Shown in pieces: positions 1-38,937 of a stretch of 38,937 nt of DNA. How positions within the stretch are numbered: position 1 is the first letter of the stretch; each line of letters opens with the position of its first letter. The notes under the pieces are model-generated. The model was not told the origin of the DNA. It ran no database searches and worked only from the letters and a program-made list of their open reading frames with translations. Position numbers and translations under genes: made by a program. This stretch comes from a virus (lineage: Duplodnaviria; Caudoviricetes): IMG/VR virus record IMGVR_UViG_3300032024_000415, positions 1 to 38,937 of that record; one strand, given 5' to 3'.

Positions 1-1215
1 CTATTTTAGGGCGATTTCCAGCCATTCTGCTCCGCGCACATCATGATAAATAGCAGTCATTTTGGCGGATTTATGGCCTAGTAACAGCTGGGTGTTAATG
101 CCTTGTTCCGAGTAAAGTCGTTCCGATAATGATCTTTGCTCGTGAAAAGTCGGCGGGTCTTTTCCTTCCCATGTCATTGAAGTTAGTTCACGCGCTCGCT
201 GAAAGCCTCGGCTGATGGTGTTCTGATGCACGGGGTCGCCGGGGGAGTGTTTGGCATTGTTATTATCATGATGGATCAAGCGCTTTGACAGCACGCCACC
301 TTTCCGGCAGTTGGCAATCGCATCACCCAGGCTGAGGTTTAACCGGTCCAGTTTCAGTTCCAGCGGGATCCTCAGCAGGGCGCCGGTTTTTTGCTGAACG
401 ATGTGGAAAAAATCACCCTCAACATATGGGTAGGGTTTTATTGGGTGCGGTTGGCGTTGTTTGTAGGCCAAGTAAGCAGCGTCCCAGTCAGCGCCTTTTT
501 TAAATTGCGCCAGGCTGATGTCTTCGAGCCGTTGAGCGGTTAATAATGCCAATAACATCGCATTTTTGACAAAGGGTTGCAGGGCTTCGGCGGCTTGATA
601 GATGTCCTGCCAGTCCTCAAATGCCAACCGTGCCCGTTTGATGTAGACGGTTTTGTTTTTAGTCAGGGTCGCGGGGTTGGCGTCGGTCTCGCCTTCCTGG
701 ATGGCTTCGGAAAATATATCCATCAGGATTGAGCGCATCGACTGGGCCATCCGGTTCTTGCCTTGATCGCGCATGCTGCCTAATGTTGTCGAAATGTCTT
801 TGACGCTGATATTTTTGATGCCTAATCCGGCAAACGACAGCGCCCATTGCTTGGCGATGTAACAACGGATTTTATGGGTTGTCGGTTTTATCTCGCCGGT
901 TTTTAAGCGTTCGTCCTGGATCTTCAGATAGGCCTCGATCCACAGCTCAAATTTTATGCCGCTGATTTTGATCGTGGGCTGCTGCGCCAGGATACTGTCT
1001 TCTTTTAGCTGGGCGAGTTGGGCGTAGATTGCCGCGTTGAGTTGCAGGGCTCGGGTTTTGGCCACGTCTTCATCGGCACCGAGCCCGCGAAAGCGTCCGT
1101 CGCGTGGGTCTTTGTACTGGAAATTAGCCCGGTTGGTGCGCTTGTCGAGTTTGCGGTACAAGTTCGGGATCTTGTCCAGATCGCGGTTTTTGGGGGTTCG
1201 GTCTCGGGGTGTCAT
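1..1215 (-). CDS. int: Lambda-type tyrosine recombinase (phage integrase)
   Basis: N-terminal arm-binding-like segment (PNLY...FQYKDPRDGRFRGLG); catalytic motifs TAQRLEDI (R), QQKTG (K), FHEQRSLS (HxxR), LLGH, C-terminal Y; xis-like gene nearby. Confidence 0.95.
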   Translation of the reverse strand: MTPRDRTPKNRDLDKIPNLYRKLDKRTNRANFQYKDPRDGRFRGLGADEDVAKTRALQLNAAIYAQLAQLKEDSILAQQPTIKISGIKFELWIEAYLKIQDERLKTGEIKPTTHKIRCYIAKQWALSFAGLGIKNISVKDISTTLGSMRDQGKNRMAQSMRSILMDIFSEAIQEGETDANPATLTKNKTVYIKRARLAFEDWQDIYQAAEALQPFVKNAMLLALLTAQRLEDISLAQFKKGADWDAAYLAYKQRQPHPIKPYPYVEGDFFHIVQQKTGALLRIPLELKLDRLNLSLGDAIANCRKGGVLSKRLIHHDNNNAKHSPGDPVHQNTISRGFQRARELTSMTWEGKDPPTFHEQRSLSERLYSEQGINTQLLLGHKSAKMTAIYHDVRGAEWLEIALK

Positions 1216-1433
1216 TTTTGCTCCTTGACAGGCACTTCATAATCACAGCCATAGGCGTAATCAGGATTCGAACAAAATTTAAACCCCGTTGTGGTCACTT
1301 CAACCATCCGGTAATTACAATGTGGACAGCGTTCGTCCAGCAATTTATGGACGCACGTTCCGCCACCACACTTTAATACATTGCATTTATACATATTTCT
1401 GGTAGTCGTGGGTGTGTTTGTTGAGATAGGCAC
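1212..1433 (-). CDS. Small Cys-rich (zinc-ribbon-like) hypothetical protein; start uncertain (GTG 1433 or ATG 1394)
   Basis: CPHC and other Cys pairs; stop overlaps the int start (ATGA coupling). Confidence 0.55.
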   Translation of the reverse strand: MPISTNTPTTTRNMYKCNVLKCGGGTCVHKLLDERCPHCNYRMVEVTTTGFKFCSNPDYAYGCDYEVPVKEQK

Positions 1434-1461
1434 CGATAAAGGTGCCTATATAGCGTTAGGC
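1426..1461 (+). other. Left boundary of cassette array: 9-bp hairpin followed by core site GTTAGGC (attI/attG-like or degenerate attC)
   Basis: ATAGGCACC-GATAAA-GGTGCCTAT at 1426-1449, 5-nt spacer, GTTAGGC at 1455-1461, complementary to GCCTAAC at 2142-2148. Confidence 0.6.
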
Positions 1462-1464
1462 ACT

Positions 1465-2127
1465 CTATTTTGCTCTTTTTGTTTTCGAAAATCCCATTTT
1501 GTGCGCTTTATGCATAATCTGTTTTTCAGTTCTTCCTGGTAGTTTTTCAGCAACTTTAGTGCCAATGCGCGGGTATTCTGATTTAAGAATTTCAATTTCT
1601 GAGTCAGTCCATAAATGACGTGTTTCTGATTCTAATCCTAATCTAAATGCTCTGAGCATAATCTGTTTTTCAGTTCTTCCTGGTAGTTTTTCAGCAACTT
1701 TAGTGCCAATGCGCGGGTATTCTGATTTAAGAATTTCAATTTCTGAGTCAGTCCATGAATGACGTGTTTCTGATTCTAATCCTAATCTAAATGCTTTCGA
1801 TCGAATCTGGTTTTTATTTCTTCCTGGTAGTTTTTCGGCAACTTTAATGCTAATGCGAGGGTATTCTGATTTAAGAGTTTCAATTTCTGATTCTGTCCAG
1901 AATGTTTGTGTTTTTTTTGTTATACCTAGAAGATTAGCCATATTTTGTATAGCGCTAATTGTCCTATTTTTGAGTAAACACTGAATTTCTTTTTGAGTTT
2001 TATTGTTATAATTATTTTCCAATATTTTTATTTCCTTTATCGTCCACTCCTCATTTCTTCTTTTTTTTGGCTTAGCCAGTTTAATATCATCTAAAGCAGC
2101 TGCCAGGAATCTCGATTTACTAGCCAT
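1465..2127 (-). CDS. Basic protein of tandem SANT/Myb-like helix-turn-helix repeats (cassette 1 cargo)
   Basis: Four WTxxEIxxL...LPGRTxxQI repeats, three nearly identical (48 aa); much more AT-rich than flanks. Confidence 0.8.
   Translation of the reverse strand: MASKSRFLAAALDDIKLAKPKKRRNEEWTIKEIKILENNYNNKTQKEIQCLLKNRTISAIQNMANLLGITKKTQTFWTESEIETLKSEYPRISIKVAEKLPGRNKNQIRSKAFRLGLESETRHSWTDSEIEILKSEYPRIGTKVAEKLPGRTEKQIMLRAFRLGLESETRHLWTDSEIEILKSEYPRIGTKVAEKLPGRTEKQIMHKAHKMGFSKTKRAK
1513..1900. repeat. 144-bp intragenic tandem repeat (about 2.7 copies)
   Basis: CATAATCTGTTTTTCAGTTCTTCCTGG starts at both 1513 and 1657; third more diverged copy near 1800. Confidence 0.9.
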
Positions 2128-2141
2128 AATTTATTATCAAT

Positions 2142-2229
2142 GCCTAACCCGTAAATCAACGGGAACGCGGCCCTAATCTATCGTTAAAATTACAACGCGT
2201 CGCCGCGTCCCGTTATTATTGCGTTATAA
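2142..2229 (+). other. attC recombination site 1 (88 bp)
   Basis: GCCTAAC-CCGTA-AAT(C)AACGGG(A)ACGCGG...CCGCGTCCCGTTATT-ATTGC-GTTATAA; arms pair perfectly apart from the extra C and A typical of attC top strands. Confidence 0.9.
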
Positions 2230-2231
2230 AC

Positions 2232-2405
2232 CTAATACTCGTTCTCTCGGGAAATTTTCAGCCGCCTTTTTTCTTCCCATGCCTCCCAGTCTGTTGTGCG
2301 ATCCATCTCAATACACTCATCACAAAGCGGCACGCCGTGGTAATCTGTTAGTCCAGCTTCCTCGTCTCCGCAGTAATTACAATGAGTCCAGTCTCTAGCT
2401 TTCAT
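2232..2405 (-). CDS. 57-aa CxxC-x15-CxxC zinc-finger-like protein (cassette 2 cargo; not in ORF track)
   Basis: Hand translation MKARDWTHCNYCGDEEAGLTDYHGVPLCDECIEMDRTTDWEAWEEKRRLKISRENEY; GGAG 5 nt before ATG; fills the space between the two attC sites. Confidence 0.75.
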   Translation of the reverse strand: MKARDWTHCNYCGDEEAGLTDYHGVPLCDECIEMDRTTDWEAWEEKRRLKISRENEY

Positions 2406-2417
2406 GGCATCTCCGAC

Positions 2418-2505
2418 TTATAACCCGTCGCTCTACCGGAGCGCGGATTCAATCTATGTTTAAATTACGGGCGCTTTACCGCGCCCGGTTAGCTCTGCGT
2501 TATGC
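2418..2505 (+). other. attC recombination site 2 (88 bp)
   Basis: TTATAAC-CCGTC-GCT(C)TACCGG(A)GCGCGG...CCGCGCCCGGTTAGC-TCTGC-GTTATGC; same length and same extrahelical C and A as site 1; shared loop motif AATCTATnnTTnAAATTAC-like. Confidence 0.9.
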
Positions 2506-2781
2506 GTCATTAGTTTGCCTCATATTCAAAATCTGCAAAACCACCGGGTCGGTCGGGATGATAGTCAGGTCCACGTTGGCCGGGGTTTCGACGAATAATT
2601 TTACCGGCTTACGATATTCAGACAACTCGGTTACCATCCAGTCCTTACCGATTTTATGCGGTGCCGGGTGGATACAACCATTTCTGGCCCACGATCGTAA
2701 GGTATTCTTCGTGTAGCGGCCAGAAAATAGCGCTTCATTCCATTGTTGGAGCGTTATCATTTTGATCGCTGCGCTGCTCAT
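2500..2781 (-). CDS. xis: Excisionase (lambda Xis-like)
   Basis: ITLQQWN...TLRSWARNGCIHPAPHKIGKDWMV mirrors the lambda Xis pattern; upstream of int on the same strand. Confidence 0.85.
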   Translation of the reverse strand: MSSAAIKMITLQQWNEALFSGRYTKNTLRSWARNGCIHPAPHKIGKDWMVTELSEYRKPVKLFVETPANVDLTIIPTDPVVLQILNMRQTNDA

Positions 2782-3140
2782 GTTTTAACCCCCACTAATA
2801 TTGACGGCGGCCTCGGCATCTGGCCGTGTGTCGGACGCCATAAGTGCAAGCAATGCGGATGATTGTTGATATGGTCTGTTTTTGCCGGATGGAACTGTAC
2901 AACGCAGTCATCTTCGTCCCAAAACAGACTTTTGATAAATGTCATTTCGTCCCACGTTGGGCAGCGACTACGCAGCGATACAGATACGTGCTCCCAGCCT
3001 GCGGCATCACTCGCTATGCATTGCAGGGGGTGCTTTATTCCATTGCTGGAAATAATAAATTGTCCATTGTTTCCAGCAATCGAATGGCTGCGCATGAGTC
3101 CGGTTTTTACCCGGTATTTTTCTGGGACGTGAAAGCTCAT
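2778..3140 (-). CDS. Conserved phage hypothetical protein
   Basis: GWEHVSVS...CPTWDEM...FHP...NNHPHCLHLWRP motif common in phage early regions; overlaps both neighbours. Confidence 0.75.
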   Translation of the reverse strand: MSFHVPEKYRVKTGLMRSHSIAGNNGQFIISSNGIKHPLQCIASDAAGWEHVSVSLRSRCPTWDEMTFIKSLFWDEDDCVVQFHPAKTDHINNHPHCLHLWRPTHGQMPRPPSILVGVKT

Positions 3141-3346
3141 TACACCACGCCTTTGGCAATCAGCAGATTTGCTGCATCGGCTTTGTCACAGCAATCTATG
3201 CAGCGTTTGGAGCGGTTTCCCTTCATAATCTTGCCGAGCTGCTCCATCGGCCGGTGGCGGTTGCAGGAGCGGCAATGGAAAGTTTGTTTTAATGCGGGTT
3301 TATTCACGCCATTATCCTCAATTCTGATCAAAATCATTGACATCAT
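3140..3346 (-). CDS. Small CxxC/CxxC zinc-finger hypothetical protein
   Basis: CRSC and CIDC; coupled to the next gene. Confidence 0.6.
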   Translation of the reverse strand: MMSMILIRIEDNGVNKPALKQTFHCRSCNRHRPMEQLGKIMKGNRSKRCIDCCDKADAANLLIAKGVV

Positions 3347-3387
3347 GCACGGCCTCGATCAGGCTATGTTTTTTAGTTTGGCCCATG

Positions 3388-3780
3388 TCAAAAGCTCCCT
3401 GAAATGCGGTGATCGGCATTATTGCTGGAGTGCGTCGCCGGACTGTGTCGCTTAAATTTTGGCGGCTTGATGCCGATTTTCAGCGTTGCCATGAGGGCGT
3501 TGTCGATGCCCTTTGCCGCTTGGACATGATCGCGCACCGGGGCGCGGTCTTCGGCGACGAACACCATGCTTTTCAGGTCGTTGGTCTCCATCCATTTTTT
3601 GACGGCGGCGAGCGGATAGAGCAGTGTTTGTTTAGGCCCTTTCCGGTGCGTTAACGGGAAGCCCCATTTTTCCCGCAGCGTGACAAAGCCCACCTTGGCT
3701 AATCCGGTACCGGCCAGTTTGGCGATGCCGGGGCGGTCGATTTCGGTTGCCCAGTCGATGGGTGCTGCTTTTTTTTTCAT
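3388..3780 (-). CDS. Hypothetical protein, possibly winged-HTH DNA binding (start re-assigned to MKKKAAP)
   Basis: ATGA overlap with upstream gene at 3777-3780; LLYPLAAVKKW resembles excisionase-like wings. Confidence 0.55.
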   Translation of the reverse strand: MKKKAAPIDWATEIDRPGIAKLAGTGLAKVGFVTLREKWGFPLTHRKGPKQTLLYPLAAVKKWMETNDLKSMVFVAEDRAPVRDHVQAAKGIDNALMATLKIGIKPPKFKRHSPATHSSNNADHRISGSF

Positions 3781-3977
3781 TCGCTGTAGTCCTGTAATTC
3801 TTTGCAGGCCACCATTTCGGCTAGATCGCCAGCGGCGGACGCTTTTTCTGCTCGTGCCAGTGATGCTCTCAGCGATGCTGCCAGGAATGCACCCCACGGT
3901 CCAATTTTTAATGCTTGCTCTAGAATTGTTCTGCACCGTGCTTGCTGCCTCGGTAATTCGTCGGCTAGTGTGCTCAT
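3777..3977 (-). CDS. Conserved phage hypothetical protein (MSTLADELP...)
   Basis: AGGAG upstream of ATG 3977; helical small protein typical of phage early arms. Confidence 0.65.
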   Translation of the reverse strand: MSTLADELPRQQARCRTILEQALKIGPWGAFLAASLRASLARAEKASAAGDLAEMVACKELQDYSE

Positions 3978-4143
3978 GACGACTCCTTTGTTTGCCCGGA
4001 TAAATGCTCGGCCAGGTCCTCGATCTGCAGAAGACATTCCGGTGTTAACAGGATGATCGCCGCCCGCCGGAACGCGAGGTTAGGATGTATTTTAGGTTTG
4101 GCGGCGATGTCTGTACGGCGCCGAGGCGGTTGGTTAATGTCCA

Positions 4144-4686
4144 TCACGCTACCGCTGGCCGGAATGATTCTGCTCTGTTTTCCCAGCCGTTGATAAATAT
4201 CGATTGACTCGGGTCGTGGGCGACGATCTTGCGGTAATAATCAACGCGTGCATCTACCAAGATGCTAATAACGCGATGCCCCAGATCGCTGAGGGCGCTT
4301 TCTGCTGCGCTGATAGTGCGCCGACCGATTAAACCATCAATGCCGCCGGGGTAATAGCCGTTTGCATCCAATGTTTTTTGCAGGATTTTTATGGCTCGTA
4401 CCGGTCCGTGATTGACGGCCATGTCAAAGATGATCGGCTGGATAGCGGATTGCAAGAGATTGATGTTTGGCGCCACATAGTAATTTTTCAGGTAGATTTT
4501 TTCGGCGGTGCTTTTGAGCAGCCGTTTTATTTCTGTGGTGCTGACGGTGCCAATGCTGCGATTAAAGTAGTCCGCATAAGCCGCTTTGGTGATGCCGTAT
4601 TTGGTTGGGCCACCTCGGTCTGCCGGGTGATTGATGTAACCGCCTTCTTTGGCAATGATGTCGTCTACCATGGCTTTTATGCTCAT
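4144..4686 (-). CDS. Glycoside hydrolase family 108 lysozyme with peptidoglycan-binding domain (endolysin-like)
   Basis: EGGYINHPADRGGPTKYGIT, FDMAVNHG, IDGLIGRRT, FINGWENR. Confidence 0.9.
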   Translation of the reverse strand: MSIKAMVDDIIAKEGGYINHPADRGGPTKYGITKAAYADYFNRSIGTVSTTEIKRLLKSTAEKIYLKNYYVAPNINLLQSAIQPIIFDMAVNHGPVRAIKILQKTLDANGYYPGGIDGLIGRRTISAAESALSDLGHRVISILVDARVDYYRKIVAHDPSQSIFINGWENRAESFRPAVA

Positions 4687-4731
4687 TATTATCTCCTCGA
4701 GTTTTTTTGTTTAAATCGTGTTTAGGTCGCG

Positions 4732-4935
4732 CTAATCTTCACATTCAAAAATAGTGAGTTCGCTTTCAGCGCGCAGGTTTTTTATCTCAAGATTCATTTT
4801 GGCAAGTGTCGGGAATCGTCCGACCAGATTCCATCCCCCCGATTTATTCATCTCCGTGATGGTTTTATTGTTTTTATCGGCTCTCATGATGCGCACACCC
4901 AGCCGGACCAGCTTGCTTCTGTCTGAACCGTTCAT
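4732..4935 (-). CDS. Hypothetical protein
   Basis: ATGA-coupled to upstream ORF in the leftward operon. Confidence 0.55.
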   Translation of the reverse strand: MNGSDRSKLVRLGVRIMRADKNNKTITEMNKSGGWNLVGRFPTLAKMNLEIKNLRAESELTIFECED

Positions 4936-5234
4936 CCTGATACTCCGGGCCGCGTCGATAAATGATGCACGATATTGGCGATGCCGTTCATCTTCATGCC
5001 CATGGTAATGCCGTTAGCAATCGCATTAGCCGCTGAGCCGCCATCTAACAGGCTTTCTCTGGCTGCGGCGGCGGCGCTGACTTGCGCGACGGCCCGACCG
5101 CCTTTTTTATGCACTCGGTACGCAGCATGACGTTGTACCAGTGCCATTCGGGTGATCAGTTTGTTTTCCAGGGCTTTCGCCCAGCTTTTCTCAGTGACCA
5201 TGATGGCGATCTCCGCGGTTGGGTTATAGGGCAT
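4932..5234 (-). CDS. Hypothetical protein
   Basis: Fits the leftward operon with short spacing. Confidence 0.55.
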   Translation of the reverse strand: MPYNPTAEIAIMVTEKSWAKALENKLITRMALVQRHAAYRVHKKGGRAVAQVSAAAAARESLLDGGSAANAIANGITMGMKMNGIANIVHHLSTRPGVSG

Positions 5235-5256
5235 TGCTGCCCTATTTGAGTTACAG

Positions 5257-6105
5257 TTATTTTTGATAATCCATGGTGCCGATGAAAATATTCAGTTCAT
5301 CAACCTTGATCCCCTCGACAATTTTCTCGCGAAATTGCCCGGCGATCAGCTCCTGGTGTTGCGCCAACTGGACGATGCGAAATTTCAACTGTACTGACTT
5401 ATCATCAGTAATCGCCCGCAAGCGGCAGTCGAATGCAACCGAGTCAAAACCATCGTGCGGAATGGTGCTAAATCTAAATCCGGTAGGCGGCCGTTCTCCA
5501 CCGGCCGTTATTTCAATAGATTCCAGCGCGGAGCGGGCCGCGTTAAAGTTTCCGACTTCATTTTCCAAGCTGGATTTTGCGGAGGTTTTTATTTTGCGCA
5601 GGGTTTTGATGGTTTTCGAGAAGTCCGGGGTGTTAATCACTATCTGACCATCAACCAATGCGTCACCATAGAACTCGATGTTGTCCTGCCAATCTTCGGC
5701 AAAATCGATAAAGGTTTGCTGATCCAGAAACCCATCGTTAAAGCGCAGGAGATCGGCATAGGCGGGGGTTTTGTCCAGGGTTACTCTGGCACGGTGCTTG
5801 CCCCATTCCGGCGATTCAGGATTGCCCATATCGATGATCGCATTTGCCGTCATCGTCGCCTGGTCGATAAAGACGCCGGTGTTGGCGGTGCCGTTCTGGT
5901 CGATGTAGCCGGTAAACTGACTCAATACTGGGGTGCTGAATGAGCCGCGAAAGAAATCAGGTTCCAGTTTTAGCCGCTCCAGGCTTTCCAATTTATAGTT
6001 TTCAGGAACAACAACGGCACTAATGCCGCTAAATCGATGTAATTCCTCTTGTGCCAGTTGCGCGGCGGATAAAGCCGTGATGGCTTGGATTGCTGTACTG
6101 TCCAT
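5257..6105 (-). CDS. YfdQ/DUF2303 family phage protein
   Basis: MDSTAIQAI...FRGSFST...FAEDW pattern; paired with YfdP-like gene. Confidence 0.8.
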   Translation of the reverse strand: MDSTAIQAITALSAAQLAQEELHRFSGISAVVVPENYKLESLERLKLEPDFFRGSFSTPVLSQFTGYIDQNGTANTGVFIDQATMTANAIIDMGNPESPEWGKHRARVTLDKTPAYADLLRFNDGFLDQQTFIDFAEDWQDNIEFYGDALVDGQIVINTPDFSKTIKTLRKIKTSAKSSLENEVGNFNAARSALESIEITAGGERPPTGFRFSTIPHDGFDSVAFDCRLRAITDDKSVQLKFRIVQLAQHQELIAGQFREKIVEGIKVDELNIFIGTMDYQK

Positions 6106-6455
6106 TACTTACTGCCTATGTTAGTGACGTTGCCGCCTGTTGCTTTGAAAATATCATCCTGCGTTTGCGGGCTGATGGTCATATAGCCGAGGTTATCGAC
6201 GTACATGGGTGTAGAGGTGGCATTTTCCTCGGTAGTTTTGCCGTTTTTAGTGGGTCTGGCGTATTTCAGTGTGTGTTTGGTTTGCACGCTGCTGCTGTCG
6301 CCGATTTGCTCGAGATCCAGCACGATAGTGACTTGGCCTTTTTTGCCGGTGGCGATGACGCCCATGGCGACCTGTTTTAAGGCCTCATGGGCTTTGTCGA
6401 TGAATAATCCGGCGTCGAATTCGCCCAGGGTTTCGTCGAGTGTTGGTTTTGGCAT
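6105..6455 (-). CDS. YfdP-like phage protein
   Basis: LGEFDAGLF...GKKGQVTI...HTLKYARPT...TPMYV. Confidence 0.75.
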   Translation of the reverse strand: MPKPTLDETLGEFDAGLFIDKAHEALKQVAMGVIATGKKGQVTIVLDLEQIGDSSSVQTKHTLKYARPTKNGKTTEENATSTPMYVDNLGYMTISPQTQDDIFKATGGNVTNIGSK

Positions 6456-6593
6456 GGTGGTGCTCCGCTTGGTTTTTAAAAAAGGCCCGCCGCTTGACGG
6501 GCTGGTGTTATGGCTTTATTTCATGCCGTTGCTGACATACTGCACCGGACTTTTTTGGGAGCCGGTGGACTCCCGCCATTCTGTTGCAGCCTC

Positions 6594-6617
6594 AAAAAAT
6601 GCCCTCGTACTGAGGGC
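6594..6617 (-). terminator. Intrinsic terminator in the pL transcript (a second likely one at about 6478-6502)
   Basis: Minus strand GCCCTC-AGTAC-GAGGGC-ATTTTTT. Confidence 0.55.
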
Positions 6618-6645
6618 GAGGTGAGGAGCGCTGCTTGGTAAATCG

Positions 6646-6834
6646 TTATTGCGGGTTGTAGCCCGCATCGTTCAGGTGATACTGGATTACATCCAGCGCC
6701 TTAATCATCAGAAAAGCCTCGTCGGCTGTTTGCGATAGATCACGAAAGGTCGAGAATAAGGATCGCTTGCAAAATTGCGCCAGGGCTTCGGCGTGTTCTT
6801 CGCTCAGTTCAATGGTTATGGTTACCGTGGCCAT
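6646..6834 (-). CDS. Small phage hypothetical protein
   Basis: AAGGAG RBS; AEALAQFCKR...LNDAGYNP pattern. Confidence 0.65.
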   Translation of the reverse strand: MATVTITIELSEEHAEALAQFCKRSLFSTFRDLSQTADEAFLMIKALDVIQYHLNDAGYNPQ

Positions 6835-6844
6835 GTTTTTCTCC

Positions 6845-7090
6845 TTACATTTTTTGCAGGGTTTTTAAGGTCGTGAGCAGATCGGTTTCGCTAATGTTGA
6901 GCCGGTTCGCCAGGCGGCTTTTATTGCCGCTGTCCAGGTTGTTACACCAGATCAGTACGGCAAAGCGGTCGTTGCCTGCCAGCGTCGCTTCGATGTCTTC
7001 GATGTAGGCTGCGTCAAGGCCTTGGTCATGCAATACGCCTACGACCTGCTCGGCCAGCCAGTCGAGTTTTGTTACGGGTTTTTTAGCCAT
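6845..7090 (-). CDS. Hypothetical protein, first gene after pL
   Basis: AGGAG RBS upstream of ATG. Confidence 0.65.
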   Translation of the reverse strand: MAKKPVTKLDWLAEQVVGVLHDQGLDAAYIEDIEATLAGNDRFAVLIWCNNLDSGNKSRLANRLNISETDLLTTLKTLQKM

Positions 7091-7168
7091 TTCGGTCTCC
7101 TGTTGTTTTTAATGTCGGGCAGTTAAGACGTTTGCCCGACCCACTTGGCTGTTGCTCCAATGGCTATA

Positions 7169-7211
7169 AAGATACTCTTAGGTAACAACCAAGTCAATAC
7201 CTACGGGTATA
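7169..7211 (-). promoter_or_regulatory. pL promoter with OL-type operators
   Basis: Minus strand TTGACT-17 nt-TATCTT; imperfect palindromes AATACCTACGGGTATA (7196-7211) and GATACTCTTAGGTAAC (7171-7186) resemble the OR site AATACCCACGGGTATT. Confidence 0.75.
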
Positions 7212-7230
7212 TTTATTTTACACGAGACAC

Positions 7231-7253
7231 AAAAAAACCGCTATAATGCGGTT
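7231..7253 (-). terminator. Terminator closing the cI/immunity transcript
   Basis: Minus strand AACCGC-ATTATA-GCGGTT-TTTTT. Confidence 0.6.
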
Positions 7254-7287
7254 CACGGGATAAAATTTGATTAATTTGGGGGGTTAT

Positions 7288-7599
7288 ATGAGCGAGGAAA
7301 CACTTAATGACTATGCTTTATCGCTTGCTGGAAATGAGTTTGTAGTGGCGCTTAAGGAAGGCGGCATTTCTGAAAAACATATAGCCGCTACTTCCAGAAT
7401 CATTGCTGCGGTAAATGGTGCAAGCCTGGGGCTTCTTGAAGATGCCGTGGAAGAAATAGGCCGTGTGCTGTTACTGCTTGAGATTTCCCATAATAGTGCG
7501 ATTGAGGATGATGAAGTGTTGATGAAGCGTATTCTTAACGCCGTCAGCCCCGCCGTATTTCATATGGCCACTGGGCGGCCCGTAAAGAATATTAAATAA
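7288..7599 (+). CDS. Hypothetical protein (immunity-region moron)
   Basis: G-rich RBS before ATG 7288; plausible helical protein; overlaps a minus-strand ORF. Confidence 0.5.
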   Translation: MSEETLNDYALSLAGNEFVVALKEGGISEKHIAATSRIIAAVNGASLGLLEDAVEEIGRVLLLLEISHNSAIEDDEVLMKRILNAVSPAVFHMATGRPVKNIK

Positions 7600-7776
7600 T
7601 GTGCCGATTTTTCTGGCTTGCTTTAACGCATACTCATCTTCTGTTATTTCTTGTTGCAAATCTTTCAAAGTCATTTGCACCTTGGTTTTTGATGTTTCTT
7701 TTATTTTATAATCGGGTGGATTGTTGACTAAATTCTCGACTGCCAATAAAAGCTTATTTACTTTTTCGATGTCCAT
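7471..7776 (-). CDS. Hypothetical protein
   Basis: AAGGA upstream of ATG; coiled-coil-like N-terminal 60 aa; 3' part overlaps 7288..7599. Confidence 0.45.
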   Translation of the reverse strand: MDIEKVNKLLLAVENLVNNPPDYKIKETSKTKVQMTLKDLQQEITEDEYALKQARKIGTLFNILYGPPSGHMKYGGADGVKNTLHQHFIILNRTIMGNLKQ

Positions 7777-7799
7777 TTGTGATCCTTGGGTTGCCCAAC

Positions 7800-8054
7800 C
7801 TACGGCTTAACTTTAGCTACTTTAGCTTCTGCGCAGTTAGTATTGCTTCCATTAACGTAGCTACAAACGTAAGTTTTCCCGCCGCACTCGGCAGTCCATT
7901 CATGCGTACCTCTTATACTTGCCTGTTCATCTGTTATTTTTATGTCATCAGATTTGCAGCCGATTACACCCGATGATAATGATTTTGAGACCCCTGCCGA
8001 TGTACAACCGGCGAGCATCAATACCACTGCAATCATTATTAATTTAGTTTTCAT
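7800..8054 (-). CDS. Small Cys-rich lipoprotein (superinfection-exclusion candidate)
   Basis: MKTK + hydrophobic core + LAGC lipobox; AAGGA RBS; four further Cys. Confidence 0.75.
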   Translation of the reverse strand: MKTKLIMIAVVLMLAGCTSAGVSKSLSSGVIGCKSDDIKITDEQASIRGTHEWTAECGGKTYVCSYVNGSNTNCAEAKVAKVKP

Positions 8055-8244
8055 TGTTAATATCCTTAGTTAATTTTGTTCCCGGTAATTATGGAGCCGA
8101 ACTAAACAGGCCTTGGCTGACCGTTACAACAGGAAAGAAGACGGTCACCTGCTCAGTTCGACATAATGGTGGGTTACGCTACACTAACCTACGGCGCTGT
8201 CGGTAATCCAGAAGCGGTTAATGTAAATAATATTTTCATAGTAA

Positions 8245-9078
8245 TCATATGATTGCTTTAAAAATAAAATACATGAGTGCCAAAAGCGCAATTAGAATTA
8301 TTGGTCCAGCTAAGTTTATAGTGGTATCTCCATTTTGGAGGTTTGTCGATATTGCCGGGCGTCCATAGTCTGAATCGCTTCTATAAAAATATATTTGAAC
8401 GACCGGTATCGGCGACTCGTAGCCCAGCATTTTTGTACAAAGCGCTTCATATTTGGAATTGCCATCAAGAGCTTGAGCAACTTCTTCGGCATAAAATTCT
8501 GGTACAAAGCCAATGTGATGGCCTTTTTTAGTAAAAATTTTAACAGCGTTTTTGCTGAATTTATTCGATTTGTCTCGTTGTAAAATTACGTCATCATTTA
8601 TATGAACATGTTTTTCAATTAGCTGTGGCCTATTATCAATTTTGCATCCTGCAACCATGAAGTTGGCAGATAGAATGTTTTTGTTGCGTTGGTTTTCATT
8701 TTTAATGTGCTGTTTTTCCTCTTGGCATCGTAGCCTTTCAGCTACTTTTATTTCTGCTTCCAGGGCTTTTCGATTTCCAGATGCTTTTTTACGATCAACA
8801 ATGGGCAGAACTTGCTCTATGGCCTTATACAGTATTTTTTTGTCTTGGTATTCACTGGCCCGGTTGTCGAAATGCAATAAAATGGCGCTGTTTAGGTGGT
8901 CGAAAGCGAATATATCAGTATGTAATTTTTCGGTAACTAGGTGTTGTAGTCGATTAATCTCATCGTCTGACAGCATGCCATCCTCAGTCAAATCAAGACA
9001 AAGCGCTATTAATTCTTTGCCTTCATCAGTATTACATTGAGCTTTTGTCAGGGAAATTCTTTTTTTTTCGTCTTCCAT
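8245..9078 (-). CDS. HIRAN-domain protein with C-terminal membrane anchor
   Basis: FMVAG...VILQRDKSNKFSKNAVKIF...HIGFVP HIRAN pattern; hydrophobic C-terminus; AT-rich. Confidence 0.75.
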   Translation of the reverse strand: MEDEKKRISLTKAQCNTDEGKELIALCLDLTEDGMLSDDEINRLQHLVTEKLHTDIFAFDHLNSAILLHFDNRASEYQDKKILYKAIEQVLPIVDRKKASGNRKALEAEIKVAERLRCQEEKQHIKNENQRNKNILSANFMVAGCKIDNRPQLIEKHVHINDDVILQRDKSNKFSKNAVKIFTKKGHHIGFVPEFYAEEVAQALDGNSKYEALCTKMLGYESPIPVVQIYFYRSDSDYGRPAISTNLQNGDTTINLAGPIILIALLALMYFIFKAII

Positions 9079-9150
9079 TGATTATCCATTTTAGATGTAA
9101 TTTACATTTAATAAGCAATAACTTACGCCATAGTTGATGCGCCAGCGTCT

Positions 9151-9882
9151 TTAAATCACGGTGCTTTGCCGGTGCACAATCTGTCCAATCATTATGCAAA
9201 TTTCGGCAGAACATAGTTTATCCGGGTACCGGTTTTTATCAGGATTGTCTGACCTTAAAAACCATTGCCCACTGTCGCGGTGCATCCGTTTTATAATCAG
9301 TTCACCCTCATAGTTGATGGCAAACACCTCGCCATCAATCGGGCTGCTTGATTCCGTATTAATCACCACGCTATCGCCCGAATAAAGCCGAGGCTCCATG
9401 GAATCGCCGGTAATTCTACAAGCAATAAGCTTGCTTGGTTTTAGCTTATGACTGCGAAACCAATCCTCGCGGAAGAATATGGGTCGTAATTCCTCATCAA
9501 GGTATTCAATCGAATATCCCGAAACACCGGCTTCCAACTTGAAACTTCCAAAATGGACGGCTACCAGATCATTGCCTGGCGGCTGTGCGGTTCTTTCTGG
9601 ACTGGGTAATACTTCGCGCACGGCGTGGCTGTCGATGTAGTCGCCTTCGACTGCTTCATGCGGAACATCCATCCATCCGCGATGGCGTACCTTTGATTCA
9701 TAAATAGTCTCTAAAATTTCATCGCTAATGTTCTTCTTTCCTTTTTTACCTTCTACATACAAGCATCTATTTATGTATGTAGAGTCCTTTCCGATTTTCC
9801 TGGCAAGTGCTGACGCATTACCACTGAAATCCCTTTCAATGATGCGCTTTAAATTTAGTCGTCTTATTTCAAATATATCCAT
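9151..9882 (-). CDS. cI: CI-like repressor (HTH + S24 autopeptidase)
   Basis: IRRLNL...ALARKIG HTH; GDSMEP serine and IIKR lysine; divergent from cro. Confidence 0.93.
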   Translation of the reverse strand: MDIFEIRRLNLKRIIERDFSGNASALARKIGKDSTYINRCLYVEGKKGKKNISDEILETIYESKVRHRGWMDVPHEAVEGDYIDSHAVREVLPSPERTAQPPGNDLVAVHFGSFKLEAGVSGYSIEYLDEELRPIFFREDWFRSHKLKPSKLIACRITGDSMEPRLYSGDSVVINTESSSPIDGEVFAINYEGELIIKRMHRDSGQWFLRSDNPDKNRYPDKLCSAEICIMIGQIVHRQSTVI

Positions 9883-9902
9883 AGAACAATATTCGCCTAA
9901 AT

Positions 9903-9959
9903 ATTACCTAAAGGAAACGGCCCATGGGTATTGACTTTAAGAATACCCACGGGTATTAT
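9903..9959 (+). promoter_or_regulatory. pR promoter and OR operators
   Basis: TTGACT (9931-9936)-17 nt-TATTAT (9954-9959); palindrome AATACCC-AC-GGGTATT (9942-9957), related sites near 9919-9932 and 9903-9916. Confidence 0.85.
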
Positions 9960-9964
9960 GTGAC

Positions 9965-10222
9965 ATGGAAAAATTACGCTTATACATCAACTCACTGTCA
10001 CAAGAGGACCGGGAAGCTTTTGAAAGGGCTTGCGGTACATCTATTGGCTATCTAAGAAAAGCCATTTCATTGGGCCAGAAATTCGATGGCGCCCTTTGCC
10101 GGCTTCTTGATGAAAACTCTTATGGAGAAGTCCGCAAGGAAGAGTTGCGCCCGGACATCTGGCCTGAGTTGATCTCAGCCACTTATCAAAGGCGTCAAGT
10201 CAAAGACCGGCGCTCGGCCTGA
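9965..10222 (+). CDS. cro: Cro-like (YdaS-type) regulator
   Basis: CGTSIGYLRK...ELRPDIWPEL; divergent from cI. Confidence 0.85.
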   Translation: MEKLRLYINSLSQEDREAFERACGTSIGYLRKAISLGQKFDGALCRLLDENSYGEVRKEELRPDIWPELISATYQRRQVKDRRSA

Positions 10223-10305
10223 TAACACCTAGGCTCATGGTGCCGTTAATTTTAATCCGTCCGTCATGTTTTGAAATACGGACAAGTACTTAGGTGGAGT
10301 TACGT

Positions 10306-10608
10306 ATGTTGATAAGCGAGCCTGAGTTTAAGGATCGTCTGGGTGCTGCGATTTTTATCATCGCGGTTGGCGCTGAGAATACGGGGGTTATGACGTGCCA
10401 AAAGCTGATGTGGCCTTATACCGAATATGAGATTGGTGATGTCAAGCGTGCTTCGGCTAGGCTGGTGGCCAGTGTCCATACTGCTCTGCTAGCAACCTTG
10501 CCTCCTCCTCAGATTGAGCTGATTTCGAAAGATTTATCCTCGTACCTGTCTTTTGCGGTAGGAGACGGATGGCCTGATGAAAAAAGCCCGTCTCAGGAAG
10601 ACGGATAA
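10306..10608 (+). CDS. Hypothetical protein
   Basis: GGAG RBS then ATG 10306; overlapped at its 3' end by an antisense ORF. Confidence 0.45.
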   Translation: MLISEPEFKDRLGAAIFIIAVGAENTGVMTCQKLMWPYTEYEIGDVKRASARLVASVHTALLATLPPPQIELISKDLSSYLSFAVGDGWPDEKSPSQEDG

Positions 10609-10699
10609 CATCGCCCGCCATAACCGGTGATTCGGATTCATAAGTTTTTGGGTCGGAATCATCATGGTCGGCAAGATAGTAAAGGCGGTATTTATGCAC
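10457..10699 (-). CDS. Hypothetical protein, antisense to the pR operon
   Basis: AGGAGG 7 nt upstream of GTG 10699. Confidence 0.55.
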   Translation of the reverse strand: MHKYRLYYLADHDDSDPKTYESESPVMAGDVIRLPETGFFHQAIRLLPQKTGTRINLSKSAQSEEEARLLAEQYGHWPPA

Positions 10700-10792
10700 G
10701 GCGTAGCCTCCTAAATAATTAAGCATAGCAGTTAATTTTAAACACCCAGGCCGTATCTAGTAATACGACTGATTACCTAAGTGGAGTTACGT

Positions 10793-10963
10793 ATGACAAG
10801 TATTAACGCGGTGTTGGCACTGTCGCCGGTGCTGGTTTTATTGATGATCCTGTCTGTGATCCTGGCGGTTTTTATGGTCGCCTGCGCGCTGCTGGTTATT
10901 TTCAACGGGGCAAGCGCTTGGATCGATCGCCGTTTTGAGGCGCTGTTTGAGGATATGGGGTGA
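10793..10963 (+). CDS. Small membrane protein
   Basis: GGAG RBS; long hydrophobic stretch. Confidence 0.55.
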   Translation: MTSINAVLALSPVLVLLMILSVILAVFMVACALLVIFNGASAWIDRRFEALFEDMG

Positions 10964-11037
10964 TGGCGGTCATCGTGATTTTTAGTGTGTTATGGGTGGC
11001 GTTTATTGCGTCGATTATGTTGGGCGGCAGGCGATGA
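10963..11037 (+). CDS. 24-aa hydrophobic peptide (not in ORF track)
   Basis: MAVIVIFSVLWVAFIASIMLGGRR; TGATG and ATGA overlaps with both neighbours. Confidence 0.45.
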   Translation: MAVIVIFSVLWVAFIASIMLGGRR

Positions 11038-11261
11038 GCGCTGAGAGCGCTGAGCAGCAAAAAGGTCGGCTGTCGCTGTTGACATCGATCGGCAAGGAGA
11101 TTGCGGCGCATGAGCGCTCATTGGTTGAGCTCAGGCAGATTGAAAAGAAGTTGGTACGACAGTATGAGCGCAGCAAGTGCGCTGATGAGATTGATTATTT
11201 ACGGACTCAACTGGCGGTCAAGGGTTGGGATGTTGAATTTGAATTTAATAAGGCGGGTTGA
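11034..11261 (+). CDS. Hypothetical coiled-coil protein
   Basis: Coupled start/stop on both sides. Confidence 0.55.
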   Translation: MSAESAEQQKGRLSLLTSIGKEIAAHERSLVELRQIEKKLVRQYERSKCADEIDYLRTQLAVKGWDVEFEFNKAG

Positions 11262-11872
11262 TAGTGACGTTATTAGTGGGTATTACAGGCAGGGCTGGTG
11301 CGGGTAAGTCGTTAGTGGCTGATAGGCTGGTGAGTCTGGCTGATTATGATGTGGTTTCGTTTGCCACGCCGATCAAGCAGCTGGCCTCGGCGCTGCTGGT
11401 TGATAATTTCGGCTTTAGCCAGGCCGATGTGGATTTTTGTATGGGCCATAAGGCGACGAAGATCCCGGCTCTGGGCGTGTCGATGCGGCATTTGCTGCAA
11501 ACTCTTGGCACGGATTGGGGCCGACATATGATACGTCCCGATTTGTGGCTGAATATCGCCGAGGACAAGATCGCCGGGCAGCTGGAATCGACCAGCGTGG
11601 TGGTTGATGATATTCGCTTTGAGGCTGAGGCGGCGATGATTCGTAACTTCGGCGGGCTGGTTATCCATTTGGTCAGACCCGGCGGGCATTTTACCGATAA
11701 ACATGCCAGTGAGTCGGGTATTGCGGTGCAGCCCGGGGATGTGGTGATCGTCAATGACGGCAGCATTTTGGAGTTGATCTGGGCGGTTGGGCAGGCGCTG
11801 GAGCGGTTTAGATCCGGGTCTGATCGGGTGTTGGAGTTGTGTAATACGCCGAGCTGGAGTTATAGCGCATGA
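11258..11872 (+). CDS. Deoxynucleoside monophosphate kinase (phage type)
   Basis: GITGRAGAGKS P-loop, SFATPIK, RHLLQTLGTDWGR, DDIRFEAE. Confidence 0.88.
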   Translation: MIVTLLVGITGRAGAGKSLVADRLVSLADYDVVSFATPIKQLASALLVDNFGFSQADVDFCMGHKATKIPALGVSMRHLLQTLGTDWGRHMIRPDLWLNIAEDKIAGQLESTSVVVDDIRFEAEAAMIRNFGGLVIHLVRPGGHFTDKHASESGIAVQPGDVVIVNDGSILELIWAVGQALERFRSGSDRVLELCNTPSWSYSA

Positions 11873-12372
11873 GTATTGAGCAAGCTGTTAGCCGCGAGAT
11901 TTTATCTGCATTGGCGGGTAACCCCAAGGGCATGCGCCGGCGCGAGTTGTTCCCGCTATGCGATTCTGCGGGTGAACCTATCGAGGTGAGTAATGCACTC
12001 CGGGAATTAATTAAGGAGGGATTGATTGAGGTTGTGGTTGAGCGTAACGGCAATCAAGGACCGGCTTACGCAAGGACTAATGCTGATGCAGTTGAACAGG
12101 AAATTGTTGAGCTGATCCATGCCGATCCAGTCCTGCTTAATGAACCGGTAAACGAAAACCCGGTACTGGATTTAGATACTGATCCTGACCCCGATCACTT
12201 TGATCTGATCATTAAAAGCCTGGTGGCTATCAAGGCGCAAGCCAAGCCGGTGCGCGTGATCGATGATATGGATCTTAAACTGCAATGCCTGAACCGATTG
12301 CAATCGCTGCTTAACCCGGATGTCGCCGAGATTTTAAGCGCGATTGCGGTTGATCTTGAGGCGACCTACTGA
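11869..12372 (+). CDS. Hypothetical protein with N-terminal winged-HTH-like segment
   Basis: ILSALA...GMRRRELF...VSNALRELIKEGLIE. Confidence 0.6.
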   Translation: MSIEQAVSREILSALAGNPKGMRRRELFPLCDSAGEPIEVSNALRELIKEGLIEVVVERNGNQGPAYARTNADAVEQEIVELIHADPVLLNEPVNENPVLDLDTDPDPDHFDLIIKSLVAIKAQAKPVRVIDDMDLKLQCLNRLQSLLNPDVAEILSAIAVDLEATY

Positions 12373-12563
12373 TGCCCTCCACCGGTGAGTATCGGATCGA
12401 TTGCTTCGATGCGGGTGGTCAGTTGATCCCTGAAGCCTCATTCCCCGAGTCCTCGTTGTGCCGTGCTCGGCAGCTTGGCGAGCGGCAATTAAAGCTACAC
12501 CTCGGGCATGCGGTCAGTTTTACGGTGATGCGCTGTATTTTTAATTCTCTGGATGAGTTTTAA
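12372..12563 (+). CDS. Hypothetical protein
   Basis: TGATG coupling; fills the gap before the initiator. Confidence 0.55.
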   Translation: MPSTGEYRIDCFDAGGQLIPEASFPESSLCRARQLGERQLKLHLGHAVSFTVMRCIFNSLDEF

Positions 12564-12565
12564 GG

Positions 12566-13396
12566 ATGGATATTTTCTCGATCATGCCTGTTGAGGTGTT
12601 TGCGGATGATCGGCTGTCAAAGACTGATTTGCGCGTATTGGGTGCAATTTTGTCGTTTCGTAACAGGAATACAAATTTATGCTGGCCGAAACGCGAGCAA
12701 ATAGCTGAACGCTGCATGCTGTCCGTCTGCAAGATTTCAACGGCGACGACTCATTTGGTGGCGCTGGGCTGGTTGGAAAAGCTGGGTGATGGTGGCAGGT
12801 CTAGGCCATCACATTACAGGTTGATTGTGCCTGTTTTTCTAACGGAAAGAGTTACCAAATCAGTCGCTAAAACGGTTCCTGATTCGGGAACGGTTCCTGA
12901 TTCGGGAACGGTTCCTGATTCGGGAACTAAAACGGTTCCTGATTCGGGAACGGGCATAGAACAGACCAATGAACAGACCAAAGTAACTACTACTACTTGC
13001 GCGAAGACGAAAAGTTCGAAAATTAATACAAAACCAAAAGCGGGTATTTCTCGCGATTGGAGACCCGGCGACAGGTGCATTGAACTCATTGCACGAGCAG
13101 GGATCAGCAAAGCATTCGCTGACGGGTTAGTTGATGAGTTTATTTTGTACTGGGAAGAGAGAGGCGATAAACGCTCCGGCTGGGAAGCCACCTTTGTCAA
13201 TCATGCAAAAACACAATTTGAACGGTCGCAACAAAAAAACTCGAGGGGGGGTTATGACGCAAACAACGCAAACGCTAAAGCCGGTTATGGCTCTGGTAGG
13301 AAATTATCGCTCGTTGAGCAGGCCCAGCGAGACTGTGAGCGGTTCGATGAGCGCGAGCGCAGTGATCGAGAATGCCGCGAGCGAGCTGTCAACTGA
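12566..13396 (+). CDS. Replication initiator (O-like; N-terminal HTH, C-terminal DnaT-like domain)
   Basis: LCWPKREQIAE...LVALGWL HTH; DWRP...EFILYW...WEATF; internal iterons. Confidence 0.85.
   Translation: MDIFSIMPVEVFADDRLSKTDLRVLGAILSFRNRNTNLCWPKREQIAERCMLSVCKISTATTHLVALGWLEKLGDGGRSRPSHYRLIVPVFLTERVTKSVAKTVPDSGTVPDSGTVPDSGTKTVPDSGTGIEQTNEQTKVTTTTCAKTKSSKINTKPKAGISRDWRPGDRCIELIARAGISKAFADGLVDEFILYWEERGDKRSGWEATFVNHAKTQFERSQQKNSRGGYDANNANAKAGYGSGRKLSLVEQAQRDCERFDERERSDRECRERAVN
12871..12948 (+). repeat. Replication-origin iterons, 4 x AACGGTTCCTGATTCGGG
   Basis: Copies start at 12871, 12889, 12907 and 12931 inside the initiator gene, followed by an A-rich tract. Confidence 0.88.
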
Positions 13397-13976
13397 TCTT
13401 CTGGGAGACCGGGCTATGCTACGTATCTGGGTCAGGATGTTGGCTATCTACGGCCACAGGTGGGCCAGCCATTTAGGCTCTGCGGTTGATGATAAAGGGC
13501 TGTTGTCAGAATCGGCGAGAACGTGGCAATCCGGTTTGCGCGGTGTGGCTCAGGGTGATCTCAAGTCGGCGTTTGATGTGCTGGTGCTGAAGTCTCACGA
13601 CTGGCCACCGTCATTGCCCGAGTTTAGGCGGCTGTGTTTGTCGAAATTAACGGCGGGTGCTCCTGCGTTGGCCGAGGTTGTTGCTGTGTTGGTGATGGTG
13701 TCAAGTCGTCGAGGCTCGTTGGTTGATCGCTATAGGCATCCGTTGGTGCTGGCTGTTGCTCAGCATGAGGCTGTCGATATGTTTGCTATGCGTACGGCTA
13801 AGACGGTTGATGCTAAGCGCATGGTCCAGCCTGTGTACGATGCGTTGCTGGCGAGTGGTTGGATGGATTGGCCTGAGCACGCTCATGAGGATCAGGCGGT
13901 GCTCGGGTTTGCAAGGCCGGTGCAAAGTAAGTCGGCGGCATTGTCGGCGCTGAATGCGATCAGGGCGGCGCTGTAA
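13254..13976 (+). CDS. Replication protein P-like (helicase loader)
   Basis: Follows and overlaps O; YGHRW...WPPSLPEFRRLC motif. Confidence 0.7.
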   Translation: MTQTTQTLKPVMALVGNYRSLSRPSETVSGSMSASAVIENAASELSTDLLGDRAMLRIWVRMLAIYGHRWASHLGSAVDDKGLLSESARTWQSGLRGVAQGDLKSAFDVLVLKSHDWPPSLPEFRRLCLSKLTAGAPALAEVVAVLVMVSSRRGSLVDRYRHPLVLAVAQHEAVDMFAMRTAKTVDAKRMVQPVYDALLASGWMDWPEHAHEDQAVLGFARPVQSKSAALSALNAIRAAL

Positions 13977-14269
13977 TGTCTGAGTTGGGTGGTCGTATTG
14001 ATGCGATTGCCGATAGGGTCAGGGCTAAGCATGCGGCTGATCGTGTAGCTAGGTCTGCTGCTGTTGAGGTTCGTGCTGCTGATGTTGAGCAACGGCGAGC
14101 TGAGTTGCGGGAGGCGATGCCTGAGATTGCGGGTGTGGTTGATATGTTTCGCAACGCCGGTGTTGAGGTTAAGGTGCTGGCGGCTGCTGAGAATGGCCGG
14201 GTGGTGGTTAATCGCGCGGCTTGTGTGCGGATGGGTGTTGATGTGTCGGGTTATGTGTCAGAAAACTGA
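13976..14269 (+). CDS. Hypothetical protein
   Basis: TAATG coupling; LREAMPEIAGVVD...AAENG pattern. Confidence 0.6.
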   Translation: MSELGGRIDAIADRVRAKHAADRVARSAAVEVRAADVEQRRAELREAMPEIAGVVDMFRNAGVEVKVLAAAENGRVVVNRAACVRMGVDVSGYVSEN

Positions 14270-14591
14270 TTTGGCATTTTGGTATATGCGCTCGAAGTAT
14301 TGCTCGTGGTGGGTTCGGCGTGTGGCTACGCCTGAGTTGTTTGATGCTGAGTATGCGCAATGGGCTAAGGCGTTGGAGTTGTATTCGATTAAGCAAGTCA
14401 GGGATGCGGCGTTTGTGTGTCGGCGGGACTTTAAGTTTCGTCCACCCACTGCGGTGGAGTTTGCGAGGTTGATGGATAGGCGGGTGGGTCGTCCGGTTGA
14501 TTACGTTACGGGTAGGCGGTTTGATGCTCCGGTGCATGGTGATGTGTCGAGAAAGCACTTGAGTGAGATTAAATTATTGTTGATGAGGTGA
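14253..14591 (+). CDS. Hypothetical protein with P/G39P-like PPTxxEF motif
   Basis: WAKALELY...FRPPTAVEFARL; start uncertain. Confidence 0.5.
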   Translation: MCQKTDLAFWYMRSKYCSWWVRRVATPELFDAEYAQWAKALELYSIKQVRDAAFVCRRDFKFRPPTAVEFARLMDRRVGRPVDYVTGRRFDAPVHGDVSRKHLSEIKLLLMR

Positions 14592-14685
14592 TTGGTATCG
14601 GTACCGGATGCTAATCGGCTGGGTTTTGGTGGATTAGTATCGATATCATGATGTAATTATTTTGCAGTTGGACAAAGGGTGGTTG

Positions 14686-15057
14686 ATGATGTGCAAAACA
14701 ATGGATACGGGCGAGGCGTGTTTGAAAGATTGGGGACATTGGGCGGCGATGGACGGCACGATCAGGCGTTTGGGGTATCCGAGTTGCAGTGCTGAGCAGA
14801 TGGCAGGTCATGTGTCTGGTGGTGGTGATTATGAGGTGAATGCGGTTGCCGAGTTGGTTGATCGACTGTTGAAGGAGTTGCTGGAGGACAGGAAGCGGGT
14901 GGTCGCTAAGTTGTTTTATATCGACCGGCTGCCGATGGGTAAGGTAGCACAAGGAGCGGGTGCTGTTGTTGGTAGATCTTTGACGGTTGATATGGTCAGG
15001 AATGATTTGAACTCGATCCGGTCGATAGTCGGCGGGGTTGTTTTGTGGATTGATTGA
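14686..15057 (+). CDS. Antiterminator Q-like protein
   Basis: LKDWGHWA...LGYP motif, C-terminal sigma4-like HTH, directly upstream of a promoter-terminator pair. Confidence 0.7.
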   Translation: MMCKTMDTGEACLKDWGHWAAMDGTIRRLGYPSCSAEQMAGHVSGGGDYEVNAVAELVDRLLKELLEDRKRVVAKLFYIDRLPMGKVAQGAGAVVGRSLTVDMVRNDLNSIRSIVGGVVLWID

Positions 15058-15067
15058 AAAATAGTTG

Positions 15068-15096
15068 TTGACCATGCCTATGGTAAGTTGTAAGAT
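15068..15096 (+). promoter_or_regulatory. Late promoter pR'
   Basis: TTGACC-17 nt-TAAGAT immediately after the Q-like gene. Confidence 0.7.
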
Positions 15097-15110
15097 TTGT
15101 CACCATCTAA

Positions 15111-15144
15111 AAGCTCGTCTGGATTATTCAGACGGGCTTTTTTT
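15111..15144 (+). terminator. tR'-like terminator
   Basis: AAGCTCGTCTG-loop-CAGACGGGCTT followed by T run. Confidence 0.8.
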
Positions 15145-15166
15145 ATGCCTAACGATAAGGGATTAT

Positions 15167-15406
15167 ATGACTCAACCCATTGAAAGCGTAACGAGTTTGT
15201 CTGATTATGGGATGAGTGGTTTGATCATTACTGCGCTGTTTGCCTTTGTTCATTTTTTGATCAAAGAACATCGCTCGGAACGTAAAGAATGGATCACGGC
15301 ATACCGCGAGCAGTCATCATTGATGGATGAGCGGCAGAGCGAGACCAATGGTGTAATCCGCGAGCTGGTCTCGGTTGTTCGTGAGTCTAATGCGCGGATG
15401 CGGTAA
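15167..15406 (+). CDS. Single-TM membrane protein (holin/antiholin-like)
   Basis: YGMSGLIITALFAFVHFLI then charged coiled coil; first late gene. Confidence 0.55.
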   Translation: MTQPIESVTSLSDYGMSGLIITALFAFVHFLIKEHRSERKEWITAYREQSSLMDERQSETNGVIRELVSVVRESNARMR

Positions 15407-15807
15407 TGGCCCGTAACGCTAAGCATCCCTGCAGGTCCAGTCATTGCGGTAAGCTGCTGGATAAACCTGGTTACTGTGATCAGCATCATATCGAGCATGC
15501 AGTCGTTGATCGCCGCGAGGCTTACAAAGTACAGAAGCTGGCAGTCACTGAGGATTACAAGGAACGTAATCGTTTCTATCAGCGGTCGACATGGAAGAAG
15601 ATTCGAGCAGCTCAACTCAGGATCGAGCCTTTGTGTCGTACCTGTCGCGGCTTGGGCAGGTTGGTCGAGGCTACGGTGGTCGATCATGTCATCCCGATCA
15701 GCATTGGCGGTGAGCCATTAGAGTTAAGTAACTTGCAGAGTTTATGCAAGCCGCACCACGATGCCAAGACCCGAAGCGAAGGCAGGGAGGGGCGGTCAAA
15801 TCTCTAG
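15406..15807 (+). CDS. HNH endonuclease (HK97 gp74-like packaging cofactor)
   Basis: EPLCRTC...VVDHVIP...NLQSLCKPHHDAKT upstream of terS. Confidence 0.9.
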   Translation: MARNAKHPCRSSHCGKLLDKPGYCDQHHIEHAVVDRREAYKVQKLAVTEDYKERNRFYQRSTWKKIRAAQLRIEPLCRTCRGLGRLVEATVVDHVIPISIGGEPLELSNLQSLCKPHHDAKTRSEGREGRSNL

Positions 15808-15860
15808 CCGTCCTTATGCCCCTTTGCGTCGCCCTAGCTTTATTTTTACGTGGGATTGGC
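15785..15860. other. Probable cos packaging region
   Basis: Position between HNH and terS; GGGGCGGTCAAATCTCT resembles sequence preceding 3'-cos sites of HK97-like phages; cut site not resolvable. Confidence 0.4.
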
Positions 15861-15922
15861 TGAATAGAGAAAGCCCACGTTGATAGTTATGTTTATTCAG
15901 GATTTTTTTTAGTAGTTTCAAT

Positions 15923-16366
15923 ATGTCAGACCAAAAACAAGCCTCTTCCAATGTGCATTATTTGCCTGGGAGCGGCCAAGTTACGTCTGAGCAAATCGCA
16001 GAGGCTGAGGAATTTAAACCAGTTATGTCCGCCGCTGCCGGTGCAGTCTGGGATAGGTTGGCTCCTGAAATGATGCTGTTGGGCCGACTCAAACCGCATT
16101 TCATCGCCGCCTTTGCCGAATATTGTTACCTGTTGGCTCGCATTTCCGAGACTCGCCAGTTCTTGATCGACAACGATGAGACCTATGAGATTATGGGCCG
16201 CAATGGCGCTCAGATAAAAAGCCGTCCGCAAGTCGCTCAGATGAATGACGACTGGCGAAAATTGGCGAGGCTGACTTCCTGCTTCGGCCTCACGCCCTCT
16301 GACGAAAAATCACTGGTTAACTCCATACAAGGCAGTCTGCTCGATGAGTTCGCCGAGTTTAAGTGA
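15923..16366 (+). CDS. Terminase small subunit (P27 family)
   Basis: VWDRLAP...FAEYC...SRPQV...FGLTP. Confidence 0.85.
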   Translation: MSDQKQASSNVHYLPGSGQVTSEQIAEAEEFKPVMSAAAGAVWDRLAPEMMLLGRLKPHFIAAFAEYCYLLARISETRQFLIDNDETYEIMGRNGAQIKSRPQVAQMNDDWRKLARLTSCFGLTPSDEKSLVNSIQGSLLDEFAEFK

Positions 16367-18050
16367 TGCCGAGTTCCATCCGCATATCGTTGACGTCTTT
16401 TCTTATGCCAATGCGGTGGTCAGTGGAGAAAAACTCGCCTGTCAACTGGAAATATTAGCCTGCCAGCGATTTTTTAAGGATCTTGATCGAGATTTTGATT
16501 ACAGTTTCAATCACGAGCTGGCGATCCGGGCCATTAATTTTATTGAAAAACTGCCGCATGTCAAAGGTGCTTGGGCAGCCAAGCGCTTACGCATTACCTT
16601 GCAGCCCTGGCAGAAATTCATTATTGCCAATATCTTCGGCTGGATACACACCGTCACCGGATTTCGGCGGTTTAGAAAAGTTTATGCCCGGATCCCGCGC
16701 AAAAACGGCAAAAGCGTACTGGCCGCGGCCATCGGCGTTTACATGCTGGTTGCCGATCATGAGCATGGTGCCGAAATCTACTGCGGCGCTACCACAGAAA
16801 AGCAGGCTTGGGAGGTTTTCCGCCCGGCCAAACAGATGATTGAAAAGTCGCCCAGCCTGCGCCGCACCTTTGGCGTCCAGGTCAACGCCAAAAGCATCAC
16901 CGCCGCCAATGATTCCAGATTCGAAGCCGTCATCGGCAAACCGGGCGATGGTGCCAGTCCGTCCTGCGCGATCGTCGATGAATACCATGAGCATGTAACC
17001 GCCGATCTTTACGACACTATGGACACCGGCATGGGCGCCAGGGAACAGGGTCTGATGCTGGTCATCACAACCTCGGGCGCTAACATATCCGGACCATGCT
17101 ATGAGCTGGAAAAAGATGTCGAGCGGGTTTTATGCGGCCTGGTCGATAACGACGAAGTTTTCGGCATACTTTTCGGCATCGACAAGGGCGACGACTGGAC
17201 GGCCGAGTCCAGCCTGATCAAAGCCAACCCAAACTGGGGGATTTCAGTCGGTTCGGATTTCCTGAAAGCGGCGCAAAAGTACGCAATCCAGAACAGCAGC
17301 AAGCAAAACAGCTTCAAAACCAAACATTTAAACGTCTGGTGCTGGGCAAAATCGGCCTATTTCAATGCCCAAAGCTGGGTAGAGTGCAGCGATACCGCGC
17401 TGAACATCAACGATTTCATGGCCGACGACTGCTTTATCGGTGCCGATCTCGCCAAAATATGGGACATAAGCAGCCTGGCTATCGTATTTCGCCGGGTCAT
17501 CGACGGCCACAAACACTATTACGTCTTTACCAAAAACTATCTGCCTGAAGATACCATCAGCAGCGATGATTTCCCGCAATTGAAAGAGCTCTACGAAAAG
17601 TGGCTAAATGACGGCCACCTGTTGATTGGCGGCGATGCCGAAATGGATTTCAGGATCATCTCCGATGAAATCATCGGCATGAAAGAGGCCGGTTTTAACA
17701 TCCTCGAAGTGCCGCACGATCCGCACTATGCGTTTTTAATCGCCCGAGACCTGGCTGAAGCGGGCCTGGTACCGGTCGAAATCAAACAGCATGGCTCCAA
17801 CCTTGGCCCCGGTATGCGCGAGATCGAGGCCGCCATCGCCGCCGGTCGTATCCATCACGACGGCAACCCCTTAACCAACTGGTGCATCTCCAACGTGCTG
17901 GGTAAAGAATATTCAAACGGAGGACTGATGCCGGACAAAGAAAACAAGATCAGCAAGATCGATGCTGCTGTCGCGCTGATTATGGCCGTTGCCAGAGCCG
18001 TATTGGGTGAAGACCTACCGCCGCCGCCTCCCGTGGTCGAGTTCTGGTAA
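16344..18050 (+). CDS. Terminase large subunit
   Basis: LQPWQ, IPRKNGKS Walker A, IVDEYH Walker B, KANPNWG, KIDAAVA. Confidence 0.96.
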   Translation: MSSPSLSDAEFHPHIVDVFSYANAVVSGEKLACQLEILACQRFFKDLDRDFDYSFNHELAIRAINFIEKLPHVKGAWAAKRLRITLQPWQKFIIANIFGWIHTVTGFRRFRKVYARIPRKNGKSVLAAAIGVYMLVADHEHGAEIYCGATTEKQAWEVFRPAKQMIEKSPSLRRTFGVQVNAKSITAANDSRFEAVIGKPGDGASPSCAIVDEYHEHVTADLYDTMDTGMGAREQGLMLVITTSGANISGPCYELEKDVERVLCGLVDNDEVFGILFGIDKGDDWTAESSLIKANPNWGISVGSDFLKAAQKYAIQNSSKQNSFKTKHLNVWCWAKSAYFNAQSWVECSDTALNINDFMADDCFIGADLAKIWDISSLAIVFRRVIDGHKHYYVFTKNYLPEDTISSDDFPQLKELYEKWLNDGHLLIGGDAEMDFRIISDEIIGMKEAGFNILEVPHDPHYAFLIARDLAEAGLVPVEIKQHGSNLGPGMREIEAAIAAGRIHHDGNPLTNWCISNVLGKEYSNGGLMPDKENKISKIDAAVALIMAVARAVLGEDLPPPPPVVEFW

Positions 18051-19300
18051 TGGCGAATTTTTTAACCAAACAGCGCGCCTGGCCTTGGCAGAAAAAAAGC
18101 ACCGGTTCGGACATATCCGACATCTGGGCGCAATTAATCGGCCAGGCGGCGTCCAAATCCGGCATCAATGTAACCTGGAAGACCGTTTTGCAGTATTCCA
18201 CTGCCCAGGCGTGCGTCCGGATCATTGCCGAAGACATCGCCCAGCTGCCGTTTGCCACCTATAAATCGTTAGCGGACGGCGGCAGCGAGGCAATCCCCGG
18301 TCATCCGACCTATAAGCTGATCAAAACCAAGCCGAATGACGACCAGACTGCGTTCGAGATGCGCGAACAGATCGGCATGCACCTGGTGTTGACCAATAAC
18401 GCCTATGTTTACAAAAACATAGTGCGCGGCAAAGTGGCGGAATTACTGCCGTTCGAGCCGCATCAAGTCCGACCAATCCGCAAAAACAACGAAACCACCT
18501 ATGAACTGACGCTGGCGGATGGTTATAAAACCGTTGTCCCGAAAAACGAAATTTGGCATTTGCGCGGACCGAGCTGGAACGGATTGCAAGGACTGGACGG
18601 CGTACGTCTGATGCGTGACACCATCGGCCTGGCATTGGCACTGGAAAACCACGGCTCGCGGATGTTCAGCAACGGCGCTACCGTTGGCGGCATTTTGTCA
18701 ACCGATGCCCAATTGACACCGGACCAATCCAAAGCGCTGCGTGAAAGCTGGTCAGAGCGGCAATCCGGCGGCGAAAATGCCTACAAAACCGCCGTGATGT
18801 GGGGCGGTATGAAGTGGGCGCCGATGGCAACGCCCAACGATTCGGCGCAATTTCTGGAATCCCGCCGTTTCCAGGTAGAAGAATCCTGCCGGCATTTCAA
18901 GGTGTTGCCGATGATGGTCGGCCATGCCGATAAAACCACGACCTACGCCAGCGCCGAGCAAATGGTGCTGATTCATTTGCGGCAAACATTGGGCCCCTGG
19001 CTAACCCGGATCGAACAATCGGCCAACTGCAATCTGCTGACCGATGAAGAACTGGCCGACGGATACTTTACTAAATTCACCCGCAACGCCTTATTGGCGA
19101 TGACGACCCAAGCCCGCTCCGAATTTTACTCGAAAATGTACGGCATCGGCGCATTGAACCCCAACGAGATCCGGGCACTTGAAGACCTTAATCCCTATTT
19201 CGGGGGTGAAAAATATCGTGTCCCATTAAATATGGTCGATCCTGCCGCAATAGACCAACCACCCACCGACGGGAAGACCAATAATGACAATGCTGCATAA
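18050..19300 (+). CDS. HK97-family portal protein
   Basis: ACVRIIAEDIAQLP, AQFLESRRF, NPNEIRALEDL. Confidence 0.95.
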   Translation: MANFLTKQRAWPWQKKSTGSDISDIWAQLIGQAASKSGINVTWKTVLQYSTAQACVRIIAEDIAQLPFATYKSLADGGSEAIPGHPTYKLIKTKPNDDQTAFEMREQIGMHLVLTNNAYVYKNIVRGKVAELLPFEPHQVRPIRKNNETTYELTLADGYKTVVPKNEIWHLRGPSWNGLQGLDGVRLMRDTIGLALALENHGSRMFSNGATVGGILSTDAQLTPDQSKALRESWSERQSGGENAYKTAVMWGGMKWAPMATPNDSAQFLESRRFQVEESCRHFKVLPMMVGHADKTTTYASAEQMVLIHLRQTLGPWLTRIEQSANCNLLTDEELADGYFTKFTRNALLAMTTQARSEFYSKMYGIGALNPNEIRALEDLNPYFGGEKYRVPLNMVDPAAIDQPPTDGKTNNDNAA

Positions 19301-20021
19301 AAAAACCGCCCAGTCCGCCGCACTGGAAACCAAACGCATCAATTTCGCCGAATGCAAACTGGCCGTTGACGGCACTGCCGACGTGATGGAGTTTTCCGGT
19401 TACGGCGCGGCATTCGGCAACATCGACAGTTACGGCGACGTAATCGAGAAAGGCGCTTTTTCCGCTTACCTGGCCGATGTGCAATCAGGCAAACAAAACT
19501 GGCCTGCGATGTTAATGCAACATGGCGGATGGGGCGTCAGCGCCGATGATTTTACCCCGGTCGGCGTCTATTCCGACTTGTCTGAAGATGATTTCGGCCT
19601 GAAAACATCCGGTACCTTGGCACCCACGCCGCGCGGTACCGAGGCTTACGCGCTGATGAAAATGGAGCCACGGCCTGCTATTTCCGGCCTATCCATCGGT
19701 TATTTTGTGCGCGAATCGGCCTATGGCGGAAAAAATGACCCCTACGACCGGCTGATCAAGCAAATCGACCTGATAGAGATCAGCATCGTCACATTCCCAG
19801 CCAATGATAAGGCCCGGATCGGTCATGTTAAATCCGCCGAGGATTTTACCGAAAGAGAATTTGAGAAGCTCCTGCGGGATGTAGTCGGGCTAAGTCAAAA
19901 GGAAGCAAAAACGGTTATCAGCCGTGGCTTCCGGCAATTGGTTACCGAGCGGGATGCCGGTAGTGAAGAGCTTAAACAAATTTCTGCGCTACTTGCGCAC
20001 AATTCCACTATTTTTAAATAA
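19284..20021 (+). CDS. HK97-family prohead protease
   Basis: FSGYGAAFGNIDSYGD, LMQH, GLSIGY, EISIVTFPAN. Confidence 0.95.
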   Translation: MTMLHKKTAQSAALETKRINFAECKLAVDGTADVMEFSGYGAAFGNIDSYGDVIEKGAFSAYLADVQSGKQNWPAMLMQHGGWGVSADDFTPVGVYSDLSEDDFGLKTSGTLAPTPRGTEAYALMKMEPRPAISGLSIGYFVRESAYGGKNDPYDRLIKQIDLIEISIVTFPANDKARIGHVKSAEDFTEREFEKLLRDVVGLSQKEAKTVISRGFRQLVTERDAGSEELKQISALLAHNSTIFK

Positions 20022-20037
20022 ACCAGGAGTCAAACTT

Positions 20038-21384
20038 ATGAAATTAACATCCCGCGTGGTGTGGTCGCTGTTTGCGATCCTCGCCGTATTTATCGCCCAG
20101 GCTTTGGGCTATACCGCCTCAGCCGAGGAATTGACCGCCGGCGGTCTGATGTTGGCCGGTGTCGGCGAAATCGAACTGAAAGACATCAACGACGCCCTGA
20201 CCAACCAGGGCCATATTTTCGAGGAATTCAAGAAAAAGAACGACGAGCGGTTGGCGGCCATTGAATCCCAGGGCTATGCGCCCGCCGATTTGACCGAGCA
20301 GGTGGACAGACTCAGCGCGGCCATGACCAAATTGGACAAGGAAGTTCTGGAGTTCCAGAAAAAGGCCGGCAGGCCCAACATCGGTGGCGGCGACATGACC
20401 GAGGAGCAGCGCGACTACAAAACCGCGTTCAATCGCTTCTTGAGAAAAGGCGACGAGACCGGTCTGGCCGAGTTGCAACGCAAGGCGATGAATACCGGCT
20501 CGGATCCCGACGGCGGATACCTGGTGCTGCCGGAAATGGATCTGATGATCGACCGTATCGCACCGACCATCAGCGCGATGTTCCGTCTGGCCAATACCGT
20601 CACCATCGGCTCAGCGCAATACCAGAAATTGGTGAAAAAATCCGGCATGGCGATGCGGCGTGTGGGCGAAGGCGCAACCGGCGGCGAAACTACCGAGCCG
20701 ACTTACGCCAAAATCCTGATCGATGTGCATGAGGCCGAAGTCGAGCCTTGGGTTTACAACGCCACGCTCGAAGATGCGTTTATCGACCTGGAACAGGATC
20801 TGGCCAACGAAGCGGCCATCGGTTTTGCCGAGGGTGCGGGTGCCGAATTCATTACCGGCAACGGCGTCGGCAAGGCGCGAGGTATTGCCGCCTATGACAT
20901 GGTAGCCAATGCGTCGTTTGCCTGGGGCAAGGTCGGTTATATCCTGTCCGGTAAATCGGCGGCGTTTGCGTCCGTGGCCCCTGCCGACAAGATTGTCGAT
21001 CTCCAGCATTCTCTGAAATCGCAATATCGTCCGGGTGCGGTTTGGCTGGCCAATGATGCGACCTTGGGAAAAATCCGTCAATTAAAAGACGGTTCTGGCG
21101 CTTATTACATTTGGCAGCCCGATCCCGCTGCGGCGTTCGGCGGTCGTCTGCTGGGCAATCCGGTCGAAGTTGACGACAACGTGGCCGATCTGGCGGCGGC
21201 GTCTTATTCGCTGGCGTTCGGCAACTTCAAACGCGGTTATACCATCGTTAATCGCACAGGCACCACGCTGATCCGCGACAACATCACCGCCAAAGGCACG
21301 ACAAAATTTAACTTCCGCCGCCGTTTTGGTGGAGGCATCACGAATTTTGAAGCCATTAAGCTGATGAAATTCGCCACCAGCTAA
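20038..21384 (+). CDS. HK97-fold major capsid protein
   Basis: AGGAG RBS before ATG 20038; DGGYLV, FITGNG, LKDGSGAYYIW, FGNFKRGY, EAIKLMK. Confidence 0.95.
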   Translation: MKLTSRVVWSLFAILAVFIAQALGYTASAEELTAGGLMLAGVGEIELKDINDALTNQGHIFEEFKKKNDERLAAIESQGYAPADLTEQVDRLSAAMTKLDKEVLEFQKKAGRPNIGGGDMTEEQRDYKTAFNRFLRKGDETGLAELQRKAMNTGSDPDGGYLVLPEMDLMIDRIAPTISAMFRLANTVTIGSAQYQKLVKKSGMAMRRVGEGATGGETTEPTYAKILIDVHEAEVEPWVYNATLEDAFIDLEQDLANEAAIGFAEGAGAEFITGNGVGKARGIAAYDMVANASFAWGKVGYILSGKSAAFASVAPADKIVDLQHSLKSQYRPGAVWLANDATLGKIRQLKDGSGAYYIWQPDPAAAFGGRLLGNPVEVDDNVADLAAASYSLAFGNFKRGYTIVNRTGTTLIRDNITAKGTTKFNFRRRFGGGITNFEAIKLMKFATS

Positions 21385-21400
21385 GCATCTCCACCCAACA

Positions 21401-21425
21401 AGGCGCACTCCGGTGCGCCTTTTTT
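21401..21425 (+). terminator. Terminator after capsid gene
   Basis: AGGCGCAC-TCCG-GTGCGCCT-TTTTT. Confidence 0.8.
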
Positions 21426-21472
21426 ATGTCTGCACTATTGCGGAAAGCAAACCTCTTTCCAGGGAACTTATC

Positions 21473-21901
21473 ATGAGAGATTTACACAACAACCTGCGCA
21501 CCAAAACCGTCGTCGTTCCGGCGGCAATCGGCGCAAATGCGACCAAATCCGGCCTGGTTATCGATCGTCAAGGCTACGGCGGCGTCGAGTTCGTCGCGGC
21601 CTACGGCTCGGTGACTACCACCGGCTCCATTGTTACCCTGGTGGTCAAGGAAGGCGATGTAAGCGGCACCTTAACATCGGTCGCCGATGCCGATTTATTG
21701 GGCACCGAGGCGCTGGCTAGTCTGCTGGCTGGCGCTCGCGTGGCTGGCACCGGCAAAGAGGTGACCAAGCGCGTCGGCTACAAAGGCCTGAAACGCTATG
21801 TGACTGTCGATGCGGTGCAAAGCGGCGTAACTTCCGTCGGTGTTGTCGCGGTTGCAGCCTTGCTGCATAGCCCCAACCTTGCGCCTACGACTAACCCATA
21901 A
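21473..21901 (+). CDS. Probable capsid decoration/cement protein
   Basis: MRDLHNN...IDRQGY...GYKGLKRYV beta-rich protein directly after the capsid gene. Confidence 0.65.
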   Translation: MRDLHNNLRTKTVVVPAAIGANATKSGLVIDRQGYGGVEFVAAYGSVTTTGSIVTLVVKEGDVSGTLTSVADADLLGTEALASLLAGARVAGTGKEVTKRVGYKGLKRYVTVDAVQSGVTSVGVVAVAALLHSPNLAPTTNP

Positions 21902-21990
21902 CAACCCCCACCCCCTGCAAATAGGGCGAACGCTCACCCGTTCGTCGCCGTGGAACTCGGCCCCCTTTATTTTCTGGTGAGAGAAAAAAC

Positions 21991-23325
21991 ATGACATTGA
22001 AAGATACTGGCGAAAGACAAGTTTCCCCAACGATTGACGGCATAAGACGTGATCATGTCGCGCGTTACGAATTTGCGGCGCAAAAAATAACGGAAGGCTC
22101 AAAAGTTATCGATTTCGCCTGCGGCATCGGTTACGGCTGCCGGATCATGGCTGACGCTGGATTGTACGCTACCGGATTGGATCTAGATCCAGAGGCTATC
22201 AAGTACGCCAATAAATATTACGATATTCCATATACATTTTTTGCAACAGGCAACGCCAATGCCCCCGGCGAGTTAGGCAATTATGATGCCGCCGTCTGCT
22301 TCGAGACCATCGAACACCTTGAAGACCCGCGCCCCTTATTAAAAGCGCTTCGACTGTCGGCCCCGCTGCTGATTTGCAGCGTACCGAACGAAGACGTGAT
22401 GCCTTACGAATTTGCGCCTGGTCAGACCTACGCCTTTCACCACCGGCATTACACCAAACATCAGTTCAACGCGCTGTTGCAGGAATGCGGCTGGTGCGTG
22501 ACCGAATGGCACGGCCAAACCGGACCGGAATCGGAAGTCGAGCCCAACAACAACGGCCGCACCCTGATAGCCATTTGCCAGCGCGATGAGATCCGCGAGC
22601 TGGACCCTGAAAAACGCCATGTCGCTATTCTCGGCCTGGGTCCCAGTCTGGATCAATACCTGGAAATCACCAAGCGCCTCGGCGGGCGCCACAGGTTATG
22701 CGATGAAACCTGGGCGATCAACGCGCTGGGCAACGTGTTCGACTGCGACCTGGTGTTTCACATGGATGACGTGCGCATTCAGCAGATCCGCGCCGAAGCG
22801 GCCCCGGCCTCCAACATCGCGGCGATGCTGGACTGGATTAAAACCAGCCGCGTTCCGGTCGTGACCAGCCGGGCGCATGCAGATTACCCGGCTTTAGTGG
22901 AGTTTCCGCTGGAAGATGTGCTCAATCACCTGGGCCACGATTATTTCAACAATACGGCCGCCTACGCGGTCGCCTTTGCGATCCATACCGGCGTCACCAA
23001 AATCAGCCTGTTCGGCATGGATTACACTTACCCGAATGCGCACGATGCCGAAAAAGGCCGGGCCTGTGTGGAATTCTGGCTGGGACAGGCGCACGCGCGC
23101 GGCATCGAAATCAGCCTGCCGAAAACCACAACCTTGATGGACTCGATGTATTCAAGGGCGTCCAGGCTCTATGGCTACGACACGCTGGATGTTGATTTTC
23201 AGAGTCAGGCCGATGGCAGTCTGAAGCTGAATTTTACCCCGCGCGAGGCATTGCCGACCGCTGCCGAGATCGAGAAAAATTACGATCATTCAGCGCCCAT
23301 TTCTGATCAGCACATCCAAAAGTAG
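21991..23325 (+). CDS. Class I SAM methyltransferase fused to a sialyltransferase/Maf(DUF115)-like domain
   Basis: N-terminal HVARYEFA...IDFACGIGYG...CFETIEHL; C-terminal VAILGLGPSL...WAIN...NTAAYAVAFA...ISLFGMDY. Confidence 0.75.
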   Translation: MTLKDTGERQVSPTIDGIRRDHVARYEFAAQKITEGSKVIDFACGIGYGCRIMADAGLYATGLDLDPEAIKYANKYYDIPYTFFATGNANAPGELGNYDAAVCFETIEHLEDPRPLLKALRLSAPLLICSVPNEDVMPYEFAPGQTYAFHHRHYTKHQFNALLQECGWCVTEWHGQTGPESEVEPNNNGRTLIAICQRDEIRELDPEKRHVAILGLGPSLDQYLEITKRLGGRHRLCDETWAINALGNVFDCDLVFHMDDVRIQQIRAEAAPASNIAAMLDWIKTSRVPVVTSRAHADYPALVEFPLEDVLNHLGHDYFNNTAAYAVAFAIHTGVTKISLFGMDYTYPNAHDAEKGRACVEFWLGQAHARGIEISLPKTTTLMDSMYSRASRLYGYDTLDVDFQSQADGSLKLNFTPREALPTAAEIEKNYDHSAPISDQHIQK

Positions 23326-23330
23326 AAACT

Positions 23331-23603
23331 ATGACTCTTATACTATTATTACTGACCGGTTTTGCCGGGCTGTTTGCGCATTGGTATAAGCGCTGGTTAC
23401 GCGGCCAGACAGTAGCTGGATTCATCGACTATATGAGCACGCATAAGCGCCATTCAGCGGCCTCGGTGCTCAGCTTATTTGGCGCAATAGCGGTTATATG
23501 TGCAGGCGCTGATGTTGAGCTAACCCAGCAATCGGTGGCATTGGCATTCACGGCAGGTTTCAGCGTTGACAGCACGCTGAACAAATCGCCGGATGAGGTT
23601 TAG
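23331..23603 (+). CDS. Probable holin (three hydrophobic segments)
   Basis: 90 aa, three hydrophobic stretches, immediately before the spanins. Confidence 0.55.
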   Translation: MTLILLLLTGFAGLFAHWYKRWLRGQTVAGFIDYMSTHKRHSAASVLSLFGAIAVICAGADVELTQQSVALAFTAGFSVDSTLNKSPDEV

Positions 23604-23606
23604 GTC

Positions 23607-24092
23607 ATGAACATGATCGTCATTATCGCCGTCGCACACATTGTCGCATTCGGCAGCGGCTTCAGCATGGCATGGAAAGCCGGAAACCGGAATATCGCCC
23701 AACTGGAGGCACAAATTGAACAGTCCAATCTTTCGGCAGCGCTTGTATTATCGGATGCCGCCGACAGAACCGCCAAAGCCGAGTCCGAGGCGGCGAACAC
23801 CGTACTACTATTGGAGAGTGAATATGTTAAAGCGACTCAATCTGCTGATAATACTCGTCGTACTCTTAGCGCTATGCGCCTGCGCGACCCCGGCCAGCGT
23901 CAGCGTTGTGCAGACTCCGTGTCAAAAAGTGCAAGTACCCAAGAGCCTGAAACAGATCCCGACCCCGGCCAACTTTCAAAAGAGCTTTCAGGATTTCTTC
24001 GGGCAGAAGCCTACCGGGCCGACACCGTAGCCAACTACGCCGACGAGTGTCATAAGTTTGTTATGAGTAACTGCGGGATAGCGCTACAATAG
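23607..24092 (+). CDS. Rz-like inner-membrane spanin
   Basis: N-terminal TM, Ala/Glu helical domain, LRDPG motif, embedded lipoprotein gene. Confidence 0.75.
   Translation: MNMIVIIAVAHIVAFGSGFSMAWKAGNRNIAQLEAQIEQSNLSAALVLSDAADRTAKAESEAANTVLLLESEYVKATQSADNTRRTLSAMRLRDPGQRQRCADSVSKSASTQEPETDPDPGQLSKELSGFLRAEAYRADTVANYADECHKFVMSNCGIALQ
23824..24030 (+). CDS. Rz1-like outer-membrane spanin lipoprotein embedded in Rz (+1 frame)
   Basis: GGAG RBS; MLKRLNLLIILVVLLALCAC lipobox; Pro-rich mature part. Confidence 0.75.
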   Translation: MLKRLNLLIILVVLLALCACATPASVSVVQTPCQKVQVPKSLKQIPTPANFQKSFQDFFGQKPTGPTP

Positions 24093-24112
24093 GAAAACTG
24101 ACCTATGAAACT

Positions 24113-24496
24113 ATGGAAACTATGGAAACTATGGAAACTTTAGAAAATAATAAAATTAAAGCAGATGTAATCAATGGCGAAGAGTATTTTTCTATCAGTG
24201 AATTAGAGCGATTGATTAGAGAAAAGGAAATTGAAGTTGGTATCAGCCTGCCTGGTCTATGGACAAATTCTGATGGATTAAAAGGCGATGAAACTATAGA
24301 CCCACTTGCAGTATATGTGCAAATAAATGACGAAGATTATCCAGCGGTTATTATTAATTTTTCTGAAGAACTGCGAGACCTAATAAGAGACAAAGAAGGT
24401 GGATATAAGTCCTGGCCAGGAACAAAAAGAATGCGCGATCAACTTGAAAGACTGGTTAATGAGATGGACGACTGGGACGAAAATAAAGCCAAGTAG
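24113..24496 (+). CDS. Acidic AT-rich hypothetical protein (moron)
   Basis: Low GC; begins with 9-bp repeat CTATGGAAA x3 (METMETMET); flanked by duplicated Rz 3' ends. Confidence 0.7.
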   Translation: METMETMETLENNKIKADVINGEEYFSISELERLIREKEIEVGISLPGLWTNSDGLKGDETIDPLAVYVQINDEDYPAVIINFSEELRDLIRDKEGGYKSWPGTKRMRDQLERLVNEMDDWDENKAK

Positions 24497-24514
24497 CCAA
24501 GTAGCCAGGTAGCC

Positions 24515-24598
24515 GAGGCCTACCGGGCCGACACCGTAGCTAATTACGCCGATGAATGTCACCGATTTGTTGCCGCTAATTGCGGGATTTCGCCTTAA
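24515..24598 (+). pseudogene. Diverged duplicate of the Rz 3' end (cf. 24006-24092)
   Basis: Encodes EAYRADTVANYADECHRFVAANCGISP versus EAYRADTVANYADECHKFVMSNCGIALQ. Confidence 0.85.
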
Positions 24599-24758
24599 TT
24601 ACAAACAGCTCGTAAAGTGCGGCGTCCATCTGTCGGTCGCCTGCCTCCCACTGTTGCCAGCAGCGGAGTTTTTTGTATATCAGCTCCGCCGCGTGGGTCT
24701 GGGTTAAGCCCGCATCCATGCGGGCTTGTTTGATCTGTTGGGGCGTTGGGTTGTTCAA
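24576..24758 (-). CDS. Small XRE-family HTH regulator (Aca-like)
   Basis: NPTPQQIKQARMDAGLTQTHAAELI...WQQWEAGDRQM; TTGA overlap with upstream gene. Confidence 0.85.
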   Translation of the reverse strand: MNNPTPQQIKQARMDAGLTQTHAAELIYKKLRCWQQWEAGDRQMDAALYELFVIKAKSRN

Positions 24759-25012
24759 AGATCCATCCCAGACAACTGATTCTCATAACGTAATTTCAAA
24801 TTATCAACCGTTACAATCTCAGATTTCGCTTCGTGAGAATACAGCCCGGAATGTGATGACCTGCCTGTGTATATTTCATAAAAACCAGCGGTATCAGTTT
24901 TAAAAACAGTCCTTGTTATTTTTCTAGGATCGTTATTTGTTTCTGTCCCCCAGTCGGTTACTGTGCAAACTTTTTCATCAGTTGCTTTTATTGCTGATTT
25001 TAAATTGCTCAT
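24755..25012 (-). CDS. 85-aa hypothetical protein (anti-CRISPR/anti-defence or toxin candidate)
   Basis: GGAG RBS; own promoter; coupled to the HTH gene. Confidence 0.7.
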   Translation of the reverse strand: MSNLKSAIKATDEKVCTVTDWGTETNNDPRKITRTVFKTDTAGFYEIYTGRSSHSGLYSHEAKSEIVTVDNLKLRYENQLSGMDL

Positions 25013-25056
25013 CGTCGTATCTCCAAAAGGACTTCAGTTATTGAAACCATGATTCT

Positions 25057-25085
25057 AATATACGCGCAATGCGCGTAAATGTAAA
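25057..25085 (-). promoter_or_regulatory. Sigma70 promoter containing a perfect operator palindrome
   Basis: Minus strand TTTACA-17 nt-TATATT; TACGCGCA-A-TGCGCGTA at 25061-25077. Confidence 0.8.
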
Positions 25086-25116
25086 GCACTTATTTTGTGA
25101 AATCACAAATAATTCC

Positions 25117-25141
25117 AACCCGTCCCCAAGCGGGTTTTTTT
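25117..25141 (+). terminator. Terminator-like hairpin (near-identical copy at 26218-26245)
   Basis: AACCCG...CAAGCGGGTTTTTTTATGCCT in both places. Confidence 0.65.
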
Positions 25142-25155
25142 ATGCCTCTTAACTT

Positions 25156-25776
25156 ATGATAGACATCAATAAAACACCGCCCGCCACCGAGCCGATCACC
25201 CTGGCTGAAATGCGCCTGCATTTGGGCATCACCCGCGCCGACGATACCGCGCGGGATACCATCATCACCGGGCGCATCGTCAGCGCCAGACAGTGGGCCG
25301 AGGAATATACCCGCCGGGCTTTTATCACCCAGACCTGGGGCAGTTACGGCGCGGATTTTCCCGGCGACCGGTCCATTGCCGGTCTGAGCCTGGGCGGGCA
25401 GGATTACAGCGCGATCAAACTGCGCGGGAAAGTGCAGTCGGTCACCTACATTAAATACCTGGATGGCGACGGCGTGGTGCAACCCCTGGGCTCCAGTTTG
25501 TATCTGGTCGACCTGATCACCAACAGCGTGGTCCCGGCCTATGGCACCGTTTGGCCGTCGGGTCGCATCCAGCTCAATGGCGTGGAAATCGAATATATTT
25601 GCGGCTATGGCAACGCCGCCGCCGTGCCCGAGGCGATCAAGGACGCGCTGCGCTTTATTGTCGGCCAGTGGGAGGTCTTCCAGTCCAGCATGGAGGGCGT
25701 GATGCGCCCGTTTACCATCCCCAACGCCGCTAAACAGCTGCTGGATAACTATATCGATATGCGCGGGTATTTCTGA
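25156..25776 (+). CDS. Head-tail connector (HK97 gp6-like)
   Basis: PATEPITLAEMRLHL...AEEYTRRAFITQTW...VPEAIK. Confidence 0.88.
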   Translation: MIDINKTPPATEPITLAEMRLHLGITRADDTARDTIITGRIVSARQWAEEYTRRAFITQTWGSYGADFPGDRSIAGLSLGGQDYSAIKLRGKVQSVTYIKYLDGDGVVQPLGSSLYLVDLITNSVVPAYGTVWPSGRIQLNGVEIEYICGYGNAAAVPEAIKDALRFIVGQWEVFQSSMEGVMRPFTIPNAAKQLLDNYIDMRGYF

Positions 25777-26201
25777 TGCATATCCGCCGCAACATCCTCG
25801 AAGCCTTGCGCACCCAGCTAAAAACGCTGACCGGTTTTGCCGGGGTGTGGATACAGCGCATCGGCCCGCCGCGCGACAGCTTCCCGAGCATTACCCTATA
25901 TGCCGAGGCCGAAACCGTCGAGCATTTGACCCTGCATCCCACACCCAGGCCGCAGGAACGCATCATCACCGTTGCGGTCAGCATCTGGGTGCGCGGCGTT
26001 GCCGACGATGAAAAATCCGAGATCGACATGGACAATTTTTCGGCTGAGGTCGAGGCCGTGTTGACCCAGCCGACCACGGCCAACGGCATGATATTGATCG
26101 CCACCGATTTTACTGTCTCGGAGGAAGAGCCCGAGATCCACGTCGTCACCCTGACTTATCATATCAGCTATTTTTCCACCGAGTTTAACCCGACCGTTTA
26201 A
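25776..26201 (+). CDS. Probable tail terminator
   Basis: MHIRRNILEAL..., acidic, immediately before the tail tube gene. Confidence 0.6.
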   Translation: MHIRRNILEALRTQLKTLTGFAGVWIQRIGPPRDSFPSITLYAEAETVEHLTLHPTPRPQERIITVAVSIWVRGVADDEKSEIDMDNFSAEVEAVLTQPTTANGMILIATDFTVSEEEPEIHVVTLTYHISYFSTEFNPTV

Positions 26202-26269
26202 CTGCTTTAATCAAACCAACCCGCCCGCCGCAAGCGGGTTTTTTTATGCCTAAAATTTAAGGAATTTCA

Positions 26270-26932
26270 ATGTCCACAGTTCGCAAAATGTCCAATGTCG
26301 CCGTCGCCATGCAATCCGCATTGGGTACCGCGAAAACCATTACCGCAATTTCCAAAGCGGCGCCCGGCGTGGTAACCGCAACCCATGATTATTCCAACGG
26401 CGATTATGTCGTTCTGACCGTGCAGGGCATGTTTCAGCTTAACGGTAAAGTGTTTCGGGTCGCTAATGTCTCGACGACGGTTTCGTTTCAGCTCGAAGAT
26501 GTCAGCGGTGGCACCGGAATCAGTACCGCTACTTATGATACTTTCTCCAGCGGCACTGCCGAAAAGATCACTTTCGGCACCTCGATCACCACGGCGACCT
26601 CCATCGATGCCAGCGGCGGCGATTTCAGCTATATCGACACGACCACCATTCACACCAACCAGAAAACCCAGATCCCCGGCGCAGCCGAGCCGATTACGAA
26701 GAAATTCGAGCACCTTTGGGACATTACCGATGCCGGGCAGATTGCAATGAAAGCGGCGTCCGACGCCCAGGCGCAACGGGCGTTTAAACTGACTTACGGC
26801 ACCGGCGGACCGATTGAAGTGTTTACCGGTTATGTCGGTTTTACTGGCTCCCCGAACGGTTCGGCGCAGGACAAGATCACTTCCCCGGCGACCATTACCG
26901 CGTTTGGTCTGCCCAACTATTACAGCGCCTGA
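26270..26932 (+). CDS. Major tail tube protein
   Basis: AKTITAISKAAPGVVT...SGGDFSYIDTT...FTGYV; precedes the tail chaperones. Confidence 0.85.
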   Translation: MSTVRKMSNVAVAMQSALGTAKTITAISKAAPGVVTATHDYSNGDYVVLTVQGMFQLNGKVFRVANVSTTVSFQLEDVSGGTGISTATYDTFSSGTAEKITFGTSITTATSIDASGGDFSYIDTTTIHTNQKTQIPGAAEPITKKFEHLWDITDAGQIAMKAASDAQAQRAFKLTYGTGGPIEVFTGYVGFTGSPNGSAQDKITSPATITAFGLPNYYSA

Positions 26933-26934
26933 TC

Positions 26935-27285
26935 ATGGCTTTAATCGATAAAGTTCGCAAGGCCAGAGAAACCCAGGTCGAGGCTGGAGGCTTTGGCTTT
27001 ACCGTGCGCCGCCCGACCGACATGGAAATCGTGGATATTCGCGGCGAAAGTTTAAAGCAGGGCGACATCCTGCAGCGATATGTGTTGGGCTGGAGCGGCG
27101 TTACCGAGCTGGACATCATTCCCGGCGGCGATGGCGTTGCGGTGGCGTTCGAGACGGCATTATTTATGGAATGGATAGCCGACCGCCCGGATCTATGGGC
27201 CCCGCTCACCAACGCCATACTGGCATTGTACGGCCAGCATCAGCAACGTCTGGAAGCCGCGCTAAAAAAGCCCGAGCCTGGTTAG
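26935..27285 (+). CDS. Tail assembly chaperone (gpG-like)
   Basis: Position; FTVRRPT; slippery A-AAA-AAG at 27264-27270. Confidence 0.75.
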   Translation: MALIDKVRKARETQVEAGGFGFTVRRPTDMEIVDIRGESLKQGDILQRYVLGWSGVTELDIIPGGDGVAVAFETALFMEWIADRPDLWAPLTNAILALYGQHQQRLEAALKKPEPG

Positions 27286-27476
27286 AGTCCGGCAATCTGC
27301 CGGTACAGCAAGGCCCTGCGCCGTCCGACTTCGGCCTTGCTATCCAGGTGTGGAATTTACTGGGCGGCGAGATCGATTGGGCGGGGCTGCCGGTAGTGGC
27401 CGAGCTTTTCGGAATTACCGATATTGAGCTGCTGATCAAACAGTTGGCATTAATCAGAGATTTTCATCATGGCTGA
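27264..27476 (+). CDS. gpT-like extension expressed by programmed -1 frameshift
   Basis: -1 frame open from the slippery site: KKARAWLES...WNLLGGEIDWAGLPVVAELFGI. Confidence 0.75.
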   Translation, partial: KKARAWLESGNLPVQQGPAPSDFGLAIQVWNLLGGEIDWAGLPVVAELFGITDIELLIKQLALIRDFHHG

Positions 27477-27933
27477 CGAAACCAGTATTCGTATTCGGGG
27501 TGTCGCCGAAATCCAGCGGGCGCTATTCCAGTTTAATTCCCGTCTGGCCGAGCGCGTCACTCGGCTGGCGATGCGCAAAGGGGCGAATTATATGCTGAAA
27601 GAAGTCCGCGCCGCTGCACCCAAAAAAACAGGGCGGCTTAAAAAGACCATCAAGGTTAAAAACTCACGGATCAACACGGTCCGCAAAAACGGGAAAGTGG
27701 GTGTTTATATTACCGTCAATCCAGGCAAAAGCAGGCGGGACACGAAAGGGGCCTGGTACGGTAAATTTGTCGAGACCGGCTACCAGCGCGGAAATACCAC
27801 GGTTGCCGGCAAGCATTTTGTTGTTGCAACCTTTAATGCCACTGCGCCAACGGCACTGGCGATCATGGTTAATGCTTCCGAGGTGGCGATGCGGCACTTG
27901 GCTCGGGAATTAAACTTACGGATTACGGGATAA
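27469..27933 (+). CDS. HK97 gp10-like neck/tail-completion protein
   Basis: IRGVAEI...AAAPKKTGRLKKTI...WYGKFVETG. Confidence 0.8.
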   Translation: MADETSIRIRGVAEIQRALFQFNSRLAERVTRLAMRKGANYMLKEVRAAAPKKTGRLKKTIKVKNSRINTVRKNGKVGVYITVNPGKSRRDTKGAWYGKFVETGYQRGNTTVAGKHFVVATFNATAPTALAIMVNASEVAMRHLARELNLRITG

Positions 27934-27938
27934 TTATC

Positions 27939-30488
27939 ATGGCATTAGGCGTAACAATCGACTTTAACGCAAATCTGGGCAATATTACCGGTCAGGTTGA
28001 CCGGATGAACTCCCAGCTGAACCGGTTCCAGGTGCAGGCCGAAACCATGTCCAGCCGGGTTAGCAAGGCTTTTGGTGCGTTGGGTGTCGGGCTGTCGATA
28101 GCGGGTATCGGTGCGTTCGTGAAATCGGGCATCGATGCAGCTGACGCGCTGAGCAAAATGGCAAGCAAAACCGGCATCGCAGTCGAGGAGCTGGCCGGGC
28201 TTAAACTGGCGGCCGATTTGTCCGATACCAGCCTGGAAACACTGGGTAAGGCAGTCAACAAGTTGTCGGTGTACATGACGACCTATGCCTCTGATGCCAA
28301 GGGTCTGGGCATTACGTCAAAGGACAACAGCGAGGCCTTTGCTCAGTTGGCCGATGTGCTGACCGGTATCGATGACGCGCAAACTCGTGCGGCTCTAGGT
28401 ACAAAAATTCTGGGCAGATCATGGCAGGATTTAGCTCCGCTATTGTTGCAGGGCGGTGAGGCGATACGCGAGCAAGTTAAGCAGGGCAAGGAGCTGAATC
28501 CGGTTACCACCGAAATGGCCTTACAAGCCGCGGCTTTTAATGACAGCTTAACCATCCAGGAGGCGCGCTTAAAAGGTGTCGCCACACAAATGGCCGGGCC
28601 TTTTGTCGATGCCGAGGCCAAGTTGCTGGAATATCTGATCGATACTAATACGGAGCTGGGTAGTTCCGGCGATAGTTTCAGCGTATATCGTACCGCGATT
28701 AATGAGACGGTTATTGTCATCGCGACGCTGAATAATTTATTAGACCGTGCAGGCAAAGGCGCAGGCCGTTTGGCCGCCGAAGTCGTTGCGCTTGCTCACC
28801 TGGATTTTAAGGGCTATGCCGTTATCGAGGAGGCGTTTAAAGAGGATATTACTAACGCGCAAACTCGCTATGAAAAATTTGTCAGTGACATCAGGAACCC
28901 GAGTAAAGGCCCGATTATCCCGGCAATAAAACCACCGCAAACCGATGCGGCCGCCGTAGCCACTGCGCTGGGCGTTACTGGTACCAGTAGTGCCGGTAAA
29001 ACCGATTCGGCCACGAAAAAACGGATTGCCTCGGCGGCCAGTGTCGACAAGTTGAAAGCCTCCGCCGACGGCATGATTGCCAATCTGCAACGCGAATTGG
29101 CGTTGAGAAACGACGCCGGTGAAGCTGCCCGAGTGCAGTACGATATTGTCAGCGGCTCGTTGAAGGGCATTAGTGCCGGCCAGGCTAAAAAGCTGACCGA
29201 CCTGGCCGCCGAAAAGGACGCGGTAGTCTCGCTGTCGGCAGTCAGAAGTAAACTGGTTGAGGTGGAAGCCACCCGGCTTGAGAATAGCGGGCACGCAGAT
29301 GAAGCGGCCCAGTTGCGCATCAATAACAACTATCTTGATGAAGAGCTGAAATTAAAAACCGCATTGCGGAATTTACAGGAAGCCACCCAAAGCAAGGCCA
29401 TTCAGCGCGAAACCGTACTGACCTAATCGGCGCTGGGCAACCTGAAGACAGCAAAACAAATGGAGTTGTCGCGCAGTCGCCTGAACAGTTTGACCGAGCA
29501 ATCCGCCGCGCTGCTGTTCGATTTGCAGGACAGTGAGCAGCGCATCGCAATCTCCCGGAATATCGGTTTTTTGTCCGAACAGCAGGCGATGGAGAAGATC
29601 ATCGATGCCAGAAAAGACTATATCGCCCAACAGGAAGAAATCATCAGGCTGAAAATAATCACCCTGAGCAAGAGCGGTAGTCCGCAAGAGCTTCAGTCGC
29701 TGAACCGGGACAAACAAGCGCTCGATAACATCAAATACGGCGAGGTGGGTTTTAACCAGCAATTTAACCAAGATTCGTCTTTGGCCGAATTCGATAAAAA
29801 TCGCGCTCAAATCGGCTTGTCGAAAGACCAGGGGCTGGACAAGGCCGACGCCAATTACCAGGCCAACATGCAGGCCGGTAATCTGGATGCGTTTAAACAA
29901 TATTCCGCCGACAAGGCCAAGGTTGAGGGCGACGCCTACAAAGCGTCTTTTATCAACGCCACCGGTTATTACAGCGGCATCGCCGCCACCGCTGCCGACA
30001 CCTTTATGGGCGTGACCAAAGCGGCGGTCAAGATGTACGGCGAGCAGAGCAAACAGGCAAAAATTGCCTTTGCGCTGTACAAGGCCACCGCGATCGCGCA
30101 AGCCATTATCGCGACCGCGCAGGCGGTCACCGTGCAACTGGGCGCCGGGCCGTGGATCGGCTTTGTGCTGGCCGGTCTTGCTGGTGCGATGGGTGCGGTG
30201 CAGATCGCACAGATTGCCTCCCAGCAGATGCCCGCCGCTCATGGCGGTCTGGACTACGTGCCCAAGGAGCAAACCTTTTTGCTTGATAAAGGCGAGCGGG
30301 TGATCTCGCCCCGGCAAAACAAGGATTTAACCGGATTTTTGCAGCAAACAGGCCAAAACAACAGCGGACCGGCCGTTAATATTACCGTCAACGTGCAGGG
30401 CACCAATGCCCCGGACGTCCGCCGCGCCGCCGGACAGGGCGCGCGTGAAGCCTTATCGGTCATGAATGGAGCCCGCCGTTATGCCTGA
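27939..30488 (+). pseudogene. Tape measure protein interrupted by one in-frame TAA (29424-29426)
   Basis: ORFs 27939..29426 and 29460..30488 share a frame with 11 sense codons between; Ala-rich helical; C-terminal AHGGLDYVP...LLDKGERV. Confidence 0.85.
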
Positions 30489-31356
30489 GTTTCTGGAAGA
30501 CCGCCTGCCTGTCGGCGTGCGCGCCGGGGCCAGCTATGCCGACGAATACGCAGTAGAGATCAGCACCACGGCCGGCCGGTCCGAATCTCGCCGCCTGGTC
30601 AATCCGTATCCGTTGCGGATCTACAGCGTGTTTTATACCCAGCATACGGCGGATTTGTGGGATGATATTCTGTCTTTGTACCACCGGGCCTACGGCATGT
30701 TCGCCGGATTCCGGGTCAAGGCGCTGGACGACTACACCACTAACAACCGAACTTTAGCGCCGACCGCGTTCGACCAGGTATTGGCGTTGGTTTCGACCGG
30801 CATCTATCAATTGCAGGTAGCCTACGGCGGCAGCGGCCCGCTGCTGAGTATCGGCAAACCGTACCGGACCATTTTCAAACCGGTCGGCAGTACCGTATCG
30901 GTTGCGATTGGATCTGTATCCGTGCCGTGGAACGTTATGTGGACAGTTGAATCGACCACCGGCAAGATCACCTTTGCGGCCAACAAAACCAAGGCGGTCG
31001 TCGGCATTACTAAGGCGGCCAGCGCGGTGGTCGATTTCGGCGCTACTCACACTTATGCAGTTGGCGAATCGGTGCATTTTACTGGCGTGCTGGGCATGAC
31101 CCAGATCAACGGTTTGCGCGGCCTGATCACGGCCATCGCCACCAACACCATCACCGTGGCGATCAACAGCACGAGTTTCTCGACTTATAGCAGCGCCGGC
31201 ACTGTCAACACCCGTCCGCAAACCGGCGAAGTGGTTTCAGGCGGCTGCGAATACGATATCCCTTGTCGCTTCAACAGCCGCATCGATGTCGCCTCATTGG
31301 CTCCCGGAGTGCGCGAGTCCAGTCATATTGAAATCATCGAACTTCTCAACCCTTAA
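30481..31356 (+). CDS. Distal tail protein (DUF2460/GTA-like) with inserted beta domain
   Basis: EFLEDRLP...GFRVK...YDIPCRFN; insert GITKAASAVV...GMTQING. Confidence 0.8.
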   Translation: MPEFLEDRLPVGVRAGASYADEYAVEISTTAGRSESRRLVNPYPLRIYSVFYTQHTADLWDDILSLYHRAYGMFAGFRVKALDDYTTNNRTLAPTAFDQVLALVSTGIYQLQVAYGGSGPLLSIGKPYRTIFKPVGSTVSVAIGSVSVPWNVMWTVESTTGKITFAANKTKAVVGITKAASAVVDFGATHTYAVGESVHFTGVLGMTQINGLRGLITAIATNTITVAINSTSFSTYSSAGTVNTRPQTGEVVSGGCEYDIPCRFNSRIDVASLAPGVRESSHIEIIELLNP

Positions 31357-31360
31357 ATTG

Positions 31361-31590
31361 TCCACGAAAAGCACGAAAGGCACGAAAATATGATCTTATC
31401 AGAACGCCTAAAAGCACTGGCTCTGGATATGGCAGAAATCGCCGGGTACATGGCAAGCGACTATCCGCAACGCAGCAAAGAACTATCCGGTGCGGCGGTG
31501 TTGGCGCTGGAATGGTCGGAAGGTGTTAAAGAAGATGGCAACTAATAAATATCTTTGCTTTTCTTTCGTGCTTTTCGTGTTTTTCGTGGA
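31361..31590. repeat. 27-bp inverted repeats built of three CACGAAA units, bracketing a small ORF
   Basis: TCCACGAAAAGCACGAAAGGCACGAAA (31361-31387) versus TTTCGTGCTTTTCGTGTTTTTCGTGGA (31564-31590), 25/27 complementary. Confidence 0.9.
31390..31545 (+). CDS. 51-aa helical hypothetical protein (not in ORF track)
   Basis: Hand translation MILSERLKALALDMAEIAGYMASDYPQRSKELSGAAVLALEWSEGVKEDGN; fills the space between the repeats. Confidence 0.55.
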   Translation: MILSERLKALALDMAEIAGYMASDYPQRSKELSGAAVLALEWSEGVKEDGN

Positions 31591-31600
31591 TAAAAAATAA

Positions 31601-32431
31601 ATGAAACCCGCAACAGCTAATTTAAAATATCGGATCCATTGTTTGCGGATCATCCCGCTATGGGGTAATCCTATTTACCTAACCGAGCATGTGCGCGACT
31701 TGACCATGGGCGGTCAGACCTACAAAACCGATAGCGGCTACGAGTTCACCGGCCAGGCTGCCGAGGCCAAGATGTCGCCGGGCGTGATCGATCTGACCGG
31801 CATCGCCAACAGTGCGGGTATCGGCTACGACCAGATTGTATCCGGCGTATTCGATAACGCCCGCGTCTATCTGTTTGCGACCACCTGGAATAATCCTATT
31901 GTTGATGAAGAACCGCTGGGCGTGGCGTTCATGGGCAAGATCACCCAAAAAGACAATCGCTACAGCGCCGAGCTGATGATGATGATCGATGTGTTAAATC
32001 AATCGGTCGGCAAAACCTACACAGCGGCCTGCCCCAAAAAGTTTGGCGGCCAGGAATATGCCGGTTGCAAAGTAGCGATCGGACCTATCACTGTGACCGG
32101 CACCATTACCGCGGTAACCAGCAATTCAGTATTCAGGGATAGCGCCAGAACCGAGGTCGCCGACTATTTCGGCGAGGGAACTATCGCCTTTACCACCGGG
32201 GCCAATGCGGGACTGAAACCGGAGGAAATCAGCGTTCATGCGGCAGACGGCACCATCACCACCCACGAGGCGTTTCATTATCCTGTTGTTGTCGGCGATG
32301 CCTACACACTGATCCCCGGCTGTCGGAAACGTCTGGCAGACTGTCGGGATAAATGGAGCAATACCGTCAACTTTGGCGGTTTCAGTTTTGTTCCGACCGA
32401 ATCGCAATATATGAAACGGGGGCTGAAATGA
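31601..32431 (+). CDS. Baseplate hub protein (DUF2163/BR0599-like)
   Basis: SGVFDNARV, Cys pattern ACPKKFG...GC...PGCRK...DC...NFGGF. Confidence 0.88.
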   Translation: MKPATANLKYRIHCLRIIPLWGNPIYLTEHVRDLTMGGQTYKTDSGYEFTGQAAEAKMSPGVIDLTGIANSAGIGYDQIVSGVFDNARVYLFATTWNNPIVDEEPLGVAFMGKITQKDNRYSAELMMMIDVLNQSVGKTYTAACPKKFGGQEYAGCKVAIGPITVTGTITAVTSNSVFRDSARTEVADYFGEGTIAFTTGANAGLKPEEISVHAADGTITTHEAFHYPVVVGDAYTLIPGCRKRLADCRDKWSNTVNFGGFSFVPTESQYMKRGLK

Positions 32432-32829
32432 CAGCCGATGACATCCTCGCCGCCGCGCGCTCCCAGCTGGGCGTTAAATTCCGGCACCAGGCGCGCGTTG
32501 CCGACCAGTTCCTGGATTGCGCCGGGCTGGTCGCCTATGTCGCCACGCAATTAAATGTTGAATTTAACGAATGGCCCGGTTACGGAAGATCGCCATCACA
32601 AGGTTTATTGCAGTCGGTCCTGGATAATCAGCCGTGCCTGGATAAAGTCAGCGACCGGCAACCCGGCGATGTCCTGCTGATGCGCTTTGGCCGCGAGCCC
32701 CAGCATCTGGCCATTTGTGCAGGCGCTACCATGATCCACAGTTATGAGGCCGTCGGCCAGGTCTGCGAGCATGACCTTGATGCGCTGTGGATTTCCAGAA
32801 TCACCGCTGTTTACCGGTTTACATTATGA
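32428..32829 (+). CDS. NlpC/P60 tail-associated peptidase
   Basis: AARSQLGVKFRHQ...LDCAGL...PGDVLL...HLAI...IHSY. Confidence 0.9.
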   Translation: MTADDILAAARSQLGVKFRHQARVADQFLDCAGLVAYVATQLNVEFNEWPGYGRSPSQGLLQSVLDNQPCLDKVSDRQPGDVLLMRFGREPQHLAICAGATMIHSYEAVGQVCEHDLDALWISRITAVYRFTL

Positions 32830-35800
32830 GTACGACCCAAAAAGTAGCGATGCTGATTTTCGGCCCGCTGGAAGGTTACCTGCTTGGCGGCCTGTTCGAC
32901 TCGAAAGAGCAGCAACCGAAACCCTCCGGGCTGGATTTAACGGTACAAACCTCGACCTATGGCGCCTTTATTCCGCGTGCTTATAATAAGATCGCGCTGA
33001 AAGGCAATATTTTTTGGGTAGAAAACGGCTCGATCAAGGAAATTGCGCGTATTGAAGACCAGGGCGGCAAGGGCGGCCCCAGCCAGGACAGCCCAACGAC
33101 CTATACTTATTACGGCACCTTTGCGGTCGGCTTGGTCGATTGCAGCGGCGGCGATCCGATTATCGGTGTGGAACGGATCTGGATCGGATCAACCTTGTTT
33201 TATAACGCGGGCAGTACCGATCACGACACCCTGATTGCCAGTAATACCGCCGCTCGCGGGTTTAAAGTTTATCTGGGCAGCGACAGCCAAAGCGCCGACC
33301 CGCGAATGCAGGCCACGCTTGGCGTCAATAACGTCCCCGGTCATCGCGGCCTGGCCTACATCGTTTTTTATGATTTGCCGCTGGCCGACTACGGCAATTC
33401 GCTGGCCTCGGCACAGATTAAAGTGGAGGTGGTGTGCGCGGGGGCGGTGAATTATATTCTGGAGTTGGAGTCGAGTATTGCCGTTGCCTCAACAGACAAT
33501 GTTTTTCATTCAAATGATCGCAATTATCTGTACACATTAGGATCAAGCTATCCTGTTTTTTCTATTTTTGACATATCAACCCCGGCAACGCCTGTTTTTG
33601 TCAATTCGGTAACACTAAGCTCGGTTGTGCTCGGCGGGTCGGTAACCTGGACGCTGATGGCAGTTGATGGCGATTACGCATACATTCTCGGCAATGGCGC
33701 CGGTGATTTCACGGCAGTCAATGTTTATTACATCCTGGGTACAGTCGGCCCTGTTTTTAAAGGCTCGGTTTTAATCTATTTAAACGCCAAGGCGATTGCC
33801 GCCAGGAATAGTTATGTGATGGCGGCGAGTTCTTACGCCGGTTATATAAAAATGATCGATGCAACAATTCCGACAGCGCCGGTTGTTGTTTCGACATTGT
33901 CCGGAATGTCAGACATTGTTGCGATTACGATGGACGACTATTATGCGTATGCGCTGAGTGCAGGTAGCGGTATTTATGTTATTGATATTCGTAATCCGGC
34001 GTCTATTTCGGTTGTCGCGTCAATTACCGGCATCTCCGGCGCGTCTTATATGGTGGTTAACGGCAACTATTTATACATAAATAGTATTTTAGGCGGCTCG
34101 TTTGCCATTGTTGATATTAGTAATCCGCTGGCCCCGGCAACTGTTTTTTCATCCGCCTCGTTCTCTGGTGGACCTATTGATATTGATATTGGCTATTTAT
34201 ATCTAGGCAGGTCTCGGGATAGTAGTGATTTTCATGTTTATGATCTGTCAGATCCGATATTACCTGTATCAATCGGTTATATCACCTCAACATCAGGCGG
34301 CTCGGCGGGTTTTAGAGGTCTGACCGCTTACGGTAATTATATCTATACTTATAATAGTGCTAACGGACATTTAGAAACTTTCTTTTTTGTCGAGGGGCAA
34401 ATAACAGACACACCGATACCGTTGTCCGCCATTGTTCAAGCGGAGGTATTAACCAGCAAATTATTAACGGCTGCTGATATTGATGTTACAGCGCTGACCA
34501 GCTCGGTGCGCGGCTATCGTATTAATGCGGTCGGCTCTATCCGCGGCGGCATCGAGCCCCTGCAAAGCGCCTGGCCGTTTGACGTGATTCAGCGCGGTTA
34601 TCAAATCAAATTCGTGCCGCGCGGTGGGTCATCGGTAGTCACGATCCCCGCCGGTCTGTTGGATGCGCGGGCTGCTGGAAATAAACCCGGCGTACAGATC
34701 ACCAACAGCCGCGAAATGGACAGCATTCTACCGCAAAAAGTGTCGCTGAAATATTTCGACGCTGAGCGTGAGTACGACCAGGGCGAACAATACGCCGAAC
34801 GCATCAACACCGACTCGGTTAATTTGTTATCGCTGGACATGGCGATTGTTTTCAACGCCACCGAAGCGGCCGGAAAGACACAAGTATTACTCTATTTATA
34901 TTGGATGGAGCGCTACGACATTTCATTCAGCCTGCCGCCGGACTACGGCTATCTGGAGCCGTCCGACGTGATCACCATCACCTCGGATGACGCAACTTAT
35001 GTCCTGCGCTTGACCAGCATCAACTATAACTCGGACGGACGGCTGGAATGCCGGGCGAAATATAACGACGCGGCAATCTATACGCCCACGGCCATCGGCG
35101 AAAGCGGGCAGTTAACCGGTTTAACGTTAACTCTGCCCGGAGACACGCTGTATCAACTGCTCGATATTCCGCTGATCCAGGATGTTTACGACAAGGCGGG
35201 TTTTCCGGTAGCGATGACGGGTTATTTAGCCAACTGGCCGGGCTGCCTGCTGTTTCGCACCGTCGATGCGGGTCAAAACTGGGACGATGTGCAAGGTTTT
35301 ACCCCGCCCGGCTCGGTCATGGGTCTGACCTTGAGCGCATTGAGCGCGCACGGCGGCACTGTCTTGGATAAAGCCGGCGTGTTGACGGTACGTATGCGGC
35401 AAAGCACCTTGTCCAGCGTCACTGAAGCGCAAATGTTCGCCGGGGCAAACTGGTTTGCCTATGGTGCTGACCAGCGCTGGGAAATCATCGCGGTGCAAAA
35501 TTGCGTACTGCAAGCCGATGGCAGTTATGTGTTAACCGATTTCCTGCGCGGTCAATTCGGCAGCGAATGGGCGACCGGTCTGCATGTCGTCGGCGACAGT
35601 TTTGTGCATTTGAGCAGTTCCGAGTTGGCATTTGTCAGCATGAATTTGTCCTCGATTGGCGTCGAGGGTCAGTATCGCGGCATCACCTCCGGCGCATTGA
35701 TCGACAGCGATACCGATAGGTCGTTTAGCTATCGCGGAGTAAATCTTGAATGTTTGTCGCCGTGCCAGTTGACCGGGAGCCGTCACCCGTCAACGAACGA

Positions 35801-36086
35801 CTGGACGTTGACCTGGACACGCCGAACGCGTTTTGCCGGTTGGCGTGATGGGGTTGATGCGGTGCTCGGCGAGACTTCCGAATCTTACGAAATCGATATT
35901 TTTGCAGACGGTACTTATGCCACAGTCAAACGCACCCTAACCGCTACCAGTCAAACAGCTCCCTACACCAGCGCCCAACAGGTCACCGATTTTGGCAGTA
36001 ATCAAGCCACGCTGTATTTAAAAGTGTATCAGCTATCGGCGAATGTCGGCCGGGGCTATCCATTAATTGCAACATTAACGCGGTAA
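32826..36086 (+). CDS. Central tail-tip/host-specificity protein (GTA megatron-like) with internal LVIVD-like repeats
   Basis: STYGAFIP...GNIFW, HRGLAYIVF, LLDIP, WEII...LRGQFGSE, WTRRTR; repeats DISTPATP/DIRNPAS/DISNPLAP/DLSDPILP. Confidence 0.88.
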   Translation: MSTTQKVAMLIFGPLEGYLLGGLFDSKEQQPKPSGLDLTVQTSTYGAFIPRAYNKIALKGNIFWVENGSIKEIARIEDQGGKGGPSQDSPTTYTYYGTFAVGLVDCSGGDPIIGVERIWIGSTLFYNAGSTDHDTLIASNTAARGFKVYLGSDSQSADPRMQATLGVNNVPGHRGLAYIVFYDLPLADYGNSLASAQIKVEVVCAGAVNYILELESSIAVASTDNVFHSNDRNYLYTLGSSYPVFSIFDISTPATPVFVNSVTLSSVVLGGSVTWTLMAVDGDYAYILGNGAGDFTAVNVYYILGTVGPVFKGSVLIYLNAKAIAARNSYVMAASSYAGYIKMIDATIPTAPVVVSTLSGMSDIVAITMDDYYAYALSAGSGIYVIDIRNPASISVVASITGISGASYMVVNGNYLYINSILGGSFAIVDISNPLAPATVFSSASFSGGPIDIDIGYLYLGRSRDSSDFHVYDLSDPILPVSIGYITSTSGGSAGFRGLTAYGNYIYTYNSANGHLETFFFVEGQITDTPIPLSAIVQAEVLTSKLLTAADIDVTALTSSVRGYRINAVGSIRGGIEPLQSAWPFDVIQRGYQIKFVPRGGSSVVTIPAGLLDARAAGNKPGVQITNSREMDSILPQKVSLKYFDAEREYDQGEQYAERINTDSVNLLSLDMAIVFNATEAAGKTQVLLYLYWMERYDISFSLPPDYGYLEPSDVITITSDDATYVLRLTSINYNSDGRLECRAKYNDAAIYTPTAIGESGQLTGLTLTLPGDTLYQLLDIPLIQDVYDKAGFPVAMTGYLANWPGCLLFRTVDAGQNWDDVQGFTPPGSVMGLTLSALSAHGGTVLDKAGVLTVRMRQSTLSSVTEAQMFAGANWFAYGADQRWEIIAVQNCVLQADGSYVLTDFLRGQFGSEWATGLHVVGDSFVHLSSSELAFVSMNLSSIGVEGQYRGITSGALIDSDTDRSFSYRGVNLECLSPCQLTGSRHPSTNDWTLTWTRRTRFAGWRDGVDAVLGETSESYEIDIFADGTYATVKRTLTATSQTAPYTSAQQVTDFGSNQATLYLKVYQLSANVGRGYPLIATLTR

Positions 36087-36090
36087 TCGT

Positions 36091-37212
36091 ATGTCAGACT
36101 CAACCAGTTTATTAACACAACTTACCACCGCGCAGGCCGGAAAGGAGGCCACGGTCAACGAATTGTTTAATTCAATTGCGGTGATGGCGTTCGGCGGTCG
36201 TCGTCAATCCTCATCAGGTTTGAGCTGGGATTACTTCGGTGCACGGATTTTAGTGGACGGGGTCTCAACGGCTATTGCAAACGGGTCGGTGACATTAACG
36301 GCATCGACAACAAATTATGTCGAATCGACTCGCGCCGGCGTAGTCTCAAAAAATACCAGCGCTTTTACGCCGGGATCAATCGCGCTATATAAAGTGGTGA
36401 CCGGTACGGCAACGGTCACCAGTTATCAGGATCATCGCCCCTGGGTAAAACTGGCAACCGGAAAACTCGCTCGGTCGATTGCAACCGATGTCAACATCAC
36501 GCTGACTCATGCCGAGCCATTAAACGACGTACTGGAATTCACCAGCGGCGTGAGTTTGACCGCCACGCGCGATGTGGTAGTGCCGTTGATGGTTAAACAA
36601 TGGGTGGTATTTAATAATACAACTGGGGCACAAAGTTTACGCCTTATTGGTGCCTCGGGAACAGGCGCAACCATTGCAAATGGCACCTGGGCGCTGGTTT
36701 GTTGCAATGGAGTAAATGTTTCGCTCATTGCCTCGGCGGGTGGGGCGTTGTCCACCGAACTGACCGGATTTTCAGCCGGTGCAGGCAGCGTTAGCAGTGC
36801 CGATACCATCTTGCAGGCATTTAATAAGATCGTCGGCAATATTGCCGCACTATCCACGGTGTATGCGCCATTAGCACAACCCTACGATACTGGATCGTTT
36901 TACCCAGGAACACCGGCGGCATCCGTGGCAACCTATTTTCATGTATTTAATCGAACAGTCACCTTTTTGGCAGCCTTAGCGGGGTCAAATGGCGCAGCCC
37001 TAACGGCGGCAACCGCGCAGACCGATTTTGATATTCTGAAAAACGGGGTCAGTTTCGGCACTATGCGGTTTGCAGCGGCAGCGACAACGGCGACATTTAT
37101 TGCCGCGTCCAGTTCGTCGTTTGCTGCCGGTGACACATTAAAAGTGGTTGCTCCTGCCACGCCGGACGCGACTTTGTCGAACATAACATTTTTATTAGCA
37201 GGTATACGATAA
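36091..37212 (+). CDS. Tail fibre/appendage protein (DUF2793-like N-terminus)
   Basis: QAGKEATVNE N-terminus; Thr/Ala/Ser-rich beta protein after the tip gene. Confidence 0.65.
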   Translation: MSDSTSLLTQLTTAQAGKEATVNELFNSIAVMAFGGRRQSSSGLSWDYFGARILVDGVSTAIANGSVTLTASTTNYVESTRAGVVSKNTSAFTPGSIALYKVVTGTATVTSYQDHRPWVKLATGKLARSIATDVNITLTHAEPLNDVLEFTSGVSLTATRDVVVPLMVKQWVVFNNTTGAQSLRLIGASGTGATIANGTWALVCCNGVNVSLIASAGGALSTELTGFSAGAGSVSSADTILQAFNKIVGNIAALSTVYAPLAQPYDTGSFYPGTPAASVATYFHVFNRTVTFLAALAGSNGAALTAATAQTDFDILKNGVSFGTMRFAAAATTATFIAASSSSFAAGDTLKVVAPATPDATLSNITFLLAGIR

Positions 37213-38261
37213 TGGCCGATGCCAATTATGCAGATGTCAGTCTCTTATTGCCTTTTGATGGGGATAATAACTCGACGGCATTTTATGACTATAGCACAAA
37301 TAATTTTGCCGTAACGACGGTAGGTGGGGCAAAGCAGGACACTTCGACAGCAAAGTACGGACAATCTTCCGGTAATTTCTTAACCACAGGCTCAGAGCTA
37401 ACTTTACCGGATAACAGTAAATTCACATTCGGTACAGGTGCATTTACAGTCGAGGGGTGGTTTAAGCCAACAGCGGAATTGGGTGGCGGACTGGGCTTGT
37501 TTTATCTACACGGCACCGTCAATGGAGCCAATGCGATACAGCTAGGCGTAACTGACGGTAAGGCCGTTTTTGGCGCACCTGCATCATCAGCACTTACGTA
37601 CACTGGAACTATATCAACTAGCGCATTTACTCATATAGCGTTTGTTTATGACGGCACAGACAGGTTTATTTTTATTGATGGTGTACAAGTAGCGACATCG
37701 ACTACAGCTATTACCCTATCGCAAAACGACATTACCCATGTTGGTAGTATAGTCCCCTCTAACAGTACTTATCGGTTTAATGGCTACATAGACGATCTGC
37801 GCGTCACAAAAGGCGTAGCTCGATATTCTACGACATTTACTCCAGCAGTAAATTACACCCCCTCTTTTTCGGGCAATATCACGGAGTCACTTGATATTAC
37901 GGACTGGCGTGTAACCGCTACTAGATGCAGTGATGCGACATTGATGGATACTGCAATAACTACTGTAAGCAGTTATGCGTTAAGCGCAACGTATAATACG
38001 CCATGCGTCTTAACTATTTCTGCCAATTTTGACTATCATTGGTCTAAGAGCAAGGTCGCGGTTTTAGATGATTTGGTAATTCCGTCGAACCCACAAACAA
38101 CACCACATCTGTTCAAGGTTACTACAGCGGGGGATTTCGATGCAACTACAGAAGCAACGTGGAATCTATCGGGAACGACTACACAAGGTACAGCAGTATT
38201 AACTTATGTCGGGCCTTTGCCTGATAGACCTCTTTCACTCGGCCCTGTAATACCAAGCTAA
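37212..38261 (+). CDS. LamG/concanavalin-like domain virion protein
   Basis: VSLLLPFDG...FTVEGWF...THIAFV...FIDG...FNGYIDDLRVTKGVARY. Confidence 0.85.
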   Translation: MADANYADVSLLLPFDGDNNSTAFYDYSTNNFAVTTVGGAKQDTSTAKYGQSSGNFLTTGSELTLPDNSKFTFGTGAFTVEGWFKPTAELGGGLGLFYLHGTVNGANAIQLGVTDGKAVFGAPASSALTYTGTISTSAFTHIAFVYDGTDRFIFIDGVQVATSTTAITLSQNDITHVGSIVPSNSTYRFNGYIDDLRVTKGVARYSTTFTPAVNYTPSFSGNITESLDITDWRVTATRCSDATLMDTAITTVSSYALSATYNTPCVLTISANFDYHWSKSKVAVLDDLVIPSNPQTTPHLFKVTTAGDFDATTEATWNLSGTTTQGTAVLTYVGPLPDRPLSLGPVIPS

Positions 38262-38449
38262 TGACTTTCGTTACAGGTACCGATTTTACCTTTGGCACTC
38301 AGACCGGGTTTGTTACCGGCACTGATTTTAGTTTTTTTCCTAGTGATGTAACGATAGCAGGTGACGCGAATTCAGTTTCTACCGCAACATTAACGCTAGA
38401 TGGCTCGGGTGTGTCCATTCCAATCCCCATATTATTTGTCCAAACATAG
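38261..38449 (+). CDS. Small hypothetical virion-associated protein
   Basis: TAATG coupling; internal repeat FVTGTDF x2. Confidence 0.5.
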   Translation: MTFVTGTDFTFGTQTGFVTGTDFSFFPSDVTIAGDANSVSTATLTLDGSGVSIPIPILFVQT

Positions 38450-38457
38450 GCGCACTC

Positions 38458-38937
38458 ATGTCATCAAAAACAGATTACTTTGAAAATAAACTGATTGATT
38501 TTTTATTCAGGAATCAAACCTTAACCATCGGCTCTGCGGTTGCCACGTGGTCTACCGCGCCGGTTTTTTATATAGGGCTGCTTAAAGTGGCGCCCACGGA
38601 TTCGACCGCCGGCACCGAACATACCGGCGGATCGTATGCCAGGCAACCTATCACCGCGTCACTGACGGCAATGGCTGGAACACAGTCAGCTGGTAGCACC
38701 ACGGCCAGTTCCGGGACTAATGGGACGACGAGCAATAATGCCAGCATTGTATTTTCAGATATGCCAGACACCAGTATTTCTGGCACAAATGGATCGGTTG
38801 CCTTCGGTATTTATGACGCGGTGACCGGCGGTAATTTGCTGGAATGGGCCCTGCTGACATCGCAACCAATTTTAGCAGCAACCGGCGCAACGTTAACTTT
38901 CGCCGCAGGAAATCTGACCATTCAGGAAGATAATTAA
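38458..38937 (+). CDS. Minor tail/fibre-associated protein
   Basis: TDYFENKLID...GGSYARQ...SNNASIVF...FGIYDAVTGGNLL pattern of phage minor tail proteins. Confidence 0.75.
   Translation: MSSKTDYFENKLIDFLFRNQTLTIGSAVATWSTAPVFYIGLLKVAPTDSTAGTEHTGGSYARQPITASLTAMAGTQSAGSTTASSGTNGTTSNNASIVFSDMPDTSISGTNGSVAFGIYDAVTGGNLLEWALLTSQPILAATGATLTFAAGNLTIQEDN

Follow-up and report, generated by a model that had tools for sequence, protein, structure and literature searches.

A lambdoid phage with an attI-type site and two reversed attC cassettes that likely exchanges cassettes through a host integron integrase

Introduction

Integron integrases (IntI) recombine the folded bottom strands of attC sites with attI, the exchange taking place at G|TT (Nivina et al. 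2016, PMC5027507; Loot et al., bioRxiv 10.1101/2022.09.11.507474). As the text of Nivina et al. (PMC5027507) has it, the recombining strand of classical cassettes is set by extrahelical bases, and the choice of the bottom strand puts the cassette gene in sense behind Pc, inversion being said to block expression. Cassettes are also found outside integrons: in the SALIN/attG route, as the text of Loot et al. (bioRxiv 10.1101/2022.09.11.507474) describes it, IntI acting in trans inserts a single cassette at a bare GWT that has no att site nearby, and neither strand is favored. Two recent preprints (bioRxiv 2024.07.02.601686 and 2024.07.02.601719) present integrons as stores of anti-phage genes.

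Integron-derived arrays are known from phages as well. Qi, Rajabal, Ghaly, Tetu and Gillings (2023, PMC9892861) reported CALINs in phage genomes and found that five of six phage attC sites recombine with IntI1; one CALIN, in the inactive Shewanella prophage M16-3, comes with an attI of its own. Their text calls the arrays typical of bacterial ones or ascribes oddities to mosaicism. It describes no systematic reversal, phage-type attI family or reversed-cassette exchange with host arrays, although the figures and supplements of that paper may show orientation.

Here, we describe an array in a complete lambdoid provirus record of 38.9 kb, the whole of which was analyzed and is called the window below. 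Like the phage CALINs of Qi et al. (PMC9892861), it combines at least two attC sites with the absence of an integron integrase nearby, and so falls under the definition of a CALIN. Its sites resemble those of chromosomal integrons in Methylobacter and other Methylococcaceae (L015, L027-L030, L039), which share its attI layout and family, attC sites of 88-92 bp, the G|TT crossover and core complementarity. Those integrons, however, possess intI and mostly forward genes, whereas the window has no intI, reversed genes and a transcript that likely reaches the array from its far side. We consider it probable that this phage, equipped with an attI-type site and two reversed attC cassettes and lacking IntI, adds and removes cassettes by means of a host integron integrase. 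Phage CALINs, one prophage CALIN with attI, and the sites and enzyme themselves are already known; what was not found in the literature searched is the reversed polarity and a phage-side cassette pool. Nor did that search, with most subscription journals outside its scope, return a paper on reversed, attI-headed phage arrays.

Results and Discussion

Genome context and likely host

The window encodes a CI-like repressor and a lambda-type integrase–excisionase region (Table 1), and head and tail genes on the plus strand were identified by eye in the list of open reading frames. The search for viral relatives of xis returned none. A Methylobacter genome carries a relative with 65% identity in xis and 83% in the N-terminus of int.

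Table 1. Coordinates of the array and of neighboring or related features in the window.
Feature	Position	Strand	Evidence and remarks
int, lambda type with arm-binding domain, not IntI	1..1215	-	Pfam PF09003, PF00589; no TIGR02249 match
60-aa cysteine-rich accessory ORF, between attI and int, outside cassettes	1212..1394	-	stop overlaps int start
left extension of docking site	1411..1425	+	conserved among phage copies, not host copies
attI-type site	1426..1461	+	arm 1426-1434 (9 bp), 6-nt loop, arm 1441-1449 (9 bp), 5-nt spacer, G|TT at 1455/1456
cassette 1, 768 bp	1456..2223	top +	first bases complement own R'' box, 7/7 in circle
cassette 1 gene, 220 aa, Myb/SANT-like repeats	1465..2127	-	Pfam PF00249, E 3e-12; PHROG 323, D5-like regulator
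attC1	2142..2229	top +, bottom -	anatomy scan, circle pairing, covariance model
cassette 2, 276 bp	2224..2499	+	R boxes pair 7/7 in circle
cassette 2 gene, 57 aa, two CxxC motifs, phage-type	2232..2405	-	weak PHROG 5602 match, E 9e-4
attC2	2418..2505	top +	anatomy scan, circle pairing, covariance model; R' box contains minus-strand xis stop codon
excisionase xis	2500..2781	-	Pfam PF07825; end unlike relatives, DNA homology ends at 2524
CI-like repressor with peptidase domain	9151-9882	-	profile matches (PHROG, Pfam)

The host genus is probably Methylobacter, judging from the spread of the attC family, the relative above and CRISPR spacers. When the attC family pattern was run over 185,579 genomes, it matched 12 loci, ten of them in Methylobacter, one in another member of the Methylococcaceae and one in Gallionella. 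A Methylobacter CRISPR array (L022:3500-4000) contains two spacers among 53 that match attC1 (30/33 nt) and attC2 (30/32 nt) of the window. Both targets are preceded by CC, which we take to be the type I-F PAM. The spacer matching attC1 has more than one target, as it also fits a chromosomal attC of L015. One further spacer of the same array resembles, by eye, a third attC type.

Other genes of the window were recorded alongside. An endolysin-family gene (GH108 plus a peptidoglycan-binding domain; 4144-4686, minus strand) lies in the early leftward arm, outside any late lysis block, and look-alikes occupy the same arm in L005, L007 and L018. After the capsid genes, a 444-aa ORF (21991-23325, plus strand) appears by eye to be methyltransferase-like and fused to a second domain. 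Two orphan ORFs, 24755-25012 (minus) and 24113-24496 (plus), sit amid the late genes, one of them opposing the direction of the operon; neither gave a PHROG match or, with the covariance model described below, an adjoining attC.

attC sites and cassettes

A sequence-only reading of this DNA had placed two 88-bp attC sites inside the xis-int operon, and both their positions and their anatomy were confirmed. In attC1, the R'' box GCCTAAC is followed by a 5-nt spacer and the L'' box AATCAAC, with an extra C and, in the inner arm, an extra A; the right half comprises L' (GTTATT), a 5-nt spacer and R' (GTTATAA). The layout of attC2 is the same, with one L-box mismatch. The anatomy scanner reported exactly these two sites over the full 38.9 kb; in 30 samples drawn from a first-order Markov model of the window, it reported 0.37 on average.

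The same reading had proposed scoring with an attC model. A covariance model trained on 22 attC bottom strands, all taken from chromosomal arrays of Methylobacter and none belonging to the window, matched the minus strand at 68.5 bits (attC1) and 62.2 bits (attC2), compared with only 20.7 and 29.3 bits on the plus strand, and no other window position at E<=1. Since the minus strand scores far above the plus strand, it is the attC bottom strand, and it bears the extrahelical bases, an extra G and an extra T. The AATCTAT loop, which the reading had suggested looking for in host attC sites, occurs in host-array sites of L016 and L019. The predicted probability of the canonical fold is 0.31 and 0.34 in the circles and 0.26 and 0.03 in the linear array; for the host attC sites it ranges over 0.17-0.99, with 17 of 22 above 0.85. 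Folded without constraint, attC2 yields two small hairpins instead of the attC fold.

The claim that each cassette begins with the complement of its own core holds: on circle closure the R boxes pair at every position (Table 1), against 4/7 and 5/7 in the linear array. Each cassette also contains, as had been noted, one tightly fitted ORF, which ends 9 nt (cassette 1) or 8 nt (cassette 2) inside the left crossover. The Myb-like gene of cassette 1 (GC 33%) includes three 144-bp copies spanning 1490-1921; contig depth doubles across this segment, as would be expected for collapsed repeats. Look-alikes of the cassette 2 protein in the Atlas belong to unnamed, mostly viral clusters, which we treat as a lead only.

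The most unusual feature of the array, overlooked in the sequence-only reading, is the orientation of these genes. Both are encoded on the attC bottom strand, reversed with respect to a textbook cassette and co-directional with xis and int, so that neither is a top-strand gene readable from Pc. Normal bottom-strand insertion, which in the classical case brings a gene into sense behind Pc, would here give sense orientation within the phage operon. On the attI side, the search for Pc found one weak 9/12 site (1292-1321, plus strand); three sites were found in all, against 3.5 expected by chance. DNA and protein searches found no second occurrence of either window cassette, so that the mobility of these two has to be judged from other cassettes: the Myb protein has remote relatives only (28-40% identity), the cassette 2 protein returned itself alone, and window DNA 1200-2141 matched none of 43 Methylobacter genomes.

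attI-type docking site

The array was earlier proposed to begin at a cassette landing pad, and two observations support this: the site at its head is homologous to the attI that accompanies intI in Methylobacter, and the corresponding sites of related phages change directly after G|TT. The palindromic stretch at 1426-1457, which had gone unrecognized as an attI homolog, is identical at 25 of 35 bases to the site beside host intI in L030. Five Methylobacter/Methylococcaceae loci (L027-L030, L039) show the same 9-6-9-5 layout some 130 bp away from the start of intI. By its homology to an intI-adjacent site and its G|TT crossover at the head of the array, the site is of the attI type. The 15-nt block to its left (1411-1425) has an identity of 0.87-0.93 to the phage copies L009, L020, L025, L061 and L062, against 0.40 to host L030.

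Covariation within the attI palindrome is not above that of shuffles (68 of 500 reach its score), and folding of attI is therefore not claimed; the palindrome would suit a symmetric binding site in duplex DNA equally well. A search of 50,697 annotated phage records gave no meaningful match to either the docking site or the attC region. A second family of host attI sites, with a CGACA..TGTCG palindrome, was seen in L017, L032, L033 and L040, and a look-alike of it heads a reversed cassette in phage L014. Several Methylococcaceae genomes (L185-L189, L192, L195-L218) carry up to four attI copies each, many of which head forward arrays with no intI within 1.5 kb, being docking sites without an integrase of their own.

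Orientation of cassette genes in phages and chromosomes

Pattern searches for attI returned 18 distinct phage or prophage copies, the window included, and 34 chromosomal copies, after a palindrome read backwards (L077) and a short flank duplicating another locus (L181) were left out; because the phage pattern was drawn from the window and its look-alikes, a single attI family was sampled. In phages, the first ORF after the site is reversed in 17 copies and forward in one, and all 17 reversed ORFs end between -12 and +20 nt from the crossover. On chromosomes it is forward in 23 copies and reversed in four, with no call for seven; 15 of these 34 sites have intI on their left. The sole phage site with a forward, host-type first cassette (L182) is followed by reversed genes and may represent the capture of a forward host cassette by a phage.

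A generic attC pattern identified 123 viral loci, in which 88 cassettes lie between neighboring attC sites: 80 are reversed, two forward and six unclear, and core complementarity is complete (7/7) in 55 of the 80. Bacterial loci gave 12 reversed (two of these rows belonging to a prophage), 11 forward and five unclear among 28 cassettes, a sample chosen by the phage-type pattern and thus enriched in reversed cassettes. These calls come from our own codon-score caller, with a few rows called differently between two runs; it replaced a cruder and noisy longest-ORF test, by which 70 of 125 sites were reversed and 47 forward.

The base two positions before G|TT is G in all 48 phage attC sites, including all 30 from loci for which the search left that base free. 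Among chromosomal sites, 28 of the 31 forward ones have A there and 12 of the 21 reversed ones have G (Fisher p 3e-4 for forward against reversed, the sites not being independent). This pattern would be consistent with two pools that mix only occasionally. Avoidance of the ACGT palindrome was considered as a cause of the G at -2 and set aside as weak, its ratio being 0.79 in the window versus 1.04 in host loci and CGCG and GGCC being equally low.

History of the locus, breakpoints and a shared cassette

An exact empty site had been predicted in related prophages and was not found: in relatives with the same int (L171, L172, L174, L047), attI is absent and 25-30 bp separate xis from int, and their DNA homology to the window stops at 2524, while two others (L001, L173) have no xis at that place. 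Since xis lies near int without attI in relatives and homology ends at 2524, attI and the small cysteine-rich ORF were likely gained as one block, which would have replaced the end of xis and left its stop codon in the right-hand core. A 75% identical relative of the small ORF occurs in phage locus L193, which has no attI of the window type.

This history bears on the view that the array is a passive fragment of a host integron, taken up as a whole and by now inactive in recombination in the phage. The absence of the whole 1.28-kb block, with the xis end replaced, from relatives whose int N-termini are 83-89% identical indicates that the block came as a unit at some time, and attC2 has an L-box mismatch and a competing fold. 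Host integron fragments are also described in Vibrio phages in the text of Qi et al. (PMC9892861). Against this view, the attI of the window belongs to a phage-type variant that has G at -2 and a left extension of its own; the cassette genes are reversed and resemble phage genes, in contrast to most first cassettes next to host attI; and phages with identical left flanks carry different cassettes. We regard a passive fragment as unlikely.

Breakpoints in other phages point to exchange at the predicted position. The sequence-only reading had named G|TT as the place where the variable regions of relatives should part, and their sequences do part directly after it. Phages L178 and L184 share the same 120 bp up to G|TT, but from 15 nt beyond it their identity is down to 0.20; between the window and L061, identity is 0.80-0.93 over the last 45 nt before the crossover and 0.33 after it. 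The first cassette of phage L061 recurs in the chromosomal array L021, with 89% identity over a 296-nt match that runs from G|TT to G|TT. That array opens at an attI of the second family beside pepA and has reversed small genes first and forward genes further along. Reversed phage-like cassettes were seen at first positions of host arrays, adjoining attI, at L021:4935-6600 and L033:2607-3118 and in L197 and L212.

Gene swaps among phages by RecA- or Red-type recombination, with the attC-like repeats serving as homology and IntI playing no part, would account for sites that are related in sequence across many phages, and lambdoid phages do encode homologous recombination systems of their own. 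The boundaries, however, lie at G|TT and not at random points inside the repeats; core complementarity travels with each cassette, and the cassette shared by L061 and L021 stands behind attI in the one and behind attC in the other. Homologous swapping is very unlikely to be the explanation.

Contigs of four sequencing runs contained no joint skipping a cassette and no circle. Two other runs cover 1283-1453 and 1312-1458, and neither int nor cassette 1, which is suggestive only.

Source of the integrase

As had been read from the sequence, the window encodes no IntI: TIGR02249 has no match in it, the neighboring integrase is of the lambda type, and intI beside attI, the mark of a complete integron, is absent. 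The accompanying suggestion, that a host IntI acts in trans, receives indirect support, since an IntI over the family cut-off is present in 11 of the 12 host genomes that carry the window's attC family and in none of 12 phage records. The runs containing the phage also contain two contigs that bridge the window's attI type and an intI start, with 87-89% identity to L027; there are two such runs, probably one data set and perhaps the source of the window, and the co-occurrence is one within a community, not within a single cell. In genome G015, a prophage carries reversed cassettes and the chromosome an attI, yet no IntI scores over the cut-off, so reversed arrays can sit in hosts that possibly do not shuffle them.

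The proposal that IntI is SOS-linked, and that cassette shuffling could coincide with induction, found no support: no E. coli-type LexA box lies upstream of the 11 host intI genes. As LexA scores over the cut-off in four of five host genomes, a different box is possible. SOS coupling of the phage repressor is plausible.

Action of another recombinase on these sites, be it the neighboring phage Int or an Xer-like host enzyme, is suggested by the position of the lambda-type int, which starts 240 bp left of the crossover and is transcribed away from the array as intI is; in L011, L020 and L077, too, an int gene is found on the left of the site. The phage enzyme has an arm-binding domain but no real similarity to IntI (best BLASTP E of 0.086 against host IntI), many phage attI copies have no adjoining integrase, and the same site flanks true intI in 15 of the 34 chromosomal copies, all of which makes this very improbable. 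Chance insertion at a non-classical attG is barely credible: small CALINs may originate in this way according to the text of Loot et al., and the xis stop codon lies within a GTT core, but the window has two attC sites and, in place of a bare GWT, a full, conserved 33-nt attI homolog with 18 phage and 34 chromosomal copies, and 17 of 18 reversed first ORFs contrast with the lack of strand bias reported for attG insertions.

Proposed mechanism

Recombination by a host integron integrase is thus the reading we prefer, and it draws on what was observed directly: the sites with their polarity, the resemblance of attI and attC to host sites, the G|TT breakpoints in other phages and the one cassette shared between a phage and a chromosomal array. 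A cassette circle would present its attC as a folded bottom strand, which IntI would recombine with the phage attI at 1455/1456. Given insertion at this point, cassette 2 would have entered first and cassette 1 later, both after the block had been gained. The leftward early transcript would run through xis, cassette 2, cassette 1, attI, the small ORF and int; entering the array from its far end, it would read only reversed genes. Forward host cassettes, many of them anti-phage defenses, would accordingly land antisense and silent in the phage, and phage cassettes would land antisense to the host Pc, being silent or producing antisense RNA in the host. A single enzyme would in this way serve two largely separate cassette pools.

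A more far-reaching idea, which we consider doubtful, is that phage early operons make and keep a mirror-image cassette pool in which polarity acts as an address code on the shared IntI. A reversed phage cassette captured behind the host Pc, of the kind seen at the first positions of L021, L033, L197 and L212, would then yield antisense RNA against a phage early gene, amounting to a heritable, integron-written memory of infection.

Conclusions

As a test case, the locus is compact: a likely host genus can be named, and that genus supplies both a cognate IntI and a host attI to match. Because cassettes of the window type hold phage-type genes and also appear in host arrays, they would provide a handle on the origins of cassettes. 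Spacers against attC could cover many phages, at the risk of self-targeting once such cassettes reach a host array. If the phage indeed uses its attI and a reversed pool on the host IntI, reversal would shield it from expressing captured defense genes, and the array would give phages a precise route for the turnover of accessory genes. Integrons have been treated as bacterial devices; on this reading, the same enzyme would also feed the adaptation of phages.

What the first reader, a model, noticed from the sequence alone, without database searches (positions are those of the whole stretch)
1456..2502. Both cassette ORFs are inverted relative to canonical integron polarity, and the xis stop codon forms the last core site
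Seen: the extrahelical bases place the attC top strand on +, yet both cargo ORFs are on -, starting 12-14 nt from their own attC. The xis stop TAA (2500-2502) is the TTA of the core GTTATGC. Established: most integron cassettes carry the ORF on the top strand upstream of attC, and inverted ones are a minority. Inference: these may be a phage-adapted cassette class that would be silent from an integron Pc promoter but is read from the phage leftward transcript. The cargo (Zn finger, HTH repeats) looks like phage early genes. Insertion at a TAAC stop preserves xis.
Basis: partly seen in the sequence, partly recalled or inferred. Interest (0 to 1): 0.78.

Follow-up and report, generated by a model that had tools for sequence, protein, structure and literature searches.

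The report
Phage integron dock with reversed cassettes
A temperate phage, likely of methane-oxidising bacteria, carries a variant of the bacterial integron docking site and two swappable gene cassettes but no integron integrase, and the cassette genes face opposite to those of bacterial integrons, so phages likely borrow an integrase to keep their own gene pool that would be read only from the phage's early transcript.

Summary
The window is a complete 38.9-kb prophage with exactly two attC sites (2142-2229, 2418-2505). Their top strand is +, both cargo genes are on -, and the xis stop lies in the last core.

It matches the site found 143-154 nt before intI in Methylococcaceae (24 of 33 nt). 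No intI was found on the phage. Closely related prophages have xis directly next to int.

The polarity split is general. In this attC family, viral contigs gave 50 inverted and 10 canonical calls of 64; bacterial genomes gave 34 and 118 of 186. Both minority counts are near the classifier's chance rate. Two near-identical phage pairs differ starting at this attI. Growth is therefore inferred at attI, not at the xis stop.

Phage attI and attC form their own subtype. The recombinase (host or phage IntI), expression and activity are untested. Phage CALINs are published; I found no paper on systematic inversion. This scan noted the same layout in many other phages. Verdict: new variant of a known kind.

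The parts
1..1215 (-). lambda-type phage integrase (not an integron integrase)
   Evidence: Pfam Arm-DNA-bind_1, Phage_int_M, Phage_integrase; no TIGR02249 match in the genome
1212..1394 (-). 60-aa Cys-rich ORF between attI and int; stop overlaps the int start; not a cassette
   Evidence: 55% identical stretch in the early region of L175; no attC by covariance model
1411..1461 (+). attI-type docking site, phage subtype: extra GGTG box 1411-1414, perfect 9-bp inverted repeat 1426-1434/1441-1449, inferred crossover G1455|T1456
   Evidence: 24 of 33 nt identical, ungapped, to the site before intI in L049
1456..2223 (+). cassette 1 (768 bp), attI-proximal and so inferred to be the most recent
   Evidence: core 1455-1461 complementary to R'' 2142-2148
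1465..2127 (-). cassette 1 gene: 220 aa, four three-helix Myb-like/T5 D5-like HTH repeats (three 144-nt DNA repeats), predicted DNA-binding protein; no clear ribosome-binding site
   Evidence: Pfam PF00249 E 3e-12; phrog_323 E 2e-27; repeats; AlphaFold pLDDT 80.5, pTM 0.38; best PDB match c-Myb 1h88_C, E 1.5e-3
2142..2229 (+). attC1 (88 nt), top strand +
2224..2499 (+). cassette 2 (276 bp)
   Evidence: core 2223-2229 complementary to R'' 2418-2424
2232..2405 (-). cassette 2 gene: 57 aa, two CxxC motifs, GGAG ribosome-binding site
   Evidence: phrog_5602 E 9e-4; Atlas look-alikes are unnamed viral clusters at 0.93-0.94
2418..2505 (+). attC2 (88 nt), top strand +, one mismatch in the L box
2500..2781 (-). 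excisionase; stop TAA (2500-2502) lies in the last core; no attC of its own
   Evidence: Pfam PF07825, phrog_629

Best explanation
This prophage carries an integrase-less integron platform between xis and int: an attI-type site and two attC cassettes whose genes lie on the bottom strand, likely inserted at attI by an integron integrase supplied in trans (most likely the Methylococcaceae host's) and likely read from the phage's leftward early transcript. Shown: the anatomy; the match of the site to the sequence before intI in Methylococcaceae; no intI found on the phage; the polarity split between viral and bacterial arrays; and cassette differences that begin at this site in near-identical phages. 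Inferred: IntI folds the attC bottom strand as usual and joins circular cassettes to attI. Because the phage's attI points against the early transcript and sits at its promoter-distal end, only cassettes with a bottom-strand gene would be expressed and kept. New cassettes would enter next to attI and push older ones toward xis. The TTA of the xis stop would then be the right half of the original empty site, or the mark of an older IntI join.
For: 1) attC anatomy and polarity. 2) The attI motif occurs in 24 of 301 Methylococcaceae genomes, with 0 matches for the reversed control. In 8 of 30 loci examined it lies 143-154 nt before a divergent intI; the first ORF is canonical in 27 of 30 and inverted in 0. 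3) 24 of 29 selected viral attI loci have downstream same-strand attC; model hits are 73 downstream, 5 upstream, 0 opposite strand; orientation calls are 58 inverted, 12 canonical, 6 unclear. 4) L231 and L240 are 98.8% identical over 3 kb left of attI, and L240 has 935 extra nt exactly at the site. L235 and L268 are identical on the left, differ in proximal cassettes and share distal ones. 5) IntI was found in 1 of 29 viral records and in 4 of 5 host genomes with a related prophage; G093 has intI beside this attI type. 6) One intI-bearing Methylobacter contig holds four phage-signature cassettes, three with clear inverted small genes, among canonical ones (L099/L100). 7) xis abuts int (2-30 nt) in 9 related loci, and overlaps it in L175.
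Against: No recombination or expression data. The phage attI differs from the host's: the upstream direct repeat is present in 0 of 24 viral vs 27 of 30 host sites, and the spacer ends GC/TC in 20 of 24 vs 1 of 30. Phage attC ends GC before the core in 24 of 33 vs 18 of 143 host sites. The host enzyme may therefore not be the main catalyst. G204, the genome with the closest prophage, had no intI match (2.9 Mb, may be incomplete). L006 is a viral record with a different attI type and a canonical cassette 96% like a host one, so the split is not absolute. The left end of the 1.28-kb insert (orf60/int) is not an att site. The orientation classifier is crude: it miscalls the window's own cassette 2. 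Loci are not fully independent. An in-frame stop in the tape-measure gene suggests this prophage may be defective.
Confidence: 0.65

Rival explanations
1. Same platform, but the cassettes are moved mainly by a phage-encoded IntI lineage supplied by co-infecting or co-resident phages, not by the host enzyme.
For: Phage-specific attI and attC signatures. One viral record (G027/L016) has its own IntI, 54% identical to a Methylococcaceae IntI, followed by inverted cassettes.
Against: IntI was found in only 1 of 29 viral records (10 of them at least 90% complete), and that phage's attI is of another type. Other phage arrays start at other host attI types (L029 like L071/L176, L010 like L182). Phage-signature cassettes occur in an intI-bearing host-type array.
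Confidence: 0.15
2. The sites are relics or homology linkers: the block arrived in one piece and modules are exchanged by phage homologous recombination between similar hairpins, without IntI.
For: The insert's left end is not an att site. attC sites are similar enough to recombine. No contig joint skipping a cassette was seen (two runs, probably the source data).
Against: Differences between near-identical phages start within about 10 nt of the attI crossover, where no attC homology exists. Cores stay complementary to their own R'' (25 of 35 internal viral junctions match at all 4 variable bases).
Confidence: 0.1
3. One reading: cassettes were inserted at a secondary (attG-type) GTT site that happens to be the xis stop codon.
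For: IntI inserts cassettes at a bare GWT consensus (bioRxiv 10.1101/2022.09.11.507474, passages). L172 has a TAAC shortly after its xis stop. Such a join could have made the right-hand junction once.
Against: The sequence left of the first core is a conserved attI, not random DNA. L277, the other close relative, lacks that TAAC.
Confidence: 0.07
4. The polarity is misassigned: the - strand is the top strand and the cassettes are ordinary.
For: Read on -, each gene ends near a TAAC and is followed by a hairpin; core complementarity is symmetric and cannot tell the two apart.
Against: Unpaired C16/A23 lie on +, as in host arrays whose genes are on +. Model scores are 66-71 vs 8-21 bits. attI points rightward, and in L240 the hairpin travels with the gene on its left.
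Confidence: 0.03

Closest known systems
Phage-borne CALINs, including the CALIN with its own attI in Shewanella prophage M16-3 (Qi et al. 2023, PMC9892861; read parts 2-4 of 7, term searches of main text and supplement)
   Same: attC clusters in phages without an adjacent intI; five of six tested phage attC recombined with attI1; one array starts with attI; methyltransferase cargo also occurs in my viral set
   Different: The text I read does not report bottom-strand genes, a phage-specific attI subtype or exchange at attI between related phages; M16-3 also encodes IntI. Figures and the Dryad annotation file were not visible and may show orientation.
Sedentary chromosomal integrons of Methylococcaceae (L049, L076, L101, L109, L285-L310)
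   Same: same attC family and attI core motif; hosts also have many attI copies without a nearby intI (22 of 30 loci)
   Different: host cassettes are canonical (27 of 30 first ORFs, 0 inverted); host attI has an upstream direct repeat and a different spacer
Cassette insertion at attG sites / SALINs (Loot et al., bioRxiv 10.1101/2022.09.11.507474; passages read)
   Same: IntI acting in trans outside an integron; short GWT target
   Different: here the target is a full attI-type site conserved across many phages, and the orientation is uniform
Cassettes inserted backwards by top-strand recombination (Nivina et al. 2016, PMC5027507; passages read)
   Same: gene faces against Pc
   Different: there the whole cassette with its attC is flipped; here attC keeps normal polarity relative to attI and only the gene is reversed

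Membership tests
attC site | R'' (..AAC) and R' (GTT..) cores with complementary L''/L' boxes | tested here: met
attC site | extrahelical G16 and T23/24 on the bottom strand | tested here: met
   C16/A23 on +; numbering from PMC5027507
attC site | bottom strand can fold with the R box paired | tested here: inconclusive
   attC1 bottom strand: the minimum-energy fold is the R-paired form (-15.9 kcal/mol). attC2: R-paired form lies 2.2 kcal/mol above an alternative fold
attC site | recombined by IntI as a single strand | not testable with these tools
   needs a conjugation assay
attI site | homologous site lies just before a divergent intI and heads a cassette array | tested here: met
   8 of 30 host loci, 143-154 nt; also L049, L076, L101, L109
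attI site | cassette content changes at the G|TT | tested here: met
   in related phages L231/L240 and L235/L268; not shown for the window itself
attI site | accessory upstream direct repeat as in the host site | tested here: not met
   0 of 24 viral vs 27 of 30 host sites; 12 of 24 viral sites, the window included, have a GGTG-type box instead
complete integron | intI gene next to the array | tested here: not met
   the adjacent recombinase is a lambda-type Int
complete integron | cassette genes on the attC top strand, read from Pc | tested here: not met
   promoter scan at chance level
CALIN | two or more attC without a neighbouring intI | tested here: met
attG/SALIN insertion | target has only a GWT consensus | tested here: not met
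   left junction is a conserved attI; right junction inconclusive

The most novel reading that the evidence does not exclude
Phages run a mirror-image integron: a phage-specific attI at the far end of the early operon and a separate pool of reverse-built cassettes share the host's IntI, so polarity insulates the two pools. Host defence cassettes landing in the phage, and phage counter-defence cassettes landing in the host integron, would both be silent. Because the recombining bottom strand is the sense strand here, early transcription on induction would itself promote cassette shuffling.
Probability: 0.25. Interest if true: 0.85.

Novelty: new variant of a known kind. Interest (0 to 1): 0.66.

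Why it matters
Integrons are seen as bacterial gene-capture devices, and many chromosomal cassettes are anti-phage (bioRxiv 10.1101/2024.07.02.601686, abstract read). A phage-side attI with reversed cassettes would mean phages use the same chemistry to vary their early accessory genes (methyltransferases, Lar-like and other small proteins). It would give one concrete, site-specific mechanism for phage early-region mosaicism. It also bears on the open question of how cassettes are made: stop codons mark the boundary in both pools but on opposite strands. Each claim is testable with the standard attC x attI assay.

Tried and rejected
- xis query in viral contigs: no relative.
- Cassette proteins have no close homologues: cassette 1 best 28-40% identity; cassette 2 only itself. 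So neither cassette was seen in another genome.
- Cassette 2 vs the similar-looking small ORF in L013: no significant match (E 1.3).
- Inverted ORFs of L099: no PHROG hit and no relative among fetched loci.
- Reads: no RNA holder listed. No joint skipping a cassette in two contig sets that may be the source data; this is not evidence either way.
- Promoter scan: 15 sites vs 15.3 expected, so a site inside xis is not used as evidence. No strong terminator on - between xis and int.
- Further attC right of xis, which would make xis an intact cassette: none.
- The left hairpin as a degenerate attC: rejected, no AAC core or extrahelical base.
- The phage Int as the cassette recombinase: unlikely; it is lambda-type and its close relatives have no cassettes.
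- LexA-type boxes in eight intI loci with a recalled consensus: none found.
- Fold search gave no match at E <= 0.001. Atlas for orf60: leads only, under 0.9.
- Rows dropped before counts: attC within 250 nt of a locus end and duplicates; L021 and L028 gave no usable site. Of the 57 loci, 29 with the inverted repeat or a GTTA core were passed to the model; the rest were mostly duplicates or another repeat.
- Literature: eight searches found no paper on inverted phage cassettes. Passages of PMC4889954, PMC13323075 and PMC11551772 held nothing on it. The library lacks most subscription papers.

Full report
Setting. The window is a whole provirus record, rated 100% complete, with lambdoid order: int, xis and a leftward early operon, CI-like repressor, replication, head and tail genes. 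No integron integrase was found (TIGR02249). The attC family and the nearest prophages point to Methylococcaceae as host: most of the 80 listed genome hits are Methylobacter and kin, and xis relatives occur in 7 of 301 genomes of that family. The host is inferred, not shown.

Observation. Confirmed in full. There are two attC sites with top strand +, against 0.05 expected by chance. An independent covariance model scores them 66.0 and 70.8 bits on + and 20.7 and 8.5 on -. The unpaired bases C16 and A23 correspond to G16/T23 of the recombining strand. Both genes are on -. Cassette 1 encodes four Myb-like/D5-like HTH repeats. Cassette 2 encodes a 57-aa two-CxxC protein with a ribosome-binding site. 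The xis stop is the TTA of the last core.

Is the inversion general? A simple ORF rule called 50 inverted, 10 canonical and 4 unclear of 64 viral sites (the window's two included), and 34, 118 and 34 of 186 genome sites. On shuffled flanks the rule gives 19% inverted and 16% canonical (viral) and 17% and 12% (genome). The minority class in each set is therefore near chance. By locus, the split is 23 inverted, 2 canonical, 4 tied for viral loci and 10, 46, 12 for genome loci with full flanks. PHROG hits fell on 16 of 58 bottom-strand and 0 of 33 top-strand candidates, and four of the ten 'canonical' viral calls have the hit on the bottom strand. PHROGs favours phage genes, so this shows that the bottom-strand ORFs are real, not that top-strand ones are absent. 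Some loci share a contig or are close kin.

The DNA left of the first core recurs at the head of other phage arrays. The same motif lies just before a divergent intI in Methylobacter (L049, L076, L101, L109). It is in 24 of 301 family genomes, with no control hits. Of 30 loci examined, 8 have intI 143-154 nt away and 22 have none within 1.5 kb; the first ORF is canonical in 27 and inverted in none. The window matches the host site at 24 of 33 bases, in register with the crossover. In viral contigs, 24 of 29 selected sites are followed by same-strand attC, and these cassettes are again inverted (58 inverted, 12 canonical, 6 unclear). L231 and L240 are 98.8% identical for 3 kb up to the site, and L240 holds 935 more bases there, followed by the first cassette of L231. 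L235 and L268 differ only in the proximal cassettes. This is how an attI behaves.

A phage subtype. Viral attI sites lack the host's upstream repeat (0 of 24 vs 27 of 30), end their spacer in GC/TC (20 of 24 vs 1 of 30) and often have a perfect inverted repeat (13 of 24 vs 1 of 30). Viral attC sites end GC before the core in 24 of 33 cases against 18 of 143 in genomes. Among genome sites that mark is enriched in inverted calls (15 of 34 vs 7 of 118). One such locus looks like a phage contig in a bin (L091). Another is an intI-bearing array with four marked cassettes among canonical ones (L099/L100). The pools are thus distinct but appear to meet. L006 is a counter-example: a viral record with a canonical, host-like cassette.

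The xis junction. In nine related loci xis is followed by int within 2-30 nt; L001 lacks xis altogether. The window therefore has a 1.28-kb insert: attC2, cassette 2, attC1, cassette 1, attI, orf60. Its right end is an att core and its left end is not. A bottom-strand ORF ending on the core TAA occurs at 21 of 45 viral and 24 of 115 host GTTA cores (p 0.002). It mirrors the stop-in-R'' of 34 of 87 canonical host cassettes. The xis stop is best read as the right half of the original empty site, or as an old IntI join. It is not the place where cassettes now enter. No empty-site relative was found.

Mechanism. Shown: anatomy, homology to host attI, no intI found, polarity split, and exchange at attI in relatives. 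Inferred: IntI in trans, most likely from the host (4 of 5 hosts of related prophages encode it; 1 of 29 viral records does); expression from the leftward early transcript; and selection of bottom-strand genes. Confidence 0.65. The main rival is a phage-encoded IntI (0.15).

Known and new. Phage CALINs, one with its own attI, and activity of phage attC are published (PMC9892861). Secondary-site insertion is published. Eight searches found no report of systematic inversion or of a phage attI subtype; figures, the Dryad file and most subscription papers could not be seen. Earlier notes of this scan describe the same layout in other phages. They are unchecked AI notes and are not counted as support. 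The attI was found from the sequences before the notes on docking sites were read. Verdict: real, a new variant of a known kind, interest 0.66.

Noticed in passing
window 27939-30488: The tape-measure gene is split by an in-frame TAA at 29424-29426 into 495-aa and 342-aa ORFs; the prophage may be defective, or this is an assembly error.
   Followed up: partly
window 4144-4686: A GH108 endolysin-like gene lies in the leftward early operon instead of the late region; similar genes sit near xis in L008 and L027.
   Followed up: no
window 1490-1921: Three 144-nt repeats in cassette 1 break the contigs, so the repeat number rests on the assembly.
   Followed up: partly
window 2421-2494 (record 5): A second, low-depth contig of the same sample holds a related attC with other flanks, so the family exists elsewhere in that community.
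   Followed up: no
L284-L313; G005: Methylococcaceae genomes carry several attI copies without a nearby intI (22 of 30 loci; 5 matches in G005), most followed by a canonical gene.
   Followed up: partly
L016 / L191 (G027): A viral record with its own IntI, an attI and inverted cassettes.
   Followed up: partly
L029 863-1136, L010, L006: Phage arrays start at at least three other Methylococcaceae attI types.
   Followed up: partly
L200/L234, L221, L270: A phage integrase-like gene starts 53-219 nt left of attI, in the place intI holds in bacterial integrons (identified by eye from the translation).
   Followed up: no
L175 200-1260: Early genes are separated by eroded attC-like stretches that appear to be translated as N-terminal leaders; one scores E 5e-4 with the model.
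   Followed up: no
L100 4170-5100 region: The IntI of this array has a long N-terminal extension; open frames of about 500 aa occur in G004.
   Followed up: no
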